A stretch of DNA of 47,496 nt from positions 68,034-115,529 of the forward strand of contig PQAE01000005.1 in NCBI GenBank assembly GCA_003104935.1, given 5' to 3'. Both the position numbers and the translations under genes were made by a program. The notes under the pieces were generated by a model, which saw only the letters and a list, made by a program, of their open reading frames with translations, had not been told where the DNA came from and did not search any database. Position 1 is the stretch's first letter; every line of letters starts with the position of its first letter. The stretch is from Parcubacteria group bacterium (GTDB taxonomy: Bacteria; Patescibacteriota; Patescibacteriia; UBA1558; GWA2-36-10). This document shows positions 1 to 47,496 of the stretch, one piece after another.

Positions 1-783
1 CGGGATTTCGGACAGGATTTACACCGCATCTTAACTCATCGTCAGTATAAGCTTTTTGGCGTGGTCAACGGCATTGACGCCAAGGCTTTTAACCCGGTTA
101 ATGACCACAGTATTTACAAAAATTACGACTATAAGAGTATTGATCAGAAAAAAACCAACAAAACTCAAGTGCAAAAGCTATTTAAATTACCGGTGGCTGA
201 AGAAGTGCCGTTGATATGCACTACCTCGCGGGTCACCTATCAAAAGGGATTTGAATTGATTTTGAGAATAATCGAGCCGCTTATGGATCTGGAGTTGCAG
301 TTATTGGTAGTCGGCGCGGGCGATAAGGCCTATATCAAAGAATTAAGTAAAGTGGCTAAAAAGTTTCCTAATAAATTGGTGGTCGTGCCCTCGCACGAAA
401 AGATTATCCAGCATGAAAACCAGATTTACGCCGGTGCAGACATGATTCTAATGCCGTCACACTATGAACCCTGCGGCATCAATCAGTTAAAGAGCTTTCG
501 CTATGGCTGTGTGCCGGTAGTACGTAGCATCGGAGGGCTGAGCGACACCGTGGTTGATTATGAGCCGGGCAATAAAAACAGCAACGGCTTTACTTTTCTT
601 AAATACAGTTCCCAGGCCCTACTAGTAGCTCTGAGCCGTGCCCTGGAGACTTATCGTCATAAAAATCTGTGGCGTTCTCTGGTAGCACAGGTGATGAAAT
701 CATCGGTATCATGGGAGCTGCCGGCGCGTAAATATATTCAACTCTATAATAAGGCCAAAGAATTTAAGAATGAGAAGAAATAA
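1..783 (+). CDS. glgA: Glycogen/starch synthase, C-terminal part (5' end lies outside the window)
   Basis: Frame 1 is open from base 1 (RDFGQDL...FGVVNGID). GT-B C-terminal motifs HYEPCGINQL and GGLSDTV are present. It is a paralogue of the complete GlgA at 5183-6664. Confidence 0.85.
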   Translation, partial: RDFGQDLHRILTHRQYKLFGVVNGIDAKAFNPVNDHSIYKNYDYKSIDQKKTNKTQVQKLFKLPVAEEVPLICTTSRVTYQKGFELILRIIEPLMDLELQLLVVGAGDKAYIKELSKVAKKFPNKLVVVPSHEKIIQHENQIYAGADMILMPSHYEPCGINQLKSFRYGCVPVVRSIGGLSDTVVDYEPGNKNSNGFTFLKYSSQALLVALSRALETYRHKNLWRSLVAQVMKSSVSWELPARKYIQLYNKAKEFKNEKK

Positions 784-1936
784 TAAAGTAACTTGGGTTA
801 ATTTTTTACATCTCTACCAACCGCCCTGGCAAGAGCCGGGTATTTTAGAAAAGGTAGCCATAGAAAGTTATGACTATCTTCTGACTCTTTTAGAAAAATA
901 CCCAAAGTATAGGGCCAGTATAAATATTAGCGGTAGTCTGTTGGAGCAGTTGGCAACGGTAAAGCCCGGGATCTTAGCCCGGCTACAGCGTCTGGTTAGG
1001 GTGCGGCGGATAGAACTGGTCGGTACCGCCTATTATCATCCAATCTTGCCTCTGGTTAGTCCTCAGGATGCTATCCGACAAATAAAACTCAACCAGCAAG
1101 CGCTGGAGAAATTTTTTCCGGACAGCATGGTCAGCGGTTTTTATCTGCCGGAGATGGCATATAGCTTGCCAGTGGCTAAACTGGTAAAAAAGCTAGGATA
1201 TCAATGGCTGATATTAGACCCGATTCACTATGTCGGCCAGATTGATAAAAATATTCAATATTTGCTGAAAAATACCGGATTAAAAATAATATTCCGTGAC
1301 CGAGCTATATCCAAGTCCTACCCACCGCGGATTATTTTTGATTTTTTAGAAAAAAATAAAAAGCAGACATTTATCTCAGCTACCGACGCCGAAATCTACG
1401 GACATTGGCACGAAGACAAACAGGGTTTTATTGAAAAACTGATGTTTGTCGAACGTTTAGAAATTTTAACGGTCAGCCAGTATCTGAATAAGCTAAAAAA
1501 AACTGAGGTTATTAATTTACGCCCCGCTTCCTGGGAAAGCACTTTGTCAGAAATAAAAGGAAAAAATTTTTATAGTCTCTGGGCTAATCCTAAAAATAAA
1601 ATTCACCGGCTGTTATGGGATTTATTGCACCTGGCCAGCCGGCTGGTAGCCAAATATTCCCAAGACGCCAACATTTTTTGGGCCCGGCAACACCTGGAAC
1701 GCGGATTATCTTCTTGCACTTTCTGGTGGGCGAGCGCACGTCGCCCCTCTCCTTTTTCCTCTCTGACCTGGAATCCGGACATGATCGATAAGGGGGCTAA
1801 GGAGTTGGTTTTGAGTGTGCGGTCATTAGCTCGGGCAAAATCCCCAGAAAAGGTGCGGGCCGAGGAGCTCTATCTGGCGATTCAAAAGGAAACCTGGTTC
1901 AAGCATTGGTATAAATTTAATAAATTTTTTGATTAG
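770..1936 (+). CDS. Glycoside hydrolase family 57-like enzyme (alpha-glucan acting)
   Basis: N-terminal NFLHLYQPP resembles the GH57 HQP region, and DAEIYGHWHED resembles the GH57 GHW region. The start overlaps the upstream glgA stop by 14 nt. Confidence 0.7.
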   Translation: MRRNNKVTWVNFLHLYQPPWQEPGILEKVAIESYDYLLTLLEKYPKYRASINISGSLLEQLATVKPGILARLQRLVRVRRIELVGTAYYHPILPLVSPQDAIRQIKLNQQALEKFFPDSMVSGFYLPEMAYSLPVAKLVKKLGYQWLILDPIHYVGQIDKNIQYLLKNTGLKIIFRDRAISKSYPPRIIFDFLEKNKKQTFISATDAEIYGHWHEDKQGFIEKLMFVERLEILTVSQYLNKLKKTEVINLRPASWESTLSEIKGKNFYSLWANPKNKIHRLLWDLLHLASRLVAKYSQDANIFWARQHLERGLSSCTFWWASARRPSPFSSLTWNPDMIDKGAKELVLSVRSLARAKSPEKVRAEELYLAIQKETWFKHWYKFNKFFD

Positions 1937-1938
1937 TT

Positions 1939-3021
1939 ATGACACCGGTTCAGCACATATCTGAGGAGGCCAAAAAAAATTTTTCCCAGGTCTGGGATAA
2001 GGATTTTATTATTAAGTTATTAAACGAAAAACTCGGCCAATATTACGCCGATTTTAAAAGTGTCGCAGAATTAGAAGTAATACCCTACAAGAAGCACTTG
2101 GGTATGACCAGCGCCGTTTTTGTAGCGAATTATAAGATTAAGTATCTCAGCCAAAATAAAAATATAAAAAAATTAGAGATCTTCGTTTCGGCGCACTCCG
2201 ATGGTTCGCGCCAGCAGGCCTACCGGAAAAATAAATTTCTTTTTGACCATGGTTTTAATCAGGGAAATTTGCGGGTTACTAGACCACTATTTTACTTGGC
2301 GGAAAATAAAGCTTATTTTTATCAGGCGGCCTCTGGCCACCGCCTCTTTAGCTTTTTTAGAAAAAACCCCGGGGCAGATTTACGGCCGGTATTTTCCCTG
2401 CTGGCCGCCTGGATAAAAAAATTGCACAGCTTTCGGTATCAGGGTGCAGATTTTTCCTGGCCGACTTTTACCATCGCCAAGATGATCCCGGAGCCGGCCC
2501 GCTTTATCAATGATTTTGGCCGTCATGACCAACCGCTAGGTGCGCTGGCACAGAGACTATACGATAAATTGGCTAAAGTGGAAAGAAACTATCAGAGTGT
2601 TGTCGCCCTACAGTTGGTTTACGGGGATAACCACCCGGAAAATGTTATTATTGAGAGTTTAGAGACAGATCATCTGGAGATGATCGATCTGACCGACATA
2701 GCCCTAGGTGATCCCATGCTTGACCTGGGAACATTTCTACAGCAATTTGATTTTATGGGGCACAATTATATTTCTCGCGAAAAGATGAATCAAGCTAAGA
2801 TTTTTTTTGTGGAGTCCTACTTCGGACAGAATCTGGAGCAGATTGACATTAATTATATCAATCGTATCAACCTTTACCAATCTTGGACCTCATTGCGCAC
2901 GGCCACTTTTTTATTTTATATGAAAGATGTACAGAATCCCATCATTGATTTATTAGACGACGGTGAAAAATATTTAGCTTTAGCGCTTGATAGTAACCGC
3001 AAAATAAATTTGTTTAAATAA
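1939..3021 (+). CDS. Aminoglycoside-phosphotransferase/choline-kinase-fold kinase (possible sugar or maltose kinase)
   Basis: Has a catalytic-loop-like GDNHPENVII and a Mg-binding-like IDLTDIALGDP. It starts 3 nt after the GH57 stop. Confidence 0.55.
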   Translation: MTPVQHISEEAKKNFSQVWDKDFIIKLLNEKLGQYYADFKSVAELEVIPYKKHLGMTSAVFVANYKIKYLSQNKNIKKLEIFVSAHSDGSRQQAYRKNKFLFDHGFNQGNLRVTRPLFYLAENKAYFYQAASGHRLFSFFRKNPGADLRPVFSLLAAWIKKLHSFRYQGADFSWPTFTIAKMIPEPARFINDFGRHDQPLGALAQRLYDKLAKVERNYQSVVALQLVYGDNHPENVIIESLETDHLEMIDLTDIALGDPMLDLGTFLQQFDFMGHNYISREKMNQAKIFFVESYFGQNLEQIDINYINRINLYQSWTSLRTATFLFYMKDVQNPIIDLLDDGEKYLALALDSNRKINLFK

Positions 3022-3022
3022 T

Positions 3023-3595
3023 ATGCCTTATCATAAAATAATCTTTGAGGGTGCAGAATTGGCCGGTAAAAGCTTTTTAATGAGTCAAATCTACGGTCAG
3101 TTGGAACCAAAATATAATAGCGGGGGAAAGATATTGGACGGTTGCCATTGGTTTAATTGTGATGTGGGTCTATTCGGTACGCCCTATGGCCAGATTACTT
3201 TACAAAAATACTTAGAGCTGATGGAAGCCCTAAGCGACACTAATGTGGTGGTAGAGAAATTCCATTTTTCCGAAGCGGTTTATCAAAAATTATATCATAA
3301 TCGGTGTGTAGATTTTTCCCAGCTGGAAGCCAGATTAAAAAAAATAGGTGCAAAATTAGTGCTGGTTGCTTTTGACGAGGACGAAACGCTTTTAGAAAAA
3401 CGCCTGGCTGATCGGATACGTTTATATCCTCACTACGCCAAAATCGCCCAGGAACCGGCCGACTATATCAAGCAACAACGTCTCTACCAGGAGCTTTTAA
3501 AAAAGACCGAGTTGGAGTATTGTGAAGTCAATGCATCGCAGTTGCCCAACCAGAAGCTTACCCAGGATATACTAAAATTTATCGGCGAAGACTAA
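3023..3595 (+). CDS. P-loop NTPase, nucleoside/nucleotide-kinase-like
   Basis: N-terminal IIFEGAELAGKS is a Walker A-like motif. The 190-aa size fits a dNK/dTMP-kinase fold. No more specific match was recognised. Confidence 0.4.
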   Translation: MPYHKIIFEGAELAGKSFLMSQIYGQLEPKYNSGGKILDGCHWFNCDVGLFGTPYGQITLQKYLELMEALSDTNVVVEKFHFSEAVYQKLYHNRCVDFSQLEARLKKIGAKLVLVAFDEDETLLEKRLADRIRLYPHYAKIAQEPADYIKQQRLYQELLKKTELEYCEVNASQLPNQKLTQDILKFIGED

Positions 3596-3607
3596 AAAAA
3601 TTTTCCT

Positions 3608-4243
3608 ATGTCCAATTATTTTAGACAATACATTCGCGCCGTGGAAAATCCTTTGCCGGAGATGGCGGAATATTTTGACAAGGAGAATTTTTATTTAAAG
3701 AATTATGTTACTCCGGATAGCGTCATTTTGGATGTCGGTTGCGGCAACGGGCGCACGATGAAGTTTTTAGCCCCCTATGCCAAGACGGTGATTGGCGTTG
3801 ATTATGACAAAAAAATGATTGCGGCGGCGGGAAATAATCTTAGTCGTTTTGATAACGCCAAGGTTATCTATTGCGATTTTTTCCACTATCAATTTAAAAA
3901 AATGTTTGATTTATCATTAGCTTCCTATAATTTATTAGGTTCTTCAGAGTTGGATCCGCGCCGTCGCCCCTTGCTTTTACAAAATATGTTGGAGTGTACT
4001 AAGCCGGGTAAACATATTGTCTTGTCTGTCTGGAGCGACCAAGGTATAGAGTTTGCCAATAAATATTATCCACACATCGGTATACGGGTAAAAAAAATTG
4101 AGGGCAATGACGTGGTAACTGATCACGGCATATTTAAGAGGTTTACCAAGGATGAGTTGAACCATTTGGCTGTCGCTACTGGCAGGGAGTTTCAGTTACT
4201 GGAGCTCACTGACATATTTTATCTACTGGATTTAAAAGCCTAA
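3608..4243 (+). CDS. Class I SAM-dependent methyltransferase
   Basis: Motif I VILDVGCGNGR is followed by an acidic post-I residue (GVDYD). Confidence 0.75.
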   Translation: MSNYFRQYIRAVENPLPEMAEYFDKENFYLKNYVTPDSVILDVGCGNGRTMKFLAPYAKTVIGVDYDKKMIAAAGNNLSRFDNAKVIYCDFFHYQFKKMFDLSLASYNLLGSSELDPRRRPLLLQNMLECTKPGKHIVLSVWSDQGIEFANKYYPHIGIRVKKIEGNDVVTDHGIFKRFTKDELNHLAVATGREFQLLELTDIFYLLDLKA

Positions 4244-4302
4244 AAAAGACTTGTTTTTGCTTGCTACCGACAGCCAGTTTTTTTTGCTATAATTAAGCTA
4301 TT

Positions 4303-5181
4303 ATGAAAAAAATCAGCAATTTTTGTGATCTTCAGGTCCATTCTCTGCATTCGGACGGTGCTTTTACGCCGACCGAGTTGGTGGGTATCCTGAAAAAGCA
4401 CAATATAAAAGTAGCCGCCCTGACCGATCATGACACTGTCCAGGGAATCGGAGAATTTTTGACCGCCTGCCGTCGCGCTAAAATCAAGGGTATAGTCGGC
4501 ACAGAGATTTACGTCACTTATCAGGGTCATCACTTGCATCTCCTGGGATATAATTTTGACTACACAAATACGGCTCTCAACGAGTCTTTTGTTGAGATCC
4601 ATCAGCGCAAGTATAAGATTTTGAAAAAAATTGCTCCTCTTTTAAAAAAAAGAGGTATTATCGTCAAGCCCGAGGCTCTGGCCGGAGAAAAAGCTCAGTA
4701 TATTAGCTTCAACGGAGTGTTGCGTCATCTGGAGTCTTTTCCGCAAAATATAGCGAGAATCAGAAAAGATTTGGGACGTCCACATTACGAACATTGGGAA
4801 ATTTATAACCGCTATTTTAAAAAAGGCCTGCACACACATTATCCCGAGGTTTATATACCTATGGAAAAAGCAATGTGGCTGATCAAAAATGCCGGCGGAC
4901 AGGCAGTTTTGTCCCATCCGGGTCAGCAACTACACTTTGAAGATGATCATATTATACTCCAACTCAAGAAAATCGGTTTGGACGGTATCGAGTGTTTTTC
5001 CTCGCACCATAGCTATAGTCAGATTGTCCATTATTTACGTTTGGCCGAACAATACGGACTGCTAGCGACCGGCGGGTCGGATTTTCATAATATTTTGGTC
5101 AATCAAAATTTACCGATTGACAGCATTTTAGATTACTATAGTATCCCTAGCCAGCTTTATAGAAATATAAAAATTTTTTAA
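4303..5181 (+). CDS. PHP-domain metal-dependent phosphoesterase
   Basis: DLQVHSLHSDG, ALTDHDTV and C-terminal GGSDFH are typical PHP motifs. Confidence 0.8.
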   Translation: MKKISNFCDLQVHSLHSDGAFTPTELVGILKKHNIKVAALTDHDTVQGIGEFLTACRRAKIKGIVGTEIYVTYQGHHLHLLGYNFDYTNTALNESFVEIHQRKYKILKKIAPLLKKRGIIVKPEALAGEKAQYISFNGVLRHLESFPQNIARIRKDLGRPHYEHWEIYNRYFKKGLHTHYPEVYIPMEKAMWLIKNAGGQAVLSHPGQQLHFEDDHIILQLKKIGLDGIECFSSHHSYSQIVHYLRLAEQYGLLATGGSDFHNILVNQNLPIDSILDYYSIPSQLYRNIKIF

Positions 5182-5182
5182 A

Positions 5183-6664
5183 ATGAGCGTGGCTCCTCTC
5201 AAAATATTATTTGTCGGCGCGGAACTAGAACCCCTGGTCAAGGTGGGGGGACTAGCCGATGTAATGGGATCTTTGCCACGGGCTTTGGCCAAACAGGGTC
5301 TAGACATCAAGATTATCATTCCTTTTTACGCCAACATTGACCGGAAAAAATTTCATTTCCGTTTGAAGCAAAAAAATATTTCGCTGGATTTAGACAGCGA
5401 TACTACGACTTTTGATTTGTATCAGAGCAGATTACCTAACAGCAATATAGTAATCTGGTTGATAAAACACCGGTTATTTGATTACCCGGATATTTATCTC
5501 GGCCAAAGAAAATATCTCCAGGGGCGGTCTTATACTCGGTCAACCAACGACATTGAGAGGTTTACTTTTTTTTCCAAGGCGGTCGCGGAGCTTATCCGCC
5601 AGAGCGCCTGGAAACCCGATGTTGTCCATTGTCATGATTGGCACACGGCTCTGGTCCCGACATTCATCGACGAGTACAGTCTGGAATATAATAGTTTCCC
5701 TAATATTAGCACTTTATTTACTATTCATAATCTGGCTAATCAGGGCGTTGCCGGCTTGGATCTGATAAATTATGCCAATTTGCATCATGACTGGACCCCG
5801 GCTTTGATGGAAGACTATTATGATCGTGATGGCGATGTTGTTGATCTGATAAAGATCGGCATCTTATCAGCTGATCAGGTCAGCACAGTTAGTCCGACTT
5901 ATGCTCGGGAGATTTTAAGTAAACAATTTGGTGAAAGCCTAGAAAAATATCTGCAGCGCCGGCGCCACGACCTCAGCGGAATTTTAAACGGTCTGGATTG
6001 GAAATTTTTTGACCCGGCGCATGATAAATTTATTAAAAAAAATTATTCCAGAGCTAGTTTAGACCGGGGTAAGGCTGTAAATAAATTATTTTTACAGAAG
6101 AAAATAGGGTTATCCGGCCGAGCAAGCGTTCCATTATTTTCCTTGGTCAGTCGTCTGGTCAAACAAAAGGGTCTGGATATTTTACTGCCGGCACTAAAAA
6201 ATATTTTGGCAAAAAACGATCTACAGATCGTAATTTTGGGTAACGGCGAGCCCCTTTATGAAAAACAGCTAAAAAAACTAGCCCAGGAATTTTCCCAGAA
6301 ATTAAAAGTTATTGTGTCTTTTGACGCTGTATTGGCTCAACAGATTTATGCCGGCTCCGACTTCTTTTTGATGCCCTCCCAGTTTGAGCCCTGCGGTCTG
6401 GGGCAGATGATTGCTCAGCGCTACGGTAGCATCCCGGTCGCCCGCCAAACAGGCGGATTAAAGGACACTATTAGCAACAATCAAACCGGTTTACTGTTTC
6501 GTCCCTATCAATCCCAGGCCTTATTATTTGCTCTGAGTCGAGCCGTGAAGCTTTATCAAAATAAAAATAAATTTTACGCTATGCGGAAAAGAATTATGAA
6601 AATAGACCATTCTTGGTCAGCCTCGGCCAAAGAGTATATAAAAATTTATAAAAAATTAAGCTAA
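5183..6664 (+). CDS. glgA: Glycogen synthase (NDP-glucose dependent)
   Basis: N-terminal KILFVGAELEPLVKVGGLADVMGSLP is present, along with C-terminal FEPCGLGQM and GGLKDT. Confidence 0.9.
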   Translation: MSVAPLKILFVGAELEPLVKVGGLADVMGSLPRALAKQGLDIKIIIPFYANIDRKKFHFRLKQKNISLDLDSDTTTFDLYQSRLPNSNIVIWLIKHRLFDYPDIYLGQRKYLQGRSYTRSTNDIERFTFFSKAVAELIRQSAWKPDVVHCHDWHTALVPTFIDEYSLEYNSFPNISTLFTIHNLANQGVAGLDLINYANLHHDWTPALMEDYYDRDGDVVDLIKIGILSADQVSTVSPTYAREILSKQFGESLEKYLQRRRHDLSGILNGLDWKFFDPAHDKFIKKNYSRASLDRGKAVNKLFLQKKIGLSGRASVPLFSLVSRLVKQKGLDILLPALKNILAKNDLQIVILGNGEPLYEKQLKKLAQEFSQKLKVIVSFDAVLAQQIYAGSDFFLMPSQFEPCGLGQMIAQRYGSIPVARQTGGLKDTISNNQTGLLFRPYQSQALLFALSRAVKLYQNKNKFYAMRKRIMKIDHSWSASAKEYIKIYKKLS

Positions 6665-6668
6665 ACAT

Positions 6669-7607
6669 ATGGCGTTAAAATTATCAGAAATCAGAAAAGA
6701 CTATATCCAGGATAAATATGTGATTATCGCACCGCGGCGCAGTGAACGGCCTCAGGAGGCGGCCAGTTTAGCCGATTATCCTAAGAAAAAAATGGAAGAA
6801 AAATGTATTTTTTGTCCCGGTAGTCTCCGGCGGGTTAGGAGTCTTTATCACCGGGATTTATTGAAAAACTGGAGCCTTAACGTTATCGCTAATAAATATC
6901 CAGCGGTTTCTCTGGATAATCCTAAGGCCTATGGCCAACAAGAGGTAGTGATCGAGACGCCGGATCATCGCCGGGAGCTGGAAGAATTGCCGGCCAAGAA
7001 TATCGCCGGCTTGTTGGAGGCTTATTCGGCACGCAGTAAAGCCATCTGTAAAAATCCGCGGATTCAATACGTCTTGATTTTTAAAAACAACGGCGGTGTG
7101 GCTGGTGCCAGTCAGAGTCATGCCCATAGCCAGATATTTGCCACGGAGTTTTTGCCGCCACATCTTTTTGAAAAATCACAAAAACAACAGGCCTACAAAC
7201 TAAAGTTTGGGCGCTGTGTTTATTGTGATGTTATCCGTCAGGAATCCAAGGGACCGCGGTTGGTTTATAAAGATAGAGAGGTGATCGCTTTTACTCCCTA
7301 TGCCTCTATGTTTAACTATGAGATCTGGATCATGCCCCTGGCGCATCGGGACAATATCATCGAGTTGACACCCAGAGAAAGAATGGCCTGGGCCAAGCTT
7401 TTAAAACGCGTACTGGTCAAAATCGGGCGTATGAATTTGCCCTATAATTTTTATTTCCACCACGTGATCAATGATAATGACCAACATCTATATATGAAAG
7501 TGGTGCCGAGGGGCAGTATTTGGGCGGGAGTTGAGATTGGCTCAGGACTTATCATCAATGCTATTTCACCGGAAGAGGCGGCCAAGTATTATAGACAAAA
7601 TCTGTAA
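6669..7607 (+). CDS. GalT-type hexose-1-phosphate nucleotidyltransferase / NDP-sugar phosphorylase (HIT superfamily branch III)
   Basis: Has Zn-site-like CIFCPG and active-site SHAHSQ (the HxHxQ motif). Confidence 0.75.
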   Translation: MALKLSEIRKDYIQDKYVIIAPRRSERPQEAASLADYPKKKMEEKCIFCPGSLRRVRSLYHRDLLKNWSLNVIANKYPAVSLDNPKAYGQQEVVIETPDHRRELEELPAKNIAGLLEAYSARSKAICKNPRIQYVLIFKNNGGVAGASQSHAHSQIFATEFLPPHLFEKSQKQQAYKLKFGRCVYCDVIRQESKGPRLVYKDREVIAFTPYASMFNYEIWIMPLAHRDNIIELTPRERMAWAKLLKRVLVKIGRMNLPYNFYFHHVINDNDQHLYMKVVPRGSIWAGVEIGSGLIINAISPEEAAKYYRQNL

Positions 7608-7619
7608 AGCGTATATAAT
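7592..7619 (+). promoter_or_regulatory. Sigma70-like promoter TAGACA-16-TATAAT
   Basis: The -35 is at 7592-7597 and the -10 at 7614-7619, about 40 nt upstream of the micro-ORF at 7661. Confidence 0.4.
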
Positions 7620-7660
7620 GGTATTGTTTTACCGAAGTTCATTCTTGGGAGGCAAAAGAA

Positions 7661-7774
7661 ATGCCATTTACCGTGCTGCTATTGATCATCGTAGGTTTGA
7701 TCGGGCTGGTGCAAGAAGGCCTGCACATATTTCGCCGCCCTACACTTACAACGAAGAAAGGACACCATCACTGA
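7661..7774 (+). CDS. Micro-ORF, 37-aa single-TM peptide (MPFTVLLLIIVGLIGLVQEGLHIFRRPTLTTKKGHHH)
   Basis: ATG is preceded by GGGAGG 8 nt upstream, with its own promoter. It has a hydrophobic N-terminus and a basic/His tail. The stop is embedded in a 10-bp hairpin. It is below the ORF-track length cutoff. Confidence 0.35.
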   Translation: MPFTVLLLIIVGLIGLVQEGLHIFRRPTLTTKKGHHH

Positions 7775-7785
7775 TGGTGTCCTTT
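7757..7785. terminator. Hairpin between convergent genes (aaaggacacc/ggtgtccttt)
   Basis: 10-bp perfect stem with a 9-nt loop and a UUU tail on the + strand. It lies 20 nt from the stop of the PadR-like gene. Confidence 0.4.
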
Positions 7786-7805
7786 GCGATTGTGCCATAC
7801 CGGCC

Positions 7806-8153
7806 TTAGCCAGAGCGGCTAATCGTAGCCCAGAGGTCCAAAATGTCCTGATGCCGTTGTCGGCACAGCCGTAGCGCCTTGCGCCCGGCAGGCAGAACCC
7901 TAACCAAGCGTATGCGGGCGCCGCGGTGGCTATTGATATAGTCCAGCTCCGTGCGGACTAAGCCCTTTAGCTGTAAACGGGCGATGGTCTGCGAGATGCT
8001 GCCTACATTAGCCCTGCGGCTGGTTGACCGAGTAATTTCTCGGGCAATAGACGCTCCGTAGGCAAGCTTATTGCGCCGACTGAGAGTCGCCGCAGTGAGC
8101 AAAATGAGTTCTTCCCAATGGCCAATAAATTGACCATTTTCCTTCTTAGTCAC
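7806..8153 (-). CDS. PadR/MarR-like winged-helix transcriptional regulator
   Basis: 115 aa with a GTG start. YGASIAREITRSTSRRANVGSISQTIARLQLKGLV fits a wHTH pattern. The GC content is clearly higher than that of the flanks. Confidence 0.55.
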   Translation of the reverse strand: MTKKENGQFIGHWEELILLTAATLSRRNKLAYGASIAREITRSTSRRANVGSISQTIARLQLKGLVRTELDYINSHRGARIRLVRVLPAGRKALRLCRQRHQDILDLWATISRSG

Positions 8154-8195
8154 GACCCAACCCCCGGTTTCAGGTATACGAAGACAACAACATAG

Positions 8196-8232
8196 TTAGT
8201 AGAGAACCGATAACGGCTCATACTAACATTAT
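8196..8232. promoter_or_regulatory. Nested inverted repeat upstream of the PadR-like gene (candidate operator)
   Basis: gttagta-gag-aa-ccg-ataa-cgg-ctc-a-tactaac, located 45-80 nt upstream of the GTG start. Confidence 0.3.
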
Positions 8233-8256
8233 AAAAAATTATGGTCAAGTATATTT

Positions 8257-8296
8257 GAAGCCGCCCTTCGACTACGCTCGGGGCGGCTTCATTTTT
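8257..8296 (+). terminator. GC-rich hairpin plus T-run
   Basis: gaagccgccc / gggcggcttc form a 10-bp stem followed by attttt. No obvious + strand gene lies upstream. Confidence 0.4.
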
Positions 8297-8316
8297 GTAG
8301 TCCGTAAATGGACTGG

Positions 8317-8442
8317 TTAAGGACTGCCCTTGGCAGTCTTGGTGAGCTGATCTCTTCGGTGTTTTTTTTCGCGACGATATGATCCCACAAATTCCAGGAT
8401 CACATACGCGACAATGCCAATAGCCCAGAATAGACCTTTCAA
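8317..8442 (-). CDS. Micro-ORF, 41-aa single-TM peptide ((M)KGLFWAIGIVAYVILEFVGSYRREKKHRRDQLTKTAKGSP)
   Basis: TTG start lies 6 nt after GGAGGTGG. It has a hydrophobic N-terminus and a basic tail. It lies just downstream of tyrS on the same strand. Confidence 0.25.
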   Translation of the reverse strand: MKGLFWAIGIVAYVILEFVGSYRREKKHRRDQLTKTAKGSP

Positions 8443-8491
8443 AATACCACCTCCAATTTAAAGTACTACCGGGACGTTTGAATCAAATAAA

Positions 8492-9688
8492 TTATTTTAT
8501 TTTTCCGAATTTTCTTTTGCCGGCCTGAATGACGTCGCCGGATTTTATAGTAATGTTCTTTTGCCAGTCAACAACTTTATTATGATTTAATTTTAGACCG
8601 CCGCCCTCAACCAATCGTTTGGCTTCACTTTTAGAATTGATAAACTTCATAGCCATTAGTAGATCAATTGGATTGATCGAGCCGGGTTTGACGCCGAATA
8701 CTTTTATGTCTTCGGGATTTTCCTTTTTGGAAAAAACTTTTTCAAACTCCCGGCCGGCTTTCATAGCCGCGTCCTTGCCGTGAAATATTTTGGTGATTTC
8801 ATAGGCCAATCTGGCTTTGGCATTTCGCGGATTGGGGATATCGACTAATAATTTAATTTCCTTCATCGGTATCCGGGTGCAGAGCTCAAAACCAGGTAAG
8901 ATCATGCCATCGGTCCAAGACATCACTTTACCGTACATATCTTTAGCACTGTCCTTGAGCGCTAGCATATTGCCTTCGGTTTTACCCATTTTTTTGCCGG
9001 TTTGATCTTCCAAGAGTTTCATGGTCAGCACGAATTTGTCTTTATGCAACATAGTTTTGGAAAGATCACGGCCGCTGAGCATGTTAAAAGTCTGATCATT
9101 GCCGCCCAACTCGCCGTCTACTTTCATGGCAATACAATCATAGGCCTGGAGTAAAGGATAGAGAAACTCATGTAGGCTGATAGGACGGCTATTTTTTATG
9201 CGCTCCTGAAACATATCCCGCTCCAGGAGTTGTTGGACTGTAAAATGGCTGGCTACTTCCATTATCTTTGGAAATTGTAACTTGTCATGCCAATCACTAT
9301 TATATTTCCACAGAGCTTTATTTGGTCCGGTAAAATCCAGGAATTTAGCCGCTTGTTTTTTATAGTCCTTAGCATTTGACAGCACCTGTGCTCTAGTCAA
9401 AGGTTGCCGGGTAGCTTTTTTATCGGTCGGGTCGCCAACCATGGCAGTAAAATCACCGATCAGTAAGATAACCTGATGGCCTAGTTCCTGAAAAGCCCGC
9501 AGTTTTTCCAGGTTGATAGCGTGCCCCAGGTGTAAGCTATCGCCGGTCGGGTCGATACCGAGGTAGAGGCTCAGTCTCTGGCCGCTACGGAGTAGTTTTT
9601 CCAAATATTCCCGGTTGGGATAGACATTGGAAACGCTTCTAGTGAGTAGTTCTTGAATTTTTTCCCGATCAGTGTTAATTTTAGGCAT
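8492..9688 (-). CDS. tyrS: Tyrosyl-tRNA synthetase
   Basis: HIGH motif (SLHLGH), KMSKS variant (KMGKT), and a C-terminal S4-like domain. Confidence 0.92.
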   Translation of the reverse strand: MPKINTDREKIQELLTRSVSNVYPNREYLEKLLRSGQRLSLYLGIDPTGDSLHLGHAINLEKLRAFQELGHQVILLIGDFTAMVGDPTDKKATRQPLTRAQVLSNAKDYKKQAAKFLDFTGPNKALWKYNSDWHDKLQFPKIMEVASHFTVQQLLERDMFQERIKNSRPISLHEFLYPLLQAYDCIAMKVDGELGGNDQTFNMLSGRDLSKTMLHKDKFVLTMKLLEDQTGKKMGKTEGNMLALKDSAKDMYGKVMSWTDGMILPGFELCTRIPMKEIKLLVDIPNPRNAKARLAYEITKIFHGKDAAMKAGREFEKVFSKKENPEDIKVFGVKPGSINPIDLLMAMKFINSKSEAKRLVEGGGLKLNHNKVVDWQKNITIKSGDVIQAGKRKFGKIK

Positions 9689-9708
9689 ACTTTGACTTAA
9701 TAATTATA

Positions 9709-9737
9709 TTCAAATTATAACCTATTTCTGCTATAAT
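9709..9737 (+). promoter_or_regulatory. Promoter TTCAAA-17-TATAAT with extended -10 (TGcTATAAT)
   Basis: Located 18 nt upstream of the PBP start codon. Confidence 0.4.
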
Positions 9738-9754
9738 TCAAATACTTATACTTT

Positions 9755-12673
9755 ATGCCCATCCCCCAGCTTCAAAGCAGTTTTTCCCGCCGCAAGATAG
9801 GAGAGGATAGAGCCACCTTTAGTCACCACCCTCTGTCCAGCGGCGCATCTAGTAGTAATCAGGGAAACACTAGATCGTTTTTTTCTTTTGGCCGGAAAAA
9901 AACCGATCGGCCCCGCGGTGGGTGCTGGTTTAAAAGGCTGTTGCCGATTTTGCTGGTACTAATTTTTTTAGGGGGCATATTTTTAATCGGCGCTTTTGCC
10001 TGGTATTCCCGCGACCTGCCTGACCCCTACAAGATCAAAGACCGTTCCATTGCCCAGACCACCAAGTTTTATGACCAGAGCGGGCAGACCTTGCTTTATG
10101 AACTGCATGGTCAGGAAAGCCGTACGTTAGTTTCTATAAATGATATACCGAAAAACGTAGTGAACGCTACGATTGCCATCGAGGACAAAAATTTTTACAA
10201 CCACGGCGGCATTTCGCTTTGGGGAATTTTGCGGGGCCAGATTGTGCCCCGTCTGCGGGGTCAGCGCGCTCAGGGCGGATCGACGCTTACTCAGCAATTT
10301 GTCAAAAATGCCATTTTGACAAACGAAAGAACCTTGCCTCGTAAGATAAAAGAATGGATTTTATCCTATCAAATCGAGAAAAAGTTCAGTAAACAGGAAA
10401 TACTCCAGTTGTACTTTAATGAAATACCCTATGGCGGCTTAGTTTATGGAGTGGAAGCCGCTGCCCGTTATTATTTTGATAAACCGGTTAAGGATTTGAC
10501 TCTGGCCGAGGCCGCCATTTTAGCGGCGCTGCCTCAGTCGCCGACCACGTACTCGCCTTATGGCAATCATAAAGACCGGCTGATCTCCCGCCAGCACACT
10601 ATTTTGGATTTGATGGTCGAGCAGGACTACGTGACTCGGGATGAGGCCGAGGCGGCGAAGACCCAGGAATTAAAATTTAAAAAAAGGGCGGAGCAGATCC
10701 GAGCGCCGCATTTTGTAATGTATGTCAAGGAGTTGTTGGGGCAAAAATACGGCGACACTATGGTGGAGACTAGCGGCTGGAAAATTATTACTACCTTGAA
10801 TTGGGAGGCCCAGCAAAAAGCCGAACAAATTATCAATGAACAAGCTCCAGCTAATTTGGAAAAATATGGGGCCAATAATGCCGCTCTGGTTTCCATCGAC
10901 GTGCCCAGCGGCGACATCGTCGCCATGGTCGGCTCCAAGGATTACTTTGACGATAGCATAGATGGACAAGTAAACGTCACCCTAGCACCTAGGCAACCAG
11001 GAAGCTCGATGAAGCCATTTGTGTATCTAGCCGCTTTTATCAAGGGTTATCGTCCGGAGACCATGCTCTTTGATCTGGTGACCAACTTTGCTGCGGCCGG
11101 AGATCCTTACATACCTCATAATTATGACCTCAAAGAAAGAGGGCCGGTCTCCATGCGCCAGGCCTTGGCCGGATCGCTGAATATCCCGGCGGTCAAAACT
11201 ATTTATTTGGCCGGCATTAATAACGTTTTGGATCTGGCGGAAAAATTTGGTTACACTACGCTCAAGGACCGGAGTCGTTATGGCCTATCATTGGTCTTGG
11301 GAGGAGCGGAGGTAAAATTATTGGAGCACACCAATGCTTATGCCGCCTTGGCTCGCGAGGGAATATATCAAGAACCGGTGGCAGTTTTAAAAATAGAAGA
11401 CAGCAGCAGCAAAATAATTGAGGAAAATCAGGAAAGTCCCGGACTGCGCGTCGCCGACCGCAAATTTGTCCGTATTTTAAACGGGATTTTATCGGATAAT
11501 CCGGCCCGAGCTTTCATCTTCGGTGAAAGTAATTATCTGGCCTTAGGAGACAGACCAGTGGCCGCCAAGACCGGTACTACCAATGATTATCACGACGCTT
11601 GGACCATGGGCTTTACTCCGGATAAAGTCACGGGCGTCTGGGTGGGTAATAATGACAATACCGCGATGAAAAAAGGCGCCGACGGGTCTATTTTAGCGGC
11701 GCCGATTTGGAATAAGTTCATGCAGGAAATTACTAAAAATGATCCGGTCAAACAATTCCCTATAGAGACCCTAGAGTCCTGTGATAAACCGATGCTTTGC
11801 GGTAAACTGGGAGATGAAAAGATAGTTAAGATTGATAAGATGTCCGGCAAGCTAGCTACTCAATATACTCCCTATGACCAAATCGAGGAAAGAAAGATTA
11901 TGGAGGTGCATGATATTTTACAGTATGTCAACATCAACGATCCATCGGGCGAGCCTCTAGACAATCCAGCTGATGATCCGCAGTATAATCTTTGGGAAAA
12001 ACCAGTAAAAAAGTGGGCTGAAGAAAATGGCTATACTGCTCAGGAAATTCCTACAGCCACTGATGATATACACCTTCCGGAATTGCAACCCAGCATAAGT
12101 TGGCAATCGCCTAGCGACAACTCCACTATCCGTTCGGCCGGTGTTTTTCTACAGGTACAGGCTACGGCGCCGCGGGGGGTGAGCCGAGTAGAATTTTTCC
12201 TGGATGAACAAAAGATCGGTCAAAGCACCAACCAGCCTTATAGTTTGAATTACCAAGTAAATCCCTTTTTAACCAGCGGCCGACACCAGCTCCGGGCTAT
12301 TGCCTTTGATGATCAGGGCAACTTTAAGGAAGCCGGACTGACCATAGATTTGCAACTAGATCAGGCGGCTAAAAATTTTAATATCACCTGGTTACAACCC
12401 AATAATGGCGACACGGTTAATACTAGTAATCTACCAATTAAATTAAAGTTGAATATTGATAAGCCACAAAATATAAAGAAAATAGACTTTTACTATTTGC
12501 GCCCGGATAATAATTCCGAATGGTTTGCGTACCGGGAAAACCCGAGTAGCAATAATCTAGAGTTGGATTGGGGACAGGGTTTACTATCCGGCGTCTATAA
12601 ACTTTATCTGGTCATAAAAGATCAGGGAGACAATGTCATTACCAGCCCGGCCATTATTTTAAATGTACAATAA
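9755..12673 (+). CDS. Class A penicillin-binding protein (transglycosylase/transpeptidase) with a C-terminal beta-rich extension
   Basis: GT51 motifs EDKNFYNHGG, GGSTLTQQ and RKIKE. Transpeptidase motifs SSMKP, SLN and KTGTT. About 200 aa of extra C-terminal repeats. Confidence 0.9.
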   Translation: MPIPQLQSSFSRRKIGEDRATFSHHPLSSGASSSNQGNTRSFFSFGRKKTDRPRGGCWFKRLLPILLVLIFLGGIFLIGAFAWYSRDLPDPYKIKDRSIAQTTKFYDQSGQTLLYELHGQESRTLVSINDIPKNVVNATIAIEDKNFYNHGGISLWGILRGQIVPRLRGQRAQGGSTLTQQFVKNAILTNERTLPRKIKEWILSYQIEKKFSKQEILQLYFNEIPYGGLVYGVEAAARYYFDKPVKDLTLAEAAILAALPQSPTTYSPYGNHKDRLISRQHTILDLMVEQDYVTRDEAEAAKTQELKFKKRAEQIRAPHFVMYVKELLGQKYGDTMVETSGWKIITTLNWEAQQKAEQIINEQAPANLEKYGANNAALVSIDVPSGDIVAMVGSKDYFDDSIDGQVNVTLAPRQPGSSMKPFVYLAAFIKGYRPETMLFDLVTNFAAAGDPYIPHNYDLKERGPVSMRQALAGSLNIPAVKTIYLAGINNVLDLAEKFGYTTLKDRSRYGLSLVLGGAEVKLLEHTNAYAALAREGIYQEPVAVLKIEDSSSKIIEENQESPGLRVADRKFVRILNGILSDNPARAFIFGESNYLALGDRPVAAKTGTTNDYHDAWTMGFTPDKVTGVWVGNNDNTAMKKGADGSILAAPIWNKFMQEITKNDPVKQFPIETLESCDKPMLCGKLGDEKIVKIDKMSGKLATQYTPYDQIEERKIMEVHDILQYVNINDPSGEPLDNPADDPQYNLWEKPVKKWAEENGYTAQEIPTATDDIHLPELQPSISWQSPSDNSTIRSAGVFLQVQATAPRGVSRVEFFLDEQKIGQSTNQPYSLNYQVNPFLTSGRHQLRAIAFDDQGNFKEAGLTIDLQLDQAAKNFNITWLQPNNGDTVNTSNLPIKLKLNIDKPQNIKKIDFYYLRPDNNSEWFAYRENPSSNNLELDWGQGLLSGVYKLYLVIKDQGDNVITSPAIILNVQ

Positions 12674-12679
12674 TTTTTC

Positions 12680-13501
12680 ATGACTATCTTCAGCCAGCAA
12701 GCCAGCGGTATATTAAAATTCGGTCAGATAAAACCCGAATTTTTTCATAGTGAAAGGATAAAAAACATCAGCGGTGACAGCCAAGCCGCTTTTTATCTGA
12801 TTGATAAACCGCGCGACATTCATTCTTTTAAAGCGGTGAGTATTTTGCGCCATATTTTGCAGATAAAAAAAGTGGGTTTTGCTGGCACGCTTGATCCGCT
12901 GGCTTCGGGTTTGTTGATTTTGGCCACCGGCCGGGCGACTAAGCTTTTAGATTGTTTTCATTATTTACCCAAGGATTACCAGGCTGATGTTTTGTTTGGG
13001 CAAACCTCAGAAACTTATGATTTGGAGGGGGCGGTGACAATAAATGAAAAAGCGCAGCCGTTTTCTCGGGTGGAATTAGAAAAGAAGTTAAAAAAATTTA
13101 TCGGCATTCAGGAGCAAACCGTGCCAATTTATTCGGCCAAAAAAATAGCGGGACATAAAATGCACGAGCTGGCCCGCCGAGGTCAAGAGGTCAGGGCGCC
13201 CCAGAGTACAGTAGAAATTTATTCATTAAATATTAAGGACTTTAATTGGCCGCGGCTCAAGCTGGAGGTGAGTTGTTCGGCCGGTACCTATATTCGTAGT
13301 TTGGCCCATGATTTGGGACAAGTAATGGGTACAGGAGCTCTACTGAGTGGTCTGCGGCGAGTGAAAATCGGCGATTTTAACGTTTCTCAGGCCTTAACCT
13401 GGGAAGAACTAAATGCGGCCAAATTAGCCCAAAAAAAACAGATCCCGGTCAAGGTGATCAAGCTTTTGCAGGATTATTTCTTTCAAAAAAGTAAGGATTG
13501 A
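12680..13501 (+). CDS. truB: tRNA pseudouridine-55 synthase
   Basis: Catalytic motif GTLDPLASGLL. Confidence 0.9.
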   Translation: MTIFSQQASGILKFGQIKPEFFHSERIKNISGDSQAAFYLIDKPRDIHSFKAVSILRHILQIKKVGFAGTLDPLASGLLILATGRATKLLDCFHYLPKDYQADVLFGQTSETYDLEGAVTINEKAQPFSRVELEKKLKKFIGIQEQTVPIYSAKKIAGHKMHELARRGQEVRAPQSTVEIYSLNIKDFNWPRLKLEVSCSAGTYIRSLAHDLGQVMGTGALLSGLRRVKIGDFNVSQALTWEELNAAKLAQKKQIPVKVIKLLQDYFFQKSKD

Positions 13502-13527
13502 GTTGTTTTGGTCGTGGGGCGCCGGGG

Positions 13528-13556
13528 TTGACTAAGGACGGGTTTAGTGTTAATAT
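13528..13556 (+). promoter_or_regulatory. Promoter TTGACT-17-TAATAT
   Basis: Located upstream of rpsT. The spacer contains GGGTTTAG, which is also in the tRNA-Glu promoter. Confidence 0.45.
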
Positions 13557-13595
13557 CTTTATGCTTTATTAATATTGTTAAATCAATTAGCATTT

Positions 13596-13877
13596 ATGCC
13601 AAATAAAAAAGCGGCGATTAAACACCTGCGCCAAACGGTCAAAAAAACTGCCCGTAATTTTTCCGTTAAAAAGCATATAAAAGATATCATCAAAAAAGGC
13701 GATAAGGCCATTGCTGACGGTAGCATCAAAGAAAAATCTGCCGAACTGATAAAATCCTTGCAACAGTCCGTGGACAAAGCAGTTAAGGCGGGGGTGCTCA
13801 AGCCTAATAACGGTAACCGCAAAAAAGCTAGATTTGTGGCAAAAATTAGAAAATCTCTGACCACAGGTAAAAATTAA
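13596..13877 (+). CDS. rpsT: 30S ribosomal protein S20
   Basis: MPNKKAAIKHLRQTVKKTARN. The ATG at 13596 is preferred over the TTG at 13575 used by the ORF track. Confidence 0.9.
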   Translation: MPNKKAAIKHLRQTVKKTARNFSVKKHIKDIIKKGDKAIADGSIKEKSAELIKSLQQSVDKAVKAGVLKPNNGNRKKARFVAKIRKSLTTGKN

Positions 13878-13892
13878 AATCTCATTTGTAAT

Positions 13893-13927
13893 AAAAACTC
13901 CCGACTCTTCAGAGTCGGGAGTTTTTT
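13893..13927. terminator. Bidirectional intrinsic terminator
   Basis: ctcccgactc/gagtcgggag form a 10-bp stem flanked by A5 and T6. It lies between the convergent rpsT and protease genes. Confidence 0.7.
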
Positions 13928-13935
13928 AGTCATAA

Positions 13936-16900
13936 TTATTCAAATTCGCAAGATGGTCTACAGTCACCGCCACCACTACCACTGCAATATCCTGAGCCTA
14001 GGCAGGTACCACCAGAAGGACAACCACAAACGCTACATTTAGGTACAGAGGAACCATTGCGACAGTAGAGAAATATTTGGTTAGGAAGACCCTGACATTG
14101 TCTATCATTGGTAATACCACAATGTGTACCTGTCTGGTGTGTGTTGCGCATGTCATGATAACGTTGGGGCCAATCACCAGTGCCAATATCAACGCCGGTC
14201 CACCAAACATAAACAGAGTCTCCACCACCGGAACCGGCGACGCTTCCGTCACCAGTTATTATTTCCAATTTACCATCATCATCCAAGTCGGTTACCAAAG
14301 GGGGATAGTCAGATATTTGATATTCGGTGTATTTGGGCCAGTCACCAGTTTTTATACTACCATTACTTTCTATAGCCACGACTTTAGAAGTAATTTCCAA
14401 GGCGGAATTAATAGCATTGACCAAAATTTCAGCATCGCCATCATCATCTATGTCCGCTATAATGGGCATACTTTTGGCCATACCAGAAATAATAGCCGGC
14501 CAGGAACCACTTAAAGAAGTGCCATCTCCGCTCCAAGCCCAAATTTTATTGTCGTTGCTATTAATAGTAATATCCAAATTACCATCACCATCAATATCTC
14601 CGATAGCCGGAGCATCAACTACGCTGTTATTACTACCCAGAGATTTCGGCCAGTTAGAATTAAAATTGCTACCATCTTGTTTTAAAACATAAAGCTTATT
14701 ATCATAATTATTCGTGCCCACAACTATTTCTTCCAGGTCATCATTATTAAAATCAGCTAGGGCAACCGAACTACCAATATAAGCGGGCAGACTAATAGTT
14801 GCGGCCAGGCTGCCGTTATCATTTAATATCTTAATAGCCCCGGTTACTGGTGATCCGGCCACAGGCACACCAATTACAATTTCTAAACGCCCATCGCCAT
14901 CGGTATCTCCTACGGCTGGCGCACCCATAGGGGTAGTATTTAAGCTATAAGACCAAAGCAGTGTCCCGGTCCTATTCCAAACATAAATATGTCCATCATT
15001 AGTGGTTACCACGACCTCCAAATGGTGGTCGTTATTAATATCAGCTAGAATAGGAGATAAGCCAGCTATTTGTCCGGAGACAGATTTGTTTTCCCAACCA
15101 GAGAGGATATTACCACTCTGATCCCAGACGTATAAATTACTATTGGCGGCACCAGCTACAATTTCTAAATCGCCATCTTCATCTAAGTCTCCAATGGCGG
15201 GAGTAGCAGTAATGGAATTACCCACGTTTTTTGGCCAGCTACTATTATGTAATGCGCCGTTATGATTAAAAACGTACATTTTACCAGAGGTGGTACCAGC
15301 GATGATTTCCTGATCATCATCATTGTCTAGGTCGGCCGTGGTCAGAGCTCCGTAGACCGGACTGTCAGTGCGGAAGATAGACCGTTCATTTATTGGGATA
15401 ACCGTTTTATCGACAGTAGTTAATGTTTGTTGTGTGCCGGGATCAATAGAACCAACGGTAAGACGCAAAGAGATAAGAGAGGTGCCAGAGGGCAGAGAAT
15501 TGCCGTAGAGAGTTCCTAGGAAGCCATCTTTTACTGGAGTGGAAGATGAATAGAACAGATTCCAGGAGCTAGGATAAGCGCCGATGCCATATTCTAAGTT
15601 AAAATAATCAAAGTCTGTGTCGGGATCTGTGCTGGTGGCAGTACCAGTAATAGTGATAATTGTTTTGGGATTCATAGACTTATTATCAAACCAAGGGTCT
15701 AATTTGGCTATAGGAATAGCCAAATTATTATCTACAGCATTTTTTACATAATTTAGAGCTTGATAAGCATCAATACGACCAGTACCAAAATACTCATTAC
15801 CGCTTACTGGATCCACGGCAGTACGGATAATACTTCTAACCTGATCATTTGTTAAATCTGGTTTTATGCTTTTCATCAAACCAATTAGGCCGGCTACCAT
15901 AGGTGCAGAAACAGAGGTGCCGCCAGAGTATTGGTAGCCATCAGCACCAATAGTAGTCCAGATATTAAAAGAGGAGGCCACGTCGGCCCAAGCCCCATAG
16001 GGCGAACTAGCGCTGGGCGGTGTCCCGATAATACGAGTGTCGTTTTGATTTGATCCGGTGACAGCAATAACTTGAGGAAATTGAGCAGGATAACTTCGCA
16101 CATCGGCGTTTTCATTTAGCGATCCAGCCACTACAGGAACGTTAGCGGCTTCGGCATAGGACACCGCTAGAGAGTTAAATAAGCTAAAGGAATGTTCTTG
16201 GCTAACACTAATGACATCGGCACCGCGATCCACAGCGTATTGTATAGCCTGATATTCATTAGGGTTTCTCAGTAGCATCGCTCGGCAGTTCCAACAGAGC
16301 GAAGCAACGCCCAGATTATTATTGGTTGTGGCAAGGGCGGAACCAACAACGACTGTTCCGTGGTCGCCACCAGTTACAGTATTATTGTTATTAATAAAAT
16401 TCCAGCCGATAAAGTCATCGATTTTTCCGTCGGCATCATCATCAACGTTATTTATATCCCCGGGGTCATATTGCCAAGCGCCCTCCACCTGTTCTATCAC
16501 GTGGCCATCTTGGTCTGCGTCTTCGCCCAAATTTTGCCATATATTGTCAATCAAGTCAGGATGCGTCCAGTTGTTGAATCCCGCGGTTTCTATGAAGGCA
16601 ATGACGGTAGAGGGAGTACCAGTACTGATATCCCACGCGGCCTCTGAGTTATAATGATTAACATCATGTTGCCATTGATTAGGATAATTTACCTGGTCAT
16701 TATAGATAGTATCGTTGGGGACGGTGGTCGGTTTGCCAATCAAACTAAGCTCTGCGCTGGTAATTTTATTATCATCAGAGAGAGCCCTGGTGATTTGTCT
16801 AGTGTCAACATCGGAACTAAAATTAATAATGTAAGCACGGTCCATGCCGAGGGATTTTTTTAGGGAATAATTTGGATTTTTGGTGCCGACATCAAAAAGC

Positions 16901-17241
16901 GGTTCTATAGAATCAACCCTGGCGTTAGTCAGTCCGGCGGTCCTTAATTTGCCGTCTATATAGCCGCTTATTCCCTGAGTGCTGTTTAATCCAGAGTTTT
17001 TTGCCAACATGATGTTTATCACATTAGGAACAAAGTCTTGTCCTGGTATCAGGGACTCTAGACTTGGTCCTAGCAGGGGTATGTGTTGCCCACCAGTTAT
17101 AGGTTCTCGTCTTTTAAATCCGGCTTCACTAGCCGGCCCAAAGTAGTAAAGAATGCTTAAAATGGCAGTGAAAACCGCAAAAATGGTTAGAAAAAAACCG
17201 CTTATTAAGTAGCGATTACGCAAAAGTTTAGCAGGGAGCAT
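13936..17241 (-). CDS. Membrane-anchored subtilase (peptidase S8)-like protein with about 8 FG-GAP/VCBS repeats and a Cys/Gly-rich C-terminus
   Basis: N-terminal TM helix. S8 His (DHGTVVVG) and Ser (GGTSVSAPMVAG) motifs are present, but the Asp-motif position reads IAFIETAG. It has repeated xDxDxDGxxEIV motifs and a C-terminal 60 aa containing 13 Cys. Confidence 0.8.
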   Translation of the reverse strand: MLPAKLLRNRYLISGFFLTIFAVFTAILSILYYFGPASEAGFKRREPITGGQHIPLLGPSLESLIPGQDFVPNVINIMLAKNSGLNSTQGISGYIDGKLRTAGLTNARVDSIEPLFDVGTKNPNYSLKKSLGMDRAYIINFSSDVDTRQITRALSDDNKITSAELSLIGKPTTVPNDTIYNDQVNYPNQWQHDVNHYNSEAAWDISTGTPSTVIAFIETAGFNNWTHPDLIDNIWQNLGEDADQDGHVIEQVEGAWQYDPGDINNVDDDADGKIDDFIGWNFINNNNTVTGGDHGTVVVGSALATTNNNLGVASLCWNCRAMLLRNPNEYQAIQYAVDRGADVISVSQEHSFSLFNSLAVSYAEAANVPVVAGSLNENADVRSYPAQFPQVIAVTGSNQNDTRIIGTPPSASSPYGAWADVASSFNIWTTIGADGYQYSGGTSVSAPMVAGLIGLMKSIKPDLTNDQVRSIIRTAVDPVSGNEYFGTGRIDAYQALNYVKNAVDNNLAIPIAKLDPWFDNKSMNPKTIITITGTATSTDPDTDFDYFNLEYGIGAYPSSWNLFYSSSTPVKDGFLGTLYGNSLPSGTSLISLRLTVGSIDPGTQQTLTTVDKTVIPINERSIFRTDSPVYGALTTADLDNDDDQEIIAGTTSGKMYVFNHNGALHNSSWPKNVGNSITATPAIGDLDEDGDLEIVAGAANSNLYVWDQSGNILSGWENKSVSGQIAGLSPILADINNDHHLEVVVTTNDGHIYVWNRTGTLLWSYSLNTTPMGAPAVGDTDGDGRLEIVIGVPVAGSPVTGAIKILNDNGSLAATISLPAYIGSSVALADFNNDDLEEIVVGTNNYDNKLYVLKQDGSNFNSNWPKSLGSNNSVVDAPAIGDIDGDGNLDITINSNDNKIWAWSGDGTSLSGSWPAIISGMAKSMPIIADIDDDGDAEILVNAINSALEITSKVVAIESNGSIKTGDWPKYTEYQISDYPPLVTDLDDDGKLEIITGDGSVAGSGGGDSVYVWWTGVDIGTGDWPQRYHDMRNTHQTGTHCGITNDRQCQGLPNQIFLYCRNGSSVPKCSVCGCPSGGTCLGSGYCSGSGGGDCRPSCEFE

Positions 17242-17268
17242 ATTCTTTTCTTTAATTATTATATGGGT

Positions 17269-17297
17269 ATTATAACAAGAAAAAAAATTTTTGCCAA
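17269..17297 (-). promoter_or_regulatory. Promoter TTGGCA-17-TATAAT
   Basis: On the minus strand: -35 at 17292-17297 and -10 at 17269-17274, 28 nt upstream of the protease ATG. Confidence 0.45.
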
Positions 17298-17339
17298 AAG
17301 GAGATAAAAGGTGAATTCTCCTTCATTTAACCAAGAACT

Positions 17340-17625
17340 AATAACCTACAAACTTCGGGGGTAGGGTAGGTATTTTTAGTATAGCCCTATTTGACCCCAT
17401 AAGCGACAGGCCTCAATGCTTGCCTGCCCGCTACGGCCAAGTCCGTAAGGCTTTAACAGGTGGGGTATGGGGGGTACCTTATTGCACCGTAGGAGCATAT
17501 GTAAAGAAGTGAATAAAATAATAAATGGTGCTGTCGCTACGGGGCGAGACGTGGTTCTATTTGCCATTTAGATGAAAAACAAGCCCTAGTGCCTGGCACT
17601 AGGGTACTCTTATTTTCTTGACAAA
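17340..17625. ncRNA. Structured non-coding region of unassigned family and strand
   Basis: No credible ORF. Long-range complementarity: agcgacag 17402-17409 with ctgtcgct 17531-17538, and ctacgg 17431-17436 with ccgtag 17487-17492. There are several local hairpins. The region ends in the hairpin ccctagtgcc/ggcactaggg, which has U-rich tails on both strands. Confidence 0.3.
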
Positions 17626-17627
17626 AT

Positions 17628-17655
17628 ACAGATCAATTCTATAATATAGCCAGCT
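17628..17655 (+). promoter_or_regulatory. Promoter TTGACA-16-TATAAT
   Basis: Both hexamers are consensus. No + strand CDS follows. Confidence 0.5.
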
Positions 17656-17661
17656 TGGTCT

Positions 17662-17788
17662 CTGCGTCCGAAATACGGCCTGAGGTCAAGACTATGCCAT
17701 TGCGATGGCATCACCCGCCCTACGGCGGGGCGCGCGACAGCAGGGGCTAGTGCTCGGTACTAGCCCCTGTTTTCTTTTAGTTGAAATA
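17662..17788 (+). ncRNA. Candidate small RNA (~125 nt), family unknown
   Basis: Bounded by the consensus promoter and an 11-bp terminator (caggggctagt/actagcccctg plus ttttctttt). Internal hairpins are atgccat-tgcg-atggcat and cccgcc-ctac-ggcggg. Confidence 0.45.
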
Positions 17789-17795
17789 TACAAAT

Positions 17796-18749
17796 TTAGA
17801 GCTGATTAATCATCTGGGCGAAAAGGATTTTTTCCTGATGGCCGGATGTTTTGAAGCAATCATCTAAATTCAATAGTTGTTCGTAGATTTTTTTTAATTC
17901 CTCGATATTATAATAACGGCTCTGGGTCAGGATTTTTTCCGCCACCAGGGGGTGTACTTTTAATGTCTGCGCTAAAGTCGAAGCTTGGCTTATTTGTTTT
18001 TCTAAGGCTTTAGTTTTTATAATCAAGCGAAACTGGCGGACAATCATCGTTAAAATATATTGGTGATTTACCCCGCTGTTTAATTTATCCTCAATAAGTT
18101 TTAAGGCCAAAGCCTTATCTTTATGCCCCAGAGCGTCGATCAGGGCAAAGATATTATCATCAACCTTTGCTTGGACCAGGTTTTGCACTGCCGTTTCGTC
18201 AATTTCCGCTTCAGCGGTATAGTTAGCCAATTTGTGGATTTCCTGGTGCAATTGCCAAAGGTCATTGCCCACATAATTAATCAGCAGTTTTAAAGCTCCC
18301 TCGGATATTTTTTTATTATAATTACCTGCCTGTTGTCTGATCCAAGCCGGCAACTTTGTCGCCCCGAGCAACATAAATTCTTCGCAGTATTTAAATTGCC
18401 TCAAGCGTTTAAACATTTTCAGGCGGGCATCAGGTCGGCTAGTTTCCCAAAAAATAATATAATTTTCCTCAGCAGTGTCTTTTTGTTTGTCCAAAAAGTT
18501 TAACAAGACGTCTTGCCACTCGCCGAGTTTTTTATTAGCCAAAAGATTTTTTATGATGATTAATTTTTTGCTTGCCAAAAAACCGATCGTCGAAACACAA
18601 CGAAAAAAATCTTCTGGACCGATGGTTTCACCGTCGAGTAGCTCAATATTATGCCGGCTAGGATCGACTTGCTCGGCAAATTTTTCGGCGATAGCGTCTA
18701 TCTTTTGTTTGGCGCGAAAAGAATCCTCGCCATAATAGAAAAAAAGCAT
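17796..18749 (-). CDS. holA: DNA polymerase III delta subunit
   Basis: N-terminal FFYYGEDSF, 317 aa, located immediately downstream of polA. Confidence 0.75.
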   Translation of the reverse strand: MLFFYYGEDSFRAKQKIDAIAEKFAEQVDPSRHNIELLDGETIGPEDFFRCVSTIGFLASKKLIIIKNLLANKKLGEWQDVLLNFLDKQKDTAEENYIIFWETSRPDARLKMFKRLRQFKYCEEFMLLGATKLPAWIRQQAGNYNKKISEGALKLLINYVGNDLWQLHQEIHKLANYTAEAEIDETAVQNLVQAKVDDNIFALIDALGHKDKALALKLIEDKLNSGVNHQYILTMIVRQFRLIIKTKALEKQISQASTLAQTLKVHPLVAEKILTQSRYYNIEELKKIYEQLLNLDDCFKTSGHQEKILFAQMINQL

Positions 18750-18755
18750 AATAAG

Positions 18756-21488
18756 TTATAGATTTTCAATTTTTTCCAGGTCGCCCCAGTTTGGTCCGGC
18801 CTCCACATCTACTTTGAGTGGCACTGGTAATTTATAGATATCCTCCATCGTCTCTTTGACAAAGCGGGCAACATTGGCAAGTTCCTTTTTAGGCACTTCC
18901 AGTACCAGGGAGTCGTGCACTTGGAGTATCATCTTAGCTTCTGGGCAGAGCTTTGGCAAGTCGGTCTGGATTTTGATCATAGCCATCTTGATCAGATCAG
19001 CCGAGGTGCCCTGCAGAGGCATATTGATAGCCATACGCTCGGCCGCAGCGCGCAGCATGGGCATAGTAGAGTTTATCTCCGGTAGCAGGCGGCGGCGGCC
19101 AAATAAAGTCTGGACATAGCCGTTTTGGTGGGCAGAGTTCTTGGTTTTTTCGATATAGTCCTTGATTTTTTTATAAATCTGAAAATATTGGGCGATAAAT
19201 TCTTTAGCTTCCGTACGGCTCAGGTCAGTACGCTGGGACAGGCCCAATGAGCCGAGGCCATAAAGTATGCCAAAGTTAACTTCTTTGGCGGTGCGGCGGA
19301 TATCTTTGGTTACTTGTTCTAAAGGTATTTTGTGGATTTCCGCGGCCGTGCGGGCATGAATGTCTTCATTGTTTTTAAAACTCTTCGTCATCACCGGGTC
19401 ACCTGATATGGCCGCGGCGAGGCGTAGCTCTATTTGGGAATAATCAGCTGAGAGCAGGGTAAAGCCCGAAGGAGCGATAAAGGCTTCTCTAATTTGTCTG
19501 CCTAGCGGCGTACGGATAGGTATATTTTGTAGATTAGGGTCGCTAGAGGACAGTCGACCGGTAGTAGTAATAGTCTGATTAAAGCTGGTGTGTACTCTAT
19601 TTGTCATGGGGTTCACCATTTCCGGCAAAGCACTGACATAAGTGGATTGCAGTTTGGCTAATTCACGGTATTCTACCAGTAAGGGGATAATAGGATGTAG
19701 ATCCTTCATTTTATCTAGTTCAGCCGCGGCCGTGGACAGACCAGTCTTGGTCTTTTTGATGCCGCCGCTACTGATTTGTAGTTTTTCAAAAAGTATTTCC
19801 TTGAGTTGTAAGGGTGAGGCGATGTTAAATTCCTGACCGGCCAGCTTATAGATATTCTTGGTCAATTTACTCAGCTCGGTAGCGAATTTTTTTTCCAGCT
19901 TCCTTAAAAAAGCCTTATTCAGGCAGATGCCGTTTAGTTCCATCTGGGCCAATACCGGCATCAGGGGTAGTTCCATCTTAATCAGCAGGTCATAATTTTT
20001 ACTAGCCTGAAGTTCGGGCAATAATTTGTAATACAGGCGTAGGCAAATATCTGCATCTTCAGCGCCGTACCAGGCCAGTTTTTCCAGAGGTATTTTGGCT
20101 ACATTAATTCCCTTCTTTTTTTTTGGGACCTCGTCCAACAAATCTGATAATTTTAATTTTTTGTAGCCGAGATAGCTAAATGCTAATTCCTCCAGCCTCA
20201 AGCCGCGGCTGGGATTGATTAAGTAGGCGGCTATCAAAGTATCAAAAACTACGCCCTTTAATTCTATATCTAAATTTTTTAAAACCTTATAATCAAATTT
20301 AATATTATGACCAACTTTTTCTATTTCACCATCTTCTAAAATAGGCCGCAATTTTTTTAAAGCCACTTCCCGGAAATCCGAATCAGTCAGATTAATATAA
20401 TATCCACTCTGAGGATTCCAGGAAAAAGACAATCCTAAGATTTGGTCACTAATAACGTTCAGGCCGGTTGTTTCCGAATCTAGGGCAAAAAGTTTTTGCT
20501 CCCTTAGTTCTACTAAAAAATTATCAAGAGCGTCAGAATCACTGACGGTAATATAGTGGTGGTCTTTTTCGGCAAAGGTCGGCTCGATAATAGGTTGTTT
20601 TTTTACGTCATGAGGCAGACGGGCCAGTAGAGAATTAAAATCCAATTTTTGAAATATCCGATAGACTGCCTGCGGATCATAGTGCCAAAAATTTGCTTCG
20701 GACAAATGCCACTGCAAGGGAACGTCTTGCACAATAGTAACCAACTCTTGGCTAAGCAGGGCGTCTTTTTTCTGCTCTTTGAGCAAAATTTTTATACGCT
20801 CTTTGACGTCGCTTTTGTCCAGTTTTTGGTAGAGGTTTTCCAGACTGCCAAATTCACGAATTAGTTCTAAAGCACCTTTTTCGCCAATGCCGCTGACACC
20901 CTTGATGTTGTCCGAGGCGTCGCCGCGCAGGGCCTTGAAGTCAATGAGTTGTTTTGGGTCCAAATCATAACGGTCGCGGACCGCTAAAGCGTCATAAGCC
21001 ACGGTTTCGGAAAATCCCTGCTTGAGAGTAATGACCTTGGTGCGATCATTGACCAGTTGCAGAGTGTCTAGGTCACCGGTGATAATTAGGGTTTCAATAT
21101 CTTGGTGGCGTTCATAGGCTTCTTTGGCCAGAGTACCGATGATATCATCGGCTTCAAAACCTTCTTTACTTAAGATAGGAATACTCAGCGCAGTCAGAAC
21201 TTCTTTGGCGATAGGAAATTGATCGTAAAACTCCTCAGCTTTTTTTATCCGTTGAGCCTTGTATTCTTTATATTTAAGATGGCGAAAAGTTTTTCCCTTG
21301 AGATCAAAGCAAGCGATCATGTAATCCGGTTTGAGCTCCTTGATAATTTTTAATATTAAAGAAGTAAAACCATAAACCGCGTTAACCATGACTCCGTCTT
21401 TGGTGGTCAGGGCCGGGATAACATGCCAGGCACGGTGCAAGAGGGAGTTGGAATCAATCAATACTAGTTTTTTGGTTTTTTTCTCCAT
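18756..21488 (-). CDS. polA: DNA polymerase I (5'-nuclease, 3'-5' exo-like and polymerase domains)
   Basis: Motif A DYSQIELR, motif B RRTAKEVNFGILYG, and motif C QVHDSLV. Confidence 0.95.
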   Translation of the reverse strand: MEKKTKKLVLIDSNSLLHRAWHVIPALTTKDGVMVNAVYGFTSLILKIIKELKPDYMIACFDLKGKTFRHLKYKEYKAQRIKKAEEFYDQFPIAKEVLTALSIPILSKEGFEADDIIGTLAKEAYERHQDIETLIITGDLDTLQLVNDRTKVITLKQGFSETVAYDALAVRDRYDLDPKQLIDFKALRGDASDNIKGVSGIGEKGALELIREFGSLENLYQKLDKSDVKERIKILLKEQKKDALLSQELVTIVQDVPLQWHLSEANFWHYDPQAVYRIFQKLDFNSLLARLPHDVKKQPIIEPTFAEKDHHYITVSDSDALDNFLVELREQKLFALDSETTGLNVISDQILGLSFSWNPQSGYYINLTDSDFREVALKKLRPILEDGEIEKVGHNIKFDYKVLKNLDIELKGVVFDTLIAAYLINPSRGLRLEELAFSYLGYKKLKLSDLLDEVPKKKKGINVAKIPLEKLAWYGAEDADICLRLYYKLLPELQASKNYDLLIKMELPLMPVLAQMELNGICLNKAFLRKLEKKFATELSKLTKNIYKLAGQEFNIASPLQLKEILFEKLQISSGGIKKTKTGLSTAAAELDKMKDLHPIIPLLVEYRELAKLQSTYVSALPEMVNPMTNRVHTSFNQTITTTGRLSSSDPNLQNIPIRTPLGRQIREAFIAPSGFTLLSADYSQIELRLAAAISGDPVMTKSFKNNEDIHARTAAEIHKIPLEQVTKDIRRTAKEVNFGILYGLGSLGLSQRTDLSRTEAKEFIAQYFQIYKKIKDYIEKTKNSAHQNGYVQTLFGRRRLLPEINSTMPMLRAAAERMAINMPLQGTSADLIKMAMIKIQTDLPKLCPEAKMILQVHDSLVLEVPKKELANVARFVKETMEDIYKLPVPLKVDVEAGPNWGDLEKIENL

Positions 21489-21536
21489 TTTCAGGGCTAA
21501 TTTAGCTTTTTAGTATAGTTATAATAGCATTTTTGG

Positions 21537-21560
21537 CTAAAAAAAACAGCCGGTCCGGCT
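21537..21560 (-). terminator. Intrinsic terminator ending the tRNA cluster
   Basis: The minus strand reads agccgg-a-ccggct followed by T8. Confidence 0.55.
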
Positions 21561-21568
21561 TTTAAATA

Positions 21569-21668
21569 TGGAGCGGGATACGGCCCTGCACCTCGCTTCG
21601 CGAGTGCAGGATCTTCGTTCGTCACTGCCTTCTGGGCAGTGACTCACTGCGAGAATTAACTCCACGGG
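21569..21668 (-). pseudogene. tRNA-Gly-derived degenerate copy with inserted hairpins, ending in ...cccgctcca
   Basis: The minus strand reads gtggagttaattc (compare gtgtagttcagtt) ... gaagatc ... ggccgtatcccgctcca (compare tccggtcacccgctcca). It is interrupted by a 9-bp hairpin (21621-21643) and an 11-bp hairpin (21585-21610). Confidence 0.45.
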
Positions 21669-21677
21669 TTTAAAATC

Positions 21678-21753
21678 TGGAGCGGGTGACCGGACTCGAA
21701 CCGGCGATCTCTTCCTTGGGAAGGAAGCATTCTACCAACTGAACTACACCCGC
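21678..21753 (-). tRNA. tRNA-Gly (anticodon CCC), CCA encoded
   Basis: Manual cloverleaf: acceptor gcgggtg/cacccgc, anticodon arm cttcc-ttCCCaa-ggaag, T arm gccgg-ttcgagt-ccggt, and discriminator U. Confidence 0.95.
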
Positions 21754-21827
21754 CTACGTAGATAAATTTAACAGAGTTAGCATCTTTTTTCAAATAAAAA
21801 ACAGCTTTCAAGGCTGAGCTTACTATT

Positions 21828-21914
21828 TGGTACCGGCGGCCGGAATTGAACCGGCACAGCTTTTAAGCTACAGGATTTTAAGTCCTGCGTGTCTACCAAT
21901 TCCACCACGCCGGC
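21828..21914 (-). tRNA. tRNA-Leu (anticodon UAA), long variable arm, CCA encoded
   Basis: gccggcgtggtggaattggtagacac...cagga-ctTAAaa-tcctg. It is 87 nt and uninterrupted. Confidence 0.95.
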
Positions 21915-21933
21915 CAAGTTCTTAAATTTTCAA

Positions 21934-22016
21934 TGGAGCGGGTGATCCCGCTTCGGGCGGGACGACCTTTTCCCTTGATGCGGTCGCCGTTAAATAATTA
22001 ACTTTGGCGGCCAATG
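21934..22016 (-). pseudogene. tRNA-Gly 3'-half-like fragment ending in cacccgctcca
   Basis: The minus strand reads tcaagggaaaaggtcg (compare ccaaggaaaaggtcg), then tcccgc-ccgaa-gcggga replacing the T arm, then tcacccgctcca (12/12 match). Confidence 0.5.
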
Positions 22017-22031
22017 ACCATAACAATTTTC

Positions 22032-22107
22032 TGGAGCGGGTGACCGGACTCGAACCGGCGACCTTTTCCTTGGCAAGGAAACGTTCTACCAACTGAACTA
22101 CACCCGC
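22032..22107 (-). tRNA. tRNA-Gly (anticodon GCC), CCA encoded
   Basis: Same scaffold as the CCC isoacceptor. The anticodon arm is tttcc-ttGCCaa-ggaaa. Confidence 0.95.
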
Positions 22108-22111
22108 CTAC

Positions 22112-22148
22112 CCCCGGATCAAGTCCGGGGTTTGGCGGGCAGGCCCGC
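22112..22148. repeat. Two GC-rich hairpins abutting the tRNA-Gly(GCC) 5' end
   Basis: ccccgga-tcaag-tccgggg (22112-22130; near-copy at 33923-33940) and gcgggc-ag-gcccgc (22135-22148). Confidence 0.6.
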
Positions 22149-22206
22149 TGTTTTAAGGCATTAACAGGCCTATCGCCCCCATATATTTGTTAATAATACT
22201 TTAGGT

Positions 22207-22234
22207 ATTATATAGAAAAATGACAAAAAGTCAA
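22207..22234 (-). promoter_or_regulatory. Promoter TTGACT-16-TATAAT for the tRNA cluster
   Basis: On the minus strand: -35 at 22229-22234 and -10 at 22207-22212, about 95 nt upstream of tRNA-Gly(GCC). Confidence 0.5.
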
Positions 22235-22301
22235 CCATCTTCAGGGCCCAGCTTTTTGAATCTTATGTTTTAAAATAGTCTGGACGCGTTATAAAACTGG
22301 C

Positions 22302-23516
22302 CTATTTTATGGGTATACTGGTATTACCAACTGTGTAAGTGGGATAATAATGTGTGCGGGCTGTTTTTAGATCGGCCAATGGTGCGATATCTAATCCAAG
22401 CTCCTTTAAAAAACCGTCAAAATAATTTTTGATCTCCTGCCCTGTCAATATCCCGCTCATTTCATCGGCCCCGCCTATAGTAGCAACATTAAAAGCAGTT
22501 ACTTCATTACCATTATCCATCTTTTCATCATGAAATGTCAAAATCAGTTTCAGATTATTATTAATCTTTTTTACTAATATTAAGCGGCTAGTAACTGAAC
22601 CAAGGCGTCGATAAACATTGTCATTTTCTAGCAGTAACTGAATGCTGCCAACGCCGTTAGACACCCACTTTCCTTCTGTAAGCTTAGCGCAATAATATCC
22701 ATTGATCGTACAGTCTGACTTGGTCTGAGCGATTTGATAGTCGGTAAAACTTATAAGCAGTTCTTTGTCATAGGCATTAAGGTCCTCTTTGATTACAGAA
22801 ACGCCGGCGGGCAAAGTGTTTGTGACTGAGGTGAGATTTACTATTTTTCCAAAGTTAAGGCCCCAAGTGTAGTTGAGGTCCGATATCCCAACATAATAAT
22901 TTGGAATAGAGGAGATATCGGCAGTGGTTGCGCCCAAACCAAGAAAGCGCATTATGTCATAAGCAACATTACCGTCTTTCATAAAATATCGTTTTCCGTC
23001 GGCTGGGTTGAGATACCAGGCCTGCCCTCGCGACTCTACCTGAAGCAGTATTTTCCCTCTTAATTTATTAACCAACCTATTGTCATAGTTGAGTTTGCCG
23101 TCACCAAGGGGATTGTAACCTTTCATTATTTCAGTTTTATCATCAAAACCATCGTTGTCGGAGTCGGCCTTGTTTGGATCAGTACCTATCGCCACCTCGG
23201 TTTTGCTAGGAATCCCGTCTTGATCATCGTCAGCATCATAAAACCCCACATTCTTTGCCAAACCAATCGGTATTTTTTCTAAATTTTTATTGGTAATGCC
23301 AAGGCCAAACTGACGTAGAATGTCATAAGCTGTGTCACCATCTTTTATGTAAATACGCCGACCAGTCTCCATTCCGTCCGGTATTACATACCAGGCCTCG
23401 CCATTTTTTTCTACTTCAAGTAAAATTTTTCCTTTTACTCTATCAACCACCGCCGCCCAAGAGATAAGTGGGAGCAATAATAATACTAACATGAGTAATA
23501 GAGAAAGCTTTTTCAT
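22302..23516 (-). CDS. Secreted protein with a duplicated ~55-aa domain and Asp-rich Ca-binding-like repeats
   Basis: Has a signal peptide (MKKLSLLLMLVLLLLPLISWA). The module GKILL(E/Q)VE..G.AWY..P......Y.KDG..AYDI(L/M)R..GLG occurs twice. DADDDQDGIPSKTE..DPNKADSDNDGFDDKTE resembles thrombospondin type 3 repeats. Confidence 0.7.
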   Translation of the reverse strand: MKKLSLLLMLVLLLLPLISWAAVVDRVKGKILLEVEKNGEAWYVIPDGMETGRRIYIKDGDTAYDILRQFGLGITNKNLEKIPIGLAKNVGFYDADDDQDGIPSKTEVAIGTDPNKADSDNDGFDDKTEIMKGYNPLGDGKLNYDNRLVNKLRGKILLQVESRGQAWYLNPADGKRYFMKDGNVAYDIMRFLGLGATTADISSIPNYYVGISDLNYTWGLNFGKIVNLTSVTNTLPAGVSVIKEDLNAYDKELLISFTDYQIAQTKSDCTINGYYCAKLTEGKWVSNGVGSIQLLLENDNVYRRLGSVTSRLILVKKINNNLKLILTFHDEKMDNGNEVTAFNVATIGGADEMSGILTGQEIKNYFDGFLKELGLDIAPLADLKTARTHYYPTYTVGNTSIPIK

Positions 23517-23556
23517 AATTTTTTTTAATTATTATGTTTTTTGAAGCCCGTCTCTC

Positions 23557-23630
<74 letters not shown>

Positions 23631-23679
23631 TTAAAAAATAATTTCATTTATCATTAAGGTTTTTTGTCTCTGACTGATG

Positions 23680-23728
23680 ACCACTTTCCGCCAAAGGCGG
23701 ACCCGCCTCTGGCGGGGGCTACGTGGCC
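23680..23728 (-). pseudogene. tRNA-Cys 5' fragment with two hairpins inserted in the D loop
   Basis: The minus strand reads ggccacgtagcc (12/12), then cccgcc-aga-ggcggg, then tccgcc-ttt-ggcgga, then aagtggt (7/7). Confidence 0.6.
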
Positions 23729-23774
23729 ATTATCTCCAGAGAGATGAGCTTCATTAGTTTTATTTTGTTTTTAA

Positions 23775-23933
23775 GGAATCTCTGCCCAAAACATATGGGC
23801 CTTGGGCCCAGAACCGTCGCTGCACCCGCCAAAGCTTTAGCGTCTGGGTTAAAGGTTTTGCCCGCCTGCCATCGCCTTCGGCGAGACCGTGGCGGGCAGG
23901 CAGACCTCTGCCTTACCACTTGGCGACCAGGCC
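23775..23933 (-). pseudogene. tRNA-Cys-derived copy with insertions in the anticodon loop, variable region and T loop
   Basis: The minus strand reads ggcctggtc, then gccaagtggtaaggcagaggtctgc (25/25), a ~40-nt GC hairpin, aaaacctttaac (12/12), a 31-nt insert, cggttc, tgggcc-caa-ggccca plus 15 nt, and gattcc. No matching 3' acceptor strand is present. Confidence 0.6.
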
Positions 23934-24002
23934 AGATCCATAGAACTGAGGCACAACTATTGACTAAATATATAACAAACTAATTTAGCAGATTTTATTG
24001 TA

Positions 24003-24842
24003 TCAGGCAAGCCTGATTTTTTTTAGTTCATTCAGGCACTTCTGATGCATTTTAGGATTAGCGGCTAAAATAGTCTTAACTTTTATTTGCCAGGGTTTAT
24101 TTTGCCAGTCAGTGACTAGTCCGCCGGCTTCTCTGACGAGCATTACGCCGGGCACCAGATCCCAAAGATGAGCGCCCGTTACCAGGTGGGCCTGGGTATG
24201 GCCGGCGGCCAACATAGCTAGTTCTATACTAGTAGAACCGAAGTGGCGGGTATGATGATTGATATTGTGGAAGTGCGTGTATAGACTAAAGGCCTTTTTA
24301 GTATTGGCCGGTCCAGAGCCATGGCAATAAGTAATAATTGATTTTTTCATTTCCACTGCAGGCGAGACCCGCAACCGGCGGTTATTTCTGTAGGCTCCCT
24401 GCCCACGGATAGCCCAATACATCTCCTCCAGTAGCGGAATATAGATAACGCTAAGCACCGGCCGACGTTTATATAGCAGAGCCAGAGCTACACAAAATAC
24501 CGGATCGTGGATAGTGAAGTTGGTCGTGCCGTCCAAGGGGTCAATAATCCATTCATAATCAACGCTGGTGTTATTAGTTAGGCCGCTTTCTTCGGATAAA
24601 ACATCATAATCCGGAAAGTTTTTTTTGAGATGTCTCAGGATAATCGTCTCGGATTTTTTATCTGTTGCCGTGACCCGCTCGTCGTGTTTTTTAAATGTAA
24701 TTTTTTGGTCCCGGTGACTGAAAAATTCTTTTTTGATCATCGCTCCAGCTTCGCGGGCGGCACTCTGACATACTTTTAATTCTCGGCTATACATAGGTGG
24801 TGTTTTATTAAACTTCAGCTTCATTATAACATGGATTAGCAA
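24003..24842 (-). CDS. Inositol monophosphatase family protein (SuhB-like)
   Basis: WIIDPLDGTTNF motif. The true start may be an internal Met (24824 or 24794). Confidence 0.85.
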   Translation of the reverse strand: MLIHVIMKLKFNKTPPMYSRELKVCQSAAREAGAMIKKEFFSHRDQKITFKKHDERVTATDKKSETIILRHLKKNFPDYDVLSEESGLTNNTSVDYEWIIDPLDGTTNFTIHDPVFCVALALLYKRRPVLSVIYIPLLEEMYWAIRGQGAYRNNRRLRVSPAVEMKKSIITYCHGSGPANTKKAFSLYTHFHNINHHTRHFGSTSIELAMLAAGHTQAHLVTGAHLWDLVPGVMLVREAGGLVTDWQNKPWQIKVKTILAANPKMHQKCLNELKKIRLA

Positions 24843-24886
24843 GGGATAAAAAATGCCCCAGGAAAATGGCCCTCGGGCACTGATTG

Positions 24887-26167
24887 TTATTTAACGATGG
24901 TGTCACAAATAAACTGAATCACTTTATGATTGTTAAGGATATGCCCGAGTTGCTTTTTATACTCGGGGTGATCGATGTTCTGTAACGCCTGCTCATTACC
25001 CCGGTATTGCTCCCGTTGTTTTTGTAAATCAGCTTCGATTTCCTCGGCGCTGGTTTGGATGTTTTCATCCCGGGCTAGCTGGCGTAGGATAATCGCCGCT
25101 TTGATCCGCTCTGTGGCCTGAGGTTCAAAGTCACGATGCAGATCATCATGAGTTTTATTTAGAGATTTTAGATAAGTGGGCAGATCCAGACCCTGCTCTC
25201 CCAGACTATGTTCCAACTCATGAATCATCTTATGTACTTCATTTTCCAAAAGCGTCGGAGCGATATCGCCGAATATACTTTTCTCAATGATAGCCCGGAT
25301 AGCCTCGGTTTCCTGCCGTTGTTTTTCCTTATATTCTTTGTCTTGGCGGATATTGTTTTGCAATTGTTCTTTTAACTTAGCTAAAGTGTCAAGGCCGATC
25401 TTTTTAGCAAAATCATCATTTATTTCCGGTAGCTGTCTATCATAAACTCCGATAATCTTGACTTTAAAGTTGGCCAGGCGACCGGCGACATTTTTTTGAA
25501 AGTATTTATCCGGAAATTTTAGTTCAAAATCCAGTTCGGCTCCGGCTTTTTGTCCATACAGTTTTTCCTCAAAGCCCGGAATCATATTGCCCTGGCCTAG
25601 GATGACGGGATACTTATAGTTTTTTCCGCCCTCGATAATAACCTTATCAATATAGACTTCAAAATCCACCACGATTTTATCTCCCTTTTTGGCTTCTCGC
25701 TCCACAATATTTTCTTTGGCCTGCATTTCCTGGAGTCGGCTCAATGTTTTATTTGTATCCTCGTCTTTTAACTCCACCGGTTTTTTAGCTACCCTGAGAC
25801 TTTTCCAGTCGGCCAGTTTTAGCGACGGCAATAGGGTGACGATAGCTTTAAAAATCAGAGGATTGCCGGGAGCAAATTTTTCTACCTTTATTTCCGGCTG
25901 GCCGACGCTTTGAACATCCTCCTTTTTTATAGCCTCGTAGTAGGCGTGGTTAATGATACTCTCCAGAGCTTCTTCATAGATGGCCATTTCTCCGACTTGG
26001 GCTTGGACTAGAGCATAAGGCGCTTTGCCCGGGCGAAAGCCGGAAATCTTGGTTTTTTGGGCCAACCGCAATGCCGCCTTATCTAAAAACGGTTGCATCT
26101 CGTCGAGGTTAACTTCAATATTAATTTCAACTTGGCTTTTTTCCAGATCTTTTTTTGAGATATTCAT
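24887..26167 (-). CDS. tig: Trigger factor
   Basis: Ribosome-binding signature GFRPGKAP, 426 aa, with a central FKBP-like region. Confidence 0.9.
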   Translation of the reverse strand: MNISKKDLEKSQVEINIEVNLDEMQPFLDKAALRLAQKTKISGFRPGKAPYALVQAQVGEMAIYEEALESIINHAYYEAIKKEDVQSVGQPEIKVEKFAPGNPLIFKAIVTLLPSLKLADWKSLRVAKKPVELKDEDTNKTLSRLQEMQAKENIVEREAKKGDKIVVDFEVYIDKVIIEGGKNYKYPVILGQGNMIPGFEEKLYGQKAGAELDFELKFPDKYFQKNVAGRLANFKVKIIGVYDRQLPEINDDFAKKIGLDTLAKLKEQLQNNIRQDKEYKEKQRQETEAIRAIIEKSIFGDIAPTLLENEVHKMIHELEHSLGEQGLDLPTYLKSLNKTHDDLHRDFEPQATERIKAAIILRQLARDENIQTSAEEIEADLQKQREQYRGNEQALQNIDHPEYKKQLGHILNNHKVIQFICDTIVK

Positions 26168-26176
26168 AAATCATGA

Positions 26177-28213
26177 TTAGAGTAACATGGCAATGAGTAG
26201 CAGGGCCACCACATTTAATATTTTGATCATAGGATTGATCGCTGGTCCGGCCGTATCTTTATAGGGGTCGCCGACCGTGTCTCCGGTAACGGCGGCCTTG
26301 TGAGCATCTGAACCTTTTCCACCATAATGGCCGGCTTCAATATATTTTTTAGCATTATCCCAGGCCCCGCCTCCGGAGGTCATAGAAATAGCAATAAATA
26401 TTCCGGTAACAATACTGCCCATGAGGAGTCCTCCCAGGACCAGCCAGCCGTTGTCTTTGCCAAAAATCAGCACCACCAGCAAAGGAGCCAGCACCGGCAT
26501 CAGGGCCGGCACTATCATCTGTTTGAGCGCACCTTTAGTAACAATATCCACTGCTTTGTTGTATTCCGGTTTTTCCGTGCCATCCATAATGCCAGGTTTT
26601 TCCCTAAATTGACGGCGCACTTCTTTGACAATATAACCGGCAGTTTTGCCCACGGCTTCCATAGACAGAGCACTAAAGATGTAGGGCAGTAGTCCGCCGA
26701 TAAAGAGCCCGGCAATCACATAGGGATTTTCTAAAGTAAACAAGAAACGCCGCCCGACTTCCAGCAGTTCTTCGGTATAGGCGGCAAACAATACCAGCGA
26801 AGCTAAACCGGCCGAAGCGATAGCATAACCCTTGGTTACAGCTTTAGTAGTGTTGCCGATGGCATCCAAGGGGTCAGTCACATTTCTGACTTCTTCAGGC
26901 AGACCAGCCATCTCGGCGATACCGCCGGCATTGTCAGTGATCGGTCCATAGGCATCGATGGTGACGATCACTCCGGCCAGAGACAACATGCTCATGGCCG
27001 CGATGGCAATACCATAAAGTCCAGCTAGGGAGTAGGCGGCGATAATACCGGCGACGATGACCAGCACCGGCCAAGCAGTCGCTTTCATACCGATAGCTAT
27101 ACCTTGGATGACGTTGGTGCCGTGGCCGGTTTCCGAAGCCTTAGCAATAGATTTGACTGGGTTATATTTGGTAGAGGTAAAATATTCGGTAATCCAAACT
27201 ATCAGAGCGGTTACCACTAGGCCGACCAAACTGGCGTAAAATATATTTAGGTAATTAAGACTAATAATATCACTCATCATGGCCTTGGTAATAAAATAAA
27301 AGCCAATAACAGCGAAAACACCGGCGGCAATCAGTCCCTTGTACAGCGCTTTCATGATACTATCTTTTTCTTTTATTTCCTCCAGACTTTTATTTTTATT
27401 TAGTCTGATAAACCAAAGGCCGAGGAGAGAGGCGATGATAGCCACCGCACCCAGAGCCATAGGATAGAGAATAGCATTATTATTATCTACAAAAGTAAGC
27501 GAGCCTAAAAGCATGGCGGCCACTAGAGTAACGGCATAGGTTTCAAATAAATCAGCAGCCATACCACCACAGTCACCGACATTATCACCGACATTGTCGG
27601 CGATGACGGCCGGGTTGCGCGGATCATCTTCGGGAATACCCACTTCCACCTTACCGACTAAGTCGGCACCGACATCAGCGGCTTTGGTAAAGATACCGCC
27701 ACCGAGACGGGCAAAAACCGAGATTAAACTGCCACCAAAACCCAGACCAATAAGATTTTTTACAGTAATACCGGGTATCAGGTACATCGCCGAGACGCCG
27801 AGCAGAGCCAGGCCAACCACCAGCATGCCGGTGACCGACCCGCCCAAGACCGCCAGCTTAAAAGCCGGCTGAATGCCTTTTTTTGCGGCTTCGGCTGTGC
27901 GCACGTTGGTGCGGACCGAAACATTCATACCGATGATGCCGGCCGTAGCCGAGAGTAAAGCGCCGACCACAAAACAAATAGCCGTGATCCAATCAATGGC
28001 AAAGCCGATGATCAGAAACAAGACTACGGCCAAATAACCGATAGTGGTATATTGCCGGGTCATATAGGCCTTGGCTCCTTCCTGGATAGCGTTGGCGATC
28101 TGAATCATCTTGTCGTCGCCCCGGGGAGCCTGGAGTATTTTTTTGATCAGCACGGCGCCGAAAATAATGGCTATCAGTGCGATTAAGATTGATAATACTT
28201 CTATACTAGGCAT
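26177..28213 (-). CDS. hppA: Membrane-integral proton-translocating pyrophosphatase
   Basis: Has about 16 TM segments, plus DNVGDNVGD and [10 protein letters not shown] motifs. Confidence 0.95.
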
Positions 28214-28231
28214 AGTTGTAAATTAAATTAA

Positions 28232-29530
28232 TTATTTTTTAGATGGTTTTTTAGATTTTTTTACTTTTGGCTTCTCCACCTTTTCCTTTTTTTCTTCTAC
28301 CACTTCTTCCGTTTGTTCGGCGGCCTCGTTGGCGACCTCTTCTTTATTCTCCTCTTTACTTTCATCTTTAATTTCTTCTGGTGCCGCAGTTTCGGCCGGC
28401 TGAGGAACATTTTTTGGCAAAATATCTATTTTCCAGCCGGTTAATTTAGCGGCCAGGCGGGCATTTTGTCCGCTCCGACCTATAGCCAGAGAAAGTTGGT
28501 CGTCTTCCACTATAACTTGGGCGATTTTTTCTTCAGGCTTCATCCTAATTTCGGAGATAGCGGCCGGGCTAAGTGAGTTGGCGATAAAAGCCTTTTCGTC
28601 GGCATTCCATTCAATAATATCTATCTTTTCTCCGCCCAATTCGCTGATGACGGTCTGGACGCGAGCGCCTTTTTGGCCCACACAGGAGCCGACTGGATCG
28701 ATATTATCATCATTGGCGGCCACGGCAATCTTGGTGCGGGAGCCGGCCTCGCGGGCAATCGCTTTTATTTCTACGGTACCGGCGGCGATTTCCGGAACCT
28801 CCATGGTAAAGAGCTCGCGGACGATCTCCGGATGGGTGCGGGAGAGGATTATTTCCGGTCCTTTGGTGCCCATGCGCACTTCGGTAATAAAAAAGTTTAA
28901 TCTGGTGCCGATATTATAACCCTCATTTCTTATTTGTTCTTCCGGAGGCAGGATGCCGTTGGCCTGGCCCAGGTCCACGATAAAGCGCCGGCCGGCTCTT
29001 TGTTGAATAGTACCCAGAACCAATTGTTTTTCCTTATCCTTATATTCATCAAAGATGTGGTCTCTTTCCGCTTCTCTTAATCTTTGCACAATAACTTGTT
29101 TGGCAGTCTGGGCGGCCATGCGTCCGTATTCTTCCGGCACCGGTAATTTGGTTTCGATGACATCACCGATTTTGTAGTCGGGATTTACTTTGACGGCCTC
29201 ACTCAGCATAATTTCGCTACGGGAGTTAAATTTTTTGATCTGTTCTTCTTCGGGGATTTCCTCGCCGGCTTCTTTGCGCAGACGCATTTCTTCCAGCGCT
29301 TTTTCCTGCGCCTCGAGGTCAACGTCTTCGACTACGGTCTTGACGTCAAAGACCGCCGCTTGTCCGTTGTCGGCATTGAAAACGACCTTGATGTTTTGAT
29401 TGGGCTCGCCAAACTCCTTGCGGTAGGCGGCGGCCAGAGCCGCTTCGATCGCCCCGATGACCGCTTCCATGGACAGATTTTTTTCATCACAAATCTGTTT
29501 GATAGCGGCTACGATGTTGTTAGTTGCCAT
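28232..29530 (-). CDS. nusA: Transcription termination/antitermination factor NusA with a Lys/Glu-rich tail
   Basis: Has an S1 region and two KH regions (GRSGQNARLAAKLTGWKIDI). The C-terminal ~60 aa are highly charged. Confidence 0.95.
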   Translation of the reverse strand: MATNNIVAAIKQICDEKNLSMEAVIGAIEAALAAAYRKEFGEPNQNIKVVFNADNGQAAVFDVKTVVEDVDLEAQEKALEEMRLRKEAGEEIPEEEQIKKFNSRSEIMLSEAVKVNPDYKIGDVIETKLPVPEEYGRMAAQTAKQVIVQRLREAERDHIFDEYKDKEKQLVLGTIQQRAGRRFIVDLGQANGILPPEEQIRNEGYNIGTRLNFFITEVRMGTKGPEIILSRTHPEIVRELFTMEVPEIAAGTVEIKAIAREAGSRTKIAVAANDDNIDPVGSCVGQKGARVQTVISELGGEKIDIIEWNADEKAFIANSLSPAAISEIRMKPEEKIAQVIVEDDQLSLAIGRSGQNARLAAKLTGWKIDILPKNVPQPAETAAPEEIKDESKEENKEEVANEAAEQTEEVVEEKKEKVEKPKVKKSKKPSKK

Positions 29531-29581
29531 AAATTTCGTAATTTAATGAATTTTTGTTTATTTATCCGCTCAACGGGCTGT

Positions 29582-29614
29582 TCCGCCACTGGCGGACAGA
29601 CGCCCCCTCGGGCG
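29582..29614. repeat. Two GC-rich hairpins in the nusA leader
   Basis: tccgcc-act-ggcgga (29582-29596) and cgccc-cctc-gggcg (29601-29614). They belong to the same family as the hairpins at the tRNA loci. Confidence 0.6.
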
Positions 29615-29615
29615 A

Positions 29616-29648
29616 AAAAAATAGTTAGTCTACTATCGTAAACTAACT
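29616..29648 (-). terminator. Terminator-like hairpin plus T7 inside the nusA leader (possible attenuator)
   Basis: The minus strand reads agttagt-(12 nt)-actaact followed by attttttt. It lies downstream of the promoter at 29658-29686. Confidence 0.35.
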
Positions 29649-29657
29649 TTCATACCC

Positions 29658-29686
29658 AATATACTCTTTTATAAGGAATTAGTCAA
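29658..29686 (-). promoter_or_regulatory. Promoter TTGACT-17-TATATT
   Basis: On the minus strand: -35 at 29681-29686 and -10 at 29658-29663. Confidence 0.45.
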
Positions 29687-29828
29687 CTGGGGTCGATGGC
29701 TTTATATTATTCCAGAGCAGGGTGGTATCATAACTATAGTCTCTAGTGTAGTCGGTTATAGCAAAGTTTATATAATCTACAGTAGAAGTGGCTAATCTGT
29801 TTAGATCATCGTAAGTATAAAGGGGCTA

Positions 29829-30182
29829 TTAGATTAATAGCCGTCTGAGCTGAGCTCGGCCATTTTTTAAATCAATTATCAGTATTTCTATCTGCCACTG
29901 GCCGGTTAAATTTAATTTTTCCTGAGCCCAGAGGCAACTATTTTCCAAGCGCTCAATTTTTGCCTGATCAATACATTCCTCAGCCCAGCCATATTTTTTA
30001 CCTCGACGAGTTTTGACTTCTATAGCCAAATAAAAGTCATTTTTTTTCAGCAGTAAATCAATTTCTCCGTAGGGAGTGCGAAAATTTTTTGCTAAAGTCC
30101 GCCAACCCAGTTGTTGGTAGTATTTTTCGGCTAATTGCTCGCCCCAGACGCCCAGTTTTTGCTTATATTTTTTTACTGACAT
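29829..30182 (-). CDS. YraN-family (UPF0102) endonuclease-like protein
   Basis: GEIDLLLKK...AIEVKTRR motif, 117 aa. Confidence 0.8.
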   Translation of the reverse strand: MSVKKYKQKLGVWGEQLAEKYYQQLGWRTLAKNFRTPYGEIDLLLKKNDFYLAIEVKTRRGKKYGWAEECIDQAKIERLENSCLWAQEKLNLTGQWQIEILIIDLKNGRAQLRRLLI

Positions 30183-30226
30183 AAAAAGCAGGTTTTATCT
30201 GGCCTGCTTTTTTGGTAAAATTATTT

Positions 30227-30634
30227 TTAACTATTTTTTGGCAACCATTTTTTAAACTCCGCTTCTTGGTGCATTTCCTTCTTTTTTCGCGGTATGGTCC
30301 AGAACCAATATTTGATGATGAAAATACCCCAAACTAAGATCAATAAAAGCCATAAAATCAGCCAAAGGCGGGAGCCCAGATAGGCGGCACGGGTCTCACG
30401 GAAAGCCACCAGCAGCAACCCGACCAGGCCGGTGGACCAGCCCCAGACCTGCCATTTGCGCCAGCCCCGTTTGTGGATATTCATGGCTTGCGTCCGGCGC
30501 AGACCGGCGACCAAACCAAAAACCAGACTCAAAATAAAGACCGTCAGTAAGCCAATTTTAAAAGGGGTTGATAAAGGGTCGGCGTAGGGAGCAAAAAGAT
30601 AGTGCAAATCTAAAAATTTTTTAAAATCAATCAT
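30227..30634 (-). CDS. Hypothetical membrane protein (3-4 TM, Trp-rich)
   Basis: The ATG at 30634 (MIDFKKF) is preferred over the upstream TTG. Hydrophobic segments are present. No family was recognised. Confidence 0.5.
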   Translation of the reverse strand: MIDFKKFLDLHYLFAPYADPLSTPFKIGLLTVFILSLVFGLVAGLRRTQAMNIHKRGWRKWQVWGWSTGLVGLLLVAFRETRAAYLGSRLWLILWLLLILVWGIFIIKYWFWTIPRKKKEMHQEAEFKKWLPKNS

Positions 30635-30802
30635 ATATTTCAATCGTCTATATATTAGGCAAAACAAAAAATAAAGTCAACCCCGTTAGAGCGGACACTT
30701 TAGTAGTTAATGGTAACATTAAAATTATTGAATAAATAAAATAACCGTGGAGTGATTCATATCAGCTCTAACGGGCTCAATCAGGACTTTATTTGTTATA
30801 AA

Positions 30803-31414
30803 TTAAGCGGTTTTATTAAAAATCAAACCAAAGTGGTAATGACCGGCTTTAAACTCGCGCACCAAATCCAGACTAAAACGCGCGGCCGTCTCAATAATTT
30901 TTTTAGGATCTACCTGCCGGTCAGAATTTGGAGCAAAGCCGGGGCGGGTGTCACTCCAGTCTATCACTAGCAGTTTGCCGCCGACCTTGAGCAGGCGAGC
31001 GGCCTCGGTTAGAATCTCTTCGTGTTTTTTGGACTGAAACAAAACATTGATCAGTAAGGCGAAGTCTAGCATATTTTCTTTGATCTTGGTGGCGCCGACC
31101 ATTTCCAGATTGCTCCAGACCGTCTTGATATTATCCAGGCCGGTCATGCGAGCCTTAGACTCGATATCGCCTAAAACATGTTTCATGACATCGACGGCAT
31201 AGACTTGGCCCTGGGGGCCGACTATCCTGGCGGCACTGATGCAAAACATACCGCCGCCCGCACCCAAGTCGCCGACCACGTGGCGCGGGCCAACCAAAAG
31301 CACATCCCTTAATATGGCACCGGCATCGAGTAATTCGCTTTTGCCGAAAACCTGCCGTTGGTTAGGACCCGGAGTGTAATTATTATCTGTAGTAGTGGTA
31401 GTAGCTGTTTCCAT
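30803..31414 (-). CDS. Class I SAM-dependent methyltransferase
   Basis: Motif I VGDLGAGGGMF, followed by YAVDV. Confidence 0.75.
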   Translation of the reverse strand: METATTTTTDNNYTPGPNQRQVFGKSELLDAGAILRDVLLVGPRHVVGDLGAGGGMFCISAARIVGPQGQVYAVDVMKHVLGDIESKARMTGLDNIKTVWSNLEMVGATKIKENMLDFALLINVLFQSKKHEEILTEAARLLKVGGKLLVIDWSDTRPGFAPNSDRQVDPKKIIETAARFSLDLVREFKAGHYHFGLIFNKTA

Positions 31415-31515
31415 TTTAGTTTTTGACTATACTATTATATCAAAAAATAGCCGGCTAAGCCAGAGAAAGAAATTATTGGCAATACCAAGAAAATAAGGTA
31501 TTATTTAAACAATAT

Positions 31516-32058
31516 ATGAGTATGGTCCAGACAATTTTGGCATTAACCTGGTTTTTTCTGCCGGCTGGGGTGGCCAACATGGCGGCGGCCATTTCCCGCT
31601 ATCTTCCAATTTTGGATTATCCCCTTGACGGAAATAAAAAGTTTTACGGCCAGCCGATTTTTGGGTCGCATAAGACTTATCGCGGTTTATTTTTCGGATT
31701 ATTGGCGGCGATCATTTTTGTCTATATCCAAAGATGGCTGGCGCCCAGCTTGGCCGAGTACAATATAGTAGATTATCAGCATTCGGATATTTGGCTCTTT
31801 GGTTTGATGATGGGACTGGGAGTGATGCTGGGCGATCTGGCGCGGAGTTTTATCAAAAGGCGTTTCGGCCTGCCACCGGGTCAGCCCTGGTTTCCCTGGG
31901 ATCAACTGGATTGGATTATCGGAGCGATAATATTTACTTATTGGTATCAGCCTCTACCTTGGGGGATGATACTTATAGCCGTGATCTTGGCGGTGGTTGT
32001 GCATCCGCTAGTAAATTATCTTTCCTATCTGGCTAAGATACAGAATCATAAATTTTAA
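31516..32058 (+). CDS. CDP-archaeol synthase family (CarS/DUF46-like) integral membrane protein
   Basis: FFLPAGVANMAAA...PLDGNKKFYGQPIFGSHKTYRGLFFG matches the CarS pattern LPAxxAN...P.D.G...G.GKTxRG. About 5 TM segments. Confidence 0.65.
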   Translation: MSMVQTILALTWFFLPAGVANMAAAISRYLPILDYPLDGNKKFYGQPIFGSHKTYRGLFFGLLAAIIFVYIQRWLAPSLAEYNIVDYQHSDIWLFGLMMGLGVMLGDLARSFIKRRFGLPPGQPWFPWDQLDWIIGAIIFTYWYQPLPWGMILIAVILAVVVHPLVNYLSYLAKIQNHKF

Positions 32059-32059
32059 T

Positions 32060-33856
32060 ATGTGCGGTATTGTCGGTTACATCGGTAAACGCGACTCGGT
32101 TAATATTTTAATTAACGGTTTGCATAAGCTGGAATACCGGGGCTATGACAGCGCCGGTATTTGTGTTTTGGATAACGAAAATCTATCTCTAGTCAAGGAG
32201 CAAGGTCAAATCGAGGCGCTGGTCAGCCGCTTGTCCAGCCGGCCTATATCGGGAGCGATCGGTATTGCCCATACCCGCTGGGCGACGCACGGTGAACCCA
32301 GCGAGCGCAACGCCCACCCTCACATGGATTGCCATGGCGACATTGCCATAGTGCATAACGGTATTATAGAAAACTATCAAAGCTTAAAAAAATTATTGCA
32401 GGACGAAGGACATAAAATAGTATCTCAGACTGACTCGGAAATATTTGCCCACCTGGTAGAAAAATTTTATCAGGGCGACTTGGAACAGGCAGTCCGTAGC
32501 GCCCTACAACTGGTTGAAGGGGCATATGGTTTGGCCGTACTGCATCGCCAGGAGCGGAAAATAATAGCGGCGCGGCGCGGTTCGCCTCTGATTTTAGGCC
32601 TGGGACTGGGTGAGATGTATATCGCTTCCGATGTGCCGGCTATTTTACAGCACACCAAGGAGATTGTTTATCTGGATGATAATGAGTTGGCCGAGGTGAC
32701 TGCAGACGGATACAATATTAAAAATCTGTCCGGCCAAGTCGTCGATAAAAACATCGAGCATATAAAATGGAGCGTGGAGGAGCTGGAGAAAAAGGGTTAT
32801 AAGCATTTTATGCTTAAGGAAATTTTTGAGCAACCAGAAGCCATCGCCAATACTTTAAGGGGAAGGGTGAAAAACGGGCAGATTAAACTAAGTCTGAATT
32901 TGCCTAAAAAAATTCAACGCATTATCATCAGCGCCTGCGGCACCAGCTGGCACTCTGGTTTAATCGGAAAATATTTATTGGAATCCCTGTCCGGCATCAT
33001 CACCGAGGTTGATTATGCTTCCGAATTCCGCTACCGCCAGCCGCTCATCGGTCCGGAGGATTTACTGATCGTCATTTCTCAGTCGGGCGAAACGGCCGAT
33101 ACTTTAGGCGCTCTGCGTGAAGCTAAGGCCCGCGGCGCTCATACATTGGGGATAGTGAATGTTGTGGGTTCCACCATCAGTCGGGAAGTGGAATCGGGTA
33201 TTTATTTGCATGCCGGACCGGAAATCGGCGTAGCCAGCACCAAAGCTTTTAGCTGCCAGGTCACCGCTTTGCTCGTCCTGGCATTATTTTTGCGGCAGGA
33301 ATCCGGCCGAGAGCTGGATCAGGATCTTTTATCAGAGTTGGATAAATTGTCGGAGTATATAAATAAATCTTTGGAGCAGGATCAGGTAGCACAGGAAATT
33401 GCCGACAAATTTAAAGCAGTGAAAAACTTTCTATATCTGGGCCGGGGATTGAATTTTCCCGTGGCCCTAGAAGGAGCGCTAAAGCTCAAAGAAATTTCCT
33501 ATATCCATGCCGAGGGCTATCCGGCCGCCGAGATCAAACACGGACCGATCGCCCTGGTGGACAAAAAAATGCCGGTGGTTTTTCTGGCCAGCAAAAGCCA
33601 TCTTTCTCCCAAACTGATCAGCAATATGCAGGAGATAAAGGCGCGCGGAGGCATTATTATTTCCGTAACTAATAATCAGGAAGAAGAGGTAGCCAAACAA
33701 AGCGATTATGTGCTGACCGTGCCCCAGGTGCGTGATGAGCTGTCGCCGATTATAAATGTCATACCCTTACAACTCCTGGCTTACCATATTGCCGACTTGC
33801 GCGGGTTGGACGTAGATAAACCTAGAAACTTAGCAAAGAGCGTGACAGTGGAATAG
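32060..33856 (+). CDS. glmS: Glutamine--fructose-6-phosphate aminotransferase
   Basis: N-terminal MCGIVGY (catalytic Cys2), two SIS domains, and C-terminal KSVTVE. Confidence 0.95.
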   Translation: MCGIVGYIGKRDSVNILINGLHKLEYRGYDSAGICVLDNENLSLVKEQGQIEALVSRLSSRPISGAIGIAHTRWATHGEPSERNAHPHMDCHGDIAIVHNGIIENYQSLKKLLQDEGHKIVSQTDSEIFAHLVEKFYQGDLEQAVRSALQLVEGAYGLAVLHRQERKIIAARRGSPLILGLGLGEMYIASDVPAILQHTKEIVYLDDNELAEVTADGYNIKNLSGQVVDKNIEHIKWSVEELEKKGYKHFMLKEIFEQPEAIANTLRGRVKNGQIKLSLNLPKKIQRIIISACGTSWHSGLIGKYLLESLSGIITEVDYASEFRYRQPLIGPEDLLIVISQSGETADTLGALREAKARGAHTLGIVNVVGSTISREVESGIYLHAGPEIGVASTKAFSCQVTALLVLALFLRQESGRELDQDLLSELDKLSEYINKSLEQDQVAQEIADKFKAVKNFLYLGRGLNFPVALEGALKLKEISYIHAEGYPAAEIKHGPIALVDKKMPVVFLASKSHLSPKLISNMQEIKARGGIIISVTNNQEEEVAKQSDYVLTVPQVRDELSPIINVIPLQLLAYHIADLRGLDVDKPRNLAKSVTVE

Positions 33857-33864
33857 TTTATATC

Positions 33865-33893
33865 TTGACCAGGATAAGGGTTTAGGGTATTAT
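33865..33893 (+). promoter_or_regulatory. Promoter TTGACC-17-TATTAT
   Basis: Precedes the tRNA-Glu-like fragment, tRNA-Glu and the 3' fragment. Confidence 0.5.
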
Positions 33894-33945
33894 AAGCTAC
33901 GTTATTAATTTTATAGCTCCATCCCCGGATTAAGTCCGGGACAAG

Positions 33946-34042
33946 CTACGTGGTTAGTCCGCCAGAGGCGGACAGGGACACCAGGTTTTTCCCGCCAATG
34001 GCGGGACCCCGCCCTGGCTATGGCCAGAGGCGGTGGCATCCC
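33946..34042 (+). pseudogene. tRNA-Glu 5'-half-like fragment split by three GC hairpins
   Basis: ctacgtggttag (D-loop-like), then tccgcc-aga-ggcgga, then gacaccaggtttt (13/13), then cccgcc-aat-ggcggg and ccgcc.ctggc-tatg-gccag.ggcgg, then catcc. Confidence 0.55.
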
Positions 34043-34113
34043 TAATGATAAGAAACTTAAAAACATTTTGATAAATATAATAAGAGGTTAGTTCTTCTTG
34101 GTGACCCGACAAC

Positions 34114-34188
34114 GGCCCCATCGTCTAATGGTTAGGACACCAGGTTTTCATCCTGGCAATTCGGGTTCGATTCCCGGTGGGGTCACCA
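34114..34188 (+). tRNA. tRNA-Glu (anticodon UUC), CCA encoded
   Basis: Acceptor ggcccca/tggggtc, anticodon arm ccagg-ttTTCat-cctgg, and T arm tcggg-ttcgatt-cccgg. Confidence 0.95.
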
Positions 34189-34206
34189 AGAAGAACTTAG
34201 CTCTAA

Positions 34207-34313
34207 CAATTCGGGTTCTGGGCCAAAGGCCCATCCGCCTCTGGTGGAGATTCCCGGCTTTGCCCCGCGGAGTTCCGAGCGAAGTCGAGGGACGAAGTGG
34301 GGTGGGGTCACCA
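34207..34313 (+). pseudogene. tRNA-Glu 3'-half-like fragment split by hairpins
   Basis: caattcgggttc (12/12), then tgggcc-aaa-ggccca and tccgcc-tct-ggtgga, then gattcccgg (9/9), then a 45-nt insert, then tggggtcacca (11/11). Confidence 0.65.
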
Positions 34314-34366
34314 AAAAACACTCATCTAAGGAGGGGTATTTTTTGATAATTTAAAGACCTAAGATA

Positions 34367-35083
34367 TTATTTTATCTGCCATTTTTTTGGTAATGGCCCA
34401 GTAGATTTTTTATAAATATATCTAACCAAATCAGATAAAATACTTTTCTTTTCTCTTATATTTTTGGATCTATAAAAATTCTCTAATTTTTTACAAAAAA
34501 TTTTGTCTAGATTGCGCAAAACAGATCCTATCTCATTTGGCTGGGGCAGAAATTTACCACTTAACTTAAGACGAAACTCTAGGATATTGGTGAGTAATAA
34601 ATGACTGTCAATGCCAAAAGCCACATAGTCTCCTTTTTCCAGATCACGCTGTACCTCCCCCCAAAAATCATCAATGGAGTACTTGTGCATCAATATCTCG
34701 TCTTTGCTGTATCTGGTAGCCAGCTGTAAATTTTTTTTGGCCTGCTTCTGAATTTTTTCTAAATAAACTCCTCTTTGAAAAAGAATTTTCCCGTGGACTA
34801 GCATATCCGATGTGATTCTTCGCACGTTATTTTTATCTTGCTGCAAATAGGTTCTAGCCTCCTCTAAAGTGTTTAGTATGATGTCTACCCTCAGTCTATT
34901 GCTTATAAAATTTTTCCGGGAGAATCTAGATTTTTTCTTCAATAAAATATATATGTCAACGTCAGAATATTTATCAAATTTTTTCTTGACCACCGATCCA
35001 AATAATAAGATGCCCAAAACATTTTTATCTGGGCTATATTCTTTTACTATATTCCGGGAAATGGTTTTAATAATTTGTTTCAT
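34367..35083 (-). CDS. Nucleotidyltransferase-domain protein (Pol-beta superfamily, KNTase-like)
   Basis: GILLFGSVVKKKFDKYSDVDIYILL fits the GS...D.D NTase motif, followed by a helical C-terminal half. The gene is markedly AT-rich. The ATG at 35083 is preferred over the GTG at 35140. Confidence 0.65.
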   Translation of the reverse strand: MKQIIKTISRNIVKEYSPDKNVLGILLFGSVVKKKFDKYSDVDIYILLKKKSRFSRKNFISNRLRVDIILNTLEEARTYLQQDKNNVRRITSDMLVHGKILFQRGVYLEKIQKQAKKNLQLATRYSKDEILMHKYSIDDFWGEVQRDLEKGDYVAFGIDSHLLLTNILEFRLKLSGKFLPQPNEIGSVLRNLDKIFCKKLENFYRSKNIREKKSILSDLVRYIYKKSTGPLPKKWQIK

Positions 35084-35146
35084 AAAATAAAACAGGGCCA
35101 AGGTAAGTATATCACTTTTCCTTGGCCCCGTGAACGCCACCTTTTA

Positions 35147-35396
35147 GTGGCAGTTACTCGGACGTTGACAGGTGCAAAGCACCTTCATCTGGGGCAACGG
35201 TTTGACAGCGAATTGGTGGTTAATCAATTGAACGGAATTTATCGCATCAAGAATAATAAATTAAGAGAACTTTTTTATATCTTAGAGGCAAGGGAAGGGG
35301 GCTTTTGATAGCGTTATTTACAATTACGTCAGCAGAAACAATAAGTTTATTGTGATGGCAGATGAACTTGTCAACGAAGCTCTTGACGGTAAATAA
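35147..35396 (+). pseudogene. RNase HI (RVT_3-like) gene remnant, 5'-truncated and frameshifted
   Basis: ...GAKHLHLGQRFDSELVVNQLNGIYRIKNNKLRELFYILEAREGGF ends at TGA 35306-35308. It continues in the +1 frame as (A)FDSVIYNYVSRNNKFIVMADELVNEALDGK*. The shift lies in a G5/T4 homopolymer tract (35297-35306). The N-terminal catalytic part is absent. Confidence 0.6.
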
Positions 35397-35562
35397 ATAC
35401 GATATTAAAATAGACGTAGCTGGTCATGTTTTTAACTCAATCCATTTTTTAACTTCAAAACAATGCCTTTTAAATTCTCCCTACAATAGTTCACCACATA
35501 AAATTCAGCTACGCTGAATCACGTGGCCTAGCCACTTAAAATATTTAAATGTCTAGCCACGT

Positions 35563-35595
35563 GAAGCCTGCGCCGTAAGGCGCCGGGCTTTTTAC
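35563..35595 (+). terminator. Intrinsic terminator
   Basis: agcc.gcgcc-gtaa-ggcgc.gggct followed by ttttt. Confidence 0.5.
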
Positions 35596-35611
35596 GTATT
35601 TTTGAATCTTT

Positions 35612-35640
35612 TTGAATTATTTAACGTATTAATATATAAT
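35612..35640 (+). promoter_or_regulatory. Promoter TTGAAT-17-TATAAT
   Basis: The -10 ends 28 nt upstream of the ABC ATPase start. Confidence 0.5.
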
Positions 35641-35668
35641 ATAGGCTATAAATTATTTTCGGGTATTT

Positions 35669-36457
35669 ATGATAGAAGTCAGTAATTTAGTCAAAAAATT
35701 TGGGGATTTTACGGCTGTAGATAATATTTCCTTCAAAGTTTCCGCCGGAGAAATTTTTGCTTTTTTGGGTCCAAACGGCGCTGGCAAATCTACCACAATC
35801 AAGATGCTGACTACTTTACTCCAGCCAACCAGCGGACAGATCTTGGTCAACGGCCATGATCCGGTACACCAGCCAAATATTGTGCGTCATTCCTTCGGCA
35901 TTGTTTTTCAGGACCCTAGTCTGGATGATGAGCTGACCGCCTGGGAAAACATGGAGTTTCACGGCGTACTTTATGGCGTGCCCAAGAAACTCCGTCACCA
36001 GCGAGCCGAACAGCTCATGAAATTAGTGGAGCTTTGGGACAGAAAGAAAAGTTTGGTCAAAGAATTTTCCGGAGGCATGAAACGACGCCTGGAAATCGCC
36101 CGCGGTTTATTACATCACCCCAAGATTATTTTTTTAGACGAACCGACTCTTGGTTTGGACCCCCAGACGAGAAATTATATGTGGACTTATTTAAAGGAGT
36201 TAAATAAAGCCGAAGGAACCACGATATTTTTTACTACACATTATATGGAAGAAGCCGAACGCATTGCCCAGCGTATCGCCATCATTGACCACGGAAAAAT
36301 AATTGCCTCCGGCACAGCGGCGGAGTTAATTGCCCAGACTAAAACCAATTCTTTAGAAGACGCTTTTTTAAATTTGACTGGCCGGTCTATCCGCGAAGAG
36401 GCGGCCGCACCGGTCGACCGCATGCGCATGATGCGCCGCGGTTTTACTAAGCGATAG
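35669..36457 (+). CDS. ABC transporter ATP-binding protein (ABC-2/DrrA-like)
   Basis: Walker A GPNGAGKST, signature FSGGMKRR, and Walker B IIFLDEPT. Confidence 0.9.
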   Translation: MIEVSNLVKKFGDFTAVDNISFKVSAGEIFAFLGPNGAGKSTTIKMLTTLLQPTSGQILVNGHDPVHQPNIVRHSFGIVFQDPSLDDELTAWENMEFHGVLYGVPKKLRHQRAEQLMKLVELWDRKKSLVKEFSGGMKRRLEIARGLLHHPKIIFLDEPTLGLDPQTRNYMWTYLKELNKAEGTTIFFTTHYMEEAERIAQRIAIIDHGKIIASGTAAELIAQTKTNSLEDAFLNLTGRSIREEAAAPVDRMRMMRRGFTKR

Positions 36458-36467
36458 TTATTGAAAT

Positions 36468-37214
36468 ATGAATACTATTTATATTTTGTGGTTAAGACAA
36501 ATAAAGCGCTACCTGCGTTCCAAACCCCGGATGATCGGCTCCCTGGTTCAGCCCATTCTTTTTCTGTTATCTTTAGGCTACGGTTTTGGTTCGGTTTTTC
36601 AAAGAGCGGGCGAGGGTAGCTATATTAATTTTTTGGCGCCGGGTATCATCGGCATGAGCATTATCTTCACCTCGGTTTTTTCCGGCATGGAAATTATCTG
36701 GGACCGCCAGTTTGGATTTTTAAAAGAAACGTTAGTAGCGCCGGTTTCCCGTTTTAATATCATGATCGGCCGGACTATCGGCGGAGCGACTGTAGCGACC
36801 ATACAGGGATTTCTGGTTTTTATCATCTCTATGATTGCCGGATTCCATCCCTATAATATCTGGGCGATTATTCCCGTTATTTTAGTGATGTTTTTAGTAG
36901 CATTATTGTTTACCGCTCTCGGTACTATGATCGCTTCCTTTCTCAATGATATGCAGGGATTCCAACTAATCGTAAATTTTTTGATCATGCCTTTATTTTT
37001 TCTCTCCGGCGCCCTTTTTCCTCTAGAGGGTCTACCGCAAGCCCTGTCTTTTGTGGCGCGACTGGATCCACTGTCTTATGGCATTGATGCTTTCCGCGTC
37101 TTGTTAATCGGTCTGGGACACTATGGATTAATCACCGATCTAATTGTCTTAAGCATCGTTACTTTGGCCTTTTTATCTTTGGGTAGTTATTTCTTCCGGA
37201 GAATTCAGGTCTGA
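36468..37214 (+). CDS. ABC-2 type transporter permease
   Basis: 6 TM segments, adjacent to the ATPase, 248 aa. Confidence 0.85.
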   Translation: MNTIYILWLRQIKRYLRSKPRMIGSLVQPILFLLSLGYGFGSVFQRAGEGSYINFLAPGIIGMSIIFTSVFSGMEIIWDRQFGFLKETLVAPVSRFNIMIGRTIGGATVATIQGFLVFIISMIAGFHPYNIWAIIPVILVMFLVALLFTALGTMIASFLNDMQGFQLIVNFLIMPLFFLSGALFPLEGLPQALSFVARLDPLSYGIDAFRVLLIGLGHYGLITDLIVLSIVTLAFLSLGSYFFRRIQV

Positions 37215-37243
37215 CATCCTGTTTGTATCATTAAAATGTAAAA

Positions 37244-37272
37244 CCCCCACGCCATTTGGCGAGGGTTTTTTT
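37244..37272 (+). terminator. Intrinsic terminator
   Basis: ccc.cgcc-attt-ggcg.ggg followed by T7. Confidence 0.55.
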
Positions 37273-37315
37273 ATTTAAATATCCGTGATAAGATATAGAC
37301 ATTATTTTCCAGAAA

Positions 37316-38806
37316 ATGAACAAACACCGGTTAGAAATAATTGTTTTTATCAGCGGCGCCGTAGTGATGGTTTTTGAGTTAGTCGGTTCGCGAGTCTTAG
37401 CGCCCTTTCTCGGGTCATCTATATTTACTTGGACCAGTATTATCGGGGTTATCCTGGGTAGCCTGAGTCTAGGCTATTGGCTAGGCGGCCGCTGGGCCGA
37501 CCGTGAAGTCAGCTACACTACTTTAAGCTTGATCCTAGTGGTGGCCGCGGGCTTAGTGGCCTTGATGGATCTATTTAAAGATCCATTTTTATTTTTTTTG
37601 AGCAACGCGATTAGCGATATCAGAGCCAGTTCATTTTTAGGAGCTTTAGCGCTGTTTTCTTTACCGAGCATATTACTGGGCACTATTTCTCCCTATGCCG
37701 TAAAATTGAAAATTATTAATGTGCAAACTTCCGGATCTATTGTCGGTAATCTTTACGCTATTTCTACGCTCGGTAGCATCGTCGGCACATTTTTAGCCGG
37801 GTTTTGGCTGATTCCCTCCTTTGGCAGTACGCGAATCATTTATATTTTAGCTCTAGTCCTGGCACTCTGTTCGTTTCTGGCGGCATACAAAAAAAATATT
37901 AAAACCCGCGGTCTGCTGTTAGCAGTATTTATAATTTTAAGTATAATCAGCCCCTCTTATTTCACCCAGTTTGGTATCAAAGATTTTGACACCCGGTATA
38001 GCCGCGTTTTAATTTATGATACTACGGATAAAAAGACCCAGCGGCCCGTACGACTGATGAACATTGACAGCGTCTCTAACTCCGGAATTTTTTTGGATGG
38101 CGAGGACTTACTTTTTGATTATTTTAAATATTGCGGGTTAGCCGGGCATTTTCAAGACCAAGCGGAAAAAGCATTATTAATCGGAGGTGCTGGTTATGTT
38201 TATCCTCAATATTTTCTTAAGAATAACCCTCGGACCAGTCTGGATGTAGTGGAAATAGATCCTAAACTAACTGGTTTAGCCCGGGAATATTTTGGTTTAC
38301 AAGACTCGCCGCGACTACAAATCTTCCATGAGGACGGCCGGATGTTTTTGAATAGAAACGAAAAAAAATACGACTTGGTTTTCATGGACGCCTTTAATTC
38401 TCTTTTTTCTCTACCATATCAATTAACTACCCAAGAAGCGATTAGTAAAATTTATGGCGCCTTAAATGACCGAGGTGTAGTCTTGGTTAATTTGATTAGT
38501 ATTTTAGATCCTCAAAAAAATGATTTTTTGCGCGCCGAATATTCCACCTACCGGAGCGTCTTTCCCCAAGTTTATCTTTTCCCTATCATCAGCAATAGCA
38601 ACCCCGAGATAGTACAGAATATATTATTAGTCGCCCTCAAATCAGATCAGTTACCGTCATTTACGAGTGAAAACAAGGAATACAATGAATATTTATCCCA
38701 TTTGTTGCTAAATTATTCATTTGATCCAAAAGCTATTCTCACCGACGAGCATGCGCCGGTAGATTATCAGGTAGCTAAGATGATTAACTCTCTCAAGAAG
38801 CAGTAA
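37316..38806 (+). CDS. Spermidine-synthase-like (PABS fold) protein fused to an N-terminal polytopic membrane domain
   Basis: About 7 N-terminal TM segments. The C-terminal part has LLIGGAGY, VVEIDPKL and DLVFMDAFNS. Confidence 0.7.
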   Translation: MNKHRLEIIVFISGAVVMVFELVGSRVLAPFLGSSIFTWTSIIGVILGSLSLGYWLGGRWADREVSYTTLSLILVVAAGLVALMDLFKDPFLFFLSNAISDIRASSFLGALALFSLPSILLGTISPYAVKLKIINVQTSGSIVGNLYAISTLGSIVGTFLAGFWLIPSFGSTRIIYILALVLALCSFLAAYKKNIKTRGLLLAVFIILSIISPSYFTQFGIKDFDTRYSRVLIYDTTDKKTQRPVRLMNIDSVSNSGIFLDGEDLLFDYFKYCGLAGHFQDQAEKALLIGGAGYVYPQYFLKNNPRTSLDVVEIDPKLTGLAREYFGLQDSPRLQIFHEDGRMFLNRNEKKYDLVFMDAFNSLFSLPYQLTTQEAISKIYGALNDRGVVLVNLISILDPQKNDFLRAEYSTYRSVFPQVYLFPIISNSNPEIVQNILLVALKSDQLPSFTSENKEYNEYLSHLLLNYSFDPKAILTDEHAPVDYQVAKMINSLKKQ

Positions 38807-38819
38807 AGATAAAGTTTTT

Positions 38820-40184
38820 ATGAACAAAGAAGGGCTAAAAAAGTATTGGTGGTGGTTGCCGCTATTATTACTAGTTCTCTTTGGGAATAGCCGGCACATT
38901 TTAGACAGTGATGAAGGCGTGATCTTGTCCGGGGCCTGGAATATTATCAATGAGCGCCAGATATACACTGATTTTTTTTCCTTTACCACTCCGGGCACCT
39001 ATTATGCCGTGGCCGGATTGTGGAAGTTGCTGGGTGTCAGTTATTGGTCGGCCAAGGTACTATCAGCTCTTTTTGTATTTTTTTCCGCCGTTGGCCTCTA
39101 TCGTCTGGGCCGGATGTTTCCCGGAAAGTTTTATTTTTTACCGCCCATTTTTTTTGTGGCCGCATCTTTTGCCTGGCCCATCATCGGCTACTATATTTAT
39201 AACGTGTTTTTTATGGTCTGGGCTACTTTTTATTTCTGCCGGGCTCTGGAAAAAAACAGTTTAAAAAATTTATTATTGTCAGGATTACTGAGCGCCCTGG
39301 CAACTTTATTTTTACAGAGTAAGGGAGCCGTGTTGGTTTTTGTCGTAATCACTTACTTAGGGGCTTTAGCTATTATTAAAAGAGAAACACGCTATTGGCG
39401 CTGGGCTTTCCTTTACGGAGCCCTGAGTTTGATATTGTGCCTGGGTTTATTTTTTTTCTGGACACCCCAGATCCTTTATCACTATCTGATTGATTTCCCC
39501 CTTTTCCATTATAGCGCGGTCATATCCAGGACACTTTATTTGTGGTATTTTTTTCTGCTCCTGCTGGCGGCGGCGATTTTTACCGCATACCGCCAGGCCG
39601 ACAAAAAAATGTGGTTTTTGTTTTATCTTCAGCTGACTATGCTCGTTTTGGCCTCTGTTTTGCCGGACTGGTTTCACCTCTGTTTGTCTATTTTCCCCCT
39701 ACTGGCTCTCTGGCCATTTTTTATGGGAAAAATATGGTCCGCTCCCGCCGGACAGAAATTTTTTTATAGCGGCGGTCTCCTGGCCATAGCCTTTTTCATG
39801 TCCCTGCCGTCGCTTTTGGTACTAAAGACACCGCCCTGGCGTAGCGTCAGCCAGCACCCATTATTTAAGGCTATAAATATGTATTGTCAGGATTCTCCCT
39901 ATATTTATGCCGGCGCCTTTATCCCCGGGGTGTATTTTGAAACCAGAAAATTAAATGCCACCGCCTATGACTGGCTGATTACCAATCATCAGACCAACGA
40001 AGATTTTTTGGCCGCCAGAGATTCCTTGGCTGAAAAAAAACCCGCATGCGTCATCAGTTCTCCTTTGTTTGTGGGTCAATATGGTTATGACTTCAATAAT
40101 CCGGTGGATAATTATATCCCAGAGCATTATCGGGTGGTTTGGTCTGATTCCAATTTTAAATTGTGGAGGTTAGTGACTGATTAG
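38820..40184 (+). CDS. Polytopic membrane protein, GT-C (ArnT/PMT-like) glycosyltransferase candidate
   Basis: More than 10 TM segments, an early acidic loop (DSDEG), and a C-terminal soluble domain. The assignment is tentative. Confidence 0.45.
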   Translation: MNKEGLKKYWWWLPLLLLVLFGNSRHILDSDEGVILSGAWNIINERQIYTDFFSFTTPGTYYAVAGLWKLLGVSYWSAKVLSALFVFFSAVGLYRLGRMFPGKFYFLPPIFFVAASFAWPIIGYYIYNVFFMVWATFYFCRALEKNSLKNLLLSGLLSALATLFLQSKGAVLVFVVITYLGALAIIKRETRYWRWAFLYGALSLILCLGLFFFWTPQILYHYLIDFPLFHYSAVISRTLYLWYFFLLLLAAAIFTAYRQADKKMWFLFYLQLTMLVLASVLPDWFHLCLSIFPLLALWPFFMGKIWSAPAGQKFFYSGGLLAIAFFMSLPSLLVLKTPPWRSVSQHPLFKAINMYCQDSPYIYAGAFIPGVYFETRKLNATAYDWLITNHQTNEDFLAARDSLAEKKPACVISSPLFVGQYGYDFNNPVDNYIPEHYRVVWSDSNFKLWRLVTD

Positions 40185-40236
40185 TAAATACTTTTTAAAT
40201 AAAAGTAAAAAGATCTAATTTGTTTAAGTGGATTTA

Positions 40237-40896
40237 TTAAAATTTCCAGCAGAGGTAATATATTTTTTTATTTCTGACCAAATGTTTTTTTTCAAAATGC
40301 GTCTGGATCTGCAGAAACGGAGTAATATTTTTGCGACTATAAAGATCGGGTATTTGTTCTATTATTTTCCCGTGGCTATCACTGAGGCTTTGTTGCGTAT
40401 ATACCCAGAGTTTTTGATCATCAGTTTTGAGATGTAAAATTCCGCCGGGATGTAGTATTTTTTTGTAGAGTTGCAAAAAATATGGCGCGGTCAGTCTTTT
40501 TTTAATTTGTCTTTTCTTGGGATAAGGGTCGGGAAAAGTGATCCAGATCGTCTTGATGCTCTGAGCCGGAAAATAATCAGCTAAAGTTTCTATGGGCAAG
40601 CGCAGAAAAAAAACATTGTTGAGTTTCAGCGCCTCGGCTTGGCTGGCACCGTACCACAGGCGTTCGCCTTGAATATCAATACCGATAAATAGCCCTGCTG
40701 GATTTTGTCCGGCTAAAGCTAAAGTATAGTCGCCTCGGCCACAACCGAGCTCCAGGGTAAGTTCGCGGCCGTTTTTCAAAAAAAGCTGGAGGCGCGATTT
40801 TATGTCTTCTTCTCCGATTTGTGCCACTTGAGGCAATCTGGATAGGGCTTTTATTTTTTTTAGTTTGCTTCGGGGCATATTTTTATTATATAGCAT
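40237..40896 (-). CDS. trmB: tRNA (guanine-N7)-methyltransferase
   Basis: LELGCGRGDY and FPDPYPKKRQIKKR motifs. Confidence 0.85.
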   Translation of the reverse strand: MLYNKNMPRSKLKKIKALSRLPQVAQIGEEDIKSRLQLFLKNGRELTLELGCGRGDYTLALAGQNPAGLFIGIDIQGERLWYGASQAEALKLNNVFFLRLPIETLADYFPAQSIKTIWITFPDPYPKKRQIKKRLTAPYFLQLYKKILHPGGILHLKTDDQKLWVYTQQSLSDSHGKIIEQIPDLYSRKNITPFLQIQTHFEKKHLVRNKKIYYLCWKF

Positions 40897-41008
40897 CTAT
40901 TATAATCAGGGCAATCTGTTATAATTAAACAGCCGCTGGCCGATAGCTCATAGCTTTTGGCCTCAGTAAAGAGGACTGCTATTAACTATTTGCCCTAAGA
41001 CGTATCAC

Positions 41009-42061
41009 ATGAAAATATTAGCCATTGAAACTTCTTGTGACGAAACCGCCATCGCTCTTTTAGAGGGCCGGACCGGGCTTTTAAAATTGGAGCAAAATTT
41101 AATTTATTCCCAGATCGCTATTCACCAGAAATACGGCGGTGTGGTGCCGGAACTGGCCGCCCGCAAGCACGCCGAAACTATCGTGCCGCTTTTATCCGAA
41201 GCTTTGGGTAAAGACCGTTTGAAAAAAGTGGACTATTTGGCCGTGACGGCCGGTCCGGGGCTTATCACTTCTTTATTATCGGGAATAACTATGGCCAAGA
41301 CTCTGGCTTACGTCAATAATAAACCGCTTTGCGGAATTAATCATATTGAAGGGCATATTTATTCTAATTGGTTGTCAAATAAGGAGTTGGTCAGAGCGCC
41401 AAAAAAATATTTTCCCGCTTTGATTTTGATTGTTTCCGGTGGCCACACTGAGTTGGTATTTATGCGTGGCCATGGTCGATACCAGTTGCTGGGCCAGACT
41501 CTGGATGATGCCGCCGGCGAATGTTTTGACAAGGTGGCCAAACTGCTGAGTCTGGGATATCCTGGTGGGCCAATTATTTCTCAGCTGGCCGCCAAAGGAA
41601 ATTCTCGGGCCTATTATTTTCCCCGGCCGATGATTAGTAGCCGGGATTATAATTTCTCTTTTGCCGGCTTAAAAACCGCCGTGCTTTATACCTTAGAGAA
41701 AAAACGTAAAATATATCGGAAAGATCTAGCCGATCTTTGCGCTTCTTTTCAACAGGCGGTGATAGAGGTTTTGGTAGCCAAAACCATCAAAGCATCCCAG
41801 GTGTATAAAGTGAAGGCGGTGCTGGTGGGCGGCGGTGTAGCGGCCAATAAGCACCTGTTAGCCAGCTTACAACAAGCCTGTCAAAAAGAAAAAAAACCTT
41901 TTTTCTATCCCCAGATAAGAAGTACGGGCGATAACGCCGCCATGATCGCTGTGGCCGCATATTACGGTCTAGTTAGTAAGCGGGCTAGAGTTTTGAAGGG
42001 ACGCGAGGTTTTCGGAATTAAACCTAATCCGAATTGGCAACTAACCAAAAATAAATTATAA
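41009..42061 (+). CDS. tsaD: tRNA N6-adenosine threonylcarbamoyltransferase
   Basis: ILAIETSCDETA, HIEGH and GGGVAAN motifs. Confidence 0.95.
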   Translation: MKILAIETSCDETAIALLEGRTGLLKLEQNLIYSQIAIHQKYGGVVPELAARKHAETIVPLLSEALGKDRLKKVDYLAVTAGPGLITSLLSGITMAKTLAYVNNKPLCGINHIEGHIYSNWLSNKELVRAPKKYFPALILIVSGGHTELVFMRGHGRYQLLGQTLDDAAGECFDKVAKLLSLGYPGGPIISQLAAKGNSRAYYFPRPMISSRDYNFSFAGLKTAVLYTLEKKRKIYRKDLADLCASFQQAVIEVLVAKTIKASQVYKVKAVLVGGGVAANKHLLASLQQACQKEKKPFFYPQIRSTGDNAAMIAVAAYYGLVSKRARVLKGREVFGIKPNPNWQLTKNKL

Positions 42062-42072
42062 TTACCTTAAAT

Positions 42073-42507
42073 ATGGCGGAATTTATCAGTAAAAGTGTAA
42101 GCGACACGGAAGCAGTAGCGACTAAGGTGGCGCAACGCCTCCAAGGCGGCGATTGGCTGGCTTTGGTCGGTAATTTAGGCGCGGGCAAAACAGTTTTTGT
42201 CAAAGGTCTGGCTCGTGCTTTGGGAGTGAGTGCCAATCTGACCAGCCCGACTTTTGTTTTACTCAAAGCGTATGATACCGGGCATAAAGTGATTAAAAAA
42301 TTCGTGCACGTGGACTGTTACCGTCTGGACGGAAAAGAAGATTTGATGGATATAGGACTAAGCGACTATTTAAATCAGAAAGATACAGTGGTGGTGATTG
42401 AATGGGCGGACAAAATCAGAGGTTTACCGGATAAAACTATTAAAATAAATATAGATTACCGCCCGGACAATCAGAGAAAAATTTTAGTGGATAATTTGAA
42501 TTTATGA
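42073..42507 (+). CDS. tsaE: t6A biosynthesis ATPase TsaE
   Basis: GNLGAGKTVFVKGLARALG. The stop overlaps the valS start (ATGA). Confidence 0.85.
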   Translation: MAEFISKSVSDTEAVATKVAQRLQGGDWLALVGNLGAGKTVFVKGLARALGVSANLTSPTFVLLKAYDTGHKVIKKFVHVDCYRLDGKEDLMDIGLSDYLNQKDTVVVIEWADKIRGLPDKTIKINIDYRPDNQRKILVDNLNL

Positions 42508-45041
42508 AGTCAAACTTTAAATCTGATCTTGCTAAAGCCTACGAAGCCAAAGAATTTGAAAGTGGTATTTATCAGGCCTGGGAAAAGTCCGGTTTTTTTA
42601 ATCCCGATAAGTTACCGGGTGCAGGCAAACCCTTTGTGATTTCCATGCCGCCGCCAAATGCGACCGGTGTTTTACACCTCGGACATGCCGCGGCACTAAC
42701 TTATGAGGACATTTTAATTCGTTTTAAAAGGCTGAGGGGTTACAAAACTTTATGGTTGCCGGGTACTGACCATGCGGCCATCGCTACTCAAACCAGAGTA
42801 GAAAAGATTTTAGCCAAAGAAGGAACGGACCGCTATAAACTGGGAAGGGAAAAATTTTTAGAACGGGTCAGAAAATTTGTGGTGGAATCTCGGCAGACGA
42901 TCAAGGAACAAACCAGACGCATGGGCTCTAGCTGTGATTGGTCGCGGGAGAGATATACTTTTGATGAAGGCCTGTCTCGGGCGGTTAGTGAAGCTTTTGT
43001 GCGCATGTATAAAGACGGTTTGATTTACCGGGGAAGCCGTATTGTCAATTGGTGCCCGCGCTGTGCCTCTACTCTGGCGGATGATGAAGTGGAATATAAA
43101 GAAGCCGACTCTAAACTTTATTATATAAAATACGGCCCCTTTGTCGTGGCTACGACCAGACCGGAAACAAAATTGGCCGATACCGGCGTGGCTGTGAATC
43201 CCCAAGATAAGCGCTATAAAAAGTACGTTGGAAAAATATTAGAAATCAATCTAGCCGGCCACAAAGTCAAAGTAAAAGTTTTTGCCGATAAGATTGTGGA
43301 TCAAAATTTTGGTTCGGGAGTAGTCGGAGTAACCCCAGCGCATAGCGCCACTGATTTTGCTTTTGCCCAGAAACACAAACTGGAAATTATCAAATTAATT
43401 GATGAACAGGGTAAACTATTAGCCAGCGGTGGTAAATATCAGGGTTTGGATGTGGCGGCCGCTCGCACGTCTTTCGTAAAAGACTTGAAAAAAAACGGAC
43501 AATTAATAAAAATTGAGGATTTTAAAAATAATTTGTCGTTTTGTTATCGCTGTGGTACGCCGCTTGAACCCCTGGTTTCGGAGCAGTGGTTTGTGGCTGT
43601 AGATAAAAAGATTCCCGGGCGCAAAAAATCTCTGAAAGAGTTAGCTGTCCAGGCGGTCAAAAGCGGTGAGATTAAAATCTTACCGTCCCAGTTTTCCAAA
43701 GTATATTTTCACTGGATGAATAATTTGCACGACTGGTGCATCTCCCGTCAGATTTGGTGGGGGCACCGCATCCCGGTCTGGTATGGACAGGCCGGCGAAG
43801 TGATCGTCGCCGCCAATGAAGTTGAGGCAAAGAAAATAGCACACGGCAAAAAAATCACTCAAGATGCCGACACTCTGGACACCTGGTTTTCTTCGGCACT
43901 CTGGACATTTTCTACCCTGGGTTGGCCTCGGCAAACGTCCGATCTGATGAAATTTCACCCCACCTCGGTTATGGAAACCGGCTATGATATTATTTTTTTC
44001 TGGGTGGCGCGCATGATCCTGATGACCGAATATATTTTAGCAGAAAAACCCTTTGAGACGGTTTATCTGCACGGCATGATCCGCGATAAAGAAGGGCGGA
44101 AGATGAGCAAATCTCTGGGCAACGGCATTGATCCTATTGAGATGATTGATAAATTTGGCGCCGACGCCTTGCGCTTATCTTTGGTCATCGGTTCGGCTTC
44201 CGGCGCCGATTTGAGATTATATGAGGAAAAAATCGCCGGCTATAGAAATTTTGTCAATAAACTATGGAACATTTCCCGTTTTATTTTGGCCAACGTCCAC
44301 AATGTTAAAACTATAAAAACCAGACCAAAGGGAAAAACCCTGTCCGATCGTTGGATATTAGCCGAGTTGGATTGCTTGATTTTTGAAGTGACTGCTGATC
44401 TGGATAACTATAAATTTTCAGCGGCTGGAGAAAATCTCTATGATTTCAGCTGGGCAAAATTAGCGGATTGGTATTTGGAAATCGCCAAAATAGAAAAAAA
44501 TAAGGATGACATACTACTCTATATCTTAGAGCGATTATTGATTTTATGGCATCCTTTTACTCCCTATGTGACCGAAGTGATTTGGCGGCAGTTTCCGAGC
44601 AAACAGATGCTTTTGGTCAGCTCGTGGCCGACCGCCAAAAAAAATGATAAAAAAATATTGGCAGCGTTTAGAGAATTGCAGGAATTGGTAATGAAAATCA
44701 GAAATCTGAAGACGGAAAATAATATCGCTCCCGTGGAATTGCCCGATTGTGTCTTAGTCAGCAAGCTTTTAAATAAAAACGATCTGCAGGTAGTTGCTAA
44801 ATTAGCCCGGGTAAACCTAGTAACTACCATCACAAAAGCCAAGATATTTAAGACTGCTCACAGCCACGGACAAATAAATTTAGCTCGGGCCATATCCGTC
44901 AGAGAAAAAGAAAATTTGGAGAAATACATTAATAGTTTAGAAACGCAATTAGCCAATAAGAAATTTGTCGCCAGCGCACCGGCCAACATAATAGAACAAA
45001 CCAAAGAAAAATTAAAAAACGCTAAGGCGAAATTACTCTAA
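42504..45041 (+). CDS. valS: Valyl-tRNA synthetase
   Basis: PPPNATGVLHLGHA (HIGH motif), KMSKS, and a C-terminal coiled coil. Confidence 0.95.
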   Translation: MKSNFKSDLAKAYEAKEFESGIYQAWEKSGFFNPDKLPGAGKPFVISMPPPNATGVLHLGHAAALTYEDILIRFKRLRGYKTLWLPGTDHAAIATQTRVEKILAKEGTDRYKLGREKFLERVRKFVVESRQTIKEQTRRMGSSCDWSRERYTFDEGLSRAVSEAFVRMYKDGLIYRGSRIVNWCPRCASTLADDEVEYKEADSKLYYIKYGPFVVATTRPETKLADTGVAVNPQDKRYKKYVGKILEINLAGHKVKVKVFADKIVDQNFGSGVVGVTPAHSATDFAFAQKHKLEIIKLIDEQGKLLASGGKYQGLDVAAARTSFVKDLKKNGQLIKIEDFKNNLSFCYRCGTPLEPLVSEQWFVAVDKKIPGRKKSLKELAVQAVKSGEIKILPSQFSKVYFHWMNNLHDWCISRQIWWGHRIPVWYGQAGEVIVAANEVEAKKIAHGKKITQDADTLDTWFSSALWTFSTLGWPRQTSDLMKFHPTSVMETGYDIIFFWVARMILMTEYILAEKPFETVYLHGMIRDKEGRKMSKSLGNGIDPIEMIDKFGADALRLSLVIGSASGADLRLYEEKIAGYRNFVNKLWNISRFILANVHNVKTIKTRPKGKTLSDRWILAELDCLIFEVTADLDNYKFSAAGENLYDFSWAKLADWYLEIAKIEKNKDDILLYILERLLILWHPFTPYVTEVIWRQFPSKQMLLVSSWPTAKKNDKKILAAFRELQELVMKIRNLKTENNIAPVELPDCVLVSKLLNKNDLQVVAKLARVNLVTTITKAKIFKTAHSHGQINLARAISVREKENLEKYINSLETQLANKKFVASAPANIIEQTKEKLKNAKAKLL

Positions 45042-45059
45042 ATTATTTTCAGATATGAC

Positions 45060-45092
45060 AGGACCCAGTCGAGTTTTCGACTGGGTCCTTTT
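45060..45092 (+). terminator. Intrinsic terminator of valS
   Basis: aggacccagtcga-gttt-tcgactgggtcct followed by ttt. Confidence 0.7.
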
Positions 45093-45110
45093 GGCTGGCT
45101 TGCGTCCAGC

Positions 45111-45512
45111 TCAGGCGGGAAAGATCAAACCAGCGTCGGGGTTGTTGAAGCGGGCCAGTAGCAGGGCGTGATCAAAGGTCATCTCAGTGGACCCGGACAA
45201 GGGTACGCGCCCGGTGCATCCATTGTGGAGGAGGAGATATCGTTCATCTTCCGGAGTCAGCGGATGGCGACCATAGCGGATCCAAACCTCACCGCCACTG
45301 GTAGTGACTGCCGTGATTTGATTACTGATGTTCCAGCAGGCACTTTCACCGTCTGACACTTTGTCGCCGATGTGGTAGGCGATGCCCTGCAGGTTAACCT
45401 TTAGACCGGTCACATGCACCATGTGTAGTACATAGCGCAAGTATTCACGTTCGGGAACACTACTGCGCTGGCCGAGGAAAGACACCTGATCATCTGGGCC
45501 GATAGAGATCAT
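45111..45512 (-). CDS. Hypothetical protein, 133 aa, GC-rich orphan
   Basis: Intact ORF with AAGGG 8 nt upstream of the ATG. GC content is visibly higher than in its neighbours. No motif was recognised. Confidence 0.5.
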   Translation of the reverse strand: MISIGPDDQVSFLGQRSSVPEREYLRYVLHMVHVTGLKVNLQGIAYHIGDKVSDGESACWNISNQITAVTTSGGEVWIRYGRHPLTPEDERYLLLHNGCTGRVPLSGSTEMTFDHALLLARFNNPDAGLIFPA

Positions 45513-45560
45513 GATTTTTCCCTTCGCTGATGAGAGGAACGTTTGGAGTTTATCCGTTTC

Positions 45561-45589
45561 AAAAAAAGCTTAGCACTTTGGGCTAAGCT
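45561..45589 (-). terminator. Intrinsic terminator downstream of pilB
   Basis: The minus strand reads agcttagc-(7 nt)-gctaagct followed by T7. Confidence 0.6.
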
Positions 45590-45594
45590 GTCAA

Positions 45595-45631
45595 CCCTGT
45601 TAAATAAGCGCTTTGCGCTTATTTAACAGGG
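45595..45631. repeat. Perfect 17-bp palindrome (ccctgttaaataagcgc-ttt-gcgcttatttaacaggg)
   Basis: Read directly from the sequence. No adjacent T-run on either strand. Confidence 0.8.
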
Positions 45632-45662
45632 CCAACTGGGTCTAGATGTTGATTAGGTGGTT

Positions 45663-47399
45663 TTATTTTTGAGTTTGACGCAATACTTCTTGGACCGAAG
45701 TCAGGCCGGCCATAGCTTTGAGTAAGCCGTCCTGAAACATAGTGATCATGCCGTTTTTGATGGCAGTTTTCTGTAGTTCAAATTCGGAAACCTCTCCGGA
45801 GAGAATTATTTTTTCTACTTCATTGTTGATGGTAAAGACTTCAAACAAGCCCATCCGGCCTTTGTAACCCAGACCGTGGCATTGATCACAGCCTTTGGCG
45901 GTATAAAATTTAACATTAGCCAGATCGGCTGGTTTGTATCCGGACTCAGGAGCAATTTGGTTTAGGGCGTTAAGCACATCGGTAATGGTTTTATTGTCTA
46001 TGGTTTCGTCTTCGATCTTGCAGTGGAGGCAGAGGCGGCGGACTAGGCGTTGGCCGATGATAGCGTTGAGCGCCGGAGCCAGTAAAAATGATTTGACACC
46101 CATGGCTAAAAAGCGCGGTATGGCGCCGGCGGCCGAATTGGTGTGCATAGTGGAGAGCATTAAGTGGCCGGTCAAAGCGGCATTGATGGCCGTCTCAGCG
46201 GTTTCCAGGTCACGCACTTCACCGACCATAACAATATCCGGATCCTGGCGCAGGATGGCTTTGAGCCCGCGGGCAAAAGTATAGGGTTTGGCCTTGCGAG
46301 CGCTACCCTGCGACTCGCCTGGCTCCAGGTCGGTTTCAATCTCCGCATTTTCTACTTGGCTTTGCACTATGCCCGGCAGTTTGTATTCTATAGGATCTTC
46401 CAAAGTAATAATCTTGGTATCCGGTTGGTTCAGGGTGTTAAGCACGGCATAGAGCGTCGTGGTTTTACCGGAGCCGGTGGGACCGGTAGCCATAATCATG
46501 CCGTTGGGCTTTTTCATTTCATTTTCCAGGTCATTAAAGGCCTTGCCGCGCAGTCCCAAATCTTCAAAAACAAAACCCACGCTGGAAGCGCGCAGGATGC
46601 GCAAAACAATACTCTCGCCGTAAGCCGAAGGTATGACTGAAACTCGGACGTCAATCTTGTCGCCTTTAGCGGTGATTGTAAAGCGTCCGTCTTGGGGTTT
46701 GTCGCCGATGTTCATCTTTAACCCGGCTAGCAGTTTGATCCGGGAAGAAATCTTGTCAAAATCAGTCAGAGGTAGGGCGGCGACATCATGCAGGACACCA
46801 TCCACACGCAGGCGTAACTTCACGCCTTTTTCTTCGGTTTCAATATGGATATCGGAAGCTTCAAATTTTAAAGCCGTGGCAATAGTGATATTAACCAGCT
46901 CGGTCAAATTAGTCTCGGCGATCAGTTTTTGCAGGCTGGCAAAATCTTTGATCTGGGCATCAAATTTAGCTAAGTCATCGGCGCCGATCTGTACCCCTTC
47001 CATCTGGATAATACTCGGTATTTTTTGGTAGATGGCATAAGCGCTGTCAAAACTATTTTCCGAAACAAAATAAACAACCACATTGGCATGGTATTTTTCA
47101 GCCAGCTCTTTGGTCAGATGGGCCACCTGAGGATTATTAGGGTTAAGCGAAGCTAGGCGGATCTCATCGCCGGAATAAAAAAAACAGACGGTCTGAAGGG
47201 CTTCGGCCTGCCCTTGGTTGATCAGCTTTAGAGCATCGTGAGAAATGGGAAATTTATTCAGGCTGATATAGGGTAGTCCCAAAACTTCAGCCTGGCCTTC
47301 TACCAGCTTTTCCTTTTCTTTGAGCTCAATCTCCGACAATTTACTGGAGAGTTTTTGCTGAGCATCATCGTGCGAAATTTTTATGGGTGTAGCATTCAT
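45663..47399 (-). CDS. pilB: Type IV pilus assembly / type II secretion ATPase (PilB/GspE family)
   Basis: Walker A GPTGSGKTTT, Asp and His boxes, and a tetracysteine motif (CLHC...CDQC). Confidence 0.9.
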   Translation of the reverse strand: MNATPIKISHDDAQQKLSSKLSEIELKEKEKLVEGQAEVLGLPYISLNKFPISHDALKLINQGQAEALQTVCFFYSGDEIRLASLNPNNPQVAHLTKELAEKYHANVVVYFVSENSFDSAYAIYQKIPSIIQMEGVQIGADDLAKFDAQIKDFASLQKLIAETNLTELVNITIATALKFEASDIHIETEEKGVKLRLRVDGVLHDVAALPLTDFDKISSRIKLLAGLKMNIGDKPQDGRFTITAKGDKIDVRVSVIPSAYGESIVLRILRASSVGFVFEDLGLRGKAFNDLENEMKKPNGMIMATGPTGSGKTTTLYAVLNTLNQPDTKIITLEDPIEYKLPGIVQSQVENAEIETDLEPGESQGSARKAKPYTFARGLKAILRQDPDIVMVGEVRDLETAETAINAALTGHLMLSTMHTNSAAGAIPRFLAMGVKSFLLAPALNAIIGQRLVRRLCLHCKIEDETIDNKTITDVLNALNQIAPESGYKPADLANVKFYTAKGCDQCHGLGYKGRMGLFEVFTINNEVEKIILSGEVSEFELQKTAIKNGMITMFQDGLLKAMAGLTSVQEVLRQTQK

Positions 47400-47437
47400 A
47401 TCAATATTATAGAGTCTCCGCGCCGCTTAGTCAATTT

Positions 47438-47466
47438 AAAACCCTGTCGCGTCAGACGCGACAGGG
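47438..47466 (-). terminator. Intrinsic terminator of a gene upstream of the window end
   Basis: ccctgtcgcg-tcaga-cgcgacaggg, followed on the minus strand by tttt. Confidence 0.5.
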
Positions 47467-47496
47467 CTTCAGATTACCAGATAAACCCCCAGCGAT

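What the first reader, a model, noticed from the sequence alone, without database searches (positions are those of the whole stretch)
21537..22234. In the Gly-Leu-Gly tRNA operon each tRNA-Gly is followed by a degenerate 3' copy ending in CCCGCTCCA
Seen (minus strand): the order is promoter TTGACT-16-TATAAT, a ~95-nt leader with two GC hairpins, tRNA-Gly(GCC), fragment 22016->21934, tRNA-Leu(UAA), tRNA-Gly(CCC), fragment 21668->21569, and a terminator. The first fragment reads ...tcaagggaaaaggtcg + tcccgc-ccgaa-gcggga + tcacccgctcca. The second contains an 11-bp and a 9-bp hairpin and ends in ggccgtatcccgctcca. In the first fragment the T arm is replaced by a hairpin whose loop could still read CCCGAAG. 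The leader hairpin ccccgga-tcaag-tccgggg resembles the tRNA-Gly T arm (ccgg-ttcgagt-ccgg) and recurs at 33923-33940 ahead of the Glu fragment. tRNA-Leu has no such companion. Inference: these could be tandem 3'-end duplications of the kind left by integration at tRNA 3' ends, or a co-transcribed tRNA-like minihelix carrying CCA.
Basis: partly seen in the sequence, partly recalled or inferred. Interest (0 to 1): 0.6.

Follow-up and report, generated by a model that had tools for sequence, protein, structure and literature searches.

The report
Hairpin-plugged dead copies of tRNA-Gly
The two CCA-ending pieces behind the glycine tRNA genes are most likely dead leftovers of older tRNA-Gly copies, one arm overwritten by a GC-rich hairpin; this wreckage recurs at many tRNAs of this tiny bacterium and its relatives and seems undescribed in print.

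Summary
Fragment 1 (21977-21934, minus strand) is a copy of tRNA-Gly(GCC) from the anticodon loop to CCA. Its T arm is replaced by a 17-nt GC hairpin. Fragment 2 shares only CCCGCTCCA with its neighbour, but its last 14 nt equal the 3' end of tRNA-Gly(CCC) in a related genus.

This is not peculiar to glycine. In this 0.98-Mb Patescibacteria genome, six tRNAs carry an exact 12-nt copy of their own 3' end within 150 nt downstream. Eight dead copies ("ghosts") carry a hairpin of the type GGTCR-YCCCGC..GCGGGR. That pattern has 29 hits in 21 of 86 genomes of the order, against 0 for a reversed control, and almost all hits sit beside a real tRNA.

Neither fragment is conserved as an RNA, and neither has a 5' acceptor strand. 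No integrase lies on the contig.

The hairpins resemble the published recognition repeats (SRM/NTS) of small GIY-YIG single-strand DNA nucleases (the Ssn family). The genome has nine such small genes, five of them beside tRNAs or ghosts, but none at this locus.

My reading is relics of tRNA-gene replacement, not functional minihelices. The driving mechanism is unproven.

This scan has already reported the same pattern at other loci of this genome and in other genomes.

The parts
22207..22234 (-). Sigma-70-type promoter of the tRNA operon (TTGACT, 16 nt, TATAAT)
   Evidence: Consensus scan, 11 of 12 matches; sequence read.
22108..22206 (-). GC-hairpin-rich leader. It holds hairpin GCGGGCCTGCCCGC (22148-22135) and hairpin CCCCGGACTTGATCCGGGG (22130-22112), which ends 4 nt before the tRNA.
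   Evidence: The fold gives -37.7 kcal/mol, z -2.85. The core CCCGGATCAAGTCCGGG recurs at 33923-33941. It has 30 copies in 12 of 39 family genomes and 0 in the reversed control. In relatives it is the second hairpin of a composite element that begins with a canonical NTS-type hairpin.
22032..22107 (-). Working tRNA-Gly(GCC)
   Evidence: ARAGORN; Rfam tRNA model, 73.4 bits.
21978..22031 (-). 54-nt filler between the tRNA and its ghost. Its start weakly resembles the spacer after the ghost plus the first bases of tRNA-Leu (GAAAATT...TTGGCCG).
   Evidence: Local alignment score 16 against shuffles 11.4 (sd 2.1), p about 0.05. This is only a hint of a segmental duplication.
21934..21977 (-). Ghost 1: the 3' part of an older tRNA-Gly(GCC), from the anticodon loop to CCA. 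Its T arm is replaced by the 17-nt hairpin TCCCGC-CCGAA-GCGGGA (21962-21946).
   Evidence: Alignment score 42 against a null of 24.9 (sd 3.3). It lies 19 nt before tRNA-Leu, which is where the tRNA-Gly 3' end sits in most relatives (spacers of 0-36 nt). The same architecture occurs in G009.
21828..21914 (-). Working tRNA-Leu(UAA), without a ghost
21678..21753 (-). Working tRNA-Gly(CCC), a chimera. Positions 1-24 and 47-76 are identical to this genome's tRNA-Gly(GCC). The middle part is identical to tRNA-Gly(CCC) of relative G003.
   Evidence: Alignment of 11 tRNA-Gly genes. In relatives this tRNA lies elsewhere in the genome.
21569..21677 (-). Fragment 2: two long hairpins (21643-21621 and 21610-21585) followed by a 14-nt tRNA-Gly 3' end, CGTATCCCGCTCCA (21582-21569). 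Probably an older, more decayed ghost of a different tRNA-Gly(CCC) allele.
   Evidence: The fold gives -43.5 kcal/mol, z -4.22. The 14-nt exact match is to tRNA-Gly(CCC) of G018. It is not similar to this genome's own tRNAs beyond 9 nt. It is absent from 38 family genomes. An identical contig occurs in a second study.
21539..21560 (-). Intrinsic terminator closing the tRNA unit

Best explanation
Both CCA-ending pieces are non-functional relics ('ghosts') of earlier tRNA-Gly gene copies. They were left behind when a new working copy was installed right beside or inside the old one.

In ghost 1, the old 3' part (anticodon loop to CCA) still sits at the ancestral distance from tRNA-Leu. Its T arm has been overwritten by a GC-rich palindrome.

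Fragment 2 is an older ghost of another tRNA-Gly(CCC) allele. The working tRNA-Gly(CCC) is itself a recombinant that carries tRNA-Gly(GCC) ends.

The palindromes belong to the repertoire of Ssn-related (NTS/SRM-like) hairpins that accompany small single-domain GIY-YIG nucleases.

Shown here:
- the homology of the ghosts to tRNA-Gly;
- the arm replacement;
- recurrence across tRNAs, genomes and phyla;
- lack of conservation of each single ghost.

Inferred:
- The ghosts arise by break-and-repair or recombination events at tRNA genes that duplicate part of the gene.
- The hairpins and the small nucleases take part in this process. My odds for this specific step are about 0.3.
For: 1. Homology and position of ghost 1.

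2. The pattern is genome-wide.
- Six exact 12-nt tail repeats occur, against none in the controls.
- Nested arrangements (5' ghost, real tRNA flanked by inverted repeats, 3' ghost) occur at tRNA-Ile and tRNA-Asn.
- Eight T-arm-type hairpin ghosts occur in this genome.

3. The pattern is order-wide.
- GGTCRYCCCGC-N3-9-GCGGGR has 29 hits in 21 of 86 genomes, and 0 in the reversed control.
- 19 of the 21 hits in relatives lie within 270 nt of a tRNA.

4. tRNA-Gly(GCC) ghosts with a T-arm hairpin occur in five genera in different layouts.
- G009 and this genome carry a 3' ghost after the gene.
- G017, G063 and G064 carry a complete ghost between the promoter and the gene.
- This fits recurrent events better than one conserved element.

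5. Ghost and working copy can be different alleles.
- In G063/G064 the acceptor stems are GCGAGTG against GCGGGCG.
- In G003 the working tRNA-Gly(CCC) is nested inside a ghost of another allele.
- Fragment 2 here matches the G018 allele.

6. In low-GC genomes of Bacteroidota, Ignavibacteria and Patescibacteria, the same hairpin sits in tRNA 3' ghosts.

7. In 5 of 42 such loci a small GIY-YIG ORF lies within 300 nt. In L075 and L130 it sits exactly between the tRNA and the ghost.

8. This genome has nine single-domain GIY-YIG ORFs, and five lie beside tRNAs or ghosts.

9. The ghost hairpin with its flanks (GTC-G-T-CCCGC..GCGGG-A-TC) resembles the published NTS (CGTCATTCCCGCG..GCGGGAATC; PMC11893778). 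The leader hairpin is part of an NTS-containing composite element in relatives.
Against: - No nuclease gene lies at this locus, and most ghosts have none nearby (1 of 21 in relatives).
- The ghost hairpins fail the published SRM search pattern, and the genome is not enriched for it: 5 hits against 1-8 in shuffles.
- Across 86 genomes the link between GIY-YIG gene number and ghosts is weak: Spearman 0.21, p 0.05. The threshold split was chosen after seeing the data, and related genomes are not independent.
- An earlier check in this scan priced the nuclease-driven mobile-DNA reading at only 14/100.
- No polymorphic allele or RNA data were obtained.
- Exact swapping of a 17-nt arm for a 17-19-nt hairpin could also reflect selection on RNA structure, which I cannot exclude.
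- For fragment 2, homology rests on 14 nt.
Confidence: 0.6

Rival explanations
1. The fragments are plain local tandem duplications (replication slippage or unequal recombination) of tRNA 3' parts. Generic palindromic repeats that settle in any dispensable DNA invaded them later, with no causal link to tRNA genes or to the GIY-YIG genes.
For: - The trailer after tRNA-Gly(GCC) weakly resembles the trailer after the ghost plus the start of tRNA-Leu, as a tandem duplication would leave.
- GC hairpins of related types also occur far from tRNAs in this genome.
- Most ghosts lack a nuclease gene.
Against: - The hairpin replaces a whole arm at its base rather than landing at random. It does so with one sequence type in several phyla and at many tRNA identities.
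- Ghost and working copy are sometimes different alleles, which slippage does not predict.
- There are 29 hits against 0 in the control, almost all next to tRNAs.
Confidence: 0.18
2. The fragments are functional RNA parts of the operon. They could be a CCA-ending tRNA-like minihelix, or stable hairpins that insulate or process the precursor, for example by blocking exonucleases or preventing misfolding of the neighbouring tRNA.
For: - They lie inside the transcription unit with no terminator before them.
- The folds are more stable than shuffles: z -2.15 for the fragment-1 spacer and -4.22 for fragment 2.
- Arms are replaced by hairpins of similar length, so a tRNA-like geometry could persist. 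A complete ghost in G017 still scores 45 bits with the tRNA model.
- An alternative 6-bp helix, AGCGGG/CCCGCU with a free CCA, can form in ghost 1.
Against: - There is no 5' acceptor strand for a minihelix.
- The Gly(GCC) ghost pattern occurs in 2 of 86 genomes and fragment 2 in 0 of 38.
- Position, extent and hairpin sequence differ between genera.
- The alternative helix is not possible in G009.
- There is no Rfam family.
Confidence: 0.1
3. The fragments are attR-type remnants of integrase-mediated insertion of a genomic island into the tRNA 3' end, with the island later deleted almost completely.
For: - Ghost 1 starts in the anticodon loop and runs to CCA. This is a classical integrase crossover layout (Williams 2002, as cited in PMC9897764).
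- A true integrase island of about 6.5 kb between two tRNA-Thr(GGT) copies exists elsewhere in this genome.
Against: - Only 54 nt lie between the repeats.
- No integrase lies on this 115-kb contig.
- The T arm is swapped for a hairpin, which att repeats do not show.
- Upstream complete ghosts and nested 5'+3' ghosts do not fit one-sided att duplication.
Confidence: 0.07

Closest known systems
Ssn single-domain GIY-YIG single-strand DNA nucleases with their NTS/SRM hairpin repeats (Chenal et al. 2025, PMC11893778)
   Same: - The genome holds small single-domain GIY-YIG genes in many copies.
- The GC hairpins are of the form GTC-x-T-CCCGC..GCGGG-A-TC.
- Two perfect NTS copies occur in this genome, one of them 93 nt from a GIY-YIG gene.
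- The leader hairpin is part of an NTS-containing composite element in relatives.
   Different: - The paper does not mention tRNA genes (0 occurrences).
- The ghost hairpins fail its SRM search pattern, and the genome shows no SRM enrichment.
- Here the hairpin replaces a tRNA arm inside a dead gene copy.
- Whether these proteins belong to the paper's cd10448 clade was not testable.
Partial tRNA genes (attL/attR repeats) left by integrative elements (van der Gulik et al. 2023, PMC9897764; Williams 2002)
   Same: A working tRNA plus a displaced partial copy of its 3' part that ends in CCA.
   Different: - No island and no integrase are present.
- The distance is 54-100 nt instead of kilobases.
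- An arm is replaced by a palindrome.
- Upstream and nested ghosts occur as well.
Phage T4 SegB, a free-standing GIY-YIG homing endonuclease in the tRNA gene cluster
   Same: A GIY-YIG nuclease gene sits among tRNA genes, and the tRNA region is inherited by gene conversion.
   Different: - SegB is a multi-domain phage enzyme.
- No hairpin-swapped ghosts are known for it.
- No nuclease gene is present at this locus.
- Cutting of tRNA genes by the small proteins here is untested.
REP/BIME repeats with RAYT transposases, and Rickettsia palindromic elements
   Same: Short GC-rich palindromes spread through a small genome, sometimes inside genes for RNAs.
   Different: - No Y1 transposase is present in this genome.
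- Here whole tRNA arms are replaced, and the palindromes are tied to duplicated tRNA pieces.

Membership tests
Integrase att-site tRNA remnant | Direct repeat of the tRNA 3' part, including CCA | tested here: met
   Ghost 1 has blocks of 15 and 12 nt identical or near-identical to tRNA-Gly(GCC).
Integrase att-site tRNA remnant | An integrated element with a tyrosine or serine recombinase gene lies between the repeats | tested here: not met
   54 nt lie between the repeats. PF00589 matches lie only on contigs C3, C7 and C12.
Integrase att-site tRNA remnant | The repeat is a colinear copy that includes the T arm | tested here: not met
   The T arm is replaced by TCCCGC-CCGAA-GCGGGA.
Ssn/SRM hairpin repeats (PMC11893778) | The hairpin matches the published degenerate SRM pattern | tested here: not met
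   The regex scan finds 5 hits in the genome, none of them a ghost hairpin. The likeness is partial: GTC, CCCGC/GCGGG, TC.
Ssn/SRM hairpin repeats (PMC11893778) | The genome encodes a single-domain GIY-YIG protein of the Ssn clade (cd10448) | tested here: inconclusive
   There are nine ORFs of 78-114 aa carrying PF01541 only. The CDD clade could not be assigned, and there is no PDB or NCBIfam match.
Ssn/SRM hairpin repeats (PMC11893778) | SRM copies are enriched over shuffled genomes and flank the nuclease gene | tested here: not met
   5 hits against 1-8 in shuffles. One perfect NTS lies 93 nt from a GIY-YIG gene.
Ssn/SRM hairpin repeats (PMC11893778) | Site-specific cleavage of single-stranded DNA next to the hairpin | not testable with these tools
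   Needs purified protein and oligonucleotides.
Free-standing GIY-YIG homing endonuclease cassette | A nuclease ORF sits next to the disrupted target | tested here: not met
   There is no GIY-YIG match in window 21.5-22.3 kb. The nearest on the contig is at C5:29655-29999, outside the window. ORFs are present at other ghosts.
Free-standing GIY-YIG homing endonuclease cassette | The enzyme cuts the element-free allele and is copied in by repair | not testable with these tools
   No polymorphic alleles were seen in the reads.
Functional tRNA-like minihelix | A paired acceptor stem with a free NCCA end | tested here: not met
   There is no GCGGGTG-type 5' strand upstream. The minimum-energy fold pairs the arm hairpin instead.
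Functional tRNA-like minihelix | Conservation in relatives | tested here: not met
   2 of 86 genomes; 0 of 38 for fragment 2.
REP/RAYT | A Y1 (RAYT) transposase is present in the genome | tested here: not met
   PF01797 has no match.

The most novel reading that the evidence does not exclude
Small Ssn-like GIY-YIG nucleases and their hairpins form an undescribed system that attacks tRNA genes at their arms. The natural T-arm context GTC-G-stem-loop-stem-TC already mimics their recognition motif. The system would exchange the arm for its own palindrome and force replacement of the gene by a new or foreign copy. It would therefore drive continual turnover, chimerism and horizontal replacement of tRNA genes in ultra-small bacteria and in Bacteroidota.
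Probability: 0.25. Interest if true: 0.8.

Novelty: new variant of a known kind. Interest (0 to 1): 0.55.

Why it matters
tRNA genes are usually seen as the most stable genes of a genome and as passive landing sites for integrases. Here at least seventeen of 46 tRNA genes in a 1-Mb genome carry wreckage of earlier copies. The arms are exchanged for one family of hairpins, and working copies are sometimes chimeric or of another allele.

If the link to the small GIY-YIG nucleases holds, three things follow.
- The newly described Ssn family would gain a second biological role.
- It would explain why these tiny genes are so numerous in Patescibacteria (median 5 per genome in this order).
- tRNA genes would turn out to be turned over by a selfish or recombination-linked process.

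In practice, such ghosts can be called as tRNAs: one scores 45 bits. They also break assemblies, since the contigs here end in tRNAs.

Tried and rejected
- **Rfam.** Scans at gathering and at permissive thresholds gave only the three real tRNAs here. They gave nothing for a roughly 130-nt element seen in relatives.
- **Sequencing runs.** No RNA holder is listed. Contigs from one metatranscriptome touch only the tRNAs and come from other organisms. Contigs of a second study reproduce 21319-21908 exactly. No contig covers ghost 1, so nothing follows from that. No polymorphic allele was seen. The joints that link Gly directly to Leu come from other organisms at 85% likeness.
- **Spacer alignment with G001/G020.** These genomes also end their spacer in ..GGGTCTCACCCGCTCCA, 19 nt before Leu. 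The alignment was too poor to decide between common descent and independent origin.
- **Fragment 2 against this genome's own tRNAs.** Not significant.
- **Leader as an older ghost.** I considered whether the 95-nt leader is itself a still older ghost (GGGGGCG.., two hairpins). There is no demonstrable homology, so I dropped the idea.
- **Published SRM regex.** It does not capture the ghost hairpins.
- **Naming the GIY-YIG proteins.** NCBIfam and PDB searches gave no name.
- **Split hairpin arms.** I searched for hairpin arms separated by a long insert, as a full-length element would show. There are none in this genome.
- **GIY-YIG number against ghost number across 86 genomes.** The correlation is weak.
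- **Literature.** Searches for tRNA ghosts with GIY-YIG genes found no description.
Full report
**What is there.**
On the minus strand the window holds one tRNA unit:
- a strong promoter at 22234-22207;
- a leader of about 95 nt;
- tRNA-Gly(GCC) at 22107-22032;
- tRNA-Leu(UAA) at 21914-21828;
- a weak terminator-like and promoter-like stretch;
- tRNA-Gly(CCC) at 21753-21678;
- a terminator at 21560-21548.

Between Gly(GCC) and Leu lies fragment 1. From 21977 to 21934 it reads CAAGGGAAAAGGTCG, then the hairpin TCCCGC-CCGAA-GCGGGA, then TCACCCGCTCCA. This is tRNA-Gly(GCC) from the anticodon loop to CCA, with one extra G and with the T arm exchanged for a 17-nt hairpin. The alignment scores 42. 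For shuffled fragments, the best score over all 46 tRNAs of the genome averages 24.9 (sd 3.3).

Fragment 2 (21677-21569) has two long hairpins and ends in GGCCGTATCCCGCTCCA. Against this genome's own tRNAs, only CCCGCTCCA is shared.

**The genome.**
The window belongs to a 975-kb, 12-contig, 100% complete genome of the size typical of Patescibacteria.
- Six of its 46 tRNAs have an exact 12-nt copy of their own 3' end 69-146 nt downstream. Further tRNAs have copies with one or two mismatches.
- In 2056 mismatched tRNA/flank pairs, the only hits were real neighbouring tRNAs.
- The flanks show partial tRNA copies cut up or plugged by GC hairpins.
- At tRNA-Ile and tRNA-Asn the working gene is flanked by inverted repeats. 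It is nested between a 5' piece and a 3' piece of a second copy.
- Eight ghosts carry the motif GGTC(R)-(Y)CCCGC..GCGGG(R) exactly where the T arm should be. In one case it sits where the anticodon arm should be.

**Relatives.**
The Gly(GCC)-Leu(UAA) pair is conserved in the family, with spacers mostly of 0-36 nt. Ghost 1 ends 19 nt before Leu, which is where the 3' end of the old gene would be expected.

The strict Gly(GCC) ghost pattern occurs in only 2 of 86 genomes of the order: this one and G009. In G009 the T arm is replaced by a different 24-nt palindrome, and the acceptor strand matches G009's own tRNA.

The general T-arm-hairpin pattern has 29 hits in 21 of 86 genomes and none for the reversed control. 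Of the 21 hits in relatives, 19 lie within 270 nt of a tRNA.

For tRNA-Gly(GCC), genomes G017, G063 and G064 carry a complete ghost between the promoter and the working gene. In it only the T arm is swapped. In G063 and G064 the ghost keeps the family-typical acceptor stem, while the working gene has another one with compensatory changes.

In G003 the working tRNA-Gly(CCC) sits inside the anticodon loop of a ghost of another allele, and that ghost's 3' part again has the T-arm hairpin.

The last 14 nt of fragment 2 are identical to the 3' end of tRNA-Gly(CCC) of G018. This genome's working tRNA-Gly(CCC) is a chimera with tRNA-Gly(GCC) ends. Fragment 2 as a whole is found in none of 38 family genomes.

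The ghosts are therefore sporadic, differ in layout between genera, and often represent an older or different allele. These are marks of recurrent replacement events, not of a conserved RNA.

**Beyond the order.**
A scan of one genome per species for GGTCRTCCCGCC-N3-6-GGCGGGAT returned many chance hits in GC-rich genomes. In low-GC genomes of Bacteroidota, Ignavibacteria and Patescibacteria, nearly all hits were tRNA 3' ghosts right behind a working tRNA of the types Arg, Lys, Thr, Pro, Ser and Ala.

The search pattern itself fixed the bases GGTCR before the hairpin. The acceptor strand after the hairpin and the neighbouring tRNA are independent of the pattern.

**The nuclease link.**
This genome has nine small ORFs (78-114 aa) that carry only the GIY-YIG domain. 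Five lie beside tRNAs or ghosts:
- one just after tRNA-Arg(CCT);
- one 34 nt after a Thr ghost with a T-arm hairpin;
- one between a 5' ghost of tRNA-Met and the working tRNA-Met;
- two (one of them broken) in a stack of tRNA-Tyr ghosts at a contig end.

In 5 of the 42 low-GC loci from other phyla such an ORF lies within 300 nt of the ghost hairpin.
- In L075 the ORF fills the space between tRNA-Pro and the ghost, and its stop codon lies in the ghost.
- In L130 the ghost has both its anticodon arm and its T arm replaced by hairpins with a 7-bp stem and a 3-nt loop. It is followed by a repeat of the tRNA's terminator.
- L092 holds tandem 345-bp units of ORF plus ghost.

There is no such ORF at the locus under study or anywhere else in the window, and only 1 of 21 ghost loci in relatives has one nearby.

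These genes are common in the order, with a median of 5 per genome. Their number correlates only weakly with ghosts: Spearman 0.21, p 0.05. All 21 ghost-bearing genomes have at least three such genes, against 0 of 16 genomes with two or fewer. That threshold was chosen after seeing the data, and relatives are not independent.

**Published frame.**
Chenal et al. 2025 (PMC11893778) showed that single-domain GIY-YIG proteins (Ssn) cut single-stranded DNA next to hairpin repeats. The Neisseria repeat (NTS) reads CGTCATTCCCGCGMAVGCGGGAATCYRG. They reported that the bases just upstream of the palindrome matter for cutting and the C just after it for binding. The paper never mentions tRNA.

Ghost 1 with its flanks reads GGTCG-TCCCGC-loop-GCGGGA-TC. 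This is the same plan with the stem one pair shorter.

Two perfect NTS copies exist in this genome, one of them 93 nt from a GIY-YIG gene. However, the published SRM search pattern does not capture the ghost hairpins, and the genome is not enriched for that pattern.

The leader hairpin of the tRNA-Gly operon (core CCCGGATCAAGTCCGGG) recurs before the tRNA-Glu ghost in this window. It has 30 copies in 12 of 39 family genomes. In relatives it is the second, inverted hairpin of a composite element that starts with a canonical NTS hairpin.

The hairpins around these tRNAs therefore belong to the Ssn-type repertoire in a loose sense. Strict family membership is not shown.

**Rivals.**
- Integrase att remnants: the genome has five tyrosine recombinases, and a true 6.5-kb island lies between two tRNA-Thr(GGT) copies. 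None is on this contig, and the arm swap and the nested ghosts do not fit.
- REP/RAYT: no Y1 transposase is present.
- Functional minihelix or processing element: this is not conserved, has no 5' acceptor strand and matches no known family. RNA data are lacking, so a local role for the stable hairpins in the precursor cannot be excluded.
- Plain slippage followed by unrelated palindrome invasion: this remains possible, but it does not explain the precise arm replacement or the allele differences.

**Verdict.**
The minihelix idea is unsupported.

The fragments are best read as relics of tRNA-gene replacement marked by Ssn-like palindromes. How the replacement happens is inferred, not shown.

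The same pattern has been reported by this scan at the Glu, Cys and Thr loci of this genome and in other genomes. This is therefore a further instance. It adds:
- the chimeric tRNA-Gly(CCC);
- the allele evidence;
- the order-wide count of 29 hits against 0 in the control;
- the tie of the leader hairpin to NTS-containing elements.

Noticed in passing
window 21678-21753: tRNA-Gly(CCC) is a chimera. Its first 24 and last 30 bases are identical to tRNA-Gly(GCC) 350 nt upstream. Its middle equals the tRNA-Gly(CCC) of relatives, where the two isoacceptors have different stems and lie at different loci.
   Followed up: partly
L193-L220 (for example L204:1441-1525); window 22112-22130 and 33923-33941: Relatives, especially genus g4, carry 2-5 copies of a composite element of about 85 nt. 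It consists of an NTS-type hairpin GTCATTCCCGCGAAGGCGGGAATC, about 35 nt with its own inverted repeat, then CCCGGATCAAGTCCGGGATGAC. Its ends are inverted (GTCAT...ATGAC), as in a miniature transposable element.
   Followed up: partly
L007:1578-1720, L019:1581-1720, L016 (between Gly and Leu), L003 after tRNA-Leu; G000 C1 about 1990-2090: A conserved element of about 130 nt (CTCGATTCG...CTCACTCGTGGTC...GAGTGTCCCGAGCGAA...TCGAGGGAC) directly follows tRNA genes in several genera. It has no Rfam match.
   Followed up: partly
G000 C6:1-900: tRNA-Tyr, which ARAGORN missed, starts at the contig end. It is preceded by an intact GIY-YIG ORF, a 5' tRNA-Tyr ghost with an insertion in the anticodon loop, a broken GIY-YIG ORF, and a further Tyr ghost with a double hairpin in the T loop.
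   Followed up: partly
G000 C12:64905, C2:105719, C6:10373, C8:9778, C6:662: The small GIY-YIG ORFs share a conserved stretch (A/G)GAAGAAAAGC just before the start codon. This suggests one multi-copy family that carries its own 5' region.
   Followed up: no
L092:1-1700 (Bacteroidales MAG): A tandem array of at least four 345-bp units, each holding a GIY-YIG ORF plus a tRNA-Pro ghost with a T-arm hairpin.
   Followed up: no
G000 C3:77309-83906: Two tRNA-Thr(GGT) copies bracket about 6.5 kb that holds two tyrosine recombinase genes. This is a classical integrase island, in contrast to the hairpin ghosts.
   Followed up: no
window 22302-23516: A 404-aa secreted-looking protein gene lies between tRNA-Cys and tRNA-Gly(GCC). 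In relative G022 these two tRNAs are only 153 nt apart.
   Followed up: no
G000 C2:74799-74895: ARAGORN reports a 97-nt tRNA of undetermined identity with an irregular anticodon call.
   Followed up: no
L019:1411-1484 (G017): A complete tRNA-Gly ghost with a hairpin in place of the T arm still scores 45 bits with the Rfam tRNA model, above the gathering score. Such ghosts can therefore be annotated as tRNA genes.
   Followed up: yes

What the first reader, a model, noticed from the sequence alone, without database searches (positions are those of the whole stretch)
33865..34320. tRNA-Glu is bracketed by a 5'-half and a 3'-half copy of itself, each cut up by GC-rich hairpins
Seen in sequence: the canonical tRNA-Glu(UUC) lies at 34114-34188. 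Upstream, 33946-34042 repeats its D-loop and anticodon-arm blocks (tggttag; gacaccaggtttt 13/13; catcc). These blocks are separated by hairpins tccgcc-aga-ggcgga (33958-33972), cccgcc-aat-ggcggg (33991-34005) and a nested ccgcc/ctggc hairpin (34009-34033). The last two sit exactly between anticodon-loop nt 35 and 36. Downstream, 34207-34313 repeats caattcgggttc (12/12), gattcccgg (9/9) and tggggtcacca (11/11, including CCA). These are separated by two hairpins in the T loop and a 45-nt GC-rich insert. A TTGACC-17-TATTAT promoter (33865-33893) precedes all three parts, so one transcript is likely. Inference: perfect blocks plus clean insertions do not look like neutral pseudogene decay. Three explanations are possible. 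(i) Scars of repeated site-specific integration and excision, since the anticodon loop and T loop are the classical integrase target sublocations in tRNA genes. (ii) An insertion-laden tRNA paralogue split around a functional copy, reminiscent of the insertion-rich rRNA genes reported for CPR bacteria. (iii) A tRNA-mimic, decoy or processing scaffold. None of these is established.
Basis: partly seen in the sequence, partly recalled or inferred. Interest (0 to 1): 0.8.

Follow-up and report, generated by a model that had tools for sequence, protein, structure and literature searches.

The report
Working tRNA nested in hairpin-riddled old copy
In this Patescibacteria (CPR) genome, a working tRNA-Glu gene sits inside the split remains of the older tRNA-Glu gene, and those remains carry small GC-rich hairpin modules at fixed positions in the tRNA loops; the same pattern recurs at other tRNAs and in other uncultured bacteria, and I found no description of it.

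Summary
The intact tRNA-Glu(UUC) lies at 34114-34188. A 5' partial copy (33915-34041) and a 3' partial copy (34207-34313) flank it, and both are cut up by GC-rich hairpins.

The flanking pieces are the ancestral gene. They keep the promoter and terminator positions that the single tRNA-Glu gene has in relatives. The intact copy lies inside them, bracketed by a 28-nt leader/trailer helix.

An orthologous contig (L201, GlmS 76% identical) has the same nesting. The 5' outer part is 82-100% identical there. Neutral sites are saturated (43%) and the spacer is 57%. The leader/trailer helix keeps pairing through two compensatory changes. This is constraint, not decay.

The hairpins form a family of 15-nt units, often paired into 30-nt modules. 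They sit at anticodon-loop 35|36 and T-loop 56|57. The window's tRNA-Cys flank carries the same T-loop module and both tRNA-Gly flanks carry other GC hairpins. At least seven unrelated low-GC metagenome contigs carry the module. A Kryptoniota contig has a different two-hairpin insert at 56|57.

The window encodes no integrase, transposase or homing endonuclease. The outer Glu pieces do not rebuild a tRNA.

Best reading: a co-transcribed, exapted leader and trailer around a replacement tRNA. What the hairpin modules do is unresolved.

The parts
33865..33893 (+). Promoter-like site TTGACC-17-TATTAT; the ancestral tRNA-Glu promoter
   Evidence: scores it 10 of 12. Relatives show the same TTGAC-17-TATkAT, about 22 nt, then GGCCCyATC layout (L001, L002, L003, L201, L203).
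33915..33923 (+). Outer 5' remnant of the acceptor strand (AGCTCCATC against GGCCCCATC)
   Evidence: It lies at the same distance from the -10 hexamer as the tRNA 5' end in relatives. L201 has GGCCCTATC here.
33923..33941 (+). Hairpin hp1, CCCCGGA-TTAAG-TCCGGG, inserted after tRNA position 9
   Evidence: It is conserved in L201 (CCCCGGATCAAGTCCGGGG). The same unit lies 3 nt upstream of tRNA-Gly(GCC) at 22113-22129.
33943..33957 (+). Degenerate D-arm remnant AAGCTACGTGGTTAG (the D-loop block TGGTTAG is intact)
33958..33972 (+). Hairpin hp2, TCCGCC-AGA-GGCGGA, at the D-loop/D-stem boundary
   Evidence: Its base pair covaries in L201 (U-A to C-G). L201 carries a 19-nt nested extension in its loop.
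33976..33989 (+). Block GGACACCAGGTTTT: D-stem 3' strand, anticodon-stem 5' strand and loop up to nt 35
   Evidence: 14/14 identical to the tRNA and 14/14 identical in L201.
33990..34006 (+). Hairpin hp3 (CCCGCC-AAT-GGCGGG), first insert at anticodon-loop 35|36
   Evidence: Present in L201.
34007..34036 (+). Nested hairpin hp4 (CCGCC-CTGGC-loop-GCCAG-a-GGCGG), second insert at 35|36
   Evidence: hp3 plus hp4 are 87% identical in L201.
34037..34041 (+). Block CATCC (anticodon nt 36 to 40); end of the outer 5' part
34042..34082 (+). AT-rich spacer, poorly conserved
   Evidence: 57% identity to L201. It contains no ORF.
34083..34110 (+). Leader arm L, complementary to the tRNA 3' end (including CCA) plus the trailer
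   Evidence: repeat I1: 28 nt, 89% complementary. It is kept in L201 with two compensatory changes. The duplex form is 5.8 kcal/mol more stable than the acceptor-stem form.
34114..34188 (+). Intact tRNA-Glu(UUC); the inner, functional copy
   Evidence: It is 74/75 identical in L201.
34177..34204 (+). Trailer arm L' (last 12 nt of the tRNA plus a 16-nt trailer), which pairs with L
34207..34218 (+). Outer 3' block CAATTCGGGTTC (variable loop, T-stem 5' strand, T-loop to nt 56)
   Evidence: 12/12.
34219..34248 (+). 30-nt T-loop module at 56|57: TGGGCC-AAA-GGCCCA plus TCCGCC-TCT-GGTGGA
   Evidence: The same module lies at 23781-23810 (-) and in L081, L091, L112, L127, L153, L187 and L199. L201 lacks it.
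34249..34257 (+). Block GATTCCCGG (T-loop 57-60 and T-stem 3' strand)
   Evidence: 9/9.
34258..34302 (+). 45-nt GC-rich hairpin insert between the T stem and the acceptor 3' strand
   Evidence: L201 has a different GC-rich hairpin stretch at this place.
34303..34313 (+). Outer acceptor 3' strand plus ACCA (TGGGGTCACCA)
34314..34346 (+). Terminator-like hairpin and T run; the ancestral tRNA-Glu terminator
   Evidence: repeat I4. The sequence caccaaaaaacactcatct matches the context directly after tRNA-Glu in L003 and L001. The terminator scan did not call it.
23656..23933 (-). Two hairpin-laden 5' partial copies of tRNA-Cys upstream of the intact gene (23557-23630). Copy 1 (23933-23775) has a 35|36 insert and the T-loop module. 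Copy 2 (23728-23656) has a 30-nt D-loop module (23716-23687).
21934..21973 (-). 3' partial copy of tRNA-Gly(GCC), with the T arm replaced by the hairpin TCCCGC-CCGAA-GCGGGA
21569..21660 (-). Hairpin-rich trailer of tRNA-Gly(CCC), ending in a second CCCGCTCCA just before the terminator

Best explanation
The region from about 33865 to 34346 is one tRNA-Glu transcription unit in a Patescibacteria chromosome.

Shown:
- The outer 5' and 3' pieces are the remains of the ancestral tRNA-Glu gene. They still sit behind its promoter and in front of its terminator.
- A complete replacement copy of tRNA-Glu lies inside them, between tRNA positions 40 and 44.
- That copy is bracketed by a 28-nt leader/trailer helix that also pairs the tRNA's CCA end.
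- The leftover pieces carry short GC-rich palindromic units: a 6-bp stem, a 3-nt loop and a GCC-N3-GGC core, often paired into 30-nt modules.
- The units sit at the tips of the old tRNA loops: the D loop, anticodon loop 35|36 and T loop 56|57.
- The nested layout, the 5' outer part and the helix are conserved in a relative whose neutral sites are saturated.

Inferred:
- The whole unit is transcribed from the old promoter.
- The leader/trailer duplex acts as a processing stem, as in rRNA operons and probably for RNase III. It releases the inner pre-tRNA for RNase P and 3' trimming.
- The hairpin-studded leftovers have been exapted as a structured leader and trailer. The stable local hairpins disable the old D, anticodon and T loops. 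The leftovers therefore cannot fold with, or be processed as, the working tRNA.
- The original split came from recombination that placed a full tRNA copy into the resident gene. In relative L001 a GIY-YIG nuclease gene sits in the equivalent position.
- The hairpin units themselves spread by a copy-and-paste process that I could not identify.
For: Ancestral context:
- The promoter, a 22-nt gap and the tRNA 5' end are laid out the same way in L001, L002, L003, L201 and L203. The window's AGCTCCATC occupies the tRNA-start position.
- The terminator context 'caccaaaa.a.actcatc' follows the outer 3' piece in the window. It follows the single tRNA directly in L003 and L001.

Ortholog L201 (GlmS 76% identical) has the same nesting. 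Segment identities are:
- Outer 5' part 0.82-1.00.
- Anticodon-loop inserts 0.87.
- Leader arm L and trailer arm L' 0.81 each.
- tRNA 0.99.
- Spacer 0.57.
- Outer 3' remainder 0.43.
- For comparison, glmS four-fold degenerate sites are 0.43 identical.

Structure:
- The leader/trailer helix has two compensatory pairs, and hp2 and a 5' helix have one each.
- Both loci fold far better than shuffles, with z-scores of -7.95 and -8.69.
- The duplex form is 3.4-5.8 kcal/mol more stable than the acceptor-stem form, and CCA is paired in both.
- Only one promoter-like site lies upstream on the forward strand, and no terminator lies before 34314.

Hairpin family:
- 14 motif hits against 0.81 expected.
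- 13 of 17 perfect GC hairpins lie in tRNA flanks.
- Nine T-loop modules are all exactly 30 nt, with covariation in the second hairpin (hpB) and the T stem.
- The insertion sites 35|36 and 56|57 recur for Glu, Cys and Ser. 56|57 also recurs for Arg-like, Trp-adjacent, Thr and Gly fragments, and in Kryptoniota contig L067.

Other points:
- The outer Glu pieces are not a tRNA.
- The L001 ORF matches the GIY-YIG family, PF01541, at E = 7.5e-10.
Against: - There are no transcript data, so co-transcription, RNase III cleavage and any leader function are all inferred.
- Only one ortholog carries the nested layout, so covariation rests on two sequences.
- The outer 3' part, including the T-loop module, is not conserved in L201. 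Constraint is therefore shown only for the 5' part and the helix.
- A 'disarming' role does not explain why module sequence and length are so uniform across distant lineages and tRNA types.
- Both arms of an inverted repeat can also co-vary if they are transposon ends.
- Imperfect stem pairs show no clear excess of G-U over A-C. This does not favour an RNA-level over a DNA-level structure.
Confidence: 0.5

Rival explanations
1. The hairpin modules are selfish, site-specific mini-elements at the DNA level. They insert at the tips of tRNA-gene loops (35|36, 56|57). They survive only in redundant partial copies, because insertion into a working tRNA is lethal. The outer pieces are then tolerated junk.
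For: - Module length is uniform (30 nt) and sequence is near-identical across tRNA types and distant lineages.
- Presence differs between the window and L201 at the same T loop.
- The unit CCGCC-AGA-GGCGG occurs four times, in both orientations.
- hp1 occurs in both orientations relative to tRNAs.
- Modules also occur outside tRNA contexts: L112 287-316, window 29582-29596 and L201 499-528.
- Hairpins are nested within hairpin loops.
- Distribution among lineages is patchy.
Against: - This does not explain the constraint on the whole 5' outer part, 82-100% against 43% at neutral sites.
- No transposase, HUH or RAYT enzyme, or recombinase gene lies in the 47.5-kb window.
- There are no target-site duplications.
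- No known enzyme moves 15-30-nt hairpins.
- The first hairpin (hpA) looks invariant partly because the search pattern required it.
Confidence: 0.2
2. The outer pieces, or the 5' piece alone, are released as a stable tRNA-Glu-like small RNA. It acts in trans as a mimic, sponge or decoy for a tRNA-binding enzyme, a toxin nuclease or a regulator.
For: - The 5' outer part is under constraint, including blocks identical to the tRNA.
- It is strongly structured.
- The leader/trailer stem would cut it free.
- A Pol-beta-type nucleotidyltransferase gene lies next door at 34367-35140.
Against: - The acceptor, D and anticodon stems of the outer Glu copy are broken, and the anticodon is interrupted. Most tRNA-recognising proteins would therefore not bind it.
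- It matches no Rfam family.
- In other loci only 3' fragments exist.
- There is no expression evidence.
Confidence: 0.12
3. The partial copies are scars of repeated integration and excision by integrases that target the anticodon loop and the T loop.
For: - Partial tRNA copies next to an intact tRNA are the classic signature of integration.
- The loops are classic crossover sites (general knowledge).
- 3' copies occur in tandem in L153 and L067.
Against: - The window has no integrase or island DNA.
- Only 18 nt separate the tRNA from the 3' copy.
- A 5' copy is present as well.
- Copy end points vary: positions 24, 35, 40 and 62 on the 5' side, and 29 to 68 on the 3' side.
- In L199 the fragment's T stem (AAGAG/CTCTT) pairs with itself, not with the neighbouring tRNA's (ATCAG/CTGAT). 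An attR site cannot do this.
- The inserts are fixed 30-nt modules, not element ends.
Confidence: 0.05
4. The outer gene is a working tRNA with several small introns, or a split tRNA, whose hairpins are removed at the RNA level.
For: - In L187, removing the two modules and the inner segment gives a perfect tRNA-Ser(UGA) cloverleaf. Its stems differ from the inner tRNA by compensatory changes.
- The insert positions recall archaeal non-canonical introns (general knowledge).
Against: - The window's outer Glu and Cys copies do not rebuild a tRNA.
- Many loci keep only a 3' fragment (L091, L127, L153, L199).
- The L112 copy lacks an acceptor 5' strand.
- An intact tRNA lies beside each fragment. 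Where the fragment's anticodon can be read, it matches that tRNA, except in L112 (CCT beside TCT).
- The hairpins are self-contained, so no bulge-helix-bulge motif can be drawn across the junctions.
- There is no group I intron signal.
Confidence: 0.03

Closest known systems
tRNA-gene remnants (attL/attR repeats) left by integrative elements
   Same: Partial copies of a tRNA lie next to the intact gene. The copy that keeps the old flank is the displaced one. Tandem accumulation occurs (L153, L067).
   Different: There is no integrase or island. Both 5' and 3' remnants occur within 100 nt of the tRNA. End points vary. The remnants carry fixed hairpin modules at the loop tips. One remnant is under selective constraint.
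REP/BIME-type extragenic palindromes and other small palindromic repeats (general knowledge)
   Same: They are short, GC-rich and multi-copy palindromes in transcribed non-coding DNA. They occur in both orientations and often in pairs.
   Different: These units are only 15 nt (6-bp stem, 3-nt loop). They concentrate in tRNA-derived sequence at defined loop positions. They are shared across distant lineages. No RAYT-type gene was seen.
Archaeal tRNA genes with multiple non-canonical introns, and split tRNAs (Thermoproteales, Nanoarchaeum; general knowledge, see PMC3239211)
   Same: tRNA sequence is interrupted in the D, anticodon and T loops. Halves are brought together by a GC-rich complementary helix.
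   Different: The host is bacterial. There is no bulge-helix-bulge motif. The interrupted copy in the window is not a viable tRNA. An intact copy is always adjacent.
Leader/trailer processing stems of rRNA operons, and intervening sequences in bacterial and CPR rRNA genes (general knowledge)
   Same: A long conserved helix forms between sequences flanking a stable RNA. Hairpin-like insertions occur in a structural RNA gene of CPR bacteria.
   Different: Here the helix flanks a single tRNA and sequesters its CCA end. The insertions lie in a dead gene copy, not in the functional RNA.
TIGR stem-loop guide arrays of CPR bacteria and phages (PMC12045711)
   Same: They are arrays of short variable segments separated by palindromic hairpins, and they occur in Parcubacteria.
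   Different: There are no box C/D motifs and no Tas (Nop-domain) gene. The tRNA blocks lie between hairpins rather than inside their loops. This was rejected.

Membership tests
tRNA (Rfam RF00005) | Cloverleaf scoring above the 29-bit gathering threshold | tested here: met
   The inner copy at 34114-34185 scores 61.7 bits. ARAGORN calls it tRNA-Glu(ttc).
tRNA (Rfam RF00005), outer copy | A cloverleaf is recovered, natively or after removing the inserts | tested here: not met
   There is no second tRNA hit at E up to 10 in 33700-34500. ARAGORN finds nothing in two hairpin-free reconstructions of the outer Glu copy, nor in the outer Cys copy. The L187 outer Ser copy does rebuild a tRNA.
Integrase att-site scar | An integrase gene or island DNA lies between or beside the repeats | tested here: not met
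   The 35 main ORFs of the window were scanned against Pfam. 32 matched ordinary chromosomal gene families, 3 had no match, and none matched an integrase, transposase or nuclease family. Only 18 nt separate the tRNA from the 3' copy.
Integrase att-site scar | The repeat runs from a fixed crossover point in a loop to the tRNA 3' end, and the attR T stem derives from the host tRNA | tested here: not met
   End points vary between loci. A 5' copy is present. The L199 fragment's T stem differs from its neighbour's and is self-complementary.
Archaeal-type (bulge-helix-bulge) tRNA intron or split tRNA | A bulge-helix-bulge motif across the exon-intron junctions | tested here: not met
   By inspection, each insert consists of self-contained perfect hairpins. 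No 4-bp helix flanked by 3-nt bulges can be formed between the two junctions.
Archaeal-type (bulge-helix-bulge) tRNA intron or split tRNA | A splicing endonuclease (EndA) is present in the genome | not testable with these tools
   Only 47.5 kb of a 115.5-kb contig is available. The window contains no such gene.
Group I intron in a tRNA | A match to the group I intron covariance model | tested here: not met
   No such hit appears at E up to 10.
tmRNA or two-piece tmRNA | A tRNA-like domain plus a tag reading frame | tested here: not met
   ARAGORN finds no tmRNA. The permuted tmRNA model scores 11.1 bits against a 47-bit threshold.
REP/BIME-like palindromic repeats | Short, GC-rich, multi-copy extragenic palindromes in both orientations | tested here: met
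REP/BIME-like palindromic repeats | An associated RAYT/HUH transposase in the genome | not testable with these tools
   The window has none, and the rest of the genome is not available.
MITE (for the unit 34083-34204) | Terminal inverted repeats plus a target-site duplication | tested here: inconclusive
   28-nt inverted repeats are present. No target-site duplication is seen in the window or in L201. No other copies of the arms were seen in the window.
TIGR-Tas array | [quoted passage not shown] | tested here: not met
   There are no such motifs in the hairpin loops, which are only 3 nt. No Nop-domain protein was found. The description comes from PMC12045711.

The most novel reading that the evidence does not exclude
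The 30-nt double-hairpin modules are a distinct system that is widespread in Patescibacteria and has analogues in other phyla (L067). It recognises the tips of tRNA loops (35|36, 56|57). It is either a structure-targeting insertion mechanism that colonises tRNA-gene copies, or a dedicated RNA signal that marks, disables or directs processing of tRNA-like RNA in pre-tRNA transcripts. In either case an unknown protein partner reads the GCC-N3-GGC hairpins.
Probability: 0.25. Interest if true: 0.85.

Novelty: new variant of a known kind. Interest (0 to 1): 0.68.

Why it matters
tRNA genes are among the most conserved and best annotated genes. Leftover copies are normally read as dead traces of mobile elements.

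Here the leftovers are conserved, highly structured and co-oriented with the working gene. They carry a uniform hairpin module at exact loop positions, across many uncultured lineages.

If the modules are mobile, they would be the smallest structure-targeting insertions known in bacteria. If they act at the RNA level, they point to an unknown step of pre-tRNA handling in CPR bacteria, whose RNA-processing toolkit is reduced.

There is also a practical consequence. Standard tRNA finders miss these loci, and they can confuse tRNA inventories, att-site prediction and island detection in metagenome-assembled genomes.

Tried and rejected
- Rfam at gathering and at permissive thresholds found nothing but the five tRNAs.
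- Exact look-up of the window's GlmS protein found no contig on record.
- A homologue search with the L001 GIY-YIG protein returned only the protein itself. I could not test whether such nucleases are regularly linked to split tRNA loci.
- A viral-contig scan for the T-loop module gave 0 hits.
- Most of the 120 metagenome hits to GTTCTGGGCCNNNGGCCCA were chance matches in GC-rich coding DNA. Only the low-GC contigs L081, L091, L112, L127, L153, L187 and L199 were genuine.
- I considered a TIGR-Tas guide array after a literature hit and rejected it.
- I also considered a T-box, a retroelement primer-binding site (for the leader arm), a hammerhead ribozyme, an integron attC site and IS200/IS605 ends. 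None has its defining motif here. These comparisons rest on inspection and on general knowledge.
- Nine literature searches found no description of the architecture.
- A first alignment of L187 used the wrong strand and was redone.
- Counting G-U against A-C mismatches, to separate RNA-level from DNA-level hairpins, gave too few cases to decide.
- My first shuffle statistic, total matched bases, was too crude. I replaced it with longest match and colinear chain.
Full report
**1. Observation**

The window is ordinary chromosome from a Patescibacteria (Parcubacteria-like) bacterium.
- GlmS (32060-33856) is at best 69-76% identical to Parcubacteria/Patescibacteria proteins.
- 32 of the 35 ORFs scanned match ordinary chromosomal gene families: PolA, trigger factor, NusA, TruB, TsaD/E, aminoacyl-tRNA synthetases, a penicillin-binding protein and others. 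Three matched nothing.

ARAGORN and Rfam place one tRNA-Glu(UUC) at 34114-34188.
- Minor corrections: the anticodon-arm block is 14/14 and the 3' block is 13/13.
- The T-loop insert is exactly 30 nt, made of two 15-nt hairpins.
- A further 5' remnant, AGCTCCATC, and a hairpin at 33923-33941 extend the upstream copy to 33915.

The matches exceed chance.
- Exact matches of 14 and 13 nt occurred in 0 and 1 of 1000 conservative shuffles.
- The CCGCC-AGA-GGCGG motif has 14 hits against 0.81 expected.
- 13 of the 17 perfect GC hairpins in the window lie in tRNA flanks.
- The region folds with a z-score of -7.95.

**2. The outer pieces are the old gene and the intact tRNA is the insert**

In relatives that carry a single tRNA-Glu after glmS (L002, L003, L203), the layout has three parts.
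- The promoter is TTGAC-17-TATkAT.
- About 22 nt follow, containing ACGTT, and then GGCCCyATC.
- In L003 and L001 the tRNA is followed directly by 'aaaag.actcatc-loop-gatgagt-TTTT'.

In the window, the promoter-proximal position is held by the outer 5' remnant. The terminator context ('caccaaaaaacactcatct...') follows the outer 3' remnant. The intact tRNA lies between tRNA positions 40 and 44 of the old gene.

The intact tRNA is flanked by a 28-nt inverted repeat (34083-34110 and 34177-34204). This repeat pairs the leader with the last 12 nt of the tRNA, including CCA, plus a 16-nt trailer.

**3. The architecture is conserved under selection**

Contig L201 (GlmS 76% identical) has the same order of parts: promoter, hairpin-laden 5' piece, spacer, leader arm, tRNA, trailer arm and 3' piece.

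Four-fold degenerate sites of glmS are only 43% identical, so neutral sites are saturated. Against that baseline:

| Segment | Identity to L201 |
|---|---|
| Outer 5' part | 82-100% |
| Anticodon-loop hairpins | 87% |
| Leader and trailer arms | 81% each |
| Spacer | 57% |
| Outer 3' remainder | 43% |

The leader/trailer helix keeps pairing through two compensatory changes. hp2 and a 5' helix each show one.

Energy calculations favour the duplex over the acceptor stem by 5.8 kcal/mol in the window and 3.4 kcal/mol in L201. CCA is paired in either fold.

L201 lacks the T-loop module, and its D-loop hairpin has a 19-nt nested extension. Modules are therefore gained or lost, while the 5' framework is kept.

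**4. The hairpins are a family with positional rules**

Other tRNAs of the window:
- Two 5' copies of tRNA-Cys carry a 35|36 insert, the same T-loop module and a 30-nt D-loop module.
- tRNA-Gly(GCC) is followed by a 3' copy whose T arm is replaced by a GC hairpin.
- tRNA-Gly(CCC) has a hairpin-rich trailer ending in a second CCCGCTCCA.

A metagenome scan for the first T-loop hairpin found the full module in seven low-GC contigs. It lies in fragments beside intact tRNA-Ser, Glu, Arg, Trp and Thr genes.

All nine aligned instances (the two from the window plus these seven) share four properties.
- The module is exactly 30 nt.
- It lies between GGTTC and GAWTC, that is at 56|57.
- The second hairpin (hpB) was not part of the search pattern. 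It is usually TCCGCC-N3-GGCGGA, and three of its pairs covary.
- The flanking T stems stay paired (87% of cells).

In L081 and L187, a different 30-nt module (CCAGCC-N3-GGCTGG, TCGGCC-N3-GGCCGA) sits at 35|36 of a tRNA-Ser copy. It is almost identical between the two contigs, although the tRNA body has diverged with compensatory changes.

All units share a GCC-N3-GGC core.

The module is patchy. A covariance model finds none in 38 loci that were selected only by GlmS similarity. Most CPR tRNAs in those loci are plain.

A Kryptoniota contig (L067, 54% GC) shows tRNA-Lys followed by 2.2 copies of a 139-nt unit. Each unit is a 3' tRNA part with a different 42-nt two-hairpin insert, again at 56|57.

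**5. What the outer copies are not**

- Not working tRNAs in the window. There is no Rfam hit, and ARAGORN finds nothing after hairpin removal.
  - In L187, removing the modules and the inner segment gives a perfect tRNA-Ser(UGA). Its stems differ from the inner tRNA, and a 12-nt direct repeat marks the insertion. That looks like a younger stage of the same process.
- Not integrase scars.
  - There is no integrase or island.
  - End points vary, and 5' copies are present.
  - The L199 fragment's T stem is self-complementary but unlike its neighbour's.
- Not archaeal-type introns, group I introns, tmRNA or TIGR arrays.

**6. Origin of the split**

In L001 (GlmS 69% identical), a 5' tRNA-Glu fragment with a D-loop hairpin is followed by an 88-aa GIY-YIG nuclease ORF and then the intact tRNA. 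A nuclease-bearing cassette that carries a tRNA copy is one plausible source.

Recombination of incoming DNA anchored in the conserved tRNA sequence is another. In L199 and L187 the inner and outer tRNAs differ, which fits replacement by a foreign allele. All of this is inference.

**7. Mechanism I commit to (confidence about 0.5)**

The locus is one transcript running from the old promoter to the old terminator. The leader/trailer duplex is a processing stem that frees the inner pre-tRNA. The hairpin-studded leftovers serve as a constrained, structured leader and trailer whose loops have been disabled by the modules.

The main rival, at 0.2, is that the modules are purely selfish loop-targeting mini-elements. 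The two views are not exclusive. How the 15-30-nt units spread, and what reads them, remains open.

**8. Limits**

- There are no expression data.
- Only one ortholog carries the nested layout.
- The invariance of the first hairpin (hpA) is partly an artefact of the search pattern.
- Coordinates for L127, L153 and L187 refer to the reverse complement of the stored loci.
- Only 47.5 kb of the 115.5-kb source contig could be examined.

Noticed in passing
window 23656-23933 (-), 21934-21973 (-), 21569-21660 (-), 22113-22129: Four of the five tRNAs in the window (Cys, Gly-GCC, Gly-CCC and Glu) have partial copies of themselves or GC-hairpin-rich flanks. tRNA-Leu(UAA) does not. The hp1-type hairpin CCCGGA-N5-TCCGGG sits 3 nt upstream of tRNA-Gly(GCC).
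   Followed up: partly
window 17242-17795: A 550-nt intergenic stretch between a subtilase/FG-GAP gene and holA. It holds several GC-rich hairpins (for example CCCGCC-CTAC-GGCGGG at 17714-17729) and matches no Rfam family. It may be an unannotated structured RNA.
   Followed up: partly
window 29570-29625; L201 499-528: A pair of GC-rich hairpins lies just beyond the terminator of the UPF0102 gene. The position is the same in the window and in L201, but the stem sequences differ (TCCGCC/GGCGGA plus CGCCC/GGGCG against CCGCCC/GGGCGG plus TCACCC/GGGTGA). Double hairpins therefore also occur outside tRNA-derived sequence.
   Followed up: partly
L001 6487-6896: A 5' tRNA-Glu fragment with a 38-nt GC hairpin in its D loop, then an 88-aa GIY-YIG nuclease ORF (6573-6836), whose last 15 nt overlap the 5' end of the intact tRNA-Glu (6822-6896). 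It is a possible mobile cassette that splits tRNA genes.
   Followed up: partly
L067 1308-1663 (-): In a Kryptoniota contig, tRNA-Lys(CTT) is followed by 2.2 tandem copies of a 139-nt unit (95% identical). Each unit contains the tRNA 3' part with a 42-nt two-hairpin insert at T-loop 56|57. The insertion rule is the same, but outside the CPR.
   Followed up: partly
L021 806-1131: tRNA-Ser(GCT) is followed by a terminator and a hairpin-rich stretch of about 200 nt that contains an inverted T-arm-like segment (GGGATTCGAAC). A 13-nt repeat of the tRNA 3' end, preceded by a GC hairpin, comes after that.
   Followed up: no
L199 5036-5199: tRNA-Gly(CCC) is followed by GGTTC, four consecutive 15-nt hairpins (about 60 nt), and then a 19-nt exact copy of the tRNA 3' part. 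This is a longer version of the T-loop insert.
   Followed up: partly
window 34043-34051 and 23654-23646 (-): The 9-mer TAATGATAA follows the last tRNA-like block in both the Glu and the Cys upstream copies. L201 does not have it, so this may be chance in AT-rich sequence.
   Followed up: no
window 34367-35140 (-): A 257-aa Pol-beta-superfamily nucleotidyltransferase gene, with weak similarity to conflict-system NTases, converges on the tRNA-Glu unit. No partner gene was identified.
   Followed up: no
window 33958-33972 and 34234-34248: The D-loop hairpin of the 5' piece and the second T-loop hairpin of the 3' piece are 93% complementary over 15 nt; it is the same unit in opposite orientation. 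The minimum-energy fold pairs them, joining the two outer halves. L201 does not conserve this.
   Followed up: partly

What the first reader, a model, noticed from the sequence alone, without database searches (positions are those of the whole stretch)
34207..34257. The same 15-nt hairpin sits at the same T-loop position in Glu-derived and Cys-derived copies
Seen: the Glu copy reads cgggttc|TGGGCCaaaGGCCCA|tccgcctctggtgga|gattcccgg. The Cys copy (minus strand, 23816->23775) reads cggttc|TGGGCCcaaGGCCCA|tatgttttgggcaga|gattcc. The hairpins are 14/15 identical, and both split the shared T-loop sequence GGTTC^GATTCC between nt 56 and 57. The anticodon-loop insertions of both copies also fall between nt 35 and 36 and are built from CCCGCC/GGCGGG arms. 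Inference: recurrence at homologous positions in two different tRNA species points to a sequence- or structure-specific insertion or recombination process. A common processed architecture is also possible. Independent random indels are unlikely.
Basis: partly seen in the sequence, partly recalled or inferred. Interest (0 to 1): 0.7.

Follow-up and report, generated by a model that had tools for sequence, protein, structure and literature searches.

The report
Hairpin scars of tRNA-targeting nuclease elements
The repeated hairpin belongs to a 30-base double-hairpin module that marks broken copies of tRNA genes in many uncultured bacteria, and in related genomes a tiny GIY-YIG nuclease gene sits beside it, so it is most likely the gene-less scar of a selfish element, apparently undescribed, that invades the loops of tRNA genes.

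Summary
TGGGCCnAAGGCCCA sits between T-loop nt 56 and 57 in a Glu-derived fragment (34219-34233, +) and a Cys-derived fragment (23796-23810, -). Both pseudo-copies also carry GC-rich inserts at anticodon-loop 35/36.

It is not local or random. GGTTC-TGGGCCnAAGGCCCA, followed by a second 15-nt hairpin and GAnTCC, recurs next to intact tRNA genes of at least 13 tRNA species. These lie in Patescibacteria, Bacteroidota and other MAGs.

The unit is a 30-nt dyad-symmetric double hairpin ("HPHP"). It occurs at D-loop 12-15, anticodon loop 35/36 or T-loop 56/57 of a tRNA fragment beside an intact tRNA.

At all 10 independent sampled gene-bearing sites (13 nuclease genes), an 80-115 aa Slx1-like GIY-YIG nuclease gene lies between the fragment and the intact tRNA. 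For two further genes downstream of intact tRNAs, no double hairpin was found.

Filled and empty alleles exist. One relative has a clean tRNA-Glu locus; another is filled like the window.

The window itself has no nuclease gene, so its copies are ORF-less relics or miniatures. tRNA-Cys was invaded at least twice and tRNA-Glu from both sides.

The closest analogues are free-standing homing-endonuclease cassettes that duplicate part of their target, and mitochondrial double-hairpin elements. I found no published description. The insertion mechanism is inferred, not shown.

The parts
34114..34188 (+). Intact tRNA-Glu(UUC) with encoded CCA. This is the functional gene flanked by the pseudo-fragments.
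   Evidence: ARAGORN; Rfam tRNA 61.7 bits.
34207..34313 (+). 3'-type pseudo-fragment of tRNA-Glu (nt 44-76), 18 nt downstream of the intact gene. It carries the double hairpin at 56/57 and a 43-nt GC-rich insert at 65/66.
   Evidence: Reading. Short-word BLAST of tRNA-Glu matches 34207-34218, 34249-34257 and 34301-34313.
34219..34233 (+). HP1, TGGGCC-aaa-GGCCCA. This is the hairpin of the finding, inserted after T-loop C56.
   Evidence: Predicted as a hairpin in the DNA fold.
34234..34248 (+). HP2, TCCGCC-tct-GGTGGA, with one G:T pair. It is the second half of the 30-nt module and is followed by GATTCC (nt 57-62).
   Evidence: It aligns with 30 other modules.
34258..34300 (+). A secondary 43-nt GC-rich insert at the T-stem/acceptor boundary of the Glu 3' fragment.
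   Evidence: A related 32-nt insert sits at the same position in relative L049.
33916..34041 (+). 5'-type pseudo-fragment of tRNA-Glu (nt 1 to about 40), upstream of the intact gene. It has hairpins at 7/8 (33924-33940) and at the D-loop/stem boundary (33957-33973), and a 47-nt double-hairpin insert at anticodon-loop 35/36 (33990-34036).
   Evidence: DNA fold z = -6.55.
34090..34197 (+). An 18-bp inverted repeat (34090-34107 and 34180-34197) that brackets the intact tRNA-Glu. The right arm is the last 9 nt of the tRNA plus 9 nt of trailer.
   Evidence: Read. An analogous repeat is present in L049 and absent from the empty locus L048.
23557..23630 (-). Intact tRNA-Cys(GCA).
23775..23933 (-). 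Cys pseudo-copy A (nt 1-62), the outermost and oldest relic. It has a 39-nt hairpin at 35/36 (about 23861-23899), a 31-nt insert in the variable region (23817-23847), HP1 at 56/57 (23796-23810), a decayed HP2 (23781-23795), and then 6 nt of overshoot, GATTCC.
23680..23728 (-). Cys pseudo-copy B: GGCCACGTAGCC (nt 1-12), then a perfect double hairpin CCCGCCagaGGCGGG + TCCGCCtttGGCGGA (23687-23716) in the D-loop, then AAGTGGT.
   Evidence: DNA fold z = -3.35.
21934..21973 (-). tRNA-Gly(GCC) 3' relic, GGAAAAGGTCG[TCCCGCccgaaGCGGGA]TCACCCGCTCCA. A GC hairpin stands in place of the T-arm.

Best explanation
The hairpin is half of a 30-bp dyad-symmetric double-hairpin module, HPHP. Each half follows the consensus YSNGCC-NNN-GGCNSR.

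HPHP is the junction signature of a family of small selfish cassettes that invade bacterial tRNA genes. A complete cassette has three parts:
1. A tRNA fragment interrupted by HPHP in one of its loops: D-loop 12-15, anticodon loop 35/36, or T-loop 56/57.
2. A gene for an 80-115 aa Slx1-like (UPF0213) GIY-YIG nuclease, co-oriented with the tRNA.
3. An intact tRNA, so that function is kept.

Two layouts occur. The 5' type is fragment-HPHP-ORF-tRNA. The 3' type is tRNA-ORF-fragment with HPHP.

The window's Glu and Cys copies are ORF-less relics or miniature derivatives of such invasions. tRNA-Cys has a T-loop 5'-type relic outside a D-loop 5'-type relic. tRNA-Glu has an anticodon-loop 5'-type relic upstream and a T-loop 3'-type relic downstream.

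Inferred mechanism, not shown: the nuclease makes a break at a hairpin-forming site, either HPHP itself or the tRNA-gene loop. Repair uses the highly conserved tRNA sequence as a portable homology arm. This copies the cassette, leaves one intact tRNA, and displaces a fragment that carries HPHP exactly at the break point. Repeated events or unequal exchange stack the units into arrays. The ORF is later lost, as in the usual homing-endonuclease life cycle, and hairpin-marked fragments remain.
For: 1. Recurrence. A scan of one genome per species found 13 loci. Twelve of them hold GGTTC-HP1-HP2-GAnTCC followed by a copy of the T-stem and acceptor 3' strands, and 11 of these lie just downstream of an intact tRNA; L010 lies about 300 nt away with the nuclease gene in between. 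The tRNAs are Tyr, His, Asn, Ser, Arg, Ala, Thr and Leu. The organisms are Magasanik-, Komeili- and other Patescibacteria, Bacteroidota and others. A metagenome scan found 19 more loci, about 15 of the same kind.

2. ORF link at the T-loop. In L010/L030/L040 and L020, a complete GIY-YIG ORF (Pfam PF01541, E = 5.8e-15) lies between tRNA-Tyr and the HPHP-bearing 3' fragment. It is bounded by 55-58-nt direct repeats that start at G57.

3. ORF link at other loops. Homologues of that ORF number 226 at E < 1e-8, and all named sources are CPR. Their contigs were fetched for nine representatives. Every one shows a tRNA fragment, HPHP, the ORF and an intact tRNA:
- D-loop of Ser(GGA): L035, L036, L037, L042.
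- D-loop of Ser(GCU): L044, L045.
- Anticodon 35/36 of Ser(UGA): L041, L047.
- L047 has two nested units, like the window's Cys locus.
- A GC-hairpin insert (one long imperfect hairpin, not a 30-nt HPHP) in the D-arm of tRNA-Thr precedes the second ORF of L010.

4. Peptide tails. Of 120 homologues, 48 betray the same context in their peptide ends. These read ..GEVA* (into the tRNA-Ser 5' end), RFWAQGP (into GGTTC-HP1), or RPRRTRLGRGG (encoded by HPHP).

5. Filled versus empty alleles.
- L013/L023 are ORF-less; L020 has an extra ORF unit at the same tRNA-Tyr.
- L021 differs from L022/L032 by a 35-nt nested hairpin.
- At the finding's own locus, L048 (NusA 78% identical) has a clean tRNA-Glu. 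L049 is filled like the window, and its 3' fragment starts exactly at G57.

6. Module structure. Across 31 modules, 99.2% of cells are paired and 44 cells show two-sided changes; 0 of 500 shuffles reach this. The GCC/GGC cores are invariant. Loop positions A9 and T22 are mirror images, so the whole 30-mer has dyad symmetry. This points to a DNA-level site for a dimer or a cruciform.

7. Nuclease identity. Sequence identity is 54-70% whichever loop or tRNA is targeted. The closest solved structure is 1zg2, a minimal Slx1-family domain. So specificity is unlikely to lie in the protein.

8. Relic order. The outer Cys copy A has a decayed HP2, and the inner copy B has a perfect HPHP. This fits successive insertions into the intact gene.
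Against: - There is no GIY-YIG gene or remnant in the 47-kb window or in most HPHP loci (tblastn and a profile search of six-frame translations). The rest of this genome was not seen.
- The ORF-bearing sample consists of homologues (at least 54% identical) of a single query, so its generality is not established. The Bacteroidota loci have HPHP arrays but no detectable ORF.
- The hairpin searches were ascertained on a perfect HP1. Some modules in the alignment were picked by a hairpin finder, which inflates the pairing statistics.
- HPHP also occurs alone in AT-rich spacers, sometimes with short flanking direct repeats (L026, L002). Single hairpins can come and go between tandem units (L018). 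Hairpins may therefore move independently of the ORF.
- The intact tRNA next to the cassette keeps an unmodified loop. A simple model in which the insertion protects the site from re-cleavage therefore does not work.
- No cleavage, transcription or mobility data exist.
Confidence: 0.72

Rival explanations
1. HPHP, or even the single 15-nt hairpin, is an autonomous-looking miniature element of the REP, MITE or double-hairpin-element kind. An unlinked enzyme moves it in trans. It inserts into hairpin loops of tRNA genes and survives only in dispensable copies. On this view the GIY-YIG gene is a neighbour or passenger and not the agent.
For: - Solitary HPHPs occur in spacers, some flanked by 6-7-nt direct repeats.
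- A hairpin insertion nested inside HP2 is polymorphic between strains (L021 versus L022).
- HP1 is present or absent between tandem units in L018.
- Single pseudo-tRNAs carry several extra hairpins at non-canonical positions: window Glu 7/8, 21/22 and 65/66, and Cys 45/46.
- Most HPHP loci have no ORF.
Against: - In all 10 independent ORF sites the HPHP lies within about 4-12 nt of the fragment's ORF-proximal end. The ORF always sits between the fragment and the intact tRNA. That coupling is not expected from independent secondary insertions.
- No HUH, RAYT or transposase gene is present in the window, and none was recorded in the element-bearing loci examined (gene tables).
- The hairpins lack the GTAG head typical of REP elements.
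Confidence: 0.17
2. The hairpin-bearing copies are functional RNAs. They could be tRNA genes with unusual introns at 35/36 and 56/57 that are processed to mature tRNAs. They could instead be tRNA-like leader or trailer structures that guide processing or stabilise the co-transcribed RNA.
For: - The inserts fall in loops, where a tRNA fold could tolerate extra helices.
- The hairpins are very stable and covary.
- The fragments are probably co-transcribed with the neighbouring tRNA (inference).
- In the window, HP2 has a G:T pair, which would be a G:U pair in RNA.
Against: - The fragments are incomplete. Cys A has no 3' acceptor strand. The Glu 5' acceptor strand GCTCCAT cannot pair with GTGGGGT.
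- The anticodon is split.
- An intact isoacceptor gene sits beside each copy.
- No Rfam family matches.
- A close relative lacks the fragments entirely.
- The dyad symmetry between the two loops (A9/T22) has no rationale for a single-stranded RNA.
- HPHP lies 5' of the ORF in one layout and 3' of it in the other.
Confidence: 0.05
3. The partial tRNA copies are attL/attR-type scars of integrase-mediated genomic islands or prophages that targeted the anticodon and T loops. The hairpins would be remnants of the element arms.
For: - Tyrosine integrases do prefer the anticodon-loop and T-loop sublocations of tRNA genes and leave direct repeats of the tRNA 3' part (own knowledge: Williams 2002, Nucleic Acids Res).
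- Tandem arrays of partial tRNAs are known next to islands (own knowledge).
Against: - The repeats are only 18-300 nt apart. They enclose at most a 90-aa nuclease gene and never an integrase (gene tables).
- The hairpin pair sits inside the duplicated segment, between GGTTC and GAnTCC. An att core would be continuous there.
- The 5'-type fragments lie upstream of the tRNA, which is not what 3'-end-regenerating integrases produce.
- The viral-contig scan gave a single hit, and it is unrelated.
Confidence: 0.04

Closest known systems
Free-standing homing-endonuclease cassettes that carry a replacement piece of their target gene. The example is Allomyces macrogynus mitochondrial atp6 with the ORF360 endonuclease (Paquin, Laforest and Lang 1994, recalled from memory and not read here). 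Similar C-terminal duplications are known in fungal mitochondrial genes.
   Same: - The layout is an intact target gene, then an endonuclease ORF, then the displaced and non-functional part of the target.
- Target function is preserved by a partial duplication.
- Presence and absence alternate between related genomes.
- The ORF is eventually lost.
   Different: - The host is a bacterial chromosome, not an organelle.
- The target is a tRNA gene, and the break point falls in one of its three loops.
- Both 5' and 3' layouts occur.
- The nuclease is an 80-115 aa catalytic domain with no DNA-binding domain.
- A conserved 30-bp double hairpin marks the junction.
- Cleavage of an empty allele has not been shown.
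Mitochondrial double-hairpin elements (DHEs) of chytrid fungi and fission yeasts (Paquin et al. 2000, as summarised in PMC10085805), and the related GC clusters and repetitive hairpin-forming elements.
   Same: - They are short, GC-rich pairs of adjacent hairpins in an AT-richer genome.
- They are potentially mobile.
- Identical copies occur across species.
- They are found in spacers and in structural RNA genes.
   Different: - HPHP is bacterial, exactly 15 + 15 nt, and dyad-symmetric with GCC-N3-GGC cores.
- It is tied to defined tRNA-loop positions and to a GIY-YIG gene.
- Sequence relatedness to DHEs was not tested.
Phage T4 SegB and other Seg GIY-YIG homing endonucleases in the T4 tRNA gene cluster (PMC2330249; PMC13096335).
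   Same: - A GIY-YIG nuclease gene is embedded among tRNA genes.
- Its cleavage in the tRNA region drives preferential inheritance or amplification of neighbouring DNA.
   Different: - Seg proteins are larger and have DNA-binding domains.
- They act between co-infecting phages.
- They leave no tRNA fragment interrupted by hairpins.
- They belong to the UvrC/I-TevI branch of the superfamily, not the Slx1-like branch (PMC1564403).
REP/BIME elements with RAYT (IS200/IS605-like HUH) transposases.
   Same: - They are short GC-rich palindromes, often in pairs, that spread through a genome.
- They are acted on as folded DNA.
   Different: - No RAYT or HUH gene was found here.
- There is no GTAG head.
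- HPHP is tied to tRNA loops and to a GIY-YIG gene.

Membership tests
Free-standing homing-endonuclease cassette with partial target duplication | An endonuclease ORF lies next to the target gene, between the functional copy and a displaced target fragment. | tested here: met
   Met at 10 of 10 independent ORF-bearing sites in related genomes. Not met in the window itself, which has fragments but no ORF.
Free-standing homing-endonuclease cassette with partial target duplication | Presence/absence polymorphism at the same site in related genomes. | tested here: met
   L013/L023 versus L020 at tRNA-Tyr. L048 is empty while L049 and the window are filled at tRNA-Glu.
Free-standing homing-endonuclease cassette with partial target duplication | The encoded nuclease cleaves the empty allele at or near the insertion point. 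| not testable with these tools
   This needs biochemistry. The nucleases are 54-70% identical whatever the target, which argues against protein-encoded site specificity.
Slx1-like / UPF0213 minimal GIY-YIG nucleases (for the associated ORF) | A GIY-YIG catalytic domain with no auxiliary domain, closest to the bacterial UPF0213 structures. | tested here: met
   Pfam PF01541, E = 5.8e-15 and 1.7e-19. The only PDB hit is 1zg2, UPF0213 BH0048, and it is weak (E = 0.0017). Lengths are 79-115 aa.
Mitochondrial double-hairpin elements (DHE) | Two adjacent GC-rich hairpins forming a short, repeated and potentially mobile unit. | tested here: met
   31 distinct 30-nt modules, 99.2% paired. Polymorphic insertions are seen.
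Mitochondrial double-hairpin elements (DHE) | Resident in fungal mitochondrial genomes, with sequence relatedness to known DHEs. | tested here: not met
   The host is a Patescibacteria chromosome. Sequence relatedness was not examined. The claim is therefore 'works like a DHE', not 'is a member'.
REP/RAYT (IS200/IS605-like) palindromic elements | An HUH (RAYT/TnpA) gene in the genome and a conserved GTAG head on the palindrome. | tested here: not met
   No HUH gene is in the window, and none was recorded in the loci examined (gene tables). The modules start with Y-S-N-GCC, not GTAG. The whole genome was not available.
Integrase att-site scars at tRNA genes | Direct repeats of the tRNA part flank an element that encodes an integrase, and the core sequence is continuous. 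| tested here: not met
   The repeats enclose 18-300 nt, with a nuclease gene at most. The hairpin pair interrupts what would be the core.
Intron-containing or split tRNA genes | Removing the inserts gives a complete, foldable tRNA with paired acceptor strands. | tested here: not met
   Cys A lacks nt 63-76. The Glu halves have a mismatched acceptor and are separated by the intact gene. No tRNA call or Rfam hit covers them.

The most novel reading that the evidence does not exclude
This would be a previously undescribed class of bacterial mobile element. A minimal, structure-specific Slx1-like GIY-YIG nuclease works with a 30-bp dyad-symmetric double hairpin as its DNA handle. It targets the hairpin loops of tRNA genes (D, anticodon and T) and uses the universally conserved tRNA sequence as portable homology. 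In this way it spreads between tRNA species and across phyla, and it continually fragments and regenerates tRNA genes in CPR bacteria.
Probability: 0.4. Interest if true: 0.8.

Novelty: new variant of a known kind. Interest (0 to 1): 0.66.

Why it matters
- It gives a function and a genomic lifestyle to the very abundant standalone GIY-YIG nuclease genes (UPF0213, Slx1-like) of uncultured bacteria, which have no assigned role.
- It explains the partial tRNA genes and GC-rich hairpins that clutter tRNA loci in Patescibacteria genomes. These features break assemblies; the Logan contig holding this region ends about 350 bp upstream of the tRNA-Cys relics.
- It shows a way in which tRNA genes are repeatedly split at their loops, which bears on how fragmented or interrupted tRNA genes arise.
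- If a minimal nuclease really recognises a 30-bp double hairpin or cloverleaf-folded tDNA, the pair would be a compact structure-specific DNA-cutting system that can be tested directly.
- For annotation, HPHP next to a tRNA fragment is a simple diagnostic mark.

Tried and rejected
- Chance or artefact: rejected. The region is on an independent Logan contig and the motif recurs widely.
- One duplication copied between the two window sites: rejected. The flanks are tRNA-specific.
- Rfam families: none at the gathering threshold over the whole window, and none at E <= 1 around both loci or the 17.2-17.8 kb spacer, apart from the intact tRNAs.
- Phage origin: the viral-contig scan gave one unrelated hit in a simple repeat.
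- Recombinase, transposase or HUH gene nearby: none found in the Pfam-scanned ORFs of at least about 100 aa in the window. The only nucleases are a UPF0102 gene, which is conserved in relatives with and without the relics, and PolA.
- GIY-YIG remnants in the window or in ORF-less loci: none by tblastn or by a 120-sequence profile against six-frame translations.
- The C-terminal read-through 'RFWAQGPPA' into HP1 as a conserved protein feature: rejected. In L020 the ORF stops just before GGTTC.
- The I-TevI-type CNNNG cleavage motif and the Hpy188I TCNGA site at the junctions: no match by eye.
- Literature: eight full-text searches found no description of hairpin-interrupted tRNA fragments linked to GIY-YIG genes in bacteria. 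They covered the sequence itself, GIY-YIG with tRNA, CPR, UPF0213/YhbQ, and double-hairpin elements. The 2006 superfamily survey treats the prokaryotic Slx1-like proteins as probable repair enzymes.
- One contig look-up failed and was repeated.
Full report
**What is in the window**

The window is a real chromosomal segment of a Patescibacteria (CPR) bacterium.
- The same sequence lies on an independent Logan contig from SRR5381729.
- Its NusA is 70-87% identical to proteins annotated from Patescibacteria, Parcubacteria and Komeilibacteria.
- It holds five canonical tRNA genes: Gly-CCC, Leu-UAA, Gly-GCC, Cys-GCA and Glu-UUC.

The finding is accurate to the base.
- Eighteen nt downstream of the intact tRNA-Glu (34114-34188) lies a copy of its nt 44-76.
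- That copy is interrupted between C56 and G57 by TGGGCCAAAGGCCCA + TCCGCCTCTGGTGGA (34219-34248).
- It is interrupted again at 65/66 by a 43-nt insert.
- Upstream of the intact tRNA-Cys (23630-23557, minus strand) is pseudo-copy A (23933-23775). It has TGGGCCCAAGGCCCA + TATGTTTTGGGCAGA at 56/57.
- Both pseudo-copies also carry GC-rich hairpin inserts between anticodon bases 2 and 3, that is 35/36 (Glu 33990-34036; Cys about 23899-23861).

- The 5' pseudo-half of tRNA-Glu (33916-34041) lies upstream of the intact gene and the 3' part lies downstream.
- A second Cys relic, copy B (23728-23680), has a perfect pair of hairpins in the D-loop.
- Both Gly genes have hairpin-bearing fragments too.

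GC-rich hairpins are concentrated around tRNA genes. Ten of 15 fall in the 4.2% of the window that lies within 300 nt of a tRNA (P = 4e-11).

**Recurrence elsewhere**

I scanned one genome per species for GGTTCTGGGCCNAAGGCCCA and got 13 loci.
- One (L004) is a chance hit inside a coding region.
- In the other twelve, the motif is followed by a second 15-nt hairpin, then GAnTCC and a copy of the T-stem and acceptor 3' strands of a neighbouring intact tRNA. Eleven lie immediately downstream of that tRNA. In L010 the motif lies about 300 nt away, with the nuclease gene in between.
- The tRNAs are His, Ser, Asn, Arg (two isoacceptors), Ala, Tyr, Thr and Leu.
- The hosts are Magasanikbacteria, Komeilibacteria, other Patescibacteria, Bacteroidota, and MAGs labelled Gammaproteobacteria or 'bacterium'.

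A metagenome scan gave 19 more loci, about 15 with the same anatomy. They add Trp, Val, Gly and Glu. Some form tandem arrays with a period of about 65 nt in Bacteroidota. The viral collection gave only an unrelated hit.

**The unit is a 30-nt double hairpin**

I collected every adjacent pair of 6-3-6 hairpins with GCC/GGC cores in the fetched loci. This gave 31 distinct modules.
- The cores are invariant.
- The three outer base pairs of each stem vary but stay complementary. Overall, 99.2% of cells are paired and 44 cells have changes on both sides. No shuffle in 500 and no slid register comes close.
- The pairing statistic is partly circular, because some modules were found by a hairpin search. 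HP2 of the T-loop set was not selected for, and it still covaries (TCCGCC, CCCGCC, TCAGCC, CCAGCC and TCGGCC, each with its complement).
- Loop position 9 is always A and loop position 22 is T in 29 of 31. These positions mirror each other about the centre, so the whole 30-mer has two-fold symmetry. That is what a dimeric DNA-binding protein or a cruciform would impose. It has no obvious meaning for a single-stranded RNA.

The module occupies three kinds of site: D-loop 12/13 to 14/15, anticodon loop 35/36 and T-loop 56/57. L015 has it at both 35/36 and 56/57 of one fragment, as does the window's Cys copy A.

**The associated gene**

In L010 the tRNA-Tyr and the hairpin-bearing fragment are about 300 nt apart.
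- The interval is a complete 92-aa ORF with a GIY-YIG catalytic domain (Pfam E = 5.8e-15).
- It is bounded by a 58-nt direct repeat that runs from G57 through the tRNA end and its terminator.
- L040 is an orthologous site in another sample (L030 is the same sequence as L010).
- L020 is the same tRNA-Tyr site as L013/L023, but with an extra unit that carries the ORF. The ORF-less spacer of L013 looks like that unit with the ORF deleted.
- A second GIY-YIG ORF in L010 sits between a tRNA-Thr 5' fragment with a GC hairpin in its D-arm and the intact tRNA-Thr.

A search with the L010 protein found 226 homologues of 79-115 aa. Every named source is a CPR lineage. I fetched contigs for nine of them, and all show the same architecture:
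- L036: GGAAGGGTCGCATA[TGCGCCCAAGGCGCA][CCCGCCTCGGGCGGG]GAGGCCGA - ORF - intact tRNA-Ser(GGA).
- L035, L037 and L042 are equivalent.
- L044 and L045 have the same layout at tRNA-Ser(GCU).
- L041 has nt 1-35 of tRNA-Ser(UGA) + HPHP + AAAACTG - ORF - intact tRNA. This is the 35/36 position seen in the window.
- L047 has fragment A (D-loop HPHP) - ORF1 - fragment B (35/36 HPHP) - ORF2 - intact tRNA - ORF3. The fragment after ORF3 starts at G57.

Counting independent sites, 10 of 10 (with 13 nuclease genes) have the ORF between an HPHP-interrupted fragment and an intact, co-oriented tRNA. The fragment extends only about 4-12 nt beyond the HPHP on the ORF side. Two further genes lie downstream of an intact tRNA (L047 ORF3, L035 second ORF), and I found no double hairpin beside them.

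Forty-eight of the 120 listed homologues show the same context in their peptide ends. These are ..GEVA-stop from the tRNA-Ser 5' end, RFWAQGP from GGTTC-HP1, and RPRRTRLGRGG from HPHP.

The nearest solved structure is 1zg2, a UPF0213 protein (a weak hit, E = 0.0017). This is the bacterial Slx1-like branch, described as the minimal standalone GIY-YIG domain (PMC1564403).

Nucleases linked to different loops and different tRNAs are 54-70% identical, with no clustering by target.

**The finding's own locus in relatives**
- L048 (NusA 78% identical) has a clean tRNA-Glu between glmS and a cold-shock gene. It has no fragments or hairpins.
- L049 (also 78%) is filled like the window. It has a 5' pseudo-half with two D-region hairpins and a 35/36 insert. 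It has an inverted repeat bracketing the intact gene. Its 3' fragment begins exactly at G57 and has an insert at 65/66, but no HPHP.

So 56/57 is a junction with or without the hairpins, and the relics are old enough to have diverged between lineages.

**Interpretation**

Shown:
- A conserved 30-bp module sits at defined tRNA-loop positions.
- It is coupled to tRNA fragments and, in complete units, to a minimal GIY-YIG gene.
- Intact tRNA genes are preserved.
- Presence/absence and nested-insertion polymorphisms exist.
- Arrays form.
- ORF-less derivatives exist, and the window holds several.

Inferred:
- The nuclease drives spread by making a break at a hairpin-forming site.
- Repair uses tRNA sequence as homology. 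This would explain how one module type (HP1 = TGGGCC...) sits in the T-loop of more than a dozen tRNA species, whose only shared flanks are GGTTC and GAnTCC.
- The protein is too small and too uniform to encode many specificities. I therefore think HPHP, the one constant DNA feature, is its substrate or handle. This is conjecture.

The order of relics at tRNA-Cys fits successive insertions into the live gene. The outer copy is decayed and the inner copy is perfect.

Unexplained:
- How the first duplication on a new tRNA arises.
- Why the fragment overshoots HPHP by a few nucleotides.
- Why the intact neighbour is not re-cut.
- Whether HPHP can move without the ORF. Hints that it can: solitary copies with short flanking repeats, the 35-nt hairpin nested in HP2 of L022/L032 but not L021, and the HP1-plus and HP1-minus units in L018.

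**Rivals**
- An independent hairpin MITE moved by another enzyme remains possible (about 0.17). It does not explain the fixed geometry with the ORF.
- A processed-tRNA or structured-RNA role is unlikely. The fragments are incomplete, they have decayed, they are dispensable in L048, and the module has DNA-type symmetry.
- Integrase att scars do not fit. No integrase lies within the repeats, the repeats are tiny, and the core is interrupted.

**Comparison with known systems**

It works like a free-standing homing-endonuclease cassette that brings a replacement piece of its target. The example is the Allomyces atp6/ORF360 case, which I recall from memory and did not read here. It also resembles phage T4 SegB in a tRNA cluster (PMC2330249). 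The hairpin pair resembles the mitochondrial double-hairpin elements, which are also GC-rich, probably mobile and identical across species (PMC10085805).

It differs in five ways: the host (bacterial chromosomes of CPR and Bacteroidota), the target (three tRNA loops), the two mirror layouts, the minimal Slx1-like nuclease, and the strict 15 + 15-nt dyad module.

Eight full-text searches found no description of it. I therefore rate it a new variant of a known kind. The window holds relic copies, not an active element.

**Limits**
- Only 47 kb of this genome was seen.
- The searches were anchored on a perfect HP1.
- The ORF-bearing loci come from homologues of a single query.
- No experimental data exist.

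Noticed in passing
window 34090-34107 and 34180-34197: A perfect 18-bp inverted repeat brackets the intact tRNA-Glu. The leader AGTTCTTCTTGGTGACCC is complementary to the last 9 nt of the tRNA (including CCA) plus 9 nt of trailer. Relative L049 has an analogous repeat (CCCCCCAGCTGG / CCAGCTGGGGGG). The empty locus L048 has none. It could be a processing stem or the ends of an inserted tRNA cassette.
   Followed up: partly
window 21569-21660, 21934-21973 and 22108-22145 (minus strand): Both tRNA-Gly genes carry relics.
- One 3' fragment has its T-arm replaced by TCCCGCccgaaGCGGGA.
- A second has two 10-11-bp hairpins before TCCCGCTCCA.
- GCGGG[...CCCCGGActtgaTCCGGGG]GTAG abuts the 5' end of Gly(GCC).
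These do not use the 30-nt module.
   Followed up: partly
window 17240-17795: A 550-nt spacer between a subtilase/FG-GAP gene and holA holds several GC-rich stems, for example 17714-17729 and 17738-17770. No Rfam match appears even at E <= 1. It may be an unannotated structured RNA or more element debris.
   Followed up: partly
window 29580-29612: Two adjacent GC hairpins (GTCCGCCactGGCGGAC and CGCCCCCTCGGGCG) lie in the spacer upstream of nusA. No tRNA fragment is nearby.
   Followed up: no
L021 1126-1155 versus L022 and L032 (same site): These contigs are otherwise identical around the site. They differ by a 35-nt hairpin nested inside the 5' arm of HP2. This looks like a recent hairpin insertion that is polymorphic between strains or samples.
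   Followed up: partly
L026 1905-1934; L002 5083-5112: Solitary double-hairpin modules lie in spacers, far from or unrelated to tRNA fragments. They are flanked by short direct repeats (AGACAC; CTTAAT) that look like target-site duplications.
   Followed up: no
L018 (about 400-900, minus strand) and L012 5700-5880: Tandem arrays of tRNA 3'-end units occur. In L018, units alternate between GGTTC-HP1-HP2 and GGTTC-ttta-HP2. In L012 (Bacteroidota, tRNA-Leu), three 65-nt units follow the intact gene.
   Followed up: partly
L035 2235-2249, L036 2244-2258, L037 2250-2264, L042 1756-1770: The GIY-YIG ORFs upstream of tRNA-Ser run into the tRNA and use the D-loop TAG (nt 13-15) as their stop codon, giving the peptide tail G-E-V-A. 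The same few nucleotides are where HPHP is inserted in the upstream fragment.
   Followed up: partly
L008 4000-4170: The fourth tRNA-Leu 3' unit in this Bacteroidota array has about 150 nt of 'GAGCGAAGCGAGTCGAGGGA'-type repeats in its T-loop. These resemble the window's 43-nt insert at 34258-34300 (CCGAGCGAAGTCGAGGGA).
   Followed up: no
window 24003 (L001 contig end): The independent Logan assembly of this region ends about 350 bp upstream of the tRNA-Cys relic cluster. This suggests that the repeats break short-read assemblies.
   Followed up: no
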